Positions 1 to 64,000 of a DNA stretch of 64,000 nucleotides are shown in pieces; the first letter of the stretch is position 1; each line of letters opens with the position of its first letter. The translations under genes were made by a program, and so were the position numbers. Under the pieces are notes generated by a model. That model searched no databases. It saw only the letters and a program-made list of their open reading frames with translations, and was not told the origin of the DNA. The stretch spans positions 3,596,001-3,660,000 of the forward strand of contig JAWMAR010000202.1 of NCBI GenBank assembly GCA_036785375.1, read 5' to 3'. The DNA is from Leucoraja ocellata (Eukaryota).

Positions 1-200
1 GATTTATGCTTGGAGATTGTAGGAAGGGTACATTTCCTCAGTATTCACCAAGACGAAGAGAGGATAGTGAGATCAGTGTGGAGGTATATTAATATGCCAA
101 GACATTTTGAAATTATGAAGGTGGTGTTGGGGCTTTTCTAGAGCATTCAGGTGGATAAATCCCCTGGACCTGATGGGATCTATCCCACATTATTGAGAAA
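1..200 (+). mobile_element. Degenerate CR1 LINE ORF2 fragment
   Basis: Encodes a ..VDKSPGPDGIYP..L motif like ADKSPGPDRLHPRVL in the full CR1 at 21364-25700. Confidence 0.7.
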
Positions 201-203
201 GGC

Positions 204-445
204 AGCATTGGGGAGGTAATGGATAGGTGATGTTTGGGTCAGGCCCTTCTTCATCCAGGCAGCATCCCGCTAAGCCTATTCTGCACCCTCTCCGAAGCTG
301 CCACATCCAGCCTGTAATCAGTCTGACGAACAGTCCCGAATCAAACTGTTACCTGTCCATTCCCTCCACAGATGCTGCCTGACCCACTGAGTTACTCAAG
401 GACCTTGTTTTGCTCGAGATTCCAACATCTGTTGTTCCTCGTTTC
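204..445. mobile_element. Degenerate Penelope-pLTR-like fold-back mini-element
   Basis: Shares gatgctgcctgacccactgagttactc and a decayed ctga.gaa core with other copies in the window. Confidence 0.6.
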
Positions 446-1634
446 TCTGATTAACTGCGATACCCGTTACTGTAGTTTCCCCAGTTTATCAAAGCCAATT
501 GACACGTCATATCTTTGCAGCTTGCTTTATTTAGCATTAAGACTCTGGCTTCAGATTGGACCAAATCACTGCTATATAAAATTCTGTCATAATACCCTCA
601 CTGTTACCGCAAGGCCTCCTAATGACGCTATTAAAACCTTCTCATTTGTAATTGAAATTGAATCAGTTTTATTGAAAATTCAGTTTGCCTGGGCCATACG
701 AAAATGAAAGTCCCTCATAATGATTTCATTACCCTTGTTGCATGCGTCTGTAGTTTCCCAAATGATACTATGCCCTACATCCTTGACTGTTATTTGTCTG
801 ATATACAACTCTCAGCAATATTTTCTGTACCTCGTTCCACCCACACCGATCCCACAATTTACTCAGCTAAGTTTCTGTACTGCCTTTATCCCATTCCTTA
901 AAACCACGGCTATCCCAGCTCTATTTCAATTTTATCCACCTCTTCAGAATATTTAATTCACCATTGTTGGTCAGTTATTTGTATTGTTGTACCAACATTG
1001 TTACATGAATGCAAAGGAAACAACAGTGGAATAGTGCCGAATTTCATCTAACAAACAGAAAAGTACAAACTTCAGAAAGTCTTTCACAGGACCTTTATTG
1101 GATGCAATATCCTCGTTAATGTCACCACAGATCTGCAACTTAAAGCTCCTGAAGTCTCATGAACAGTGTAAAGTAATAAAACACTCATTCCCGTGCTCTG
1201 ATTTGTACAATAAAATCAACTCACTTTCAATCCAATTAGTCACTCTCTCAAGTATCAACAGGTCACTCAATGTACATGGGCTGTCTCACCCTATTCAGCA
1301 ATCTTTCCTCGCACTTACACACCTCTTCATGTTTTAAATTAAAAAAAAACACATTTTCAGCTTATTTATTGGAATTCCAAAAATATGCAAAATTCAGAAG
1401 TCTTGAACTATGTGAAATTAAAAATTCCTATTTTCCAAAAAAAAAACCACTGGGGTAGTATAAAGCAAAACGCTGCCCTCACTTTTTGACGTGGGGTTCA
1501 AAAATTAGAGTTTATTCAAATATTTTAAGAGAGGCTCCTTTATCCAAGCGTAATCTTGATCCATAGATAAACTTCCTCTTCCCATTTACACTCAAACGTA
1601 CACATAAACATGCCAAGAGGCGTTATATAAAAAA

Positions 1635-1835
1635 AGACACAAAGTGTTGCATTTATTCAGCAGGTCAGGCAGCATCCCTGGAGAACGTGGATAAATTATG
1701 TTTCAGGACATGTCCTTTCTTCAGACCCAACCCAAAACATTATCTATTCACGTTCTCCAGGGATGCTGCCTGACTGGCTGTGCCACTTTGAGTTTTTTTT
1801 TCTGTAAACCAACATCTGCAGTTCCTTGTTCCACA
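1635..1835. mobile_element. Penelope-pLTR-like fold-back mini-element
   Basis: Inverted arms gcagcatccctggagaacgtg / cacgttctccagggatgctgc. Confidence 0.7.
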
Positions 1836-3461
1836 CACAGGCATTATCATCTCCCTTGGCAAATCAGTAAAGCATTTATCAGGATTCAACAATTTAAAGA
1901 CTGGACATAAAAAGCTGGTGCAATATAATTTTGTAAAAATGGCACTATATTTCTCTGTCTGTCACTGGATTATTAGAGATGCATTTTTTTTTCTAACTTT
2001 ACACAAGATGCCACCCCAAGTGTTATTGTGAATGTTAAAATGTTCAAAATTACATGAAATACTAGCTACAAAATTGCAAACATGACAATTTTGTTCAATT
2101 AAATCCCATCATAGCCATTAGATTTAGTTATAACATGGTATTCTATTAGAATGTTATTGCGCAATTAAATTTTTGAAAGTGACAATTATTATGAGAATGT
2201 TAATCCCTTGCATCTTGTCATCAACAGCTCAAGAAGAATTATCTTTGCACCAATTTTATTAAAACATCTATATTTTAAAAATTATATTAATAGGCTGTCC
2301 AATTTGGAAACCATTTCTCTCCATCATCCACTATTTAAGTGCAACATCCACCATCAACTAGCTGGTTCGACCCCTGGCTAGATCCAAGGTAGATTTGTTT
2401 TGTTTCTCTCTAGCACACGGAATATGATCCAATACTTTGCACAGGCTTAGCACAAAGGCTTTCCTTGGAGGGGTTGCGGGGGGCTGCCACCCATAACCTC
2501 CAATGAGCAATATACTGTGCATGGAATTTCCTACTAATGCAATGTAAATTGAATATTTCTGTAATTCCTTATGGATTTACATCATTAAAGGCACACAGTA
2601 TCCTTCTGTGAAAGCTGAGATAGCACCAACAACACACACGCACACACCTGTGACATACACAAAAAATAACTCAAAACGCCACACACAGCATGTGTTAACA
2701 GAAAATTACAAAGCTATAGCCTGGCAACTATTTTCCAAAAGGTTTGATTTATTCCCTATAGCTTCCCAGTTAGGTCATAGGCCTTACTAACACACTGCCA
2801 GGCATGCCATTTCAGAAATGTTCCATACAACCCGAGTCTTACAAAGGTCAAGATTTTTTATTCATTCATCGAGTATTGTATTTAAACTTCACCTCTCCCT
2901 CCAATACTGTTTTGTGGTATCTAAACAATTGCTCTGTTAGGATAAGGCCACTTCTGTTCTCCCATAAAAACCCTAGTACAGAACATGTGCAACAGCACCA
3001 GCAGCATAGATAAAAAGGACCACTGCCATCTAAAGAGTTCAAGCTTGATTAGCAATGTATAAAAATAGCAACAGCAAAAAAAAAGGGGAAAGAAACAAAA
3101 ACAACAATAGCACACAGCTCTCATACTATTGGCTCATTGCCAGTTCGTGTACAGCAAGTTCGAAGTACAAGAAGAACTTTATAAATCAAAGACCAAATTT
3201 GAAAATCTGTAAGTGCCATTAGCATTACAAATGAGATTAAAATGGAGTTTTCTTTTGCTCGGTGATCACAAGCTCCAACAGTCATGCACTTGGATTGGTT
3301 TATTGATGCTCGAGCTCCTCATCACGTTGTGGTCGGTCTGTCAGCAGCGGAGAAACATAATTGTTCTCATTGTTACAGAACACATTTCTCTCTCTACCTC
3401 TTCAACAGTTCCACTATTTATCGACTCTTCCCCCAACTGTTGGAGGCCGCATTGATGAACG

Positions 3462-3525
3462 TCACCGGAACTCATAGATCGGAGTGCTGTGTTCAGGTAC
3501 ATGTGTCAGATTTAAAGACTGATAC
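3462..3525 (-). CDS. GID4: GID4 coding exon 6 (last): (W)YQSLNLTHVPEHSTPIYEFR*
   Basis: Acceptor ttttctag, phase fits exon 5, TGA at 3464-3462; matches the vertebrate GID4 C-terminus. Confidence 0.96.
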
Positions 3526-4444
3526 CTAGAAAATAAAAGCAATAATCAGAAAACTCTATCAAATCTACACACATACAATGAAAATAATTATTTTTAGAGT
3601 GCAGGAATACACAGGGGGAAACTATCTGCTAGAGGGCTTGCTTATCATCTTGTAAGTGACAGCAGATTGAAAAGTAGTGCACTCAAATATGTTCAACCTC
3701 AAACTTTTCAGGCGATTACTTGTATTTTGACAGTAAAGTACTTCAAACAACTAATATAACATTAGTTCACATTTAACATTTTATTTTTACCAATTAATTT
3801 TAAGTGAAACAGTTTGTGGCATGTTTAAATATGTACAACTATATAATGATATTTTACAATGGTGAAGTATTTATTGTTTAAGAATAATTCAGAAATTAAG
3901 ATTTAAAATCACGACAAAACCACAGCTACAAGGAACAGATAAAGACAAACTACATTGTTAATCCAGATACGATCCATCTGCAAATAACAATAAATCATTC
4001 ATAATTTTCTTTTTGTGCATAACATGGGAAAAAATATTCCACTGCAATAAATAAGAAACATTGGAGTATATGAATAATGAAGCCATGCTCCTTAATCAAG
4101 TGTTGGGAGGATTTTAAAACTCAAAGGGCAGCCAAGAAAAGAGAGGCAAAACCATTACAAAAGCCAAATCTAGCTAAATGTGTAAAAGATTCACAAAAAG
4201 CACGAGGACCGAGTTAAAAAGTAAGAATCATGGGTTTTGGAACATTGTTTAGCAAATACCTTTCAGCTATTAGCCTAGTTTAGTTAGGGTAAAGTGACCT
4301 TTCTCATATTACAGGAAGTTGACAATTGATGTTATATAGTTGTCAGCCCTGGGTCTTCAGCTTTTCATCCCATACTAAAATATCCAGAAGAAAGAGCACT
4401 TTCTAAGTGACACCTAGTATAGTAGGATGGGAATGTGGATCAGT

Positions 4445-5375
4445 CATACAGTGTAGAAACAGGCCCTTCGGACCAACTTGCCCACACCGGCCAACATGTC
4501 CCAGCTACATTAGTCCCACCTGCCCGTGTTCGGTCCATATCCCTCCAAACCTGTCCTATCCATGTACCTGTTTAACTGTTTCTTAAATGTTGGGATAGTC
4601 CCTGCCTCAACTACCTCCTCTGGCAGCTTGTACCATACACTCATCACCCTTTGTGTGAAAAAGATACCCCTCAAATTCCTATTAAATCTTTTTCGCTTCA
4701 CATTAAAGCCATGTCCTCTGGTCCTCAATTCACCTGCTCTGGGCAAGAGACTGCATCTACCCAATCTATTTCTCTCATGATTTTATACACCTCTATGAGA
4801 TCACCCCTGATCCTCCTGTGCTCCAAGGAAAAGAGTCCCAGCCTACTTAACCTATCCCTATAGCTCAGCCCCTCTAGTCCCGGCAACATTCTTGTAAATC
4901 TTCTCTGTACCCTTTCCAGCGTGTCAACATCTTTCCTATAACATGGTGCCTAGAACTGAACACAATACACTAAATGCTGTCTCACCAACATCTTATACAA
5001 TCTGAACTGCAACATGACCTCCCAACTTCTATACTCAATACTCTGCCTGTTGAAGGCAAATGTGCCGAAAGCTTTCTTGACCACCTTATCTACCTGTGAC
5101 ACCACTTTCAAGGAATCATGCACCTGCACTCCTAGATCCCTCTGCTCTACAATGCTCCCCAGAGCCCTACCATTCCTGCACTCCTAGATCCCTCTGCTCT
5201 ACAATGCTCCCCAGAGCCCTGCCATTCACTGTGTAGGCCCTGTCCAGGTTAGACTTCCCAAAATGCAAACACCTCACATTTCTCTGTATTAAATTCCATC
5301 AACTATTCCTCATCGCACCTGGCCAATTGATCAAGACCCTGCTGTAATGTTTCACAACCATCCTCACTATCTGGT
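4445..5375 (-). mobile_element. 5'-truncated CR1 LINE (3' ~0.9 kb) with an internal ~52-bp tandem duplication (about 5123-5227)
   Basis: ORF 4510-4764 RTRGHGF..FFTQRVMSVWYKLPEEVVEAG is the CR1 ORF2 C-terminus; ctgcactcctagatccctctgctctacaatgctccccagagccct occurs twice. Confidence 0.88.
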
Positions 5376-6341
5376 GGATTAGCCAAGGTTAATTGAGTCA
5401 CCCTTCCCAAAAGCTGCTGTTTGTATTAATTTTTGGCATGTGAATGCATCTCCTACATTTATTGAGAAAATGGCAGTGGGGTGCATTTTGAACTGCTCAG
5501 TTCTTCTGGTGAAGGCCGTCCCACAAAAGTTAGTGCTGTGATGTTCCTAGATTTAGACACAATGTTTAATAAATTATCTGATATCCTTGACCTTGGTAGT
5601 CATCGGTGCTGTTCGAATAACCTAGGAGGCAACAACAGAGCATTCATTATGCAAGTGTTACACTCTGCATTTACCACCAGTATAATCCTGAGAGGATGGT
5701 GGATGAATACCTTCTCAATACAAACATGATGGGCTGAATAATCTCCTTCTGTACAATTCTATGACAGATGGAATTCAAAAGTAACAGTCATCCGTTCTGG
5801 ATTCAAAAAGAGAAACCAGGTTTTACTTTAAGAGGATACTAATATGCGCTGCTGAGGACCAAACCGATTTAAGAAGCTAGGTAAGAATTCTTTAAGTACT
5901 AGTATACAAGTACATAAAGTATTTGAAGAGACTGGGATATATTTGAAATAAATATACTGTTAGTATTAGAAGGGTAATCTACTTGAAATGTTTTAAATTA
6001 AAAAGGATCTTGACAGAATAACTGAGGAAAATCTTTTTAAAAATACTTTACATTATTTTTAAAATATTTTTACAATCCAGAGTGAAATCCATAAAGTCAT
6101 TTTAATACAAGTTTAATTTTCTCCACAAAAGATATAGAAAAAAGGATGAGTAAATAAAATTGGATAAGATCATACACGAGGGAAAATAAGTAATGATGCT
6201 GGCCTAAAGAGCCGAAAGGCTTGGTTGACATCTAATTGATACGCATTATACATTAATGCATAACATAAACCAATAATTTCTGCAATCTGTGCGGAAAATA
6301 TTAAAATCATTTATATCACAATGTTTATAGGTTTCTCTCAC

Positions 6342-6472
6342 CATTCTGAACTCCTGTGGTAGTAATAGCCCTCTATTGAAGCCGTGGATTTTTGGAAGCA
6401 AATGTAATAAAAGCCTGCGAAGGAAGCACCGCTGATATCTTTGATTGTGTGATCAGGGACTAGAAATTGTTC
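6342..6472 (-). CDS. GID4: GID4 coding exon 5: [43 protein letters not shown](W)
   Basis: 131 nt, acceptor ttccatcaacag, donor GTGAGA; GID4/Vid24 signature [11 protein letters not shown]. Confidence 0.97.
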
Positions 6473-9400
6473 CTGTTGATGGAAAAGAAAGAAAAACCTC
6501 GGTACAATACAATTATAGAGTAACCTTTCAAAACACTTTCTAATTTATTCCCAAATACATGAAACCTATTAGGAAATATTATAATTCCAGTCAACTTAAA
6601 TGAATCAAAAAGTCGAATCAACTAAAAAGGCTTGTTTATAAAAGAGGCACAGTATATTTTGTATACGATGCAAAACTAAATATTGAGGAGCCACTTGCAT
6701 AGATTGTATGGTGTAATTAGGTATGCCATGAGGAAAAGTAACTAGCACAGAATATCCACACACAAATCAACGTGATTTCCAACTGTTACAACATTACATA
6801 ACATTTCCCATTTGAAATTAAAGAAAAAGATAAAAGGCTTATAAGAAACTAGATATTTTGATAAATTCATTAGAAACTGTTCAGATACAAGAGGACAAAA
6901 TGCTTGGATATGAGTGTAAAAGCACACAATTACATCCTACATAACTAAAATAAACTCCGAATAATGAATGGATGTATAGCAGCACACTTTGCATCATGGT
7001 TTAATTCCCGCAATTATATATTAGCCCGTGACTGCAGGCATGAAGAAGAAATAACCAACTTTCTTAAAATGTTCGCAATTTAACAGTTTTTTTATAAAGG
7101 TGGAAAAAAAGTGGAGGGCGTGCTAAAATTCCAGAAGCGTTCAATGTGTTCAATTGCTTGCACCCCAACACATCTTCAGGATATCCCAAAGCACTTTGCA
7201 CAAAGAATACTTTTCAAATCCCATTTTTATGTAAACATTTCATGTTGCAGATCCTTTATAAGTTGTTAACTTTGAATCTACTATAGCGATTGTGCTGCAA
7301 AGCAAAGTGGCTGTGAGCTCACGCTCATTCCAGAAACAGCACAAGTGCTTATAGATTAGTGTAGACTAATTAGTTGGAATACATTGTGGAGTATGTGGAG
7401 GAACAGTTTTCCTTCAATCAGCATCCTTTCACATAGCGTTCTGTAGGACTTGCTCTGCACAAATAGATATCCATATTTCCCAATGTTCCAACAGCAACTA
7501 TATTTCAAAAGACAATTCTATTTTCAGAATAACCTTGAGATTGTGAAAAGCACGGTACAAATTCTAGCTTATACAAATCTTGGTTTATCCTGCAGCTGCA
7601 CACTTTACACAAAATTTAGTTTATAGCTTTTATTTGTTATTTTTGCAAACTATAGCCACACCTCTTCCACCCCAACCCCACATTGGTGGCAGAGCTGCCC
7701 CGTCATCATCTGAAGCTCTTCCCACCAATTTTGCAGCTTTTTCACTTTTACAAGCTTTTGCAAATTCTATTTTTTTGACAATCCTGTTAGTTAATTTTCC
7801 TCATGTTTCTGCTCAGATCTATGAAGCACTAAGATGTTATCTGTGCAAGCACACGTTGCCCAATTCAAATATTAAAATTAATCTTTGCATTAAATTCATT
7901 TTCCAATGCTTTTTACATTGTTGAATTCATATTAGTAGAGAATCCCTATGTTAAAGGTGTAACTTTAAATTCATTGGGAGGAGTGAAATTAATGTATTTT
8001 TGAGAGCCTTAAAGAAGCGTCACATTTCAGGCCCCTTTATTTGAAACCACACTGATAATTTGCCAAGATAACCTAGAATAGTTTTCACAACAGGACCACA
8101 TTTCAAACTAGTTGCGCATTTTTATGATCAGTTAAGGTGGCAAGCATGGTCATTTTCAAATAATATTCTTTTCATTATCATGCCTAGCTAACTTATGAGG
8201 AACAAAATAGTCTTCCCAGCTGTAAGTGAAGTAAAATGTCAGATAGAAGTCACCTGCATTACAAAATGGTCTGTTTATTTTGTAACTATTTGAACTGTGA
8301 AAATATTACACAGGAGATCCAATATGAAGACGACCCCACCTAATGAGTATGACCGTTCTGTCAGGAAACCGATCTAAAGTGGGGGGAATTTCCATTAAGC
8401 TATCAAAAAGACTGGCTTTAGCATGGACAAAATCTGAATTATTCACTATATCTTATTCACTTTATCATACTAGTTCCATGATCGATTTCCACTACCACCC
8501 GTTAATCAGTCAACCTAGAGTGGTACACGTATATTTTCTAAAGTTTTTAGTTTCTAAAAAAAAAGAAAAGTATTTCTCTTAGTCTTAAATCTCAATCTCC
8601 TTCTCAATAAATATAATTCATCAAAAGCCATCCTGAATTTCTTTCTTCAGGAGTTTGTTTCACGTGTCCACTGTCCTGGTATAAATGTTATACTTTTATT
8701 TGGACATATTGCAGAAAATACTATGAATAAAAGAATTTCTCCTCTTCGTGTGACTTGTGTTTATAAGGCAACAAGTACAGACTTTTAATTTATACACTTA
8801 CTGTGCTGGCAGCCCTCGCGCACGGAGGATACTTTGAGGTCCTGTGTTTCGAGATCGCAATCATGGAGGGAAGCTGCTGTGCATCAGTTGGTAGAGGCAG
8901 GCAGGCATGGCATCCACGTCGTGGAGCAGATGTAGGCGGGACTAAAAAGAGGTGTTGAGATTTATTTGAGTTGGAGGACCTTTATGGAGCAGTTGCAGTA
9001 GGATGAAGTCAAAACATTAATGAGTTCAGTATCCTGGAAATCCTTGTCAGTTTTAGGCAATTTGTAGAAAATTTTATCTGTTTATGTTGCGATGAAAAAA
9101 GAAAATCAATGTGTTCCTGCACCAACGTTTATTTTCCTTGGTGCATGTGGCAATAGTGGGATAGGTGTGTCCCAGAAGAATGGTTTTGGAGGACTATGCC
9201 TCCTTCCCAATTGAGAAATGCCTTGCCTCTGGATGCCAGCTTGTTCCACTCTCTTTCCACTCCCCTCCTCCTTCCTCCCCATAGTCCAAATACTAATTGT
9301 GGCCCAAATGGAAATGGTGGGATTCATATAAAATTTAATGTAAATTTAAATGTCAGTTTGGTCTCATCTTAATATAGCATCACACCCTGAAAGCAAACAA

Positions 9401-9829
9401 CCTCAGCACAGTGACTAAAAGCAAACTTTGACCTCTTTGACAGATGTTTCCTTGCTAAACTTAATGTTCAAAGGTTTTCATGAACCATTAAAATGGTCAT
9501 CAAAAAGTTACTGTGATAGTTAAGGTATGCTTTTTCTTGCAAAATCTATTTTAAAAAGTTGATCTCGGGGTGTGCCATCAAACGCAAATGGAAAAGACAT
9601 GGAACTGATGAGTATCTTAATTCCCCCCCCCCCCCCCACAATATCCCGTTTCCTTTCACATGTAACATATTAAAGATTGCCCCCCCAAGTCTATGTCCTT
9701 TAATTTACAAAATAACCACCAAGAACTGTCCAAGGATTCCAATACTCCCTTTTATCTGGACTGAAGCACAAAATCTAAACTTCTGCTGCAGCAGAATATT
9801 AAAGGCTTAATATTATACTGTGAGGCACC

Positions 9830-10030
9830 ATCTTTCAGATGAAACATTTAGATCCACTTGAAGGTCTACCACCTCTCCTTTGGTGTTCGAGTCAAAATCC
9901 ACCATCACTAAATCATACATTAATTTCTCTCTTATTGCAAGCACCTCACTGTGTGCAAGTTGCCTGCCATATTTAACTACACATGGCTGATAAGTGCTTT
10001 GGGATATGCAGTGGATGCAAAAAGCGTTAT
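9830..10030 (+). mobile_element. Old DeuSINE (SacSINE1-like) remnant; similar remnants near 7440-7570 and 53105-53280
   Basis: ctgtgtgcaagttgcctgcc...aagtgctttgggat...aaaagcgttat resembles, from memory, the Deu-domain and tail consensus. Confidence 0.45.
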
Positions 10031-11059
10031 TTGGATGCAAATATTTCTTACTTTGCCAGCGTTTAGAAATTATATATTTTATTTTTGATGTGATCCTGGA
10101 TAAACTTCTGTCCGACAGAAGTCTTAACAGATAGAAATTTGATTGCTTTGAGGCTTAGACCTCTCCCCAAGCACGTTTCAAAACAAGCTGTTTTCATTTA
10201 TATTGCAAGGTCATTATGCAAAAGGATTTCATTTCCACTACAGTTCTTTGAATACGGATAGCCTTGCAGTTACTTTACAAAATGAAATATTTGAGAGATT
10301 GCTACAAATTATTAGTTTCTTGTTGAGCTGCTGCGACTTGACAAAACATCAACCAAATAGACTTCGAGCAATTCAGAGTGTAAAAGAAAAGATGAATCCC
10401 ATGAAGCTTGAATTTAAAAATGCAGGGATTCCCGTTTGGAAAACGGAAATCCCCGTTCCTCCAAATCTTGATTTATATTGGATATTATACCGTTATATGT
10501 GAATAGGTTATAACATCTGCCAAGTATATAACCAAGCAATCATTAAAGTACAATATAAAGCCTAAATATCACAAATCAACCAATGATAATGGTTATTCTG
10601 AAAGTTTTCCATATGGGAAGATTCACTGAAAATCTCTCAAGGTTTTATAATGCAGGTTTTTAATTCATATTAAACTACAACTTAATACAAAACCCAGAAA
10701 AGAAATATCAGTCTGAGAGCAAAGCATTTGATCAGTTTCTCATCATTGTAGAACAGGAATCTAAACATCACAGCACAGAACAATTGTTCCCAAGGTATTG
10801 GAAACAGCAAGAGTACTTTCAATATAAAACAAGTCCGTTTTTGATTAGCACAATCATCACAATTCTTGCTTCTTTACAGAAATAATCTGGGTTTGGCTTC
10901 TGGGTTTAGCAGAAAGTTTGACATTTCAATGAGGAATCTAAAAAGTACAGGGGAAAAAAAAAATCATCCTTTCCTGCACCGTACATAGGGCTGCACAAGA
11001 CAGCTCTTCATTATGCTCAGTGAGTAGCAACGTTCCCCAGTTCAAACAACAGTACAAGG

Positions 11060-11927
11060 ACGTGTTCATCCGGTAGGCGGCGCGACTCTCGTCAGCAGCG
11101 GCCTCTGCAGCCCGTCCCCTTTTTATTATTTTTTGTCTATGTTTATATGTAGTTTTTGTTATTTTTTGTTGGGGTGTGTGTGTGGGGGGGGTGGGGGTGG
11201 GGTGGGAGGGAGGGGGCAACTTTTAAATCTCTCCCTGCACTGGAGACCCAACTTTTTCTTGTCGGGTCTCCGTTGTCATTGGGGCTGCAATGAGGAGCGG
11301 CCTCCAACAGAAGAAGCCGGGGACTCTGGTGCCGACTCACCTCACCGTCGCGGAGCTGGCCGAGTCCAGAGCGGGTGGAGCGTGGTGGAGCGCTGCTGCT
11401 GCTGCTGATTCGGAGGCTGCAACTGCGGGTCTGCGGATGGCGGCACAGGGAGCCCGCGGGTCCCTGGAGGGAGGCCGCTTTTCAGGGCTCCTGCAACGGC
11501 GACTTCTCCCGCCCGAGTTGTGGGGTCGAAGAGCTCCTGGAGCGGGGCCTAACATCACTGCCCCGCGCGGCTTGGAATGGCCGCGGGACTCTGCGAGCGC
11601 ACGCCGGGGGGGCTCTAACATCAAGAACCCGGTGTGCGACCTCGCACCACCCGGCGTGGCTTTAATGGCCGCGGGACAATCGCCATCGCCAGCCGGGGGC
11701 TTTGACTTTGACTCTGACATCGGGGGGGGGGGGGGGGGGGAAAGAGTGCAGTGGAGAGATAAGTTTTTTTTGGCCTTCCATCACAGCAATGTGATGGATG
11801 TTTATGTAAAATGTAAATTATGTTGTGTCTGGGGTCTATTTGTTTGTAATGTATGGCTGCAGAAACGGCATTTCGTTTGGACCTCAAGGGGTCCAAATGA
11901 CAATTAAATTGACTCTTGACTCTTGAC
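11060..11927 (+). mobile_element. GC-rich non-autonomous retroposon with a (GACTCTT)n tail
   Basis: Ends ...atgacaattaaattgactcttgactcttgac; same block order as the copies at 48860 and 53770. Confidence 0.7.
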
Positions 11928-14900
11928 GAAGGAACTGCAGAATCTGGAGGCCAGCCTCTAAAATTCATATACTACTGATTTATTTAGATTCGTTAAACAT
12001 CTCCTGTCTAAAATTATAACTGAAATACTGCTCCCAATGGAAGACAAATATCACAAAGTTTTAAATATTTTCATATGGAGATTAATAGAAATGTTACCTC
12101 AAGCTTTTAAAAATGGTAATATTTAAACTTGGTCTCTTATTGTTTATTTACTTTAAAATGAAATGTGAAAGTTATTTGTCAGTGAAGTTACAACTTTAAC
12201 CCCCCCCCCAAATTTGTACAGCAACTCCATCAGATTGTGACAGTGTAATTTGGCACTGAAGCCCTTTTATCTAAGTGAATAACTTCCTCAAGGGGCATTC
12301 TCAAGATTGCATTAGAATGTGACATATTATTGACAATTAATGCAGGAACTTGGCCACAGCAGAGAACAAAATAGCAAAAACAGTAAAGTTGGGCAAATAC
12401 TTTAGTAATTCCTCGTATGTTGCAAAACATACTTGGTGAATAAAATCTGATTCTGATATTTTTCTGGTCCCTTTCACTTATTCCTTTTCCTTTGTTTTTC
12501 TAGAGATCAAAATGAAATGAAAAAGGAATGGATCCAATCCAAACTGACCTGTCAGCTTCAGCATGAAGACCATAAAACACAAGCCCTTTAAGGGTAAGCA
12601 TGACCATTAGAATATGTTGAAGCAACAATAGTCTGCAGCAAAAGATTCGAAGGGTACATTAACCTAAATCAATTTTCCCAGGGTTTACCTCTGTCTTCTG
12701 CAATTAAATATACATAGATAAAACTGGAAAAAGTCAAGTGAAATGGGAATATATTTAGATTTGCATTGGGAAATCCTGAAAACTCAGAATGTACAGAATT
12801 AAGTTCTGACACTCAACTGAAACCACAATCTCATGTAATCCAGGAATTGACTTTTGATACGAGGTCTGAGAGAACACTGACGAGTTCTTGGTCAAGAAAC
12901 ATGTGAGCACAGATTTCAAAACAGTTTAATGTTGATAATTTACACTTGCTATTAAATAAATGTTATCGTTTTTTGGCAATGGAGAGGAATATAAAGTGGA
13001 GAGGATGGAATAAAGGAATATAAACACAAGATGCACTGTGATTCATTAATGAGCATGTTACTGACCAGGAGCTACTGCTTTTCCAAAAACAGAATCATTT
13101 TCATATGCTTTAGCATGAATACATAGACAAGGTGGGACAATCTGACTTTATCCTCAGGCTAAAGGATCCCAACCTTAGATGGGGTATTCTGTTGGGCTGC
13201 TGGACAGTTAAAAATAATGTTAAATGATAGTGAAGACAAAGAAAAACAACCAGGAATAGTATTGCTTGGAAATAAAAGGCCACCCTTTGGCCCAGGGATT
13301 CCCTGCCATCACCAATTTAATGCAATATGGTTGCTGACTCCCCTGCAACAAAGTGCAAGGCAGCATCTCAAAGTAGCAATCGTAGATACTTGGCCAAGAA
13401 CTATGTAGATTCCCCTTCAAATAAGCGAGTTCGATATTACAACTCCGCATGCCCAGGTCATGGGTCATTCAGGATAAACACTCTCACCAGCTGAGCTACT
13501 GTATGTGTAAGGACCTGCGTATTCATTTCAATGAAATTTATAAATAAATGTATCCATCAAAAATGTCAGCAGTAGGCGACAGAGTACTACAAGCTGCACA
13601 AATACACAATTGTATCTATTTAAATTATTGACTCAATACAGCACCAGTCTCGAAAATGCTAGAATGCCTGGAACGAACATGTCAATTATCAAATCCCTGG
13701 CATTAGCCTTAGTCACAGCCATTCAAATTCAATATTAATTTACACAAATTACAAGTTGTCTGGTCAACCAATTTGAGACAGTCCTTACATTCCTATCTAA
13801 ACAACCTTCCTGGATTGAAGGAAACGAGAAGAATGTGCTGGAAAGTTCAGACTAGATTCGAACAAGCTGGTTAAACTTTCGAGGTGGGTTGGCTTAAATA
13901 AAGATGCTGTCGCTTTAACCTCTGGGGTTGGTTCCAGTCTGTCAGGCCACAGTTGGGAGCAAGGTCCAAATGACCGGGCAGTGATAATTATGAGAATTTG
14001 CAGCCTTTTGAACCGCAGCCAAACTAGAGGCTTCACTCAGGAGTGGGTCGCAGCTCCCCAGCTGACGAGACCTGTTCTCGCTCTCTTTGAAGGAGGCGCT
14101 GCCGCCCCTGCAAGTGTTCAAACGTGGAGCCAACCCATAACATGAGTGGGAGCATTTTCTCAGTCAGACTTTGTCGACAGCTGGGGTGGGTGATATTGGA
14201 GAGAGCTGGCGATGCCGCACAGACGGAACAATTTAATAATGACCCATTAAAATCCGCCCTTCGGTCACTCGGCAACCTGATCTGATCTGACAGCCCTCTC
14301 ACTAGCTCGCTGCGTGCCCGATCCTAACGCAGAACCTCCACAAAATCTTCGGGGAACCCCTGCACAAAGAGCCTCTGATAACAATGACTGGTGAACAGTG
14401 CTGGTCAACGTGCGTGATGGCTGGGGGAAACACTCTGCAACCTTGAAACAGCACAGACCTTCCACTCAATCTATCCAATACTAAACAGCAGTCATTTCGC
14501 AGCCAAATGTCTTGTATCGGATTGTCGGCTCCTTCACAGGGCCAACCCTGTACTCAGTTTTCCTCAGAGATTAATCTTTGCCTTAATGGTACATTCACAC
14601 CGCCTATAGGTATAGCATCAGCCCACATCACACTTACATAGTCGCTGCCTGCCTAAGATTAAATATCTTTATTCATAATTTGTGTGTAAAAATATATGAA
14701 AATGTTTCAAACAAGTAATATTTTCTTATTCCAGTAGCAAACACATTAAGGATTAAATGAAAATAATAAATTCTTTAACTTTTTGAATATCTCATAATTG
14801 CAGATTAATTAACTGAACTCGAGTTAGGACTGTGTAAGTAGTGTGTGAGCAGCAGAACAAGAAAGGAAGCTATTGAGTTGACAGAATTCTAAATTAATTC

Positions 14901-15929
14901 CTTGGTAGAATAGTTAACAATTTATACACAGTTTATACAGCGCAGCATTCGCTTTTTTTCCCCCCGAATGACCTTCGACAAATCCCATGATTCTTTGCGT
15001 TTATCGAGATACCGAACTAGTTTATTGGAGGAGATACACGGCAGAATGGTTTTTCCTGGAATAAACACAACCTCTGGCTTTTCTCCCCACTAAAATTTCC
15101 CCATTTACTCCACAAAATTGTATAAGCACAGCAACTTCATCTATTGTGCATCAAGAAATTGGATCAAACATAAATATCTTGAAAATATTTATTCCTCACT
15201 GTAAACATCTATGCAAGTGCTCTTCAGATTAATATTCAGCTGGGTCAACCCCTCCCCTATTAAAAAGGGAAGAACGAATCTATTTGAAAGTCACATTTTC
15301 AGGAAATAGCAACATATAGAATACCTCAGAGCTTTTTACAATTGACTGGCATAATTTCGACAAATTATCCTTTTTATATATCCTAATTGGACCTACTGAG
15401 TTCACAGTATAGATCCATCCCTGGGCATGGACGTCCAACCTACGGAATGTGAATGAACGTTTAAGAGACCAGCAGGAAGGATTTGCTGGCTGCTGCAGGC
15501 ATCTTCAGAAACAGGGCATTTCCCAGTGCTTTCTCTCCTCACCACCATCACCCCATCTTGTCAATGATCCATGACATTGGGAGGTGGGGGTATTGAGGCA
15601 AGCAGACTCACTCGCTCAGAGTAGCATGCCTGGCTGGAAGTCATTCTTCCCGTGCTTGTTTGCTCCCCCCTCACAGCCATTACTGTGATCCGCTCCCATA
15701 CACTATTTTTGTTTATTTCTGACATGAGCAGCACTCGGGAACGGAACACTGTCATAGCCCAGAGACTGCCTGTAGCAGAGAAGTGGAAATGTTTCTCAAT
15801 TATGTTACTACCAATCAATTACTGTTGTCACATTCAACAAACAAAGCAAAATTACAGTGATAAATCTTGGTCACTGAACTGTAAAGATAAAGCAGGCTTC
15901 AACACACATAATTAAATTATCCTCGTTAC

Positions 15930-16031
15930 CTTCCACCTCATGAAGACAAAATCACTGATCTTTAGCTCTTCATAGTCAAACTCATCAGAGTTAAAAGTTT
16001 TTGCATATTGGTAAAATGCCAAGAATTTCCC
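15930..16031 (-). CDS. GID4: GID4 coding exon 4: [34 protein letters not shown]
   Basis: 102 nt, acceptor ttttccag, donor GTAACG, phase 0/0; FMRWK motif. Confidence 0.97.
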
Positions 16032-16842
16032 CTGGAAAACAAAAAAAAACACAAAAATGCAAAACTACAGGAAAAAACTAAATTACTGAAACAATAGCAC
16101 TCTAATCTATAGCACCCCAGGAAACAAATGGAAGTGAAAGTGCACGATATTCGGAAACTATCCAAAAAGTTTAGGATTGAGAATGAAAGGGCCTAATGTA
16201 AATTCAGTATGAAAAAAACTATTACAAAATAATTTTAATGGGTTCTGTTCTCTATTCCACCACATTAAAAAATAATCAGTCAAACATTTACTTCCGAAGA
16301 TCTAATTACTGAACTATGCCCATATGGTTAATTCCTGGACTTTATGAAACCAATCCTTGAGAAACCCGACAGCTGAAGAAGGGATAAGAGGGTATCAGGG
16401 AGAGGACACGCTTTTATAGCTTTGCTTGTGGACCACAAAGTTCCAGTTTCTCCACATGCTGTGCACTTTTATCTCCACAGCGTGTATCTGTCATACACTG
16501 GTTCTTTACAATCCGAACTTCCAGGAGTAGAGCACTTCCAGAAGCGTTCCTCAGTACTGCCAAACTTCCTAGCTCAGCAACCTTACCCAAGCAAATAAAC
16601 AACCAGGATTTGACCTTCTTATTCCTAGACCTTTTCTTAAATCCTCACAGTGTGAATGGGAGCTCAGATTGTCTTCTGGGTTGATAATCAGGACATAAAA
16701 GATGACACTGTGGAGATAAACTGTGCAGAATGTGGGGAAATTTCTGTACTGAAACTTTATTTTCCCCTCTGATATTGCTCTACATCTTTCTCTTGACTTG
16801 AATATCCTGACAACTATTATCCAAAAATGGAGTAAAACTTAC

Positions 16843-16950
16843 CCAATGTTTTCGATCTACATCTTCATCTGCATCCCATTTTCTTGTTAAAAATGGATGT
16901 TTTTTACTGATAATTTCTCCTTCAAAAAAAGTGGTAAGAGTGGGATATTC
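16843..16950 (-). CDS. GID4: GID4 coding exon 3: [36 protein letters not shown]
   Basis: 108 nt, acceptor ctttcag, donor GTAAGT. Confidence 0.97.
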
Positions 16951-17998
16951 CTGAAAGGTATAAAAATGAACAAAATCTAAATCAACACCATTTTATTATG
17001 ATGCCTCCGTATAATATTCTGCCCTCTATTATTGGACATCAAAAGTAATTATTTTACGTGACTGTTAGATGAACAACACTGATATAATCTAACAGAATGG
17101 TTCAATCAGGTACAGGTACCAACAGTTGAGAAAAGAATAAAACGTATAAAACTCTTCACGATCTAAAATGTTACATACAAAATAAATACAAGCGGTTAAA
17201 TTTCATAGTCCCTCACTCATTGCAAAAAGATTTGAATGTGAGGTCCTTGTTTAAGGGTCAAGTACTTGTCACCTATACTTAATTGCCTATACATAATTGT
17301 CTCTGAGATGTTGGCGATAAGCCACAATTATAAATCATTGCTGTCCTTCAGACGATGATATTCCTTCAATGCTCCCAACCCATTCTGCGCGACCAAAATC
17401 CTCTAATCTCTAAAGAGTTCTTACAAGGCTACCTTCCTCGTAGGAGCTGCAATGGCTTAAGGCAACCTGGATTGCAAAATAAATGCTGGCCTTGCTAGTT
17501 AACCACAAAATCTTCTAGGCATCAACAAGCAACCATTAAACAACCATATTTAAGGATCATAACCATAATGAATAGTATACAGGAAATACTGCAAGTTGCA
17601 TGTTACAGCATCCCAAACATGACCAGGACTCAAACAGTGATTCAAGGAAAACCAATATTACATTCTTAAAGGAATTTAATTGTCATCCTTGCTGATATGT
17701 ATATTTTTTAATACATCAGTTGCTGGAGTCTTGGGTTACTCGGATGACCTCAGCCCTAACACTTCAGCTTTGATATCCACCCTATAGAATTTTGGAAGTT
17801 AATTTGATCTCACAAGGATTAACTAGTAAGCCAAGAATAGCTTTTTTCTTTCTAATTCAACAGAAGCAGAAAATGGCAGTATTGTGTTCATAGATGTTCC
17901 CAAGATTTCTGTTCTGAAACCACTGACATTTCTTAATGAAATGGGTACGGCATGGGTATTTTACTCCTTTATGATTCAGACTGCAGAACAAATAGTGG

Positions 17999-18218
17999 AG
18001 ATAGACACAAAAAGCTAGAGTAACTCCACAGGCTGGAGAAAATAAATAGGTGACATTTCAGGTTGAGGCCCTTCTTTAGACTGCTCAGTCTGAAGAAGGG
18101 GCTCGACCCGAACAGTCACCTTCTCCTTTTCACCAGAGAAGCTGTCTGACCCGCTGAGTTACTCCAACTTTTTGTGTCCATCTTCGGTTTAAACCAGCAT
18201 CTGCAGTACCTTCCCACA
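17999..18218. mobile_element. Fold-back mini-element with a 15-bp TSD and decayed hammerhead cores
   Basis: Flanked by CAGAACAAA(T/A)AGTGG at 17984-17998 and 18219-18233; inverted arms around cagtctgaagaagg. Confidence 0.8.
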
Positions 18219-20132
18219 CAGAACAAAAAGTGGCTTTATCTCCAAGAATTCCACTTTCACAATGTTATTGAAGAGTAATTTTTGATGGATGAAGTTATCA
18301 TTGCAAAGAGTCCTCCTCTGACATTTAGTGAGTCCCAGGGCATTTACAATTAGTAACTAAAAAAGGAGAAAATATTGGAGCTACTCGCAGGTCAGGTAGC
18401 ATCCTTGAGGAAAAAAGGTCTAGATATCAAATTGATGAACTTCCAGCATATGAAGGATCATCAACTTGAAATATTAAATCTATTTCTATCTTCGGAGATG
18501 CTGCCTCACCCGTTGAGATTCTCCAGCATTTTTGTCTACCTTCGATTTTTCCAGGATCTGCAGTTCTTTCTTAAACAGGCTGACTATTTCAAGCATCTGC
18601 AGTCATGAAACCAGTCAAAGACAGAATTGTTCAAATAAAACATGGACAAAATAGAAAATAAGCCTAAGACAAGGAAATGCAAAGCCAAAAGTTCTTGGTG
18701 GGATGAAGTTAAAAACTAATATCAACAATTCAAGAAAATTATTAATACTGCTGTAGAAAGTAGGTGAAAAAAAGTGTTAAAATCGAACAGAAATGAAAAA
18801 ACAAAATGTAACGGAAATAATGCTCTCATAAGTGTGCACAATAGAATAATTAAATGAAGCAGATGACAGGATCACTCCAGAATAAGAGGGGAATCTAACC
18901 ATGCTGTTGCACAGTGACTAGAATAATTCTTACCTGAAGTGCAATGACTGTGGAAAAGAGAGAGTGAGTGGGATGGAACTTCATGCTGGTGTAGTAGGAA
19001 GTGATCTTTTAAAATTATGGCTTTAGACATATGTCACTGTGGAGGAATAAAGGGAGTTGTACACGGCAATTGGCCACACCATCACAACAAAGCTTAGCAC
19101 TGACAAAGAATGCTAAGAATTAAATGCTTTATCCCAAAAGCTCCCTTTATACAAAATTCTGTGTTTACAAAGAGATTCAGTTTTTTGAAGAATGACACAA
19201 AAAGCTGGAGTAAATCAGCATGACAGGCAACATCTCTGGAGAGAAGGAATGGGTGACATTTTGGGTAGAGACCGTACACCTCAGAGTTCTGTGAAACTGT
19301 TTAAACGTCAAGAAACTTTTGTCAAATAGGTAATTGCCTATACCAGGAAGACCAAATCAGCCACAAGTTCCATTCCTGAATGCTATCCATTAAATCTCAC
19401 TGGAGCCAAATGTAAACCTCAAGTGAAGAAGAAGGCCCCATTATGCTTCACTCCAGTTATATTGGCTATTCTGCAACAATAAAGAAATTCTCTATATCTA
19501 GAATCATACCATAACAAATGTCTGCAGCTTAAGGAAGGATAGAAAGTAGTGCAATTATTGAATTTTCAAGAAGGAATGTACTATTTCTCACATTGCTCAT
19601 GATCACATTTTCCCATGACAACACAGAGGACCCCAGAGCTATTCAAGTCCCTAAATTTCTTACCCAATTTTCTTCTGCTATAGTTCCATTTCAAAACGAA
19701 CCTGGCCCCGAATAAGGACTTCCTATTGACCCTAATTTCCCCCACCCCAAGTCGCAGCCTATTATTCCCCATCTTCCATTTGCCAAAGAACATATAAGAA
19801 CATCCAAATATGTCCCTTGATTGATGGATTTACTGCCTGGGAGCTGATCAACCTGTCTATATGGGCAAGTACTGGGTAGGATAGGAAGCTATTTTAAAAG
19901 GACCTCACAAAAATTACACACAAGATGGTTCTTGCTTAGGCAGATGTATTCATGGTCTAATTTTCAAAACCGCAGTGAGAATTAGAACCTCATATTAACA
20001 ATCAGTAGTATTAATTTAGACAGCTACAAACACAGCTTTGCTCTGGATTTCAATTTGTTTTTGTCACTTGAACATCATCCAAAATGAATATAATTCATTA
20101 TTATCCATCAGCTAAGAACCTCTTTTACTTAC

Positions 20133-20192
20133 CTCTGTGAGCCCTTTGATCTTTAGGTATCCACAGAGAAAAGAGTTTTCGACGTCAACGTG
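20133..20192 (-). CDS. GID4: GID4 coding exon 2: HVDVENSFLCGYLKIKGLTE
   Basis: 60 nt, acceptor tttctgtag, donor GTAAGT. Confidence 0.97.
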
Positions 20193-20649
20193 CTACAGAA
20201 ATAAATAAAATGTGTTATTACTTTGTATACAATTACCAAATGTAATTAGAGGTAAACAAAATATTCAGATGGCTCAAGAGATCAGAATAAATTTATTTCC
20301 ACATAAAAAGCAAAAATATTCCAGACATATGCATAACAAAGGGGTTGCAAGAGAAGAGGGGGGCCAAAATAAACCAAAATAAATTTTCTTATGGAGACAC
20401 AAGACATGCTTTGTACTTCACATCAATATTCACCAAGGAAATGCAAAACTCCTGTCAAGGAAGATGCAACTGAAAATGAATAAAAAGAGGTACTACATGG
20501 GCTAGCTGTATTTAAAAAGGACCCATCACCTAGTTGAGATAGGATGCATTCTTGGCTCATGTTGGAATGGAAGGAACAATACAGACTATGGCTACAACCT
20601 TCCAAAAATATAGATTCAAGGGTAGCACCCAAAAACTGGAAAATTGTAT

Positions 20650-21140
20650 GTGAACCTCCGCCTCCAATGGAATCTCACCACTAGCCACATCTTCCAATCT
20701 CCACCCCTTTCCACGAGACTATTCCCACCACAACTCCCTGGTTAACTGACCCCTTCCCACCCAAACCAACCCGTCCCAGGTACTTTCCCCTGCAACCGTA
20801 GGAAATGCAACACCTGTCCCTAAACCTCCTCCCTCGACTCAGTCCTAGGACCCCAACAATCTTTTTGGGGCAAAGGTTCACTTGCACTTCCTCCAACCTC
20901 ATTTACCATATCCGCTGTTCCAGGTGTGGGCTCCTTTACATCGGTGAGATGAAGTGCAGGCTCAGCGATAGTTTCGCTGAACACCTCCGCTCAGTCTGTC
21001 TAAACTCACCTGATCTTCCAGTTGCTAAACACTAACTCCCCCTCCCATGTTGACTTTTCTGTCCTGAGCCTCCTCCACTGTCAGACGGAGGCCAGCACAT
21101 ATTGGAGGAACAGCACCTCATATTTCATTTGGGCAGCTTA
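20650..21140 (+). mobile_element. Penelope-like element GIY-YIG endonuclease fragment
   Basis: QRFTCTSSNLIYHIRCSRCGLLYIGE..RL...FAEH is the PLE GIY-YIG domain. Confidence 0.85.
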
Positions 21141-21429
21141 GACCCCGGGAGAGAGGGAGAGTCGGCCCCGAGAGATAGAGAGAGGGGAAAATGGGAGATA
21201 TATTCCATCCGCCAACTCAAAGTGGGGGGGATATATTATCCCCCAGTTTTTGGAGGTCGAGTAACAACAAAAAACTCTCTCTCTCTCGTATCACGACTGC
21301 GCTGTCATTGGCCATTGAGCCGCGCTGTGAACCGCGCTGTCATTGGCCATTGAGCGGAGGGGAGAAACATACAAAATAGGTGCAGGAGTAGGCCATTCGG
21401 CCCTTCGAGCCTGCACCGCCATTCAATAT

Positions 21430-24400
21430 GATCATGGCTGATCATCCAACTCGGTATCCTGTTCCTGCCTTCTCTCCATACCCCCTGATCCCTTTAGCCA
21501 CAAGGGCCACATCTAACTCCCTCTTAAATATAGCCAATTAACTGGCCTCAACTACCTTCTGCGGCAGAGAATTCCAGAGATTCACCACTCTCTGTGTGAA
21601 AAAAAGTTTTCCTCATCTCGGTCCTAAAAGATTTCCCCCTTATCCTTAAACTATGACCCCTTGTTCTGGACTTCCCCAACATCGGGAACAATCTTCCTGC
21701 ATCTAGCCTGTCCAACCCCTTAAGAATTTTGTAAGTTTCTATAAGATCCCCCCTCAATCTTCTAAATTCTAGCGAGTACAAACCGAGTCTATCCAGTCTT
21801 TCTTCATATGAAAGTCCTGACATCCCAGGAATCAGTCTGGTGAACCTTCTCTGTACTCCCTCTATGGCAAGAATGTCTTTCCTCAGATTAGGAGACCAAA
21901 ACTGTACGCAATACTCCAGGTGTGGTCTCACCAAGACCCTGTACAACTGCAGTAGAACCTCCCTGCTCCTATACTCAAATCCTTTTGCTATGAATGCTAA
22001 CATACCATTCGCCTTCTTCACTGCCTGCTGCACCTGCATGCCTACTTTTAATGACTGGTGTACCATGACACCCAGGTCTCGTTGCATCTCCCCCTTTCCT
22101 AATCGGCCACCATTCAGATAATAATCTACTTTCCTGTTTTTGCCACCAAAGTGGATAACCTCACATTTATCCACATTATACTGCATCTGCCATGCATTTG
22201 CCCACTCACCCAGCCTATCCAAGTCATCTTGCAGCCTCCTAGCATCCTCCTCACAGCTAACACTGCCCCCCAGCTTCGTGTCATCCGCAAACTTGGAGAT
22301 GTTGCATTCAATTCCCTCGTCCAAATCATTAATATATATCGTAAATAGCTGGGGTCCCAGAACTGAGCCTTGCAGTACCCCACTAGTCACTGCCTGCCAT
22401 TGTGAAAAGGACCCATTCACTCCTACTCTTTGCTTCCTGTCTGCCAACCAGTTCTCTATCCACATCAATACTGAACCCCCAATACCGTGTGCTTTAAGTT
22501 TGTATACTAATCTCTTATGTGGGACCTTGTCGAAAGCCTTCTGAAAGTCCAGATATAACACATCCACTGGTTCTCCCTTATCCACTCTACTAGTTACATC
22601 CTCGAAAAATTCTATAAGATTCGTCAGACATGATTTACCTTTCATAAATCCATGTTGACTTTGTCCAATGATTTCACCACTTGCCAAATGTGCTGCTATC
22701 CCATCTTTAATAACTGATTCTAGCAGTTTCCCCACTACCGACGTTAGACTAACTGGTCTGTAATTCCCTGTTCTCTCTCCCTCCCTTTTTAAAAAGTGGT
22801 GTTACATTAGCTACCCTCCAATCCTCAGGAACTACTCCAGAATCTAAAGTGTTTTGAAAAATTATCACTAATGCATCCACTATTTCCGGGGCTACTTCCA
22901 TAAGTACTCTGGGATGCAGCCTATCTGGCCCTGGGGATTTATCGGCCTTTAATCCATTCAATTTACCTAACACCACTTCCCGGCTAACCTGGATTTCACT
23001 CAGTTCCCCCATCTCATTTGACCCCCGGTCCCCTGCTATTTCCGGCAGATTATTTATGCCTTCCTTAGTGAAGACAGAACCAAAGTAGTTATTCAATTGG
23101 TCTGCCATGTCCTTGTTCTCCATGATCAATTCACCCGTTTCTGACTGCAAGGGACCTACATTTGTTTTAACTAATCTTTTTCTCTTCACATATCTATAAA
23201 AGCTTTTGCAGTCAGTTTTTATGTTCCCTGCCAGTTTTCTTTCATAATCTATTTTCCCTTTCCTAATTAAGCCCTTTGTCCTCCTCTGCTGGTCTCTGAA
23301 TTTCTCCCAGTCCTCTGGTAGGCAGCTTTTTCTGGCTAATTTGTACGCTTCATCTTTTGTTTTGATACTATCCCTGATTTCCCTTGTTATCCACGGATGC
23401 ACTACCTTCCTTGATTTATTTTTTTGCCAAACTGGGATGAACAATTGTTGTAGTTCATCCATGCAGTCTTTAAATGCCTTCCATTGCATATCCACCGTCA
23501 ACCCATTAAGAATCAATCGCCAGTCTATCTTGGCCAATTCACGTCTCATACCCTCAAAGTTACCTTTCTTTAAGTTCAGGACCCTTGTTTCTGAATTAAC
23601 GATGTAACTCTCCATCCTAATGAAGAACTCAACCATATTATGGTCACTCTTGCCCAAGGGGCCTCGCACAACAAGACTGCTAAGTAACCCTTCCTCATTA
23701 CTCGATACCCAGTCTAGAATAGCCTGCTCTCTCGTTGGTTCCTCTACATGTTGGTTTAGAAAACTATCCCGCATACATTCCAAGAAATCCTCTTCCTCAG
23801 CACCTTTGCCAATTTGATTCACCCAATCTATATGTAGATTGAAGTCACCCATTATAACAGTTTTACCTTTGTTGCACGCATTTCTAATTTCCTGTTTGAT
23901 GCCATCCCCAACTCCACTACTACTGTTAGGTGGCCTATACACAACTCCCACTAGCGTTTTCTGCCCCTTAGTGTTTCGCAGCTCTACCCATATCGATTCC
24001 ACATCCTCAAAGCTAATGTCCTTCCTCTCTATTGCGTTAATCTGCTCTCTAACCAGCAACGCTACCCCACCTCCTTTCCCTTTCTGTCTATCCCTCCTGA
24101 ATATTGAATATCCCTGGATGTTCAGCTCCCAGCCTTGGTCACCCTGGAGCCATGTTTCCGTGATCCCAACTATATCATAGTCATTAATAGCTATCTGCAC
24201 ATTCAACTCATCCACCTTATTACGAATGCTCCTTGCATTGCGACACAAAGCCTTCAGGCTTGTTTTTACAACACTCTTACCCCTTATACTATTATGCTGA
24301 AAAGTGGCCCTTTTTGATTTTTGCCCTGGATTTGCCGGCCTGCCACTTTTACTTTTCACCTTGCTACCTATTGCTTCTACCCTCATTCCACACCCCTCTG

Positions 24401-24487
24401 TCTCTACGCTCACACATTTAAGAAACCCTTTCTCTTTAACTCCATCCTCCACTATCCCATTCGACACCCCACCCCCCTTATTCAGTT
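21430..24487 (-). pseudogene. CR1 ORF2 (APE endonuclease + reverse transcriptase) with three lesions
   Basis: ORFs 22749-24542 and 21548-22735; frameshifts near 22770 and 21600; TCA>TAA at ~21539 relative to the copy at ~43120. Confidence 0.9.
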
Positions 24488-25408
24488 TAAAACCACGCGT
24501 GTAGCAGTGGCAAACCTGCCTGCCAGAATGCTGGTCCCACACCTGTTAAGATGCAATCCGTCCCTTTTGTACAGGTCCCCCTTACCCCAAAACAGATCCC
24601 AGTGATCTAAGAATCTAAATCCCTGCCCCGTGCACCAGTTCCTCAGCCACACGTTCAAGTCCCGTATCTCCCTGTTCCTGCTCTCGCCAGCACGAGGAAC
24701 TGGAAGCAAACCGGAGATAACAACCCTGGAGGTCCTGCTTTTCAGCATTTTTCCGAGCTCTCTAAAGTCAAGCTGCAGAATATTCATCCCCTTCTTTCCG
24801 ACATCGTTTGTGCCGACATGCACTACCACTTCCGGATGTTCACCTTCGCCCTTGAGGATTTTCTGCACTCTGTCCGTGACATCCTGGATCCTGGCACCAG
24901 GAAGGCAGCACATCATCCTCGCATCCCGTCTGTTGCCGCAGAAACCCCTGTCCGTACCTCTCACAATGGAGTCTCCCACTACAATGGCGTTGCCTGCCTT
25001 AGGCCTTTTTGGTTTCGGCTCAACAGCCCTATTCGCATCGCAAGCCAGTCCGCCGCTCAGTGTAAACACGTCTTCTGTCCCGACAGCTTCTAAGTGGGTG
25101 AACCTGTTCACAAGAGGTACAACACCCGGGGACGTTGGCATTCCATGCTTCCCTCCCTTTCTCACTGTCTCCCACCTTCTCTCTTCCAGTACCTTAGGTG
25201 TAACAATCTTACTGTAGGACTTGTCGAGGAACGACTCTGTTTCTCGGACGAACCGGAGGTCATCCACTTGCTTCTCCAGTTCCCCAACACGGTCCTTCAG
25301 GAGCTCTACCTGGATGCACTTCTCGCATTTGTAGCAGCCAGAGGCACCAGCGTTGTCCTTGACCTCCCACATACTGCAAGCATCGCACTGAATCAGCTTG
25401 CCTGACAT
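24482..25408 (-). CDS. CR1 ORF1p: N-terminal Zn-finger/coiled coil plus SGNH esterase, 308 aa
   Basis: CDAC..CEKC, VVGDS, HVGTND and DGLHLN motifs; uninterrupted from ATG to TGA. Confidence 0.92.
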   Translation of the reverse strand: MSGKLIQCDACSMWEVKDNAGASGCYKCEKCIQVELLKDRVGELEKQVDDLRFVRETESFLDKSYSKIVTPKVLEERRWETVRKGGKHGMPTSPGVVPLVNRFTHLEAVGTEDVFTLSGGLACDANRAVEPKPKRPKAGNAIVVGDSIVRGTDRGFCGNRRDARMMCCLPGARIQDVTDRVQKILKGEGEHPEVVVHVGTNDVGKKGMNILQLDFRELGKMLKSRTSRVVISGLLPVPRAGESRNREIRDLNVWLRNWCTGQGFRFLDHWDLFWGKGDLYKRDGLHLNRCGTSILAGRFATATRVVLN

Positions 25409-27299
25409 CTCCTTCTTTCGTCTCTAACTCTCAAGTGTATTGCGTGGTCTCCTCTCTGAAGACACTCGAGCCAAAGACTCACACTTTACTCACAGGGCAC
25501 TTCCCTCACTATGCCGCTCACTCACTGCCGCTCCCTAAGAGCTGTCTTGTTTAAATTGACTGATAAATTGCCCAATTTACAAACCAATTCCTCAGTTTTC
25601 AACTGTTTTCCCGGCACCGACTCACTTCTATCCTCCCACTCGGGCTAGAGCCAATCAGTCTGATCTCTTGCTAATCTCCTCCTGCTGTTGCTCCCAAATC
25701 TACAGCAGTTCTGAGGGAGGGTTTTGTGGGGGGGGGGGGGGGGGGGGGGGGCAGTCGGTTTCTGCCACGGCTGGTCGTGGTTTTGCCTTGCTCACTGTGC
25801 GATTGTTCTGAGATTCTGGATGTTGGAGGTCCTCAGAAGAAGAGAAAAATACGCCTGTGGGCCAGATAATTTCGGGTTATGAAGCAATGTGTCGGCAAAA
25901 AACGTGGAGGGTCTGCAGCCCCCCCGGTTCCGTGGCCCATGCAAGCGGTCACCAGAGAAAGTCACCATGGAAGGGTAATCCATAACGAATCCAGTTGCAT
26001 TTGGGGTCAGAAAAATAGTTGACAAGAATGTTGCTTAAATGGTGAACTTTTAATATTTGTTCATCCTTGCTATTGATTCCTGTACAGAATGTGGAATAGC
26101 AGGCAATCGTCTAAGACGTTTACATTGAATAGCTTTGATGTATTTAAAGACAGGCTGGACAAATGTGAAAAAGAGAATGGGGGATTTTAAGGAAACTTAA
26201 GTACAACCTAAATGCTGCCATGGACTTGTTGCGTTAAGTAGCTGGTTTGCATTGAATGTAATCCTATGTAATATGCTGGAAGATGGGATGCAGAGGGAAC
26301 ATATTCCAGATGGAGAAATATCAGTGATGCCAGATTGTTTGATATCTGTACTCATTCTTCACTATCTGCAACAATAAACTGAACAAATCAATTTGTAGTC
26401 CATGTATACAGACATGTAGAGTATACATGAACACTAAGCAAGGAGGCTCAGTAAATTTGTAGATGGGGCAGGAAGTTGCAGAGAACATGGATCACGCACC
26501 AGGCTAAATTGCCATAAATGAAGTTCATTTTGGATTCAGGCAGGTGAATTCTATTGAAAAGAGTTGAGATTTCACTTTACATGCAAATCAAAGGCAGTAT
26601 AATGCATAAAAAGATTACTAATTAAAATTGGAATATTGTTCTTTATATCAAGGGAACTAAGTGCATAGGAGAGGGATTGTAATTTTTGATTGCATTCTAC
26701 AGTTGGGAACATTGTGCTGCAAATGAAATAGTGCTTCCAGTTCTGGGAATCTCCCCAAGATAGTTTTGTTTTTAAGAGTGCAGTACAGGCCTCAGAGTTA
26801 AATAGCATAGCAGGTTACATAAACAATTTCACATGTTCTTAAATCTCAAAGGTTGACAAGAAGATTTCAAAAATGAATTAAAAGGTTGATGGACAAAAAA
26901 ACATTTCCTCTTTCACATGATTTCCATAAAGGAGCCATTCAAAAGGAAACCAGGAACTAGGAAAATATTTTTTATACAAAAGGCCATGGATGATGAGTCA
27001 ATAACATACAGGCATGCAAATCAGGAACAAGAGTAGGTCATCAAACCTGCTCCACACTCACAAGTTCATGGGTGGTTTGACTGTAACATCAACTCAACAT
27101 TCTAGTCTGTTCACTGTAATCTTTAACCCTTTTGCAAGAGTACCTGCGACTACCACCTCCTGAGGAAGTATATTCCAGACATCATTTTTCACCCAGACGG
27201 TGGCAGAATTCTTCAAATTCCCTTTACAACTCTTGTCCCTCATCTTAAATCTCTATTAAGGGGAATATTTTCACATTAACTACTCTACCCTACCTATGG

Positions 27300-28230
27300 A
27301 TTTTAAATGGAGCAAGTGTGAACAGGTGTTGCTCTTTGGGAGGTCGAATGAAAGGTGAAAGTATAAAGCATTGATATACATGGCTTCTTGGGACAAATGA
27401 CTTTAGTTCCCACAGAGTTGCAATACGAGTTGATGGAGTGGTTAAAGAAGGCATGTTTGAGCTTCTTCATTGGTTGGAGCACTGAGTATAAGAGTCAGGA
27501 AGTTGTGTTGCGACTATATAATACATAGGTTAGGCACAATTTGGAGCACTGCATGTTGTTCTGGTTCCTGGATGTGGAGGCTTTGGAGAGAGTGCAGAAA
27601 AGATTAGCTATAATGTGCCTGGATTGGAGGGCTACAAGGAGAAGTTGGACTGATTTGCATTGTTTTCTCTGGAGTGCTGAAGGTTGAGGGGAAACCCAAT
27701 AGAAGTATATAAGGTTATGAGAGGCATAGATAGGGTAGAATGTCAGAACTTTTCTTGCAGGGTAGAAATATCAAAGACTAGAGAGCATTAGCTTAAGGTA
27801 AGATTGCCAAAGTATAAAGGAGAAGTGCAGAGCAAGTTTTATTTTTAAAAACATTGGGAATGGTGGGTGCGTGGAACGCACTGTCATCAGTAATGGTGGA
27901 TGGGGATACGATAATGGAATACAAGGCTTTTAGACAAGTACATTGGTATGCAGAAAATTGAGGAATATGGATCATGGTTATACAGTGCCCTCCATAATGT
28001 TTATTATGACCCATAATGACCCATCATTTATTTATTTATTTGCCTCAGTGCGCCACAAATTGAAATTGAAATGGCCTTTAATAAAATCTGACAATGTGCA
28101 CTTTAACCACGTGATTTTTTTCTATTACATATCTCAAATTGTGGAGTACAGAGGCAAATGAATAAATGATGGCTCGTTGTCCCAAACATTATGGAGGGCA
28201 CTGTAGATAGGACTGTTCCTATGCTTAACT
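27300..28230 (+). mobile_element. Old CR1 3' fragment interrupted by a Tc1 MITE
   Basis: Decayed ..LEHC.LFW..ALERVQ.. and ..MKGIDRV.. segments. Confidence 0.7.
27983..28203. mobile_element. 221-bp Tc1-derived MITE, TA TSD
   Basis: TA|CAGTGCCCTCCATAATGTTT ... AAACATTATGGAGGGCACTG|TA; same terminus as the Tc1 at 63051. Confidence 0.9.
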
Positions 28231-28244
28231 ATTCTATCATAAGG

Positions 28245-28930
28245 TCATAAGGAATAGTAGAATGCCATTCGGCCCATCAAGTCTACTCCGTCATTCAATC
28301 ATGGCTGATCTATCTACACCTCCTAAACAAATTTCTCTGCCTTCTATCCATAATCTCCGACCTGTACAAATCAAGAATCTATCTATCTCTGCCTTAAAAA
28401 TATCCACTGATTTGGCCTCCACAGCCTTCTGTGGCAAAGAATTCCATAGACTCACCACCCTCTGACTAAAGACATTTCTCCACATCTTCTTCCTAAAAGA
28501 ACATCCTTTAATTCTGAGGCTATGATCTCTAGTTCTAGACACTCCCGCTAGTGGAAACATCCACTCCACATCTACTCTATCTAAGCCTTTCATTATTCTG
28601 TATGTTACAATGAGGATCCCCCTCAATCTTCTAAACACCAGCAAGTACAGGCCCAGTGCCGACAAACGCTCATCATAGGTTAACCTACTCATTCCTGGGA
28701 TCATTCTTGTAAACCTCCTCTGGACCCTCTCCAGTGCCAGCACATCCTTCCTCAGATATGGTGCCCAAAATTGCTCGCAATATTCCAAATGCGGCCTTAC
28801 CAGCGCCTTATAGAGCCTCAACATTACATCCCTGTTTTTGTAAACAAGCTCTCTTGAAATAAATGCTAGACTTTGCACCTCCGATTTCTGGATTCTCGCC
28901 CCATTTAGAAAATAGTCTACGCCTTTATTC
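28245..28930 (-). mobile_element. 5'-truncated, internally deleted CR1
   Basis: ORF 28291-28995: LYKALVRPHLEYCEQFWAPYLRKD..LERVQRRFTRMIPG. Confidence 0.9.
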
Positions 28931-29191
28931 CTGGCAGTGTAGATTGAATGTTCTATTCCATCTACACTGCTCATAGGGTGTGGGCCGAGCATCAAAAATG
29001 TGTCTAGAATTTAACTTTCGTGACCCATGTCTACTTGAAATTTTGCAATTTAGATAAAATATAATTGAGAAGGAAGTCATAACTTGTCAGTGCCCAAAGA
29101 TGAACATTAATTAAGCTAATTAGAAAATAAGAACGAAAAAGTAAGCACCATCTAGTGTTCAATGCTCATATTACTCCTTGGGGAGCCTAAT

Positions 29192-29337
29192 NNNNNNNNN
29201 NNNNNNNNNNNNNNNNNNNNNNNNNNNNNNNNNNNNNNNNNNNNNNNNNNNNNNNNNNNNNNNNNNNNNNNNNNNNNNNNNNNNNNNNNNNNNNNNNNNN
29301 NNNNNNNNNNNNNNNNNNNNNNNNNNNNNNNNNNNNN
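29192..29337. other. Assembly gap (146 N)
   Basis: Run of N. Confidence 1.
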
Positions 29338-30184
29338 AAAATATGGAGGGGACCGGGGGACAGCACAATATCTTGGCGGCCGCGCACACTCACACACGCG
29401 AGGCTTCGGAGGCTCAATCCAGTGCTAAATGCAGCTCAACTCTGCCTGTCTCGCTGGGTTAACCTCCAGCCCTGCCTGGACTGACGGAACACCAGCGCTG
29501 CTTCTCCGCGCTGGCTGTAAGCCTGGGACATATTTCCCTTAAGTCCAGGTAGAGCTGTAGGTTAACCTGGCGGGACAGGCAGAGTTGATTTCACTGGGTT
29601 TTAAAGTCCGGATTACAAAAAATGGGGGGGATCGTCCCCCACCTCTCAAAACCGAGGCGCCCCCCCCCCCCCGGGATTTCCACCCCTGTATGTATGTATA
29701 TGTATGTATGCATGTATGTGTGTGTGACGTGAATATGACTGTAATTATATATAATTATATTATATAAAAATAATATAATTAATATAATTGTGTGTTTTGA
29801 ATGAGACTGCCGCAGAGATCCAGCTCCTGAACCCGCCTAATGGGTGAGGGCAGTTCCTGTGGGTTCCCCCGTTTACTGAACCCCACTGACTGCCAGTGTG
29901 CAGAGTGGGGGTCACGAGCATAGTGGGACTGGGGCAGTGCCAGGCTGGGGGAAGGCCAAGGCATCTTCCACTGAGATGAAAATGCCTAACCCTAACCCAC
30001 CCCCCTTCCAGAGCTGCCTACTGCTGAAGCTCGAGCCACTTTGGGACCGGCTGCGGGCTCCGTACGTGGTGCCGATCAGCGCGTCCACCTCGGCCAGCAT
30101 GCCCTTCTGGATCATCGTGGTGATGATGGTGGGTGCCTTCAGCACCCCCCATAGCGCCGGCTCCATCAGTTCACCCGCTCGCTC

Positions 30185-30410
30185 GCTGCAACACCGGTCG
30201 TTAGACAGCCCGATCAACCACTCGCAGCACCCACCGCTGGCCCGACAGCCTGACCAACCCCTCGCAGCACTCACCGGTGGCCCGGCAGCCCGATCGACCC
30301 TTCGCAACATCCACCGGCCTACCGACAGCCCGACCGATCCCTCACAGCATCCACCGGCCTACCAACAGTCCGACCGACAGACTGACTGACTTATGACCGA
30401 CTTCTGACTG
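30185..30410. repeat. Degenerate ~40-bp GC-rich minisatellite, about 5 units
   Basis: Unit like gcagcatccaccggcctaccgacagcccgaccgatccctc. Confidence 0.8.
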
Positions 30411-32528
30411 ACACGAATCCTAACCCTAGCTCTACATTTGTTATTTATCATTTTTATTTAACAGTTCACATCATAACTTTACAAAGATAAATCAATTGTC
30501 AAACAAAATTATCAGCAAGGTTACCAATAATCCTTCGAAACCTTGCTATTGGTTTGATGTAATTAGGAGGCAGCCATGATCCCAGAGTGCTCGCTGCCTA
30601 GTTACCATGAAACAAAGTGCGTGTTTGCGTCGGATGCCAATTGACCAATGACAAACGTGCATTGATTGGACAATTACTACTCGGGAAATTGCAAGTTTTT
30701 CTGATATTTTAAAAATATGTGCACGTTTTGTTCTCGACAAGTTTCAGGTATGATTTCTATAATATCTTTACACAATGTGTTAAAAATTCAGGTAGTTACA
30801 CGATTTGGGTCACGAACTTAAACGAAAAAGCACCTCGGCCCACAGCCTATCATAATCTTATTCATCTAAATGAGTCCTCTTCAGGCTGATGAGATTAGGT
30901 TATTTTGGCATCATGTTTGGTGCAGACATTGTGGGCCGAAGGGCCTGGTCCAGTGCTGTACTATTCGATCTTCCATTCTCTCTACACTGCTCATAATGTT
31001 ATACATCTCAAACAGGTCCCCCTTCAGTCTTAGCTCCTCCAAGAAAAACACTCATTCTAACAAGTCACTCCTCACCACTGAAATATTCTATCGCAGGCAA
31101 CAACCTGACAAACCTCCCCTGCATATACTTCAATGCAATCACAATGTCATGTAGTATGGTGACCAGTACTGCAGTCTAACCAATTTTACATATAGTTGCA
31201 CCAGTCCCCCTGCTCCTATATCTATTAAGGCAATTTTCAACCAATTTACCAGTGCTGCAGCATTTAGGCATCCCTCAGACATGTACACCAAGATGCCTTA
31301 ATACATCAATACTTAATTGCGTACAATCTAGCTTTTTTAATCCTTCCAAAATGCATCACCTTACAGTCCTTCAGGATTAAATTCCATCTGCCATTGCTCT
31401 ACCTACCTTACTAATGCATCAACATCATTCTGTATCTAATGTCTAACCTCTTCACTATCCACAACACCACCACTCTCTACATATCACTTGCTCACTTACC
31501 GATTGGCAAAGTTACTGATCATATCTCCTATATTCACATCTAGACTGCGAATGTATCGAGCAAACTGCAAGGGTCCCAGCACTGACCTGTAGTACAGTCT
31601 GAAAAAGCTCATGACCCAAAACATCACCCATTCCTTCTCTCCAGAGATGCCGCTTGACCCGCTGAGTTACTCCAGCGTTTTTTTTTTGTCTACCTTCGAT
31701 TTAAACCAGCATCTGCAGTTCTTTCCTACACAGTGGTACACTGTTAACACAGGTTTCCAATCTTAAGAATAACTGTTAATCACCCTCTGCTCTTATTATA
31801 GGACAATTTCAGATATTCATGAATGCAATTCTCAACCAATTTGTTTCAAATCCCAGTGCTCCTATCATTTATGATCTAAATGTTTTAGCTTCTGATACTG
31901 ACTGAAACGACATTGCTATCCAAAATTGTTGAATTCTATTTTGCTTTACGGGCTGTAAACGTGCCTGGTTGGAATATGTTGGGTTTTGTCAGATCAGTGC
32001 AAGATGCCAAGGACAGAGGACAGGGAGTGGGGTGAAAATTAAAGAGACAAGCACCTGGAAGTTCCTTCTGCATTCGATTTCTCCAGAAATAAGAACAAAT
32101 AATTTTAGGTGCATCAAATGCATTACATTGGATTGGAAGCAAATGCGAATTGCTGTTTCACCTAGAAATGTATTCAGTGATATATAATAGCCATCAATAG
32201 AATCAGAAAGTAAAAACAAACTGTTGGTGGAACTCAGCTGGTCAAGCAGCATTTGTGGAAGGATCGACTAAATGTCGGGTCATGACCCTGTATCAAGATG
32301 ATAACGAAGAGGGACTGGGCAGAAACGACACGAATCGTTAACAGTTTATCTCTCCGCAACTGCTACTGCCTGATGCACCAACCGGCTTTCCCTTAAATTT
32401 GGTCTTTCAACGTGCGGGGGGAAATGACATTTATCGGATCGGCAAATAGGCGTGAAATGGATAGTTTCCGCAATCCCTTTTTTTTTGGTTCATGGCAGCG
32501 ATGAGTGTAGGAAGGAACTGCAGAAACT

Positions 32529-32562
32529 GGTCTGAAGAAGGGTCTCGACCCGAAACGTCACC
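32529..32562 (+). ncRNA. Minimal type I hammerhead ribozyme motif inside a TSD-flanked mini-element (32503-32625)
   Basis: GGT-CTGAAGA-A-GGGTCTCGACCC-GAAA-CG-TC-ACC: core boxes, stem II, stem I GGT/ACC, palindromic ACGT replacing stem III; flanks TTCATGGCA(G/T)CGAT. Confidence 0.72.
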
Positions 32563-32711
32563 CATTCCTTCCCTCCGGACGTGCTGCCTGCCCCGCTGAG
32601 TTACTCCCAGCATTTTGTGCCTATATTCATGGCATCGATAACACAGGTTTGATCAATGATGTGCATTCCGAGGTGCGAGCATGCAAGACTTAGAAGCATG
32701 TACAACTTTAC

Positions 32712-32867
32712 CTGCAATACCACTTCCACGTCGTAGGAGTTGCCTTTGCTTTTTTGGTGTCCCCTGAACTTGGAGCCGCTGTACAGGAGTGTGGTGGCGA
32801 CTCCGGGCTGCTGAGTGTTGATCGGAGGCGGCGGAATGAGCGAGGCCGCCTCGGTGCGGACCGGCAT
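32712..32867 (-). CDS. GID4: GID4 coding exon 1: [52 protein letters not shown]
   Basis: First in-frame ATG after a stop at 33035-33033; donor CAG|GTAAAG; six exons sum to 621 nt = 206 aa plus stop. Confidence 0.96.
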
Positions 32868-32869
32868 CT

Positions 32870-33345
32870 CTCGTTGTCCGCCCAGCAAAGCCCAGCCCAC
32901 GCCTTGAGAGCGAAGCGAGAAGGGGAGAAAGAGGGAGGGAGGGGGTAGAAGAAGAAGAAGGAGGAGGAGGAGAAAGACAGGGAGGAGGAGGAGGGGGGGG
33001 CGCCGGTTCGGCTGAGAGTCGCAATCACCCGGTCACCGCGGCCAGCGCCACTTCTCCTTCACAGCCCCTGACAACGCGAGATGGCCGCAACCAGCTTCTG
33101 ACTCACCGCAGGGGGGTGGCAGCATCGCCATTTCCCATTGGCTCACCACTTTACCGTCACTATGGACCTGCAATAGTTGCGCATTTTCATTGGCTGAGAG
33201 ACGAGGTGCAAAGGTCACCGTTGGCAGAGAGGACATTCGACTGCTGCGCTTGCGCCGTGGGCCAGGCGCATTCTGGGAGTTGTAGTCATTCGCTGGTTTG
33301 ACCGGCTGACTTCCTGCGGAACAACGAATAGAACCGCCGAGAAAG
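32870..33345 (-). promoter_or_regulatory. GID4 CpG-island promoter and 5'UTR
   Basis: CpG-dense; ZNF143/THAP11-type ACTACAACTCCCAGAATGCGC (minus, 33286-33266), CCAAT boxes (33137-33141, 33189-33193), NRF1-like tgcgcttgcgc, ETS acttcctg, YY1-like cgccattt; (CCT/CTT)n tract in the leader. Confidence 0.85.
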
Positions 33346-33981
33346 GGGCAACAAAGGTTCAATGGACTGGGACTCCAAAAGTACTTCACATGTTCGCAAT
33401 TTATTTCAACTAATTGTTAATGTTATTTTAAAAATCTACTTATCTACACAATTATTCATATTTTTCAAAATTCCAAGCATTTATTTGAATCATATTTCTG
33501 GATCTGAGTGTCACTTGCAAGACTACTAATTATTGCCCATATATTTCCCCTTGAGATGGTGGAGGTGAGCTCCCTTCTTGAACTACTGTAGTTCTTCTGG
33601 TACACCCACAGTGCGGATGAGGAGGAAATTCCAGGATTTAAATTGAAAGATCATGATATATCAGTGCCATGTTTCCAAAGCAGGATGGTGTTTGACTGGG
33701 AGGTTGAAACTGCAAGTGGTTGTCTTCCTAATCTACTTTGTGCCCTTCTCCTTCATGTTGATAGAGATGGCAGATTGGGACATCTGTCCGAATAGCCAAG
33801 TTCAATGTGTGCACGAAGGAATTTCCCGAAACGTCACCCATTCTTTCTCTGCAGAGATGCTGCCTGTCCCGCTGAGTTACTCCGGCATTTTGTGTCTATC
33901 TTCAAGGTTCAATGTGTTCTTTATTGTCACATGTAATGAGGTGCAATGAAATTCTTGTTTTGCATATAGTTCAGCAGAGTA

Positions 33982-34248
33982 ATGATGATGAAATGATTCA
34001 ATTTATTGTCATTGTCAGTGTACAGTACAGAGACAACGAAATGCATTTTTTAGCATCTCCCTTGAAAGGGAGACCCAGGGCGTCGCGGTGTGCCCGCGCC
34101 TGCCGCCGTAATTACATTCCATTACAGGCAAAGGTGGGTGAAGTGTCTTGCCCAAGGACACAACGACAGTATGCACTCCAAGCGGGATTTGAACCGGCTA
34201 CCTTCTGGTCGCCAGCCGAACTCTTAGCCCATTGTGCTATCTGTCGCC
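33982..34248 (-). mobile_element. tRNA-derived CORE-type SINE, GAGTA flanking repeat
   Basis: Minus strand: A box TAGCACAATGG, B box GGTTCAAATCC, CORE-like GTGTCCTTGGGCAAGACACTTCACCC, tail ...TGACAATAAA-(TCA)n. Confidence 0.85.
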
Positions 34249-36008
34249 GAGTACTACTATACATAAGCATAATCCTAGATTATGTACAACGTGTATGGAA
34301 AGAGTCCACAGGACAATATACAAGAGCCACCAAGTTTTGGCGCCATTTTTAAAGTCCAAGTTGCATTAGTGCAGCTGGCCATAAAAGCCCATTGTCTTGG
34401 CGTTGTAGCAGGGTCAGCCAGCCCAAGCCAAATTGTAGGCATTGTCCACCGCTCTGTGTAATTGCAGACCATGTCCGGTCCATGCCCTCGGTCTGTTGGA
34501 GTAGCACCTGATCCAGTCGAGCCCCCATGCTCCTGCAGGGCTTCCACACGTTGCCTTGGTCCGGATCCTCGCATCGGCTAGAGAACCGTGTCCCTTTCTG
34601 TGCTCGTGGGTGGACCAGACTCACTAATGGGTCAGGTCTGATTAAAGACATCAGTTCATGTACTCCCTCCTAGTGCTGCAAAAGGTTCAAGTTCTTGAAA
34701 ATGTAAGGGTCTGGAAAAAATACATTGACTGAGTGTAAGATAAAATAAATAAATGACAACTATAAAGCATCCTGACACTGATTAGTTTATATTTATCTGT
34801 CAATAAATTAGACTTAACGACAGAAGATTCATCTCCTCATTAAAGGGAAAAGGTGCAATGGCTTTGGCATTTACAGCAAATTAAACCGCAGATGAGGTGT
34901 TTGCTTTCAAAAACAGTCAATCAATAAACAAACAAAAGGGTTGCATAACAGACTGAGCATCATGCAATGTTCCACCTTTCCAAAGCCTCCATCATCCTGC
35001 CATCTGCACATTTCATTGAATTGCTATGGATGGAACATTTTGAACAAAAGATTTTAATAGACATAAATGTCAGTGCATTATAACAAAAGAAATCTGATGA
35101 CTACACGATGACATGAATGGTTCACCTATGTGTTTTCCTACAGTGATAGGGGCTGAGGTCTGGGGCATTTAGCAATGGGACACCTGTGTAATGGCAGTGT
35201 TGGAAAGAGGAAAGCCAATATCCTGAGCGATGAATGCACTTTTAAACTGCACAATCCTGGTGGAACTCTCTTGGAACTGCACAAATAATGGAGTGTGCTT
35301 CTACCGTGACTGGGATCAAATAGCTGCCCTCAATGCTTCAAGATTCATACCAACATAAATGTTCAACTCCTGCATGGTAGCATCAGCCCATTGATGGCAA
35401 TAGAATACTCCTGGTTATTAGGTCTCTGATCCAGATGGCAGCTTTCTGCTCGAGGTCCACCTCTAGTCTAGGATGACGCAGACATCTTAGTAACATCTAT
35501 TGCTTGTTTGCCATCCCTCTGATTTTGAATAACATCAGTCTACTCTCACATAATAACAATCAGAGCTCTGAATGGAGTGGCCTGGGATTCGGTGGGTCAA
35601 AGGACCTGTTTCTATGCTGTATCTCGAAACTAAACTAAATAGTAGGTCCAACAAGTGGAAAGAGATGGATTTCCCCATGCACCTTTTCCTCTCATTCTAT
35701 CAGGCAGACTAGACAATCCACCAAATGGCTTTTGGCATTTTGTCTCAGGAGATTCGCCTGGAACCTCTTCGTATGGAGGACATGGCTGTTGTATGTTGAG
35801 CTCAGAATCAGTAAGGCAAGAACATGCTCCCTCTCCTGCTGGCTTACCCTTCCTGTCCTCTCCCATTTACTGAGGTTGACTGGAAAATCCAGAGCTCTGT
35901 TATCAATTAGTGGCTAAATGGGTGAAAATGTGTACTTGTATGAAATAATGACCAGGTCCTGCACCTAAATGATAGCTTTATCATATATACGTAACATGTG
36001 TGTATATA

Positions 36009-37620
36009 CAGTGGCTTGCAAAAGTATTAATACCCCTTGAACTTTTCCACATTTTGTCACGTTACAACTACAAACGTAAATGTATTTTATTGGGATGTTA
36101 TGTGATAGACCAACACAAAGTGGCGCATAATTGTGAAGTGGAAGGAAAATGATACATGGTTTTCAATTTTTTTTAGAAATAAAAAACTGAAAAGTGAGGC
36201 ATGCAAAAGTATTCAGCCCCCTTTACTCTGATACCCCTAAATAAAATCCAGTGCAACCAATTGCCTTCAGAAGTCACCTAATTAGTAAATAGAGTCCACT
36301 TGTGTGTAATGTAATCTCAGTATAAATACAGCTGTTCTGTGAAGGCCTCAGAGGTTTGTTAGAGAACATTAGTGAACAAACAGCATCATGAAGCCCAAGG
36401 AACACACCAGGCAGGTCAGGGATAAAGTTGTGGAGAAGTTTAAAGCAGGGTTAGGTTATAAAAAAATATCCCAAGCTTTGAACATCTCACGGAGCACTGT
36501 TCATCATCCGAAAATGGAAAGAGAATGCCACAACTGCAAACCTACCAAGACATGGTCGTCCACCTAAACTTACAGGCTGGGCAAGGAGAGCATTGATCAG
36601 AGAAGCAGCCAAGAAGCCCATGGTAACTCTGGAAGAGCTGCAGAGATCCACAGCTCAGGTGGGAGAATCTGTCCACAGGACAACTATTAGTCGTGCACTC
36701 CACAAATCGGGCCTTTATGGAAGAGTGGCAAGAAGAAAGCCATTGTTGAAAAAAAGCCATAAGAAGTCCCGTTTGCAGTTTGCCACAAGCCATGTGGGGG
36801 ACCCAGCAAACATGTGGAGGAAGGTGCTCTGGTCAGATGAGACCAAAATTGAAGTTTTTGGCCTAAATGCAAAACGCTATGTGTGGCGGAAAACTAACAC
36901 TGCACATCACCCTGAATACACCATCCCCACAATGAAACATGGTGGTGGCAGCATCATGCTGTGGGGATGCTTTTCTTCAGCAGGGACAGGGAAGCTGGTC
37001 CGAGTTGATGGGAAGATGGATGGAGCCAAATACAGGGCAATATTGGAAGAAAACCTGTTAGAGTCTGCAAAAGACTTGAGACTGGGGCGGAGGTTCACCT
37101 TCCAGCAGAACAACGACCCTAAATATACAGCCAGAGCTACAATGGAATGGTTTAGATCAAAGCATATTCATGTGTTAGAATGGCCCAGTCAAAGTCCAGA
37201 CCTAAATCCAATTGAGAATCTCTGGCAAGACTTGTAAATTGCTGTTCACAGATGCTCTCCATCCAATCTGACTGAGCTTGAGCTATTTTGCAAAGAAGAA
37301 TGGGCAAAAATGTCAGTCTCTAGATGTGCAAAGCTGGTAGAGACATACCCCAAAAGACTTGCAGCTGTAATTGCAGCGAAAGGTGGTTCTACAAAGTATT
37401 GACTCAGTGGGGCTGAATACTTTTGCACGCCACACTTTTCAGTTTTTCATTTGTAAAAAAATTTGAAAACCATGTATCAATTTCCTTCCACTTCACAATT
37501 ATGCACCACTTTGTGTTGGTCTATCACATAAAATCCCAATAAAATACATTTACGTTTGTGGTTGTAACGTGACAAAATGTGGAAAAGTTCAAGGGGTATG
37601 AATACTTTTGCAAGCCACTG
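36009..37620 (+). mobile_element. Full-length Tc1 transposon (Passport-like, IR/DR), 1612 bp, TA TSD
   Basis: TA|CAGTGGCTTGCAAAAGTATT ... AATACTTTTGCAAGCCACTG|TA; ~210-bp TIRs with an inner repeat gcaaaagtattcagcccc. Confidence 0.96.
36388..37402 (+). pseudogene. DD34E Tc1 transposase, inactivated
   Basis: MKPKEHTRQVRDKVVEK..WSDETK..FQQNND..SPDLNPIE..GGSTKY*; small deletion near 36500, QDND>QNND, stop at 37235-37237. Confidence 0.92.
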
Positions 37621-37636
37621 TATATATATATATATT

Positions 37637-38584
37637 CTAGACCAAGTGCAGACCCGTTGGGTCTGTTCCCCCAACGTGCGGTTGTGGGGGGGGAGGCGGC
37701 ATGCAGCAGAGGGGGGAGGGGGGGAGGAGAGAGGGGGAGGAGAGAGGGAGTGCTGAGAGGGGGGTGAGATAAGGGGCGGGGAGAGGTGGGGAGGGGGAGG
37801 GAAGGTGGTAGGGGTGTGTGGAGGGGAGGGGGGTTTAGGGGAGGGACGGTGGGGGAGGGGAGGAGGGGGAGAAAAAGAGGGGGGAGGGGAGGAGGGGGAG
37901 AAAAAGGGGGGAGAGGAGAGGGGGGGTAGAGGAGAGGGGGGGGAGAGGAGAGGGCGGGGAGAGGAGAGTGGGGGGGAGGGGGGGAGAGGAGAGGGGGGAG
38001 AGGAGAGTGGGGGGAAGAGGAGAGGGGGGGGAGAGGAGAGGGCGGGGAGAGGAGAGGGGGAGAGGAGAGGGGGGAGAGGAGAGGGGGGAGAGAGGAGGAG
38101 AGGGGGGGGGGGGGAGAGGAGGAGAGGGGGGGTAGAGGAGGAGAGGGGGGGGGGGGAAGAGTGCCTTTTTACTTCAACCCAAACCCAAACAACCATTTGC
38201 AGGCAGTGCTTTTTTACCTCTAACCATATTTTCATTTTCAAACCAAATTAAGGGTACTCACAGTGCTGTAGACATTTGTCAGTGTCATTCAGAGCTCTGA
38301 TTGAGGCACACCACTTGCAGAGACTGATTGAGGCACACCACTTCCTGGTTTTATAGTCCTTCCCCCTCCCTCCAGCAGGGGCAGCAGAGAGAATGGGGAA
38401 TTTTGTAAAAACATTAATATCTCTTGTGAATTTTCATCGACGGGAAAAATCCTCGGCACACATGCGGCGGAGGGGGGCTCTGAGCGAGGTGGCCAAAATT
38501 GGCGGCCGTAGGTGGCGGCATACTCTCGGAAATCGCAGCACAGAAAGCCAAAACCGGTCAAGAGCAGACTTTTAGTAATATAGA
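37637..38584 (-). mobile_element. Non-autonomous Helitron with a G/A-rich internal minisatellite
   Basis: Minus strand begins A|TCTATATTACTAAAAG and ends with hairpin CAGACCC-AAC-GGGTCTG followed shortly by CTAG; no TSD; sits in a (TA)n tract. Confidence 0.78.
37705..38160. repeat. Polypurine (GGAGA/Gn) low-complexity tract
   Basis: Almost only G and A, with many G runs of 4 or more. Confidence 0.95.
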
Positions 38585-41500
38585 TGTATATATATATATG
38601 TATACACACACAAACAACTATTTTTTCTCATTTATTATATTGTTTACAGAGTACTATGTTTACATATTCTGTTGTGCTGCTGCAAGTAAGAATTTAATTA
38701 TTCCATCTGGGATATGAAAATAAAACACTCTTGAATATTGACCATTCTTTGACTTCTCTCCTGTTTTCTGCAGAAAACTAGCAAAAGCACCTAGAAACTT
38801 TCTAATTTATGATTGAGTATGTTTAGTTACTAATCTTCAATTTTTGTTCTATTAATAATCTTATTTGAAAACTTGCCTGATATTAACCACTGTTAATTAT
38901 ATTCAGGTATTGTAGGTTCACAATCATTGACATTAGTACGACATACTTTAATCTAATCTACTATTTAGATGTTGTTAGGCTGATGGTGCATTTAATTGCA
39001 AAGTGATGTTCCTGCAATTTCCATTAAAGTTCCACTCAGCTGACTCTCAGGAAGGGTGTTCTGACTTTAAGCATTTATATGTCAATTTATGATAACTGTT
39101 AACATTTAAGTACTCCTTGGAAAAGTATGTTTTTGTCTCATCTCACAAGCCAGGCAGACTCACACCTAGTTAGACACAAAATGCTGGGGGACAGACAGCA
39201 TCTCTGCATAGAAGGAATGGGTGACGTTTTAGGTCGAGACCCTTCTTTGGTACTTCGATGGGAATATTAGATGCAGCAGACTTTGCTTGGAGAAGTGATA
39301 GGTGGCCCCAAGTCAGTTTTGATGCTGAGCATCATGTGGCTACTAACATGACTCCTCTATTCTTGGTGACTTCCAGACTGACTTTGATTTGGATCCCGAA
39401 AACCTATGCTGACCTCTGACAAGAAAATGTAGAGAGGGTTTTCTAACAAGTCAGTGATATCTGATGGAGTCTATGTTTTTGGGCAATAAATGAATAATCA
39501 AATGTTCATGCACCCAGGATATTATGTATTGGGCTGTTGATCACATTGCACAGGTCCAGATTTGGGACTGTTGATCAGCATTGACTAGTCATCACACAAA
39601 TGACGATCTGGTAGGTGGTGCAGGCTACAATTCATGGATTACATTAATGAAAGATTAGCAAAACACACAAAGCACATGTTGGTCAATAATACAGCTAAAG
39701 GGTTCTCCAAAATAACTTCTTCGTGTAACTTATTGAAGCAGGAACAAAAATACAAATAAGCAACAAAGCAAGACTTTACTTTTTTATAGACATTGCAATA
39801 GGTACAAGAATGGCAAGATGGGTAACTCATTTCATCATGGGCTGAACACGGAAATAGAGTAATTTCACTGATCTAGCTGTAAACTAGGTGTTTACATTGA
39901 GTGGCATGTTTAGAATACTCTTGTGTTTGTTCCTAGAATTCCAAAAACTATAATACATTCCTATAATATAGGGAATATTCTCTCAATCAAAATTGAAGCA
40001 GTATAATTTTATCATTTTTATTAAAAATGTTCTGCTTAACGATTGGACCATGTGGATGGATCAGATAACACAATCAAGTAAGAAAATGATTAAAATTAGA
40101 TCTGATGTATTTTTGGCAGCTTCCTATAATTCGTTGGATGCCAAATAGACAAACTCCTCGCGTCATTTGGCAGTATTCCAATGGCTGCTATTATAAATAT
40201 CATTCATGCAACTCAGATTAACATCAATTTCCGAAAGGATCCCCCTTCGGGGTTATAGATGATGAAATCACATTGGCACTCGGCCCAGATGAAGCTACGT
40301 TCATTGTGGCTACTTGTATCTGTTGTTTGCCCAACCTCTCTTATAGCTCCAATATATCAGTGTTGCACAAAAAATGGTTCTTCTTTTGTTGGAAATAATT
40401 GATGGCTTACCTAAGAACCATACTCGCAATCTCCACCCCATGTCGAAGGCCCGCATTTACAGCCTAGCTCTTTCTCAATGTGTCTCATATCTTGCAATGT
40501 GGCCCACTAGGCTATTATGCTTAATGTGCAGTAGGGAAGGATATAAACTTCTTGATTTTTGAACTATTTAGCTGAAATTAACTGGAAGGTCCCCATGTGT
40601 AAGGAGGAATGGATTTATTCCAAAGATAGACACAAAATACCCGGCGGGACAGGCAGCATCTCTTCAGGTCTGAGGAAGGGTCTCGACCCAAAACGTCACC
40701 CATTCCTTCTCTCCAAGATGCTGCCTTTCCCGCTGAGTAACTCCAGCATTTTGTATCTATAATAAGGTCCCTTTGGTCGCTGCCATAATTACATGTTGTT
40801 TTCTAAGCTTCTTCTTTATAATACTCCTACAATACTCCTTTTTGGGAGGCTTTGGAGAGCTTCTCTTATTGCTCCTTGTGAACCATCCAATTGCCAAATG
40901 AGGTAGTCATTACCTGTAAATAAGAGGTTCAACTGACACTTTGAGTCACCAAGCCAGCATGAACCCTATTTACACAATGCTGTTGTGTACGGGTGTGAGG
41001 CATGGACTCTCCAAGTCTCTCGATGGTACCTACACCCGAATGCTCGTGGGAAAGAAGGTGAATCAGAGGGAAAAACAGTTTAAAAAGAGCGCCAAAGCCA
41101 GTACTAGCCCAGTCCTTAAGTGGAGCTCGGAGCTTGAAACCCAAAAACATTATGATCCTTGCCCTGCTCTGATGTTGCAGTTGTGGCCACTGTTTTTCAG
41201 TCATTTGTAAAGCAAAGACCATGAACCGCAGTTCCTGTTGAAGTGAGATAAATATTCCTTAAAGCATGTTAGACTTCTGAGAGCCCTTCACTCATGTTTT
41301 CTCCTCCCTTTTCTACAGCAACTCCCATCATTTTGCAGTCACAGAAAATGCTAAAGGAAGCTCCATCAGCCTATCCAACCTGAGGGATAACTAGAAGCCA
41401 AAATAACAATGTTTTGTATCAGCAAATGTCTTTCAATAGCCCACTGATCACAGAGAACCACAGCAACTAACATTGTCAACATTGGGAGGCAGCCTGAAGC

Positions 41501-42155
41501 TAACTTGTAATTTTTTTTATCACATTACATAGCTCCAGCAGAAAAATCCTTCAGGCATTATTGTCATGTCTTGCTCCGAGAGATTAAGCAAGCACCAGGA
41601 TAGAATGCAGAATTTCAAAATGGCACTGTGAAATTAGATTAGCGTTGGTGTCATAATTTACTGCATGGTCCATGATTGCAATCCATTTATCAAATGGCTT
41701 TAGTTGCAGCTATCGGAATCATAGCGTATATATTTAGTTGCAGCGATCATAGCTAATATTTTTTTGAGAATTAATAGGTTATGAATCGCCTTAAATTAAT
41801 AGGCTGTGGGAACAATTTCTCACTGATCTGTTCAACAACTGTGTGGAAATTACCAAGAGAAAACCCTTTACACCCCTTGCAACTCTGGTTTATAATTTCC
41901 CTTTAATACAGGTTTAACTACTTAGTACTGTATGTCAAAAGTCGGGAAATGTTTTAATAGAGTACAATTTGTCTGGGTAATTATCAGAGAAATGTGTTGA
42001 CTCAGAATATAAAACCAAACGACCTTTGTCTTTTTAGATCAAGATAAAAGATACACGCAAGGAATCAACACTCAGAAAAGTGCTGATTAAAGTTGCCACC
42101 TTTCATTTTGTCGTTCCCTTTCGTCGCTGAACAACTTCATTAGGATTAACTCAAC

Positions 42156-42423
42156 ATGGGAAGTGATATGAAGACTCTAATTTTCATAGCAGCGACATCG
42201 GTTTTGGTAACAGTGGTGATATGTGTGCCAATCCAACAGACCCACAGCAGCAAGAAGCCAAATAAACTCTTGTTGATTTCTTTTGATGGATTTCGCTGGG
42301 ATTACGATCAGGACGTCGAGACACCACATCTGGACTATTTGGTAACAACGGGAGTAAAGGCAAAATATATTAACCCACCTTTTGTAACCATGACATCGCC
42401 ATCTCATTTTACAACCATCACAG
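42156..42423 (+). CDS. ENPP7: ENPP7-like exon 1 (signal peptide, LLLISFDGFRWDY, catalytic TMTSPSH)
   Basis: 268 nt, donor G|GTGGGA; NPP nucleophile Thr at 42393-42395. The symbol marks the subfamily; it is probably a paralog. Confidence 0.92.
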
Positions 42424-42936
42424 GTGGGATTTCAGAGTAAAGTTACAATGTTAAATGAATTTGTTCAATGTGGCTAATTTACTGTTTTATTCATGACGGA
42501 ATGTGGACACAATTTAGAATGAAATATATTACAATGAGATTAATTGGTAGCAGTTATGTATCAGAATGCAAGAACAGCTACTTTCCTACAACTCAGCTTC
42601 TTGAACCAAAATGCACAACCTATTCCTACTCGGCAATGGATCACTATGGTCCATCACTTGGTTTAGCATGTACTTGATTTCTAATTTTGATTTGCACTAA
42701 TGGCTTGATTTTGCTGTCTTTTTACAATCTTGCAGAGTTTATCTTTTTGTGCGTTGCATTTGTCCATATGCCTGCAATGCTGCTGCGAGCAAGATTTTCA
42801 TTGTACCTGTGCCTCAGCATACTTGTGCATATGACAATAAACTCAAAGATAGACACAAAAAGCTGGAGTAACTCAACTGGTCAGGCAGCATCTCTGGTGA
42901 AAAGGAACAAGTGACGTTTCGGGTCGAGAGTCTGAA

Positions 42937-43248
42937 CATAGAAACATAGAAACATAGAAAATAGGTGCAGGAGTAGGCCATTCGGCCCTTCGAGCCTGCA
43001 CCGCCATTCAATATGATCATGGCTGATCATCCAACTCAGTATCCTGTACCTGCCTTCTCTCCAAACCCCCTGATCCCTTTAGCCACAAGGGCCACATCTA
43101 ACTCCCTCTTAAATATAGCCAATGAACTGGCCTCAACTACCTTCTGTGGCAGAAAATTCCAGAGATTCACCACTCTCTGGGTGAAAAATGTTTTCCTCAT
43201 CTCGGTCCTAAAGGATTTCCCCCTTATCCTTAAACTGTGACCCCTTGT
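42937..43248 (-). mobile_element. Young CR1 3' fragment inserted at the centre of a fold-back element (42848-43300)
   Basis: Nearly identical to 21364-21668; (catagaaa)n tail; TCTGAA on both sides. Confidence 0.9.
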
Positions 43249-43605
43249 TCTGAAGAAGGGTCTAGATCCGAAACGTCACCTATTCCTTTTCTCCAGAGAT
43301 AATACCCCCCTACCAAAATATAAAATGGTCTAATCATTTTTTTTTTTTAACAGCTCAAGCTAGGTGAACAAGTATCATGCTTTTAATCTCTCATCTCCAG
43401 GCAGTAAAATGGGATTAAAGGGCATATTTTATCAACTGCCCTTCAGAGTAAGTCAAATGGTCTGTCAGCACTTTCCTTTATTACTATGGTTGTGAAACAC
43501 AGGAATGGATTCCTTAAAATAGAGAAGATTTTATTATAGAATAATTGACCAGATTTTTGCTCATTGTTCCCTTTAATCAAATTCACTTTGTTTAGTCTGA
43601 TTTAT

Positions 43606-43799
43606 GCCCCTGTCCCACTTAGGAAACCTGAACGGAAACCTTTGGAGACTTTGCGCCCCACCCAAGGTTCCCGGAGGTTTTTGTCAGTCTCCCTCCCTGC
43701 TTCTACTACCTGCAACCACCTGCAACCTCCGGGAACCGCACGGAAACCTTGGCTGGGGCGCAAAGTCTCCAGAGATTTCCGTCCAGGTTTCCTGGGCAT
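43606..43799. mobile_element. Palindromic MITE (PIF/Harbinger-like)
   Basis: tta|tgccc ... gggca|taa; long arms ggagactttgcgcccca / tggggcgcaaagtctcc. Confidence 0.75.
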
Positions 43800-44041
43800 A
43801 AGGAACTTTTTTTAAGTTTCTAGTCGAGGTACAACAAGTACACAGCTGGCAGATTACCATTATTTCATTGAAACCCAAATGAGAATAACAACTTTTTATT
43901 GTAAGTTTCACAAATGTATCTGTAAACCTGAAGATCTATTCTAGAATTCCAGGAACTCTACAAATAATTCAACTGCAGTTGCAAACATTCTTTGTGTTTC
44001 CCGCTCTCCGTCCATGAAGTAATATTTGTTTCCTTTCACAG

Positions 44042-44187
44042 GGCGGTGGATTGAAGATCATGGAGTTGTTCACAATATGTTTTACAACACAAAAACTATG
44101 CTTAAACTACCTCATAAAATCACATTAGGGAAGACATTATGGTGGGATAATGGAGTACTTCCTTTGTGGATCACAGCTCAAAACCAG
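44042..44187 (+). CDS. ENPP7: ENPP7-like exon 2: (G)RWIEDHGVVHNMFYNTKTMLKLPHKITLGKTLWWDNGVLPLWITAQNQ
   Basis: 146 nt, acceptor ttcctttcacag, donor CAG|GTATTT; phases fit. Confidence 0.94.
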
Positions 44188-45020
44188 GTATTTTTCATAC
44201 TTTGAGTTGTCTAATTGTTACATTTGTAGCAAATCATCTATTAAACCAAATTAAATAGAACCTTAGACTGAAGTGGGCACTTCGGTGCACCTCACCTATG
44301 CCGACCGTAATGCTAATCCCAGTAGATTGGCTCATTATACCTCTACACCTTTCTTATCCATGTACCTGTTCCTCTTTTACTAACCTGGTCAATAGTGATG
44401 TTGCATTGAAGTGCTTGTTTGCATTCTCTCCACTATAATATTAAACTAATGGCTGCATCATTTCTTCACATAACTAAGATTAGAACAGGTCATGGGTCAC
44501 ACAAGTTAACTTGATCAGTGTTGGTTCAGGTTCAGAGTGTAAATTATTATACATACTTTTAGGACCTGGTAAGAGTCAGCCATTGCTTGTGCTTCCTTTT
44601 AGATTATGTCATTAAATGAGCTTCTTCTAATTTCCTATTGCTACATTTGTTGGGTTGACCTTTACTTCAATGTTAAAGTTAAAGCACATCCCCTCACTCT
44701 CAGCCATAATTCTGAGGCTGATCTTCATCTTGAGCTTAGCCTTTTCAAGAACATAGAGCAACTAAAAGTAGGATTTTACATTGATTTCTTACACCAGCAG
44801 TGCTGAGCACCATTGTAACAACCTTATTGTCACTCTGGCTGAGGCTGGCTAACTCTTCAGGCTGATCAAGGCACCTATCCCACCTAATTCCCAAATGTTA
44901 CACATTGAGTACGTATTTTTCCAATGAAACATTAGAAGAGCCACTCCCATTTTCTTCTGGGAGTTAATTGTCATCGATAAAATGAAAAAAATAAGGCCAT
45001 ATTTCGACTTCTGCACACAG

Positions 45021-45644
45021 GGAAAAAAAGTAGCATCATTCCACTATCCAGGAGGAAATGTGACCTATGGCGGACAAGCAATCTACAGATCTCTGGGGGA
45101 ATCACTGACTCACCCTGATGCTAATGAGACAGAATGGAGAATAAATATCGATATGGTCTTGGATTGGTTTGAAAAGGAAGACTTTGATTTTGTAACGCTT
45201 TACTATGGAGAGCCTGATGGCGTTGGACACAAAGTGGGACCAGAAACACCAGAGAGACGTGATATAATCCGACAGATTGACAGAACCATTGGCTACTTAA
45301 TATCCAGCATTGATAGGCACAATCTGAAAGACCGGCTAAACGTTATCATAACCTCAGACCATGGGATGACAACAGTAAAGAAAAAGCCTGAAATTAATGA
45401 AATCAAACTCTCAAAATACGTCAGTTTTAAAAATATCAAGTTCGAATTATTAGACTATGGAGGATTTGGGATGCTTTTGCCTAAACAAGGAAAAACTGAA
45501 GAAGTCTACCAGGCACTGAAAAATGCACATCCACATTTAAAAGTATATAAAAAGGAAGAAATGCCTGAACATTTTCATTACAGTAAAAATGATCGTCTTT
45601 TGCCCATCTTTGTTTATGGAGACAATGGGTATTCTGTTAATGGG
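45021..45644 (+). CDS. ENPP7: ENPP7-like exon 3 (GEPDGVGH and TSDHG metal ligands)
   Basis: 624 nt open, acceptor cacacag, donor GGG|GTAAGT. Confidence 0.95.
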
Positions 45645-45752
45645 GTAAGTGGCAAGTGCTTTTGTTTCAATTTAATTTTGAGGTATAAAAAGGAGAGTTA
45701 TTTGTATGGCAGCTGAGAGAAATGAAATATAAACAAACCTTATGAATCTACA

Positions 45753-45957
45753 CAGTAATTAAAAGAAACTGCAGTTGCTGGTTTATACCAAATATAGACG
45801 CAAAATGTTGGAGCAACTCAGTGGGTCAGGCAGTATCTCTGGAGAAAATGGATAAGTGATGTTTCGGGTTGGGACCCTTCTTCAGACTGAAGAATGCCGG
45901 TCCATTTTCTCTAGAGATGCTGCCTGACCCACTGAGTTACTCCAGTATTTTGTGTAT
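45753..45957. mobile_element. Fold-back mini-element with a 16-bp TSD and a minus-strand hammerhead motif (45855-45888)
   Basis: ACCTTATGAATCTACA at 45737-45752 and 45958-45973; minus strand AGT-CTGAAGA-AGGGTCCCAACCC-GAAA-CA-TC-ACT. Confidence 0.85.
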
Positions 45958-47120
45958 ACCTTATGAATCTACATATTCTTTATATGTTCCATAAGGAATT
46001 AAGTGAAACTATGAATGGCTAACTAATGTAAATGTATCTTCTTTTAGAACATGTTTATTTCTTTTAGTGCGTTGTCAACAATATACTAAAAATGATTACT
46101 GTGGGTGCTGATTCCATCAACAATTCTTTCTGTTCTTTTCTATCCTTTTTATTCATATTTTCAGGCAGCACAAAATATCCAAGCAGCAAAGCAGTGGCTA
46201 CCTTGCCATAGTCATAGGGTAGTCATGGTGTGATATAGCAGGGAAACACGCCCTTCAGCCCATCAAGGTGTGCTAACCATCAAGTACCTATTTACCCTAA
46301 TCCTACATTAATCACATTGTATTCTCTCAAATTTCCCATTCTACACACCAGGAGCAATTTGCAGTGGCCATTTAACTTACAAACCTGCACATCTGTGGAC
46401 TGTGGGAGGAAACCAGAACAGCAGGGGGAAACAAGGAGAACATGCAAATTCCACACAGTCAACCGCAGAAGTCAGGACAGAACCTGGTTCGCTGCACCAA
46501 TGTTCTACCCTTCTTTCTCTTTAATTCTATACCCCTTCTTTTATTTACTGTTTTCCTTGTCAAGAAAGATGTGCTGCACAACATTCCCAGACCAGAACTG
46601 TCATTACTGTAAGGTGCATTTAATAGCATCATTGAGCATGTCTTAATGTTTGGTTTACCATTCTCTAAAGGAGCTCACTGATATTGGGAGTATATTTGCA
46701 GAAAGGCACAAGTCCAAATTCTGCTGCCTTATACTTTAACACATGTCCAATTTAACAACCTGGTCACGAATTATTGAAACAGTTACTACCACTTAGTTTC
46801 TGCTATTCCTTCCTACACACGGCTGCATTTTCATAACACATTCTCCACGCTGGCTTCCAGCTTCCCAATTGAATCCATCTCTGCATTTGTCTTAAATTGT
46901 TGACTGATTCCCACATATATAAAAAAATGTGGACACTGTTATTATTAGCCTCACCATTATTTTTACTGAACATTCAAGGGCTTATGTGACATAAACAAGT
47001 AAAATGATTAATTTATGACAACATTTGGAAATTTCTGAATAAAAAACATAATCGCAGAAATCCTCATTGTCTGAGCTAGTTGCAAATGCTGGAGGGAAGA
47101 CTGACCATTTATTATTTCAG

Positions 47121-47367
47121 AGAATCATCATTTACTTCAACAAAGGAGATCATGGATTTGACAATGGAGAAATGGACATGAAGATGATTTTCCGAGCATT
47201 TGGCCCAGATTTCCAGCATTCTTACCTGGCAGAGCCCTTTGACAGTATTCACACTTATCCCTTGATGTGCAAGTTATTGGGAGTGACACCAGAACCGAAC
47301 AATGGGTCGTTGGCATTCACTCGTGGGATGCTAGTAGGTTCACCTGACAAAATACCAGATTACCCAG
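47121..47367 (+). CDS. ENPP7: ENPP7-like exon 4 (GDHGFDN..FRAFGPDF..PEPNNGS)
   Basis: 247 nt, acceptor tatttcag, donor CAG|GTATTG. Confidence 0.92.
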
Positions 47368-47539
47368 GTATTGAAAGAGTTCCTTCTCCATGCATCGATG
47401 CATTTTACGACATACATGTAATTTTAAATGGAAAATATATTATTCACTTATAGTTGCCTGCAAACGAATACATGTCAAAATGTAAGCAGAAAACATAATT
47501 GATCAGCTATTATGGAACTTTATAATTGGCTTGATAAAT

Positions 47540-48110
47540 GTAAAGATTGTCCCCAGTGTGTGTTGGATAGTGTTAATATGCAGGGATCACTGGTCGGCGT
47601 GGACCAGATCAGCCAAAGGGCCTGTTTCTGCGCTGTATCTCTAAGGCTAAAACTTAACAACCAGGAAACTGTCATAATAGCAGGCTTTTGAACACTTTTG
47701 TGGTCTGTCTGCTCGCCATGACCTTGGGTGAGGTGAGTTGTTGAGATGAGATTGGGGGGAAGGAGAATTTGGGGAATTTGAACTTACCTCTGACTTTCTG
47801 GGGCTGCCAGAACAAGATGCATCCATAAAATGTCAAATTCTTTGACAACCCATTCTGCTCTGATTCTAAACTAGACAGAACTGTCAAACCATAACAAAAT
47901 CTGCATTCAACCCATATACTCACTCTTTCAAACTGAGTTCAAGGTCTGGGGACCAATCTCCTCAGAAATCACACTGTTGTTTGGCTTCTGTAAGTTCTCC
48001 CTAGTGTGTAGGATAGTACATGTGGTGATCATTGGTCAGCGTGGACTCGGTGTGCCAAAGGACCTGTTTCTACACTGCATCCTTAAACTAAACTAAAAAT
48101 AAACTAATCT
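47540..48110 (+). mobile_element. Two V-SINE/HE1-like 3' fragments (47540-47650, 47990-48110); related pieces at 35580-35640 and 46230-46500 (minus)
   Basis: ..gtgtaggatagt..ggtc..ccaaagg.cctgtttct..ctg.atc..taaactaaa tail. Confidence 0.6.
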
Positions 48111-48298
48111 AAAGAGTCTTTTGAAAGTTTTTTCTTATTTTTCACATCAGTGCAACAATTCCTAACCCACACCTGAGACTACTGCAGTGATGGGTCTTTT
48201 TATTTTGGCAAAATTGTATAGATACTGTAAGTTAAAAAGTAAACACAATAAAGAACTCCAGAAAAAACGCTAAGTTAAATTCATCTCATTCTCTTTAG

Positions 48299-48425
48299 GT
48301 CCTCAGGAGGATCAGACCAGATCAGTTCGTTCCTCTGCAGTCATAGGGTTAGGTGCTGTCCTTGCGTTTCTGGCCATAGTATTTGTAATTATTGTTGTAT
48401 GGAATGCCATTCAAAGAAACAAAAG
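48299..48425 (+). CDS. ENPP7: ENPP7-like exon 5: transmembrane helix AVIGLGAVLAFLAIVFVIIVVW
   Basis: 127 nt, acceptor ctctttag, donor AAG|GTAAGG, phase 1/2. Confidence 0.88.
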
Positions 48426-48859
48426 GTAAGGAAATGTTGAAGCAACCAACTGTGATGTTGCTTCCTTGTCAATATTCCCAAATGACTGTAAATTGCAGCT
48501 GAAAGTTGACGTTAATCTAATAAACTAACAAGACTCAACACAACTAGTCAAGGAAGGGTCTACTTTCTGATGTTTTCTGATCTGTGACATTTAGAACTTC
48601 TGCCACCTTCTTTCCAAGAGGAAACAGTCCACTTTCTCAGGAAAGCATTCTTGCTCCACTTTAATTTGACATAGTGTCGCCAGAAACGCTCTCTCCCTCA
48701 ACTGCTCTTCCTCAGTTACTGGGACTATTAAATATTGTATTGATTTCACTAGCATTGGGTCCATCACTCTTGGCAAGATCTCAGACCCAAATTTAAGGCC
48801 CATGTGATTATTTTGTGTTGGCAGACAAGGCTTTGTCTAGCTGCATCACCTTAAGCTGT

Positions 48860-49225
48860 GTGGCACCGTCAGCGACGGCAGCCTCGCCAACAGTCTGTCT
48901 GTCTTTTCGTCTTTTTTGTCATTTTTTGTGTGTTTTAAAAAGCATGTGTTAATGTTCTCTGGTTTGTTTTATGTGGGGAGTGGGGGGTGGGGGTCGGGGG
49001 AAACTTTTTCAAATTCTTATCATGCTGGAGATGCGATTGTTTTCCGGATCGTATCTCCAGTCACTCTGACATTGCCCTAACATCATGGAGCTGGTGGCCT
49101 TGCTCGAGACTGACTTTGAGCCCCACTGCTGGTCCGCGGACTTACCATCGGAGTCTGCGATCCCTTGCCTGGGATCGGCCCTCCTGCGGATTTGAACATC
49201 GAGGAGCTCGCAGTCTTGGGTAGAC
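48860..49225 (+). mobile_element. Partial GC-rich non-autonomous retroposon (family of 53770-54490)
   Basis: gccaacagtctgtctgt..gactgactttgagcc..gatcccttgcctgggatcg shared with the 53770 copy. Confidence 0.75.
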
Positions 49226-50201
49226 TTCATTAAAAGATAGGGATTTCTTCATGTTGTTCCACTTATTTAGCTCTGCCTTTACTTAGGGTTTAAGTGAACA
49301 GGGCACTGGTTTAGGTTTTTCATCTTCCTGGGTGCGAGCATCGGTGTCCTTGTTGCAACCGCATGCTCAGCGCAAGAGCAATGCAGCCAGTCCCAACCCA
49401 CTGCTGTTTCCCTGTGTTACTGCAATGTTTTATGCATGTTTGGATCCAAGTTCCCCCTGTAGGTGATGGTTGAATCTGCCTTCACTACCATTACAGGCAA
49501 TGGAAATCAAATGTTTTTTCATTACTGATTGTAGTACGATTTATTTTTTTATTTTGGCAAACAATTCCAATTTTTCAAACTATTATTCTGATCTTATGGT
49601 GTATACTTGTAATTATTGTGTGGTGTTTGCCAATGCAAAAGCTCAACTTCAGAAAGTTTCTGTTGAATATTATGGGTTCTTATTCAGCCAGTAAATTACC
49701 ACATAAAATTTACAATAGCCAGGGGGTGAGAGTTGCTTTTAACGTTTCAATAAGATCATCTCTTATTCTTCGAAATTCCAACAGAATAGGCCCAACCTGC
49801 TCAACCTTTCTTCATGATTTTCCACCCTGCTGAATCTTCATTGCCACTCCACTGTCTGCATATCCTTTTTAAAAGATAGGGATCAAAACTGTTCAGAATT
49901 GTCCAGGTACAGTCTCACCAGAAAATTGAATCAAAACTTCCCCACTTTTATACTACATATCCTTTATAATCAATGCCAATTTGCCTTTTTAATTACACAT
50001 AGTACCTGCATGTCAGCCCTTTGCGTCCCATGTATGATTGCAGTAATAATTTGCTTTTTCATTGTTTCTTCCAAAGTGGATATTCTCTCATTTTTCCCAC
50101 ATTTTATTCCATGTCCTAACTTTATGCTCACTTGTTTAATCTGCCTACATCCCCTTGCTAGCACTCCTAAGTAACAACCCTCGCTAACATCCTCTTGCTA
50201 A

Positions 50202-50808
50202 AGGGCCTGTCCCACTTTCCCGAGTTATTCATGAATTCTCCTGATTTATCCACGAATTCTCCCGAGTTTTCAAACTCGCAGAATGTTCGTAACAAGTCCG
50301 TAAGAGGCCGTAAGAGTCCGTGGATATATCGTAGCGGCTCGTTATGCCAGCCGTAGGTACTCGGGGCTATTTTTTACTCGTGGACATTTTTCATCAGGCT
50401 GGAAAAAACGTCCTAGAAACATAGAAACATAGAAATTAGGTGCAGGAGTAGGCCATTCGGCCCTTCGAGCCTGCACCGCCATTCAATATGATCATGGCTG
50501 ATCATCCAACTCAGTATCCCGTACCTGCCTTCTCTCCATACCCCCTGATCCCCTTAGCCACAAGAGCCACATCTAACTCCCTCTTAAATATAGCCAATGA
50601 ACTGGCCTCAACTACCCTCTGTGGCAGAGAGTTCCAGACCTACCTGATGCCCTGAGTACCTACGGCTGGCATAACGAGCCGCTACGATGTATCCACGGAC
50701 TCCTACGGCCTCCTATGGACTTGTTACGAACATTCTGCGAGTTTGAAAACTCGGGAGAATTAATGAATAATAACTCAGGATAATTTGTGAATAACTCTCG
50801 AAAGTGGA
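50202..50808. mobile_element. Palindromic Harbinger-like MITE with a CR1 3' fragment (50414-50638, minus) at its centre
   Basis: TAA|AGGGCCTGTCCCACTT terminus; arms tcgtagcggctcgttatgccagccgtaggtactc / gagtacctacggctggcataacgagccgctacga. Confidence 0.82.
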
Positions 50809-51131
50809 ACCTTCACACTCCTTGGTTGAGGAACTGCTGATCTGAAAAGTAGTTTACAAGTGAGATTATATTATTTGTTTTCATTAAATTAAAAATACAA
50901 AAATAGATTAGGAAAGGAATGCATGTGAAATTCTATAATCTTCAATATTTGTTGGAATCAATAATGGAAACTCATTTGGTCAAACTTCCCTTGTCTAAGC
51001 CATGTTAGATTGGTATGTAACAATTATTGTAAGTAGATTAAAATGTTAGCATGTAAGTAGCTTTGCTTCACTTTTTTAAATTTTAGGAATGACCAGTTAT
51101 ATAATGTTTAAGTTGTGCTTTATTTTCCCAG

Positions 51132-51192
51132 ATCCAAGCGTGAAAATCCTTGCAGTGATTCCCACATTCCAATAAAGGAGTTTAAGTTCTAA
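51132..51192 (+). CDS. ENPP7: ENPP7-like exon 6 (last): (R)SKRENPCSDSHIPIKEFKF*
   Basis: Acceptor tattttcccag, phase fits exon 5, TAA at 51190-51192; chosen on splice signal and phase only. Confidence 0.72.
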
Positions 51193-52004
51193 ATGGCTTA
51201 TCAGAGCAATCGGTTTATTAGCCTCACCAAATTCAAACTGTTAATGCAAACTGGAAAAATGTGAGAATTATCTTCCTTGTGAAACTGTAGGTGGTGGCCC
51301 TTCCCTTTAGTATAGTTTTATCCATTCCTAACAATGTTCAATTTAATTTAGCTTATTATTGTCATGTGTACCGAGATACAGTGAAAATCTTTTGTCTGCT
51401 ATCCTGTCAAAAAAAAAAGACTATATATGAACACAATCAAGCATCCACAGTGCAAAGCGAAAGGATAAAGGGTACAACATTTAGTGCAAAGATATAACAC
51501 TGAATTCTGATTAAAGAAAATTCAAAGGTCTCCAATGAGGCGGATGGAAAGTGAAATGTATTAAATTTCTTTATTTCAGTTCATTAAAAAGTTGAAAGCC
51601 AGGCAAAACCTAACCTAACCCTCATGCTGCTATTACATTAAAGCCAGGGCAGGAGTTCATGTTTTGGAGACATTCAAAGCATCAGTCACAGGATTTTCAA
51701 TGGACATTACATACAAAGCCTTTAGATTTAAAGAGACAGAAGTCTAGATATTAAGGTGTGGCATACATTGTTATTCTTTAGCTGTGGGGTCTGAGTGGGT
51801 CCATTAAAGTTGCCAGTTGTGGACTTTTGTAACTTCTATGAAACATATATTGTACATTAATGTAAGTTTGCGGCTAACTTGCAGTTATCCATTTCTCAGA
51901 CCCCCCAGCATAATTTAAGAACTTTACCAAAGTAAAATAGTGTCAATACTTGGAAAACTGAAATAGAAACAATATTGGAAATATATTTTAACTATTTGAC
52001 ATTT

Positions 52005-52612
52005 TTTACTCAATTACGCGCTAATAATGGGGAAAAAGCTCATACTTAAATTCTGGAAAAATGCGCCCACACCAACAATAAAAATGTGGATATCAAATAT
52101 GTTTGAAACACTACATCTGGAAGAGATGAGATTCCTCTTAGCAGGTAAAGCAGACCAATTCCAAAAGACGTGGTCTACGTTTTTGGAACTATTACAAGCA
52201 TGAGGTGCAATAATGATCTGACAAATAAATAAATAAATAAATAAATAAATGGTATCAGGCTCTGGCAACGGGGGGTAAAACAACAAAAATAGACTTGATT
52301 GGTAGTCCCCTTTCTGCGGAGTTTAATGTTATAATAGAGCGATTGTTTCTACTTTCTTCTTCCTTCTTTTCTAGGGTCTACTTTCTTTCTTTACTTCTTT
52401 CTCTAACTTCTTTTCTAAGGGGCTTTCTTTTCTCAACACTCTCCTGCACCTTCACGACTCTTGCGCACTTTCCTTACTTCCTTTACTTCTATCTTTTTCT
52501 TAAAGCTCAAAAAATGAAGCGGTACAAAAAATGTATTAAGACATATGTGTTGTGTATTATTGTAACTTGCCGTACTTCTAATAAAAATAAATAAAAAATA
52601 AAAAAATAAAAA
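52005..52612 (+). mobile_element. Short L1 3' fragment with A-rich tail and TSD
   Basis: ..GKKLILKFWKNAPTPTIKMWI.. homologous to the 60130-60200 region; AACTATTTG(A/C)CATTT at 51990-52004 and 52613-52627. Confidence 0.88.
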
Positions 52613-52669
52613 AACTATTTGCCATTTAACCTTTCAACTAAATGAAAGACTCAATGAAACTCGAATGGT

Positions 52670-52800
52670 TTCAAGGGGTATGGGGAGAAAGCAGGAACGG
52701 GGTACTGATTTTGGATGATCAGCCATGATCATGTTGAATGGCGGTGCTGGCTCGAAGGGCCGAATGACCTACTCCTGTACCTATTTTCTATGTTTCTATG
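52670..52800 (+). mobile_element. CR1 3' tail fragment
   Basis: Reverse complement of the 21364 tail; ends ttctatgtttctatg. Confidence 0.85.
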
Positions 52801-53769
52801 ATGACCTTTCATCAGAAAATGTTTGTGGTTTATGGAGGTGAATCATCTCAGTTCCTGGAGATGCTAATTTAAAATATAAAGTGCAATTTGCCTTTCCCAT
52901 ATGCATTTTGTATAATTTACTTTATTTATTCAGTAGAATGGAATTGGTACATGATTAATTTTCTCTTTTCTTCAAAACTGAAGCACCAATTTGGAAATTT
53001 GATTAATATATGAGATTTAATTATGTAAAATGAAAACAATGTATTGGCATAAATTAATTGAATGAGCATTTTATTGCAAAATGAATGCGTTTCTTTTTCT
53101 TCAATACCATCTTTCAGATAAGATAGTTATTAATTGACCTTTGGGAATATTCTAAGGCACTGTTCAAAGAAATGTAAGGACAACCCCCTGGTATCTTGGC
53201 CAATTTTAATCCTTTAATTAATATGACCAAAGAAAAAAACCCATCTGTTTATCTGTGTGGTTGTTTGTGTCGGTAGGACAATGCTTTTCTTATGTACCCA
53301 GGAGAATTGTTCTCCCTGATCTACAAGGAAACAAGAGAAACAGAATCTCACTTTTGGGTCCTATTTAGGCATATTTTATATGATATATTCACAAGTAAAA
53401 TGTAGTTTTTACATCCCTACATCCAAAACTAATGGAATTGAATTTCAAAGTGAAGTACAATGAGCAGTTGCTACTACATACTCCTTTTTTGGCAATCCTT
53501 TGGTATTGAGATGACTGAAATGAGGCCTAAGTGAGAACTGAACTCTTCCTTGGAATGGGGCAGGCGATGTTGATAGGGCGAGCAGTTTGTGAGATCATCC
53601 TTCCCAAACTTAGTTTAGTTTATGGTCATGTGTACCGAGGTACAGTAAAAAGCTTTTTGTTCAATGCTATGCAGGCAGCAGAAAGACTGTACATGATTAC
53701 AATCAAGCCGTCCAGTGTACAGATACAGGATAAATGGAATAATGTTAAGTGCAAGATAAAGTCCAGCAA

Positions 53770-54490
53770 CAAAAGATACAGCCCTGCCAACAGTCTGTCT
53801 GTTTTTTCATATTTTTTAAATTTTTAGTGTGTTTTAAAAGTCTGTGTGTATGTTCTCCAGTTTGTTTTATGTGGGGGGAGGGGGAAACTTTTTTTCAGCT
53901 TCTTACCTTGCCGGAAATGCAATTCTTTTCTGGATCGCTCTGCGGCATACCATCGATGGAGCTGGAGGCCTCCTTGGACTGACTTTGAGCCTCACCGCGG
54001 GGCGTGGACTTAACATCGGAGTCGATCCCTTGCCTGGGATCGCTCCAACCACGGCCTGTGAACTTTACCAGCACAAGCTCGCAGTCTCGGGAGAGGCTAA
54101 TCGGTAGAGCTCAAATGACACAGAGGTTCGACCAGCCCCGACGAGGGTTTCGATCGTCCGGCGAGGGGGAACTGACATCCCCCTGATGCAGGAACTGATC
54201 GCCCAGATGATGAGGGCCCAATCATTGCCGGCTGTGGGAGTCAAGATCGTCCCGTCAACGGAGGGCTCAAGGCCCCCGACCATGGGAGAACAAAGAAGGG
54301 AAGAGATTGAACTTTTTTTCGCCTCCCATCACAGTGAGGAATGTGGAGGAGTCACTGTGGTGGATGTTTATGTTAAAATATATTTTATGTGTTTTGTTGC
54401 TTTTTATTTGTATGACTGACTTGGCAAATGAAATTCCTCGTATGTTGCAAAACATACTTGGCTAATAAAGTATTATTGTGATTGCATGAT
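53770..54490 (+). mobile_element. GC-rich non-autonomous retroposon
   Basis: Tail aattcctcgtatgttgcaaaacatacttgg..aataaa also occurs alone at 12407-12455. Confidence 0.75.
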
Positions 54491-55318
54491 TTATTGTAAA
54501 GTCCAATTAAAGATAGTCCAAGGGTTTCCAATGAGGTAGATGGTGGAGAGGGGTGCTGACCTACCATTTACCTCATTAGAGACCCATGGACTATCTTCAA
54601 TCGGACTTTATTTTGAACAAAATGCTATTCCCTTTATCCTGTATCTGTACACTGTGGACGGCTTACCTGTGACTGTGCTCTGGCAGTATGAGATTTGAGA
54701 TTTTCAATGCCATTCTGAATGCTGCTCCTCTATGAGGAGCCGAGGGCCAGATATTCCCAAGAGTTGTACAAAATAGAGAAAACAGCATTCCATTTTATAG
54801 GGTATCCTAAAAACAGTAACATAATAGGACTGATTTAGATTTGAAAAAAAAATCTCTGACAACATTTTCCAGCCACTAATGATTATTTTTTAGGTAAAAA
54901 TCAAATGGTTGCATAGATCTGAGGTTAACAAGAAGTAACGTCAACTTTGAGCCAGCAAATGATTCATTTCTTAATAAATTCAGAAACTTTCACAGAGCAC
55001 GAATTTATACCTCATTTAGATCAAATTGAATTTGGACACTAATTACAGGTTTTCTCGATCCTGTTGTTAATGATTATTTTAATGCATTTAATGATAATAT
55101 AACCATTTGTACTCTATGCTGTTGAAATAATGGAAACTTATTCTGCTAATGATGTAAAAGCGCTGTAAAATGAAATAAATGATTGCAAGAAAAATAGATG
55201 GAAAGACTAAATAAAAAATATAGATGGATAGTAAAATAGGTTAATAAAATTCCTCACAAATTACACTGTACTAAAATGTTGGTTGATGTATGGATATAAA
55301 GGCAACGTCCATATCATG

Positions 55319-56085
55319 TCGTCAAGTTTATTCGTCACATACACATACGAGATGTGCAGTGAAATGAAAAGTGGCAATGCTTGTGGATTGTGCAAAAAAA
55401 CTACAAAACAGAATGGAACAGAATCACATATTCACATACAGGTATTACATATTAGTGGGAGGAAAAAAAAGAAAAAACAGCAATTTTAAAAAGACACCAC
55501 ACAACAATAAATTGGTACAGTAAAGTTAGTCCATGGTGAGGTAGGAGTTTACAGTCCTAATGGCCTCAGGAAAGAAACTCCTTCTCATCCTCTCCGTTTT
55601 CATAACATGGCAACAGAGGCGTTTGCCTGACCGTAGCAGCTGGAACAGTCCGTTGCTGGGTCTATGAACAGCATCCTCACATAGCCCCACTTCTGGCTGT
55701 CAAGGTGAGAGAGAGCGGTGTGCAGAACCTGGGAGACCGCATCGTCCGTGGGTCTGTTCGGACGGTATGCGAATTGTAGCGGGTCCATGTTGCGAGGGAG
55801 GAAGGCGCAAATGTGTTCCTTGATCAGCCTCTCAAAGCATTTCATGACTACCGAGATGAGGGCATCTGGACGGTAGTCATTCAGACCAGCTGGGGAGGCA
55901 TTTTTAGGTACAGGTACAATGATGGATCTTTTGAAGCAGGCAGGGACCACGGACTTGGCCAGGGATCGGTTGAATATTGTAGTGAGCACCAGAGCTAGCT
56001 GCGTAGCACAGGACTTGAGTACTCGCCCCGAGATGCCATCTGGGCCCACAGCTTTCCTCGTGTTCACCCGTCTCTCCTCACGTCG
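55319..56085 (-). mobile_element. Rex1/Babar-clade LINE fragment with an internal deletion
   Basis: [55 protein letters not shown], then jumps to the 3' end. Confidence 0.88.
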
Positions 56086-56622
56086 TGCTCGGACAATGGG
56101 AATGTGTGCACATCCCCAGCGATGTGTTCCGAGAAAACCATTTGCATCATAACTTTCCATAATGTGAACTTCATTATTCCATTTTGCAATTCTATTTGCG
56201 ATAAAGAAGTAAAGCACTACTGTTATTTAATGTATGAGACCAAGACCAAACTTGGTGGGGAGTGATAGTGGGTTTGGACAAAGCTCCTGTAAAAGAAAGA
56301 ACAAATTCTGTCCATTTTTTTTCAGCACTCTGGAGCAGTAGGGTTTGGATGTGATGTTATTGCCCTCTGCAGTCAGAGGATGTGAACAGCTGTCTTAGAG
56401 TGCAACACTACTGTGCTCTTCATCTGTAAGGTATTTCCTCTTGACATACAAGGCCCGTGGCTTAGAAAGTAGGGATATCAGGGGGAAGGAACTCAGCAGG
56501 TCAGACAGCACCTGGAGAACATGGATAGGTGAGGTTGGAAGAAGGGTCGAGACCCTTCTTCCAACCTAAAGGATAGGTTAAAGGTGATAGGGAAGAGGTT
56601 GAAGGTGAGAGTGGAAAATTTT

Positions 56623-59600
56623 CACCTAAATTTAATCAAAACAGATATAATATTTCTTCAAGAAACACACCTTAAAAAGGAATCTCAACATAGACTTAAA
56701 GCTAAGTGGATCGCTGAATCATATCATTCCTCCTTTTCCCACAAGTCCAGAGGAGTTGCAATAGTAATTCGTAAAGGAATACCTTTTACGAACTCTTCAA
56801 CAATAGTGGATATTGATGGTAGATATATTATATTAGTTGGAGAGTTAAATGGAGAAAAAGTGATCCTTCTTAATGTTTATGGGCCTAATTTTGATAACCC
56901 CACGTTTTTTAATAAAACATTTAATAAAATTCCTGAATTTACACAATATAAATTAATAATTGGAGGAGACTTCAATTGTACATTAGACTCATACTTAGAT
57001 AGATCATCAAGGCAAAAAAAAGCAACATCTCAATCAAGTGTATTTTTAAATTCATTTATTAATACCACTAATATTAAGGATGTCTGGAGAATAGAAAACC
57101 CAACCGGACGGGAATATTCATTTTACTCACCAGTACACAAAACATACTCAAGAATAGATTATTTTTTAGTTGACTCTACGTTTATCCCATTTATTTATAA
57201 TTCAAAATACCATAACATTATAATCTCAGATCACGCACCGGTAACATTCATGATTAAATTAAATGGAATGTCCGAGAAACAAGCATATTGGAGATTTAAC
57301 CCACAAATTTTGAACGAAAGATCATGCCAGGAATATATTATTAAACAGATTCAAATATTTTTTGTGGTAAATGACAACCCTGACACACCTATTTCTCTTA
57401 TGTGGGAAACGTTCAAAGCGTATGTTCGAGGTACATTAATTTCTGCTCAAGCATTTTATAATAAAGAAAACAGGATTAAACAACAAACATTGGAAAGTGA
57501 AATCAAGCAACTAGATATAGAAAATGCGAGAATACCATCTACGTTAAAACATAATAAAATTGCTGTATTGAAATATAAATTAAATAAAATGTATTCAGAA
57601 CAAGTAATAAAACTTTATCAAAAAACCAAACAATTACATTTTGAATTTGGAGACAAACCACAAAAACTATTAGCACGCCAGTTACGAAAAATGGAAGGGG
57701 AAAAAATAATTTATAAAATTAGAACAGAGACAGGAGAATTATTAAAAATGCCCAAGGATATAAATGATAGATTTCTCCAATACTATCATAACCTTTATTC
57801 AACTAAAACCGTAGCACAATCAGAAGGAATAGCAGATTTTTTAATAAAATGTAATCTAAAAGGTTTAGATTCAAACGATAGAGAACTATTAGAAAGGGAG
57901 ATTACGATAAAGGATATTGAGGAGTCTATTGGCTCTCTAAAAAATGGTAAAGCAGTAGGACCAGATGGTTTAGGTTCCGAATTTTACAAAAAATTTTATG
58001 ATTTGCTTTGCCCACGTTTACAAAGACTGTATGAGTATATCTATACTCAACAGAAACTTCCAGACACTTTAAATGAATCTATAATAACACTTATTCCTAA
58101 AGCTGATAAAGATCTGGAAGACCCGGGATCATACAGAGCAATTGCACTTCTGAATACAGACCAGAAAATATTAACTAAAATACTAGCGCATAGATTAAGT
58201 ACAGTGATGAATAAATGAATACACCCTGACCAAACAGGCTTTATTCAGAAACGGTACTCATATTATAATCTAAGAAGATTATTTAATATTATATATTCCA
58301 AGAGAATTATTAATGAAGATCTAGCAATAATCTCACTTGACGCTGAAAAAGCATTTGATCAGGTCGAATGGCCTTATTTATTTTCGGTGATGGAAAAGAT
58401 GCAGCTAGGGGAGAAATTCTGTACATGGATAAAACTGTTATATACAAATCCCACAGCTAGAATATTTACTAACCAAAGGTTGTCATCTAAATTTAGCCTA
58501 TCTAGAGGTTGTAGACAAGGATGCCCGTTATCTCCATTATTATTTGCACTTGCTATTGAGCCACTGGCAGAAAGAGTTAGGGGGCATCCGGAAATACACG
58601 GGTATAACACTAAGGACACAGTGAATAAAATTTCTCTATACGCAGATGACGTATTAATTTACATTACAAAACCAGAAATTAGTATCCCAAACTTATTAAA
58701 GCTAATAAACCAATTCGGTTCACTTTCAGGATACAGAATAAATTGGAATAAAAGTGAAATTATGCCAATAAGGGAACATAACAAACAGATAATACAACAA
58801 TTTCCATTTAAAATAGTAAATGAAAAATTTAAATATCTAGGTATTTATGTAACTAAGATATATACATCATTATTTAAAGCAAATTTCCCCCCATTACTGA
58901 ACAAACTACATAAGAATATCCAGTACTGGAAAACACTACCTATCTCAATGGTTGGCAAAATTAATGCCATAAAAATGATTTTTTTACCGCAAATATTATA
59001 CCTTTTTCAGACGATTCCGATATACCTGGCAAAAAACTTTTTTTAAAAATTGGACTCTATTGTTAATGATTTTATCTGGGATTATAAGAATCATAGGATA
59101 AACAAAAGACACCTGTGTAAATCAAAAAGTAATGGAGGCTTGGTTTTACCTAACTTTTTGTTTTATTTCTGGGCAGTTAATATTAAAAATATGAATTTCT
59201 GGTTGGAAGAAATAGATCATCAACCAGACTGGTTAAAAATGGAAAAGGAAGATTGTCTACCTTTTGATATTGGTTCGATATTATTTGCTACGTCTAAATT
59301 AAACAAAAAAATTTATAGGGAAAACCCTATAATATTTAGTGCTATACGAATTTGGAAACAATTCAAAAAGATATTAAAATTAGATAACTTATCACTTTTT
59401 CTTCCAATTGTGAATAATCCTTTGTTTAAGCCTTCATGGTTAGACGGGGGTTTTACACAATGGAAGAATTATGGAATTAAAAATATGGGACAACTTTACA
59501 AGGAAGGCACTTTTCTGACATTTCAGGAGTTGCAACAGACTTATGGACTTCGAGGAAATGATTATTTCAGATATCTTCAACTTAGAGATTATGTAAAATC

Positions 59601-60336
59601 GAACTCTCAAAATTTTCGAATTAGAAACTCAGAAATTCTTGATGAATGTTGGAATAAACATCCTAATACAGAAAAATTAATATCTTATATATATAATATC
59701 TTATTAGACAGTGACATTCCTTCGACGGACTTACACAGACAAACATGGGAAAAAGAATTAAATCAAGTAATAACGAAAGATACTTGGGAAGAAAGTTTAC
59801 AACACATACATCAGTGTTCACTAAACGCCAGACATTCTCTAATACAATTTAAAGTAATACATAGGTTACATTATTCAAAAACAAAACTACATAAAATTTT
59901 TCAACATATTTCACCTATATGTGATAAATGTCAATATTTAGAAGCTACATTATCGCATATGTTTGCAAACTGTACAAAAATTAAAAAATTCTGGGTAAAT
60001 ATTTTTAGTATAATATCTAAAGTAACCAACACACAATTGGAACCAGATCCAAAATTAATAATACTCGGAATATTAGAATTAAATCAAACATTTAGAATAA
60101 CACAAAGAAACTTTATTGATTATAGTTTAATAACAGGAAAAAAATTAATTCTAAAATTTTGGAAAGGCCCTACGGCCCCCACAATCAAAATGTGGATTAT
60201 AGAAATGACGGAGACCTTAAACGTGGAAAGAATCAGATTTTTCCTGTTGGACAAACAGGAATTATTCGTTGGAACATGGTCTCCTTTTATTGATTACTTA
60301 AAGGGTCAGAATAGTTCAGCACAGGAACCTGACTAG
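56623..60336 (+). pseudogene. L1 ORF2 (APE, RT with YADD, C-terminal CCHC), one frame with two stops
   Basis: ORFs at 56584, 58387 and 59050 share a frame; stops at 58216-58218 and 59044-59046; FLQETH, GGDFN, SDH, RQGCPLSP, CDKC..SHMFANC. Confidence 0.93.
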
Positions 60337-60678
60337 CACTCGGGCTAAAGATTGGATGAAATGCTACACTCTGAAATGTACGAACATATCTCGAACGATG
60401 TTTTTTATTTTAATAAATTTTTCCATTCTTCTTTAACTATCTCTTTCCCCTTTTTTTTGTTTTTTTTTGTTTTTGTTTTTCTTTCCTTTCTTTTCTTCCT
60501 TTACTTCATCTATCTCTTTAGTTCTATCTAGTTTAAAAAAAAATGAAGTAAAAGGCAAAAAGTATTGGAGACAATGTAATAATAACTGACAATATTATCA
60601 ATTTAAAAATGTAAGACAGTAATGATGTAATAGGTTATGTACCTATCTCCAATAAAAAATATTTTCAAAAAAAAAAAA
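56623..60678 (+). mobile_element. 5'-truncated L1 LINE with poly(A) and a perfect 15-bp TSD, inserted in a CR1 3' fragment (56595-61365)
   Basis: AGAGTGGAAAATTTT at 56608-56622 and 60679-60693; AATAAA then A run. Confidence 0.95.
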
Positions 60679-60764
60679 AGAGTGGAAAATTTTAATATGA
60701 ACCTGAGGGGCAACTTTTTCCACGCAGAGTGGTGGGGAGTTGGAACAAGCTGCCAGTGTGGGTA

Positions 60765-60985
60765 TGTTTAAGAAAGCACTGCAGATGCTGGAAAAATCGA
60801 AGGTAGACACAAAATGCTGGAGAAACTCAGCGAGTGAGGCAGCATCTATGGAGAGAAGGAATTGGCGACGTTTCGGGTCGAGACCCTTCTTCAGACTAAG
60901 AAGGGTCTCAACCCGAAACGTCGCCAGTTCCTTCTCTTCATAGATGCTGCCTCAGCCACTGAGTTTCTCCAGCATTTTTTGTTTG
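60765..60985. mobile_element. Fold-back mini-element with an intact hammerhead core on the minus strand (60864-60897)
   Basis: ~80-bp inverted arms; minus strand AGT-CTGAAGA-AGGGTCTCGACCC-GAAA-CG-TC-GCC. Confidence 0.82.
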
Positions 60986-61036
60986 CCAGAGGAGGTAGTT
61001 GAGGCAGATACTATAAACAAGTTAAAAAACACTTGG

Positions 61037-61214
61037 TACACAAAAATGCTGGAGAAACTCAGCGGGTGCAGCAGCATCTATGGAGCGAAGGAAATAGGCG
61101 ACGTTTCTGGCCGAAACGTTGCCTATTTCCTTCGGTGCATAGAGTCTGCTGCACCCGCTGAGTTTCTCCAGCATTTTTGTGTACCTTCGATTTTCCAGCA
61201 TCTGCAGTTCCTTC
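61037..61214. mobile_element. Fold-back mini-element with a perfect 15-bp TSD
   Basis: TTAAAAAACACTTGG at 61022-61036 and 61215-61229; ~70-bp inverted arms. Confidence 0.88.
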
Positions 61215-61587
61215 TTAAAAAACACTTGGACAGGTACATGGATAGGCAAGGTTTAGTGAGGGATATGGACCAAACATGAGCAAATAAGACTAGCTTAGAT
61301 GGGGCATCTTGGTTGGCATAGGCAAGTTAGACCGAAGGGCATCTTTCTCTGCTCTATGACTTTATGTCAGTGGTCATATTTTTCTCTTTTATTATATTGA
61401 TTAGTGTACAATGTTTACATATTCTGTTGTGCTGCTGCAAATTAAAAAAATAAATCATTGTTCTATTGGGACATGACAATAAAACTCTAGACTATAGACA
61501 ATGTCAACGAGGACCTCAGCAAGTCGCTGCTTCCAGACGGTGAGCGGGAAGCGGGAAGCGCTCCCTGTTGCTGCCGGCGGGGGGAAG

Positions 61588-61728
61588 ATGGTGAGCTGCG
61601 GGCCTTGGCGGCTGCAGGAGGAAAATGATAACGGCCCCGAGTGGCGGCAGCAGGAGGACGGGCGCTTCATCCTTACTTTCCAGCGCTTGTTTTTCGCCAT
61701 GTGTCGCCCGGATAGCTTCCCCATGGCG
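61588..61728 (+). CDS. EEF2KMT: EEF2KMT (FAM86A) exon 1: MVSCGPW...FILTFQRLFFAMCRPDSFPMA
   Basis: CpG island; donor GCG|GTGAGT; aligns from memory with human ..SFERRFLAARTLRSFPWQ; start codon uncertain. Confidence 0.8.
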
Positions 61729-61876
61729 GTGAGTGACCCGCAGATCGCCTCGGCCCTTCTCTCGGCCCGGCCTCCACCAGCCCTCCCCCTCCAGCGCCCC
61801 GGCGCCACTCGGCTTGAGCCAATCTCCCCGCTCTTTCAAATTGTGACCTCTGTTTTTGTTTTAATTTATTTTTCAG

Positions 61877-61939
61877 GAGCTTGAGGAGAGGCTGAGGAAC
61901 AAAAGGAACCCCGCTTTATTGCACCAGATTTTGTGGCAG
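61877..61939 (+). CDS. EEF2KMT: EEF2KMT exon 2: ELEERLRNKRNPALLHQILWQ
   Basis: 63 nt, acceptor tttttcag, donor CAG|GTATAC. Confidence 0.88.
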
Positions 61940-62226
61940 GTATACAGCAAAGATCCTACAGCAAGTAGGATTGGACTTCAATTGAATAATAGATTCATAC
62001 AGCGTGGAAACACGCCCTTCAGCCCAACCTGCCCACACCGATGTCCCATCTACACCAGTCACACCCAAAGATCCGTCACACCTGCCTGTGTTTGGCTCAT
62101 ATCCCATCTAAACCGGTCATATCCATGTCTAATTGCTTCTTAAATTGTATTGTGGTGTGTGATTTGAGATGGGGAAAATACTGAGACAACTTTTGTATCA
62201 TCCTATTTTTCAAATTATTTTATTAG

Positions 62227-62307
62227 ACAATTCTTCATCCGCTTAGCAAAAAATATCCTCCATCGGTGAAGTACAGAAGAATTTTTCTATCGGAGCTGAT
62301 TAAAAAG
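62227..62307 (+). CDS. EEF2KMT: EEF2KMT exon 3: TILHPLSKKYPPSVKYRRIFLSELIKK
   Basis: 81 nt; FAM86 signature HP....PPSVKY...FLSELIKK; donor AAG|GTATGT. Confidence 0.93.
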
Positions 62308-62607
62308 GTATGTTCTTTTCAACTACAGTAAACAAGGTTTGAAGCATGCAGGGGAAAAAATGCTGAACTAATAATAAAAACTTTACAACAGACTATTCAT
62401 TATTATTTCCAGTCAGAAACCTATGGGTGCTGTAAATTGAGTAATTTTTTATCATAAAATATAAATATCAACCTACTTGAAATGAGTAATATGCTAGTTT
62501 ATGCACTGCCGGTTATTCTGTAACGGAATTTTACAATGTATGACACATTTGCTTAATGGCAAATCCCATTGAGTGTACTTGGTGCAGTTGTCCGATGTTA
62601 TCAGAAG

Positions 62608-62755
62608 ATAACACAAAGTGCTGGAGACTGATGAAGAGTCCCGACCCGAAATATCACCTGCCCATTTTCTCCAGAGAGGCTGGCTGACACGTTGAGTTAC
62701 TCCAGCACTTTGTGTCTTTCTTGTAAACAAGCATCTGCAGTTCCTTGTTTCTATA
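62608..62755 (+). mobile_element. pLTR-like mini-element with a CTGATGA..GAAA hammerhead-like core (62628-62655)
   Basis: CTGATGA-AGAGTCCCGACCC-GAAA-TA-TC-ACC; stem I unpaired. Confidence 0.65.
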
Positions 62756-62826
62756 TTCTAGGATGCTATTAGTGTATTTTCCCCGTAAAATTTTAATCCA
62801 TTAAAATGATTTTTTTCTCAATCTAG

Positions 62827-62928
62827 CATGAAAGGGAAAGAGCTGTGCCTCTAGATGAGTTGTATGATGCACTGGGTGAAGTGCTAAAATCAGAAGATTC
62901 ACTGATGTGTTACAAGAACTATTTTCTG
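62827..62928 (+). CDS. EEF2KMT: EEF2KMT exon 4: HERERAVPLDELYDALGEVLKSEDSLMCYKNYFL; gene continues past the window
   Basis: 102 nt, PLDELY motif, donor CTG|GTTAGT. Confidence 0.92.
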
Positions 62929-63050
62929 GTTAGTGTACAACTCATTCTATTATAAAATATTTCTGACACAATTAATAAGAGTAAAATCATTCAAGTTATC
63001 GTAACATTAATAATGTAAAACTGTAAAACCAGTACATATTATTTAGCACA

Positions 63051-63935
63051 CAGTGCCCTCCATAATGTTTGGGACAAAGACCCATCATTTATTTATTTGC
63101 CACTGTACTCCACAATTTGAGATTTGTAATAGAAAAAAAAATCACATGTGGGTAAAGTGCACATTGTCAGATTTGAATAAAGGGCATTTTTATACATTTT
63201 GGTTTCTCCACGTAGAAATTACAGCAGTGTTTATACATCGTCCCCCCATTTCAGGTCACGATAATGTTTGGGACACAGCAATGTCATGTAAATGAAAGTA
63301 GTCATGTTCAGTATTTTGTTGCATATCTTTTGCATGCAATGACTACTTGAAGTCTGTGATTCATGGACATCACCAGTTGCTGGGTGTCTTCTCTGGTGAT
63401 GCTCTGCCAGGCCTGTTTGCAGCCATCTTTAACTTATGCTTGTTTTGAGAGCTAGTCCCTTTCAGTTTTCTCTTCAGCATATAAAAGGCATGCTCAATTG
63501 GGTTCAAATCGAGTGATTGACTTGGCCACTCAAGAATTGACTTTTTTAGGTTTGAAAAACTCCTTTGTTGCTTTAGCAGTATGTTTGGGATCATTGGCTT
63601 GCTGTAGAATGAACCGCTGGCTAATGGGTTTTGAGGCATTTGTTTGAACTTGAGCAGATAGGATGTGTCTATACACTTCAGAATTCATTATGCTACTACC
63701 ATCAGCAGTTGAATCATCAATGAAGATGTGAGCCAGTACCTTAGGCAGCCATACATGCCCAGGCCATAACACCCCCACCAGCGTGTTTCACAGATGAGGT
63801 AGTATGCTTTGGATCTTGGGCAGTTCCTTCTCTCCTCCATACTTTGTTCTTGCCATCACTCTGATATGTTAATCTTCGTCTCATCTGTCCACAAGACCTT
63901 TTTCCAGAACTGTGGTTGCTCCTTTAAGTACTTCT
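63051..63935 (-). mobile_element. Partial Tc1 transposon (one TIR plus decayed transposase 3' half)
   Basis: TIR CAGTGCCCTCCATAATGTTTGGGAC; minus-strand RFILQQANDPKHTAKATKEF and LEWPSQSLDLNPIEH. Confidence 0.9.
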
Positions 63936-64000
63936 GATCTGTAATTTGTTTCATAATTTTTAATGATTCTATCCATTCATCTGGGGCAGTTTGATCTCGT

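Follow-up and report, generated by a model that had tools for sequence, protein, structure and literature searches.

The window, a stretch of 64,000 nucleotides, carries on its reverse strand a copy of a CR1-type LINE of the family here called F1. The copy is 4.35 kb long and near full length, with a broken ORF2. Its features are listed below in window positions.

21363..25715, minus strand: CR1-type LINE copy, family F1 (96.2% identity over 4370 nt to the genomic copy L205; CR1-type 3′ end)
25596..25715, minus strand: single 5′ UTR repeat unit (the stretch matches three times in L205 and L002)
24482..25408, minus strand: ORF1, 308 aa, with an N-terminal Cys motif and an SGNH/GDSL esterase, ending ...RVVLN-stop (PF13472, E 3.6e-12)
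24485..24491, minus strand: slippery heptamer U_UUA_AAC in X_XXY_YYZ phase with ORF1 (from the sequence; identical in 11/11 lineages)
24482..24484, minus strand: ORF1 stop immediately 3′ of the heptamer, TGA in this copy and either TAA or TAG elsewhere among the families (from the sequence)
24467..24477, minus strand: G-run G6-T-G4, candidate linear stimulator (G at +8 to +12 past the stop in 9-11 of 11 lineages)
24258..24485, minus strand: −1-frame linker of ~76 codons, rich in K/G/S/E, from the slip site to the endonuclease (from the sequence)
24384..24386, minus strand: in-frame ATG in the linker, a possible reinitiation codon for F1 (34/34 copies with a 227-nt linker)
22749..24257, minus strand: endonuclease and tether part of ORF2, lying in the −1 frame relative to ORF1 (PF03372, E 3.8e-12; open frame)
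21548..22801, minus strand: ORF2 reverse transcriptase part (PF00078, E 1.6e-32)

The SGNH esterase of ORF1 scored 47.6 bits against a cut-off of 32.9 for PF13472, and the APE endonuclease (PF03372) and reverse transcriptase (PF00078) of ORF2 were both above their cut-offs. In the window copy a loss of 2 nt near 22772, visible as a gap relative to L203 and L205, separates the reverse transcriptase part from the endonuclease frame, and an additional T is found near 21605. Copies L203-L205 and L207 end in TTTCTATG-type short tandem repeats without poly(A), and the 3′ end of the window copy is a degenerate version of these repeats. The nearest named proteins come from a skate; the genome comprises 3.44 Gb. 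The element is probably a CR1 clade LINE with an esterase ORF1, as judged from its domains, its 3′ end and a junction that resembles, by eye, those of elements labelled CR1 in the covered part of PMC13343379. The 5′ UTR of family F1 consists of tandem units about 147 nt apart, three in other copies and one in the window copy. The sequence CCCTCC at 25716-25721 and 21356-21361, on either side of the element, is a possible 6-nt target-site duplication, and a 22-nt C run lies directly outside the 5′ end.

ORF1 ends GTG GTT TTA AAC TGA, with TTTAAAC (24491-24485) in X_XXY_YYZ phase, as given in the preliminary description. The same description had identified the −1 frame with the ORF2 frame, and this was confirmed: its open stretch extends from 24545 to 22749 and includes the endonuclease. 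Past the shift, 578 −1-frame codons are open in the window copy, up to the 2-nt loss near 22772, and copy L203, from a sister family, has one open −1 frame of 997 codons starting at the slip site. The 7-nt spacer TGAATAA, the G6 (24477-24472) and G4 (24470-24467) tracts and the later GG/GGG tracts are likewise present as claimed.

Copies of the same family are 97-100% alike, so that counts of copies are not independent and carry little information; divergent lineages were therefore gathered instead. The set comprised eight ORF1 lineages of the same genome and three metagenome contigs, with 30-85% amino acid identity; where residues are shared, 26-80% of the codons are the same. All representatives had been selected for an intact end, and the lineages are related, so these are not 11 independent trials. 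The sequence T-TTA-AAC-stop was exact in all 11. The residue was invariant in ten columns. A single codon was used in just two of them, the last Leu (TTA, 11/11) and the Asn (AAC, 11/11); the remaining eight used two to six codons each, and the two other invariant Leu columns showed five and six different codons. The codon preceding Leu-Asn ended in T in 11/11 lineages, with varied residues (V, T, D, G, S, H or Y). The conservation of T TTA AAC at synonymous positions, proposed in the preliminary description as a check, was thereby found in every lineage. Background usage at the ORF1 ends of the 11 lineages was 18/125 for TTA among Leu codons, 28/60 for AAC among Asn codons and 0.26 for T at third positions, which puts the chance of the whole heptamer at about 0.018 per lineage, compared to 11/11 seen; the product 0.018^11 overstates independence because the representatives were chosen with an intact end and the lineages are related.

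An unbiased picture is given by the tally within the genome, which comprised 208 non-duplicate loci, 190 of them anchored and 18 without anchor. Heptamer and stop were exact in 163 of the 190 anchored loci; 13 kept the heptamer and had lost the stop, 11 of these belonging to one amplified dead clade, and in 14 the heptamer was changed or the locus rearranged. Two samples drawn by an upstream pattern blind to the site gave 49 exact loci out of 54 anchored ones. The −1 frame was kept in 125/165 copies and was lost in 40/165, mostly through small indels. We read both the 27/190 loci without the exact site and the 40/165 copies out of frame as decay after insertion. Twenty older copies fetched by motif were too decayed for their frame to be assessed. 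The 15 metagenome loci included five with the exact site, three mutated or frameshifted relatives of those, five without a CR1-type end, and two (L128 and L129) that end otherwise; the latter are more distant esterase elements (~34% identity) that lack the slip site. Searches of viral and prokaryote collections returned distant SGNH proteins only, without a usable junction. The search with P0007 at E 1e-125 gave no matches, and those with P0004 and P0017 gave matches mostly from an amplified dead clade. A dead CR1 copy was seen at about 20 places, mostly small contigs (L061-L078, L092, L095, L097, L099), with premature stops in ORF1 common to the copies and an ORF1 stop that is now AAG, which suggests that it spread by duplication and not by retrotransposition.

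The distance from the ORF1 stop to the endonuclease differs between families, the modal values being 227, 140, 146, 311, 179 and 173 nt for the same genome and, for the metagenome loci, 80 and 107 nt, and every one of these values, from 80 to 311 nt, is 2 mod 3. The linker of copy L002 contains no stop in the −1 frame compared to 10 and 9 in the other frames. The preliminary description had asked whether relatives keep the −1 frame open before the ORF2 ATG; no stop was found ahead of the first ATG or the endonuclease in 9/9 representatives, with shuffle P values of 0.006-0.44 each, and in intact representatives the frame stays open all the way to the endonuclease.

The linker ATG of the window element (24386-24384) begins 95 nt past the ORF1 stop and is present in 34/34 copies of F1; an in-frame ATG is also found in 16/16 copies of F5 and in 20/30 copies with a 140-nt linker. 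An in-frame AUG before the endonuclease is absent in 5/5 of the 146-nt copies, in 10/30 of the 140-nt copies and also in L221, L120, L121 and L122. In the lineages without such an AUG the first Met comes 8-86 residues after the endonuclease's NARS motif (86 in L157), the Asn of which is catalytic. For Zorro3, the endonuclease mutation N17A lowered retrotransposition to <5% according to the text covered of PMC1965478. The caveat raised earlier, that a downstream ATG would allow reinitiation at ORF2, stands for the window family, where the ATG occurs in 34/34 copies; it is weakened by the other lineages because these have no in-frame AUG before the endonuclease. An AUG overlapping or adjoining the ORF1 stop in the ORF2 frame was found in one of 11 lineages only, F3, in the form of a UAAUG stop-start overlap, and is absent in the window family. 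Families F1, F2c and F3 (L002, L170 and L103) have ORF2 endonucleases that are 94-95% identical in nucleotides, with ORF1s only 66-67% alike, and their distances to the common ATG, 95, 179 and 47 nt, all fall in a single frame. This pattern points to CR1 families having exchanged ORF1/5′ modules at joins within the linker, and the surviving swaps kept the register upstream of the ATG.

Downstream of the stop, G was found at positions +8 to +12 in 11, 10, 11, 9 and 9 of the 11 lineages (background 0.34), and the invariant Gs begin 11 nt after the heptamer. Genome-wide, the pattern heptamer-TRR-N7-GGGG gave 10,857 matches compared to 90 for a control. The G-quadruplex that the preliminary description had put forward as stimulator was not borne out, no canonical three-tier quadruplex (loops up to 7 nt) being found in 13/13 rows. 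A conserved quadruplex was rejected also on G4Hunter values, which were 0.96-1.12 in 5/13 rows, and ViennaRNA placed none in the window family; the window family itself had a G4Hunter value of 2.0, and a two-tier quadruplex could form there. Local hairpins were equally rejected, since 60- and 100-nt folds 3′ of the site were not above shuffles (60-nt folds, −1.7 to −8.0 kcal/mol with z from −2.0 to +0.9, 12 rows). No shared long-range partner of the G-run emerged in 12 longer loci, some of them incomplete: their best duplexes were at positions unrelated to one another. Neither pseudoknot-like pairing nor a stable structure 3′ of the heptamer was found in the rows folded. The motif UGGGA, by which caliciviruses reinitiate, had no fixed upstream position and was absent in 2/11 lineages. 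By the alignment, the conserved downstream feature is a single G-run at a fixed distance of about 10 nt past the heptamer; the G-run is visible also in crocodilian and shark consensuses in the covered part of the PMC13343379 supplement.

RNA reads came from four runs (X21-X24) with a related species label, and stem from many mostly dead copies. About 1,300-1,500 reads covered the heptamer in X21 and X22 and 100-120 in X23 and X24. No splice joints were found at the junction in the four runs. Indels at a level of at least 1% were confined to the G6 run past the stop and to position 24539, with none in the heptamer, and among 40 of the 141 variant rows none fell within 24484-24491. The adjoining base 24492 varies three ways in the reads, and the stop alternates between TGA and TAA, with TGA>TAA in ~12% of X21 reads. 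A 194-nt skip in four X21 reads was rejected as splicing, having no GT-AG ends and being located after the stop. The bulk of reads was about equal on both strands, so that autonomous transcription is not shown by them, and none of the indexed sequences carrying the element was recorded as RNA.

At the protein level, 116 relatives of ORF1 were compared. The catalytic His block was present in 91, and 87 end at most 45 aa past it; 77 of these 87 have LN as their C-terminal end and 10 end otherwise. Rays, sharks, coelacanth, frog, turtles and monitor lizard are among the sources of the named proteins ending in LN. The residue before LN is K, E, Q, M or W, which have no codon ending in T, in 2/77 relatives, compared to 33/77 and 29/77 at the two positions further upstream. 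In the covered part of the PMC13343379 supplement, a table of 400 letters per consensus in which species are given by abbreviations and which is too rough for a test of frame, 18 of 23 matches to heptamer plus stop lay at CR1 ORF1 ends by eye and the other five were unrelated AT-rich or 5′ matches. The consensuses with the motif there are from alligator, crocodile, bearded dragon, bullfrog, bowfin and coelacanth and, further, from elephant shark (chimaera), sharks and rays, with one element labelled Crack. The covered part of the PMC4316615 supplement had matches at ORF2 3′ ends only. The supposition noted at the outset, that other vertebrate CR1 ORF1s also end in TTTAAAC-stop, is borne out by the 77/87 relatives ending in LN and by the published consensuses.

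The heptamer, its phase, the adjoining stop, the open −1 frame and the conservation at synonymous positions are demonstrated by these data. The site is very probably a programmed −1 frameshift signal that lets esterase-type CR1 LINEs produce ORF2 as an ORF1-ORF2 fusion; this reading, originally proposed for the window copy, is supported at the sequence level by the same Leu and Asn codons and preceding T in its relatives together with the open −1 frame. Most ribosomes would terminate directly after Leu-Asn and release ORF1p. A minority would slip one base back on U_UUA_AAC, where the tRNAs for Leu and Asn would pair anew with UUU and AAA, and ...RVVLN would then read on as LNKGGG... via a variable flexible linker of 26-103 codons into ORF2. 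The product would be an esterase-endonuclease-reverse transcriptase fusion of ~1,300 residues, made at a low set ratio as is retroviral Gag-Pol. The weakest step of this scheme is the stimulator, which would consist of a slow stop codon and a short, unfolded G-run about 10 nt downstream, the latter acting in linear form at the entry channel of the ribosome via a bound protein or pairing with rRNA. We give somewhat better than even credence to the wider proposition that esterase CR1s, the prevailing retroelement in most jawed vertebrates, have used one −1 signal since before the split of sharks and bony vertebrates, producing a Gag-Pol-like fusion by a shift that is driven by stop codon and G-run without folded structure, a type of stimulator so far undescribed in natural use.

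ORF2 could alternatively be translated by termination and reinitiation in the −1 frame, at an AUG or independently of one, with the heptamer and G-run serving as reinitiation signals. Such routes are known from mammalian L1, where ORF2 is initiated without AUG dependence, and from the UAAUG overlap of SART1 (text covered of PMC5009743, PMC3708506 and PMC1965478); F3 has the same overlap, the linker ATG is found in F1, F2c, F3 and F5, and AUG-free reinitiation at the stop would equally need a −1 frame open from the stop. It would, however, leave a canonical X_XXY_YYZ heptamer in exact phase unexplained. The −1 codon over the stop is ATG in only 1/11 lineages, being AAT, GAA, AGT, GAT, AAA or GAG in the rest, and UGGGA is neither fixed upstream nor present in all lineages (absent in 2/11). 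Moreover, the frame to the common ATG was kept through three module swaps, and reinitiation at an AUG needs no such frame. We consider reinitiation an unlikely explanation; it fits L1, SART1 and the AUG-bearing families and could coexist with frameshifting.

Conservation of the G-run without structure would be expected of a protein-binding site, and the motif might then be an RNA or DNA signal apart from decoding (binding of ORF1p or a host protein, packaging, transcription), with ORF2 translated by internal or non-AUG initiation, as IRES-like initiation is discussed for non-LTR ORF2s in the text covered of PMC3894237. Such a signal would have no need to hold one codon phase right ahead of the stop or to keep a −1 register across linkers of 80-311 nt, and we regard it as very unlikely. 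That the frames are joined in the RNA, by splicing, transcriptional slippage or editing, is highly improbable. The site does contain T4 and A3 runs as well as the G-run, G-runs can act as splicing enhancers, and in two ray gene models (P0031 and P0067) the −1 frame continues across the junction; but the four RNA runs were without joints or heptamer indels at the 1% level, a test diluted by many mostly dead copies, and with TGA or TAA as the stop in many families there is no conserved AG acceptor. Chance, common ancestry or a protein constraint on the C-terminal Leu-Asn is barely conceivable as the whole explanation: the 97-100% likeness of copies within families, which makes their counts non-independent, speaks for it, but between lineages synonymous sites are near saturation and yet all 11 have the same TTA, AAC and preceding T, and five and six different codons are used at the two other invariant Leu columns.

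Frameshifting at the CR1 site would share its heptamer class with coronavirus and arterivirus ORF1a-1b and with retroviral gag-pol, in which the downstream polymerase ORF also lies in the −1 frame, behind an upstream structural or accessory ORF. In the text covered of PMC5009743, −1 frameshifting at UUUAAAC is textbook for coronaviruses, and U_UUA_AAC is listed for IBV and ranks among the heptamers most prone to shifting on mammalian ribosomes. CR1 differs from the viral sites in being a non-LTR retrotransposon, in the stop directly after the heptamer and in having no predicted pseudoknot or hairpin. Unstructured 3′ stimulators like the CR1 candidate are used with arterivirus nsp1beta/PCBP and in cardiovirus and Semliki Forest virus; the same text gives distances of 11-15 nt for certain linear stimulators and spacers of 11-14 nt for those of arterivirus and cardiovirus. 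The CR1 motif is G-rich, whereas theirs are C-rich, and the likeness to these factor-dependent stimulators is in spacing only. Among LINEs there is already a precedent for frameshifting in Dictyostelium TRE5-A and TRE3-A, APE-type non-LTR elements that require a −1 frameshift for ORF2 translation according to a legend in the review PMC5911963. They belong to another clade and host and have a non-esterase ORF1, whereas in CR1 the heptamer is fixed across jawed vertebrates. Mammalian L1 and silkworm SART1 share with CR1 a bicistronic LINE RNA and the need for low ORF2 output, and F3 has a UAAUG overlap; L1 and SART1 make a separate ORF2p, in contrast to the conserved slip heptamer, often without AUG, of CR1. 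Translation of ORF2 in two-ORF LINEs is described as unresolved in the covered parts of PMC3894237 and PMC3708506. CR1 is unmentioned in the text covered of PMC5009743, which treats L1 ORF2 as unusual initiation; a word search found no 'frameshift' in PMC13343379 and PMC3905857, and in the covered parts of PMC11835228 and PMC5006619 the word refers to other elements only. Our literature search gave no proposal of CR1 frameshifting; its scope did not extend to the 1997 papers on CR1 of chicken and turtle or the 2003 paper on the esterase, which may have suggested it.

The two-ORF LINE cases that have been tested use reinitiation, and a −1 site in CR1, if true, would set the most widespread vertebrate LINE group apart from them. 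The N-terminal part of ORF2p would then be the membrane-binding esterase ORF1p, ORF2 annotations beginning at AUGs within the endonuclease would need correction, and natural variants of a frameshift cassette without a folded stimulator would be at hand in their thousands.

Several further observations were made on related sequences. The window contains other CR1 pieces at 28256-28802, 42939-43252, 50414-50638 and 52676-52800, namely one older reverse transcriptase fragment (67% identity) and three 3′-end fragments of a close family. Four database proteins (P0112, P0031, P0067 and P0055) have esterase and endonuclease in one frame, one of them with an apparent extra base at the site and the rest being gene models; the record of P0055 bears a plant name, but the protein resembles a vertebrate CR1. 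Loci L171-L190 belong to a very young CR1 family with at least 127 copies whose ORF1 protein is 99-100% identical to P0071, and the length of the G-run differs in 4/20 of these loci. Finally, the distant CR1 ORF1 proteins P0058 and P0062 have an SH3-family domain ahead of the esterase (PF14604/PF00018, precomputed Pfam), and the C-terminus of P0058 is still LN.
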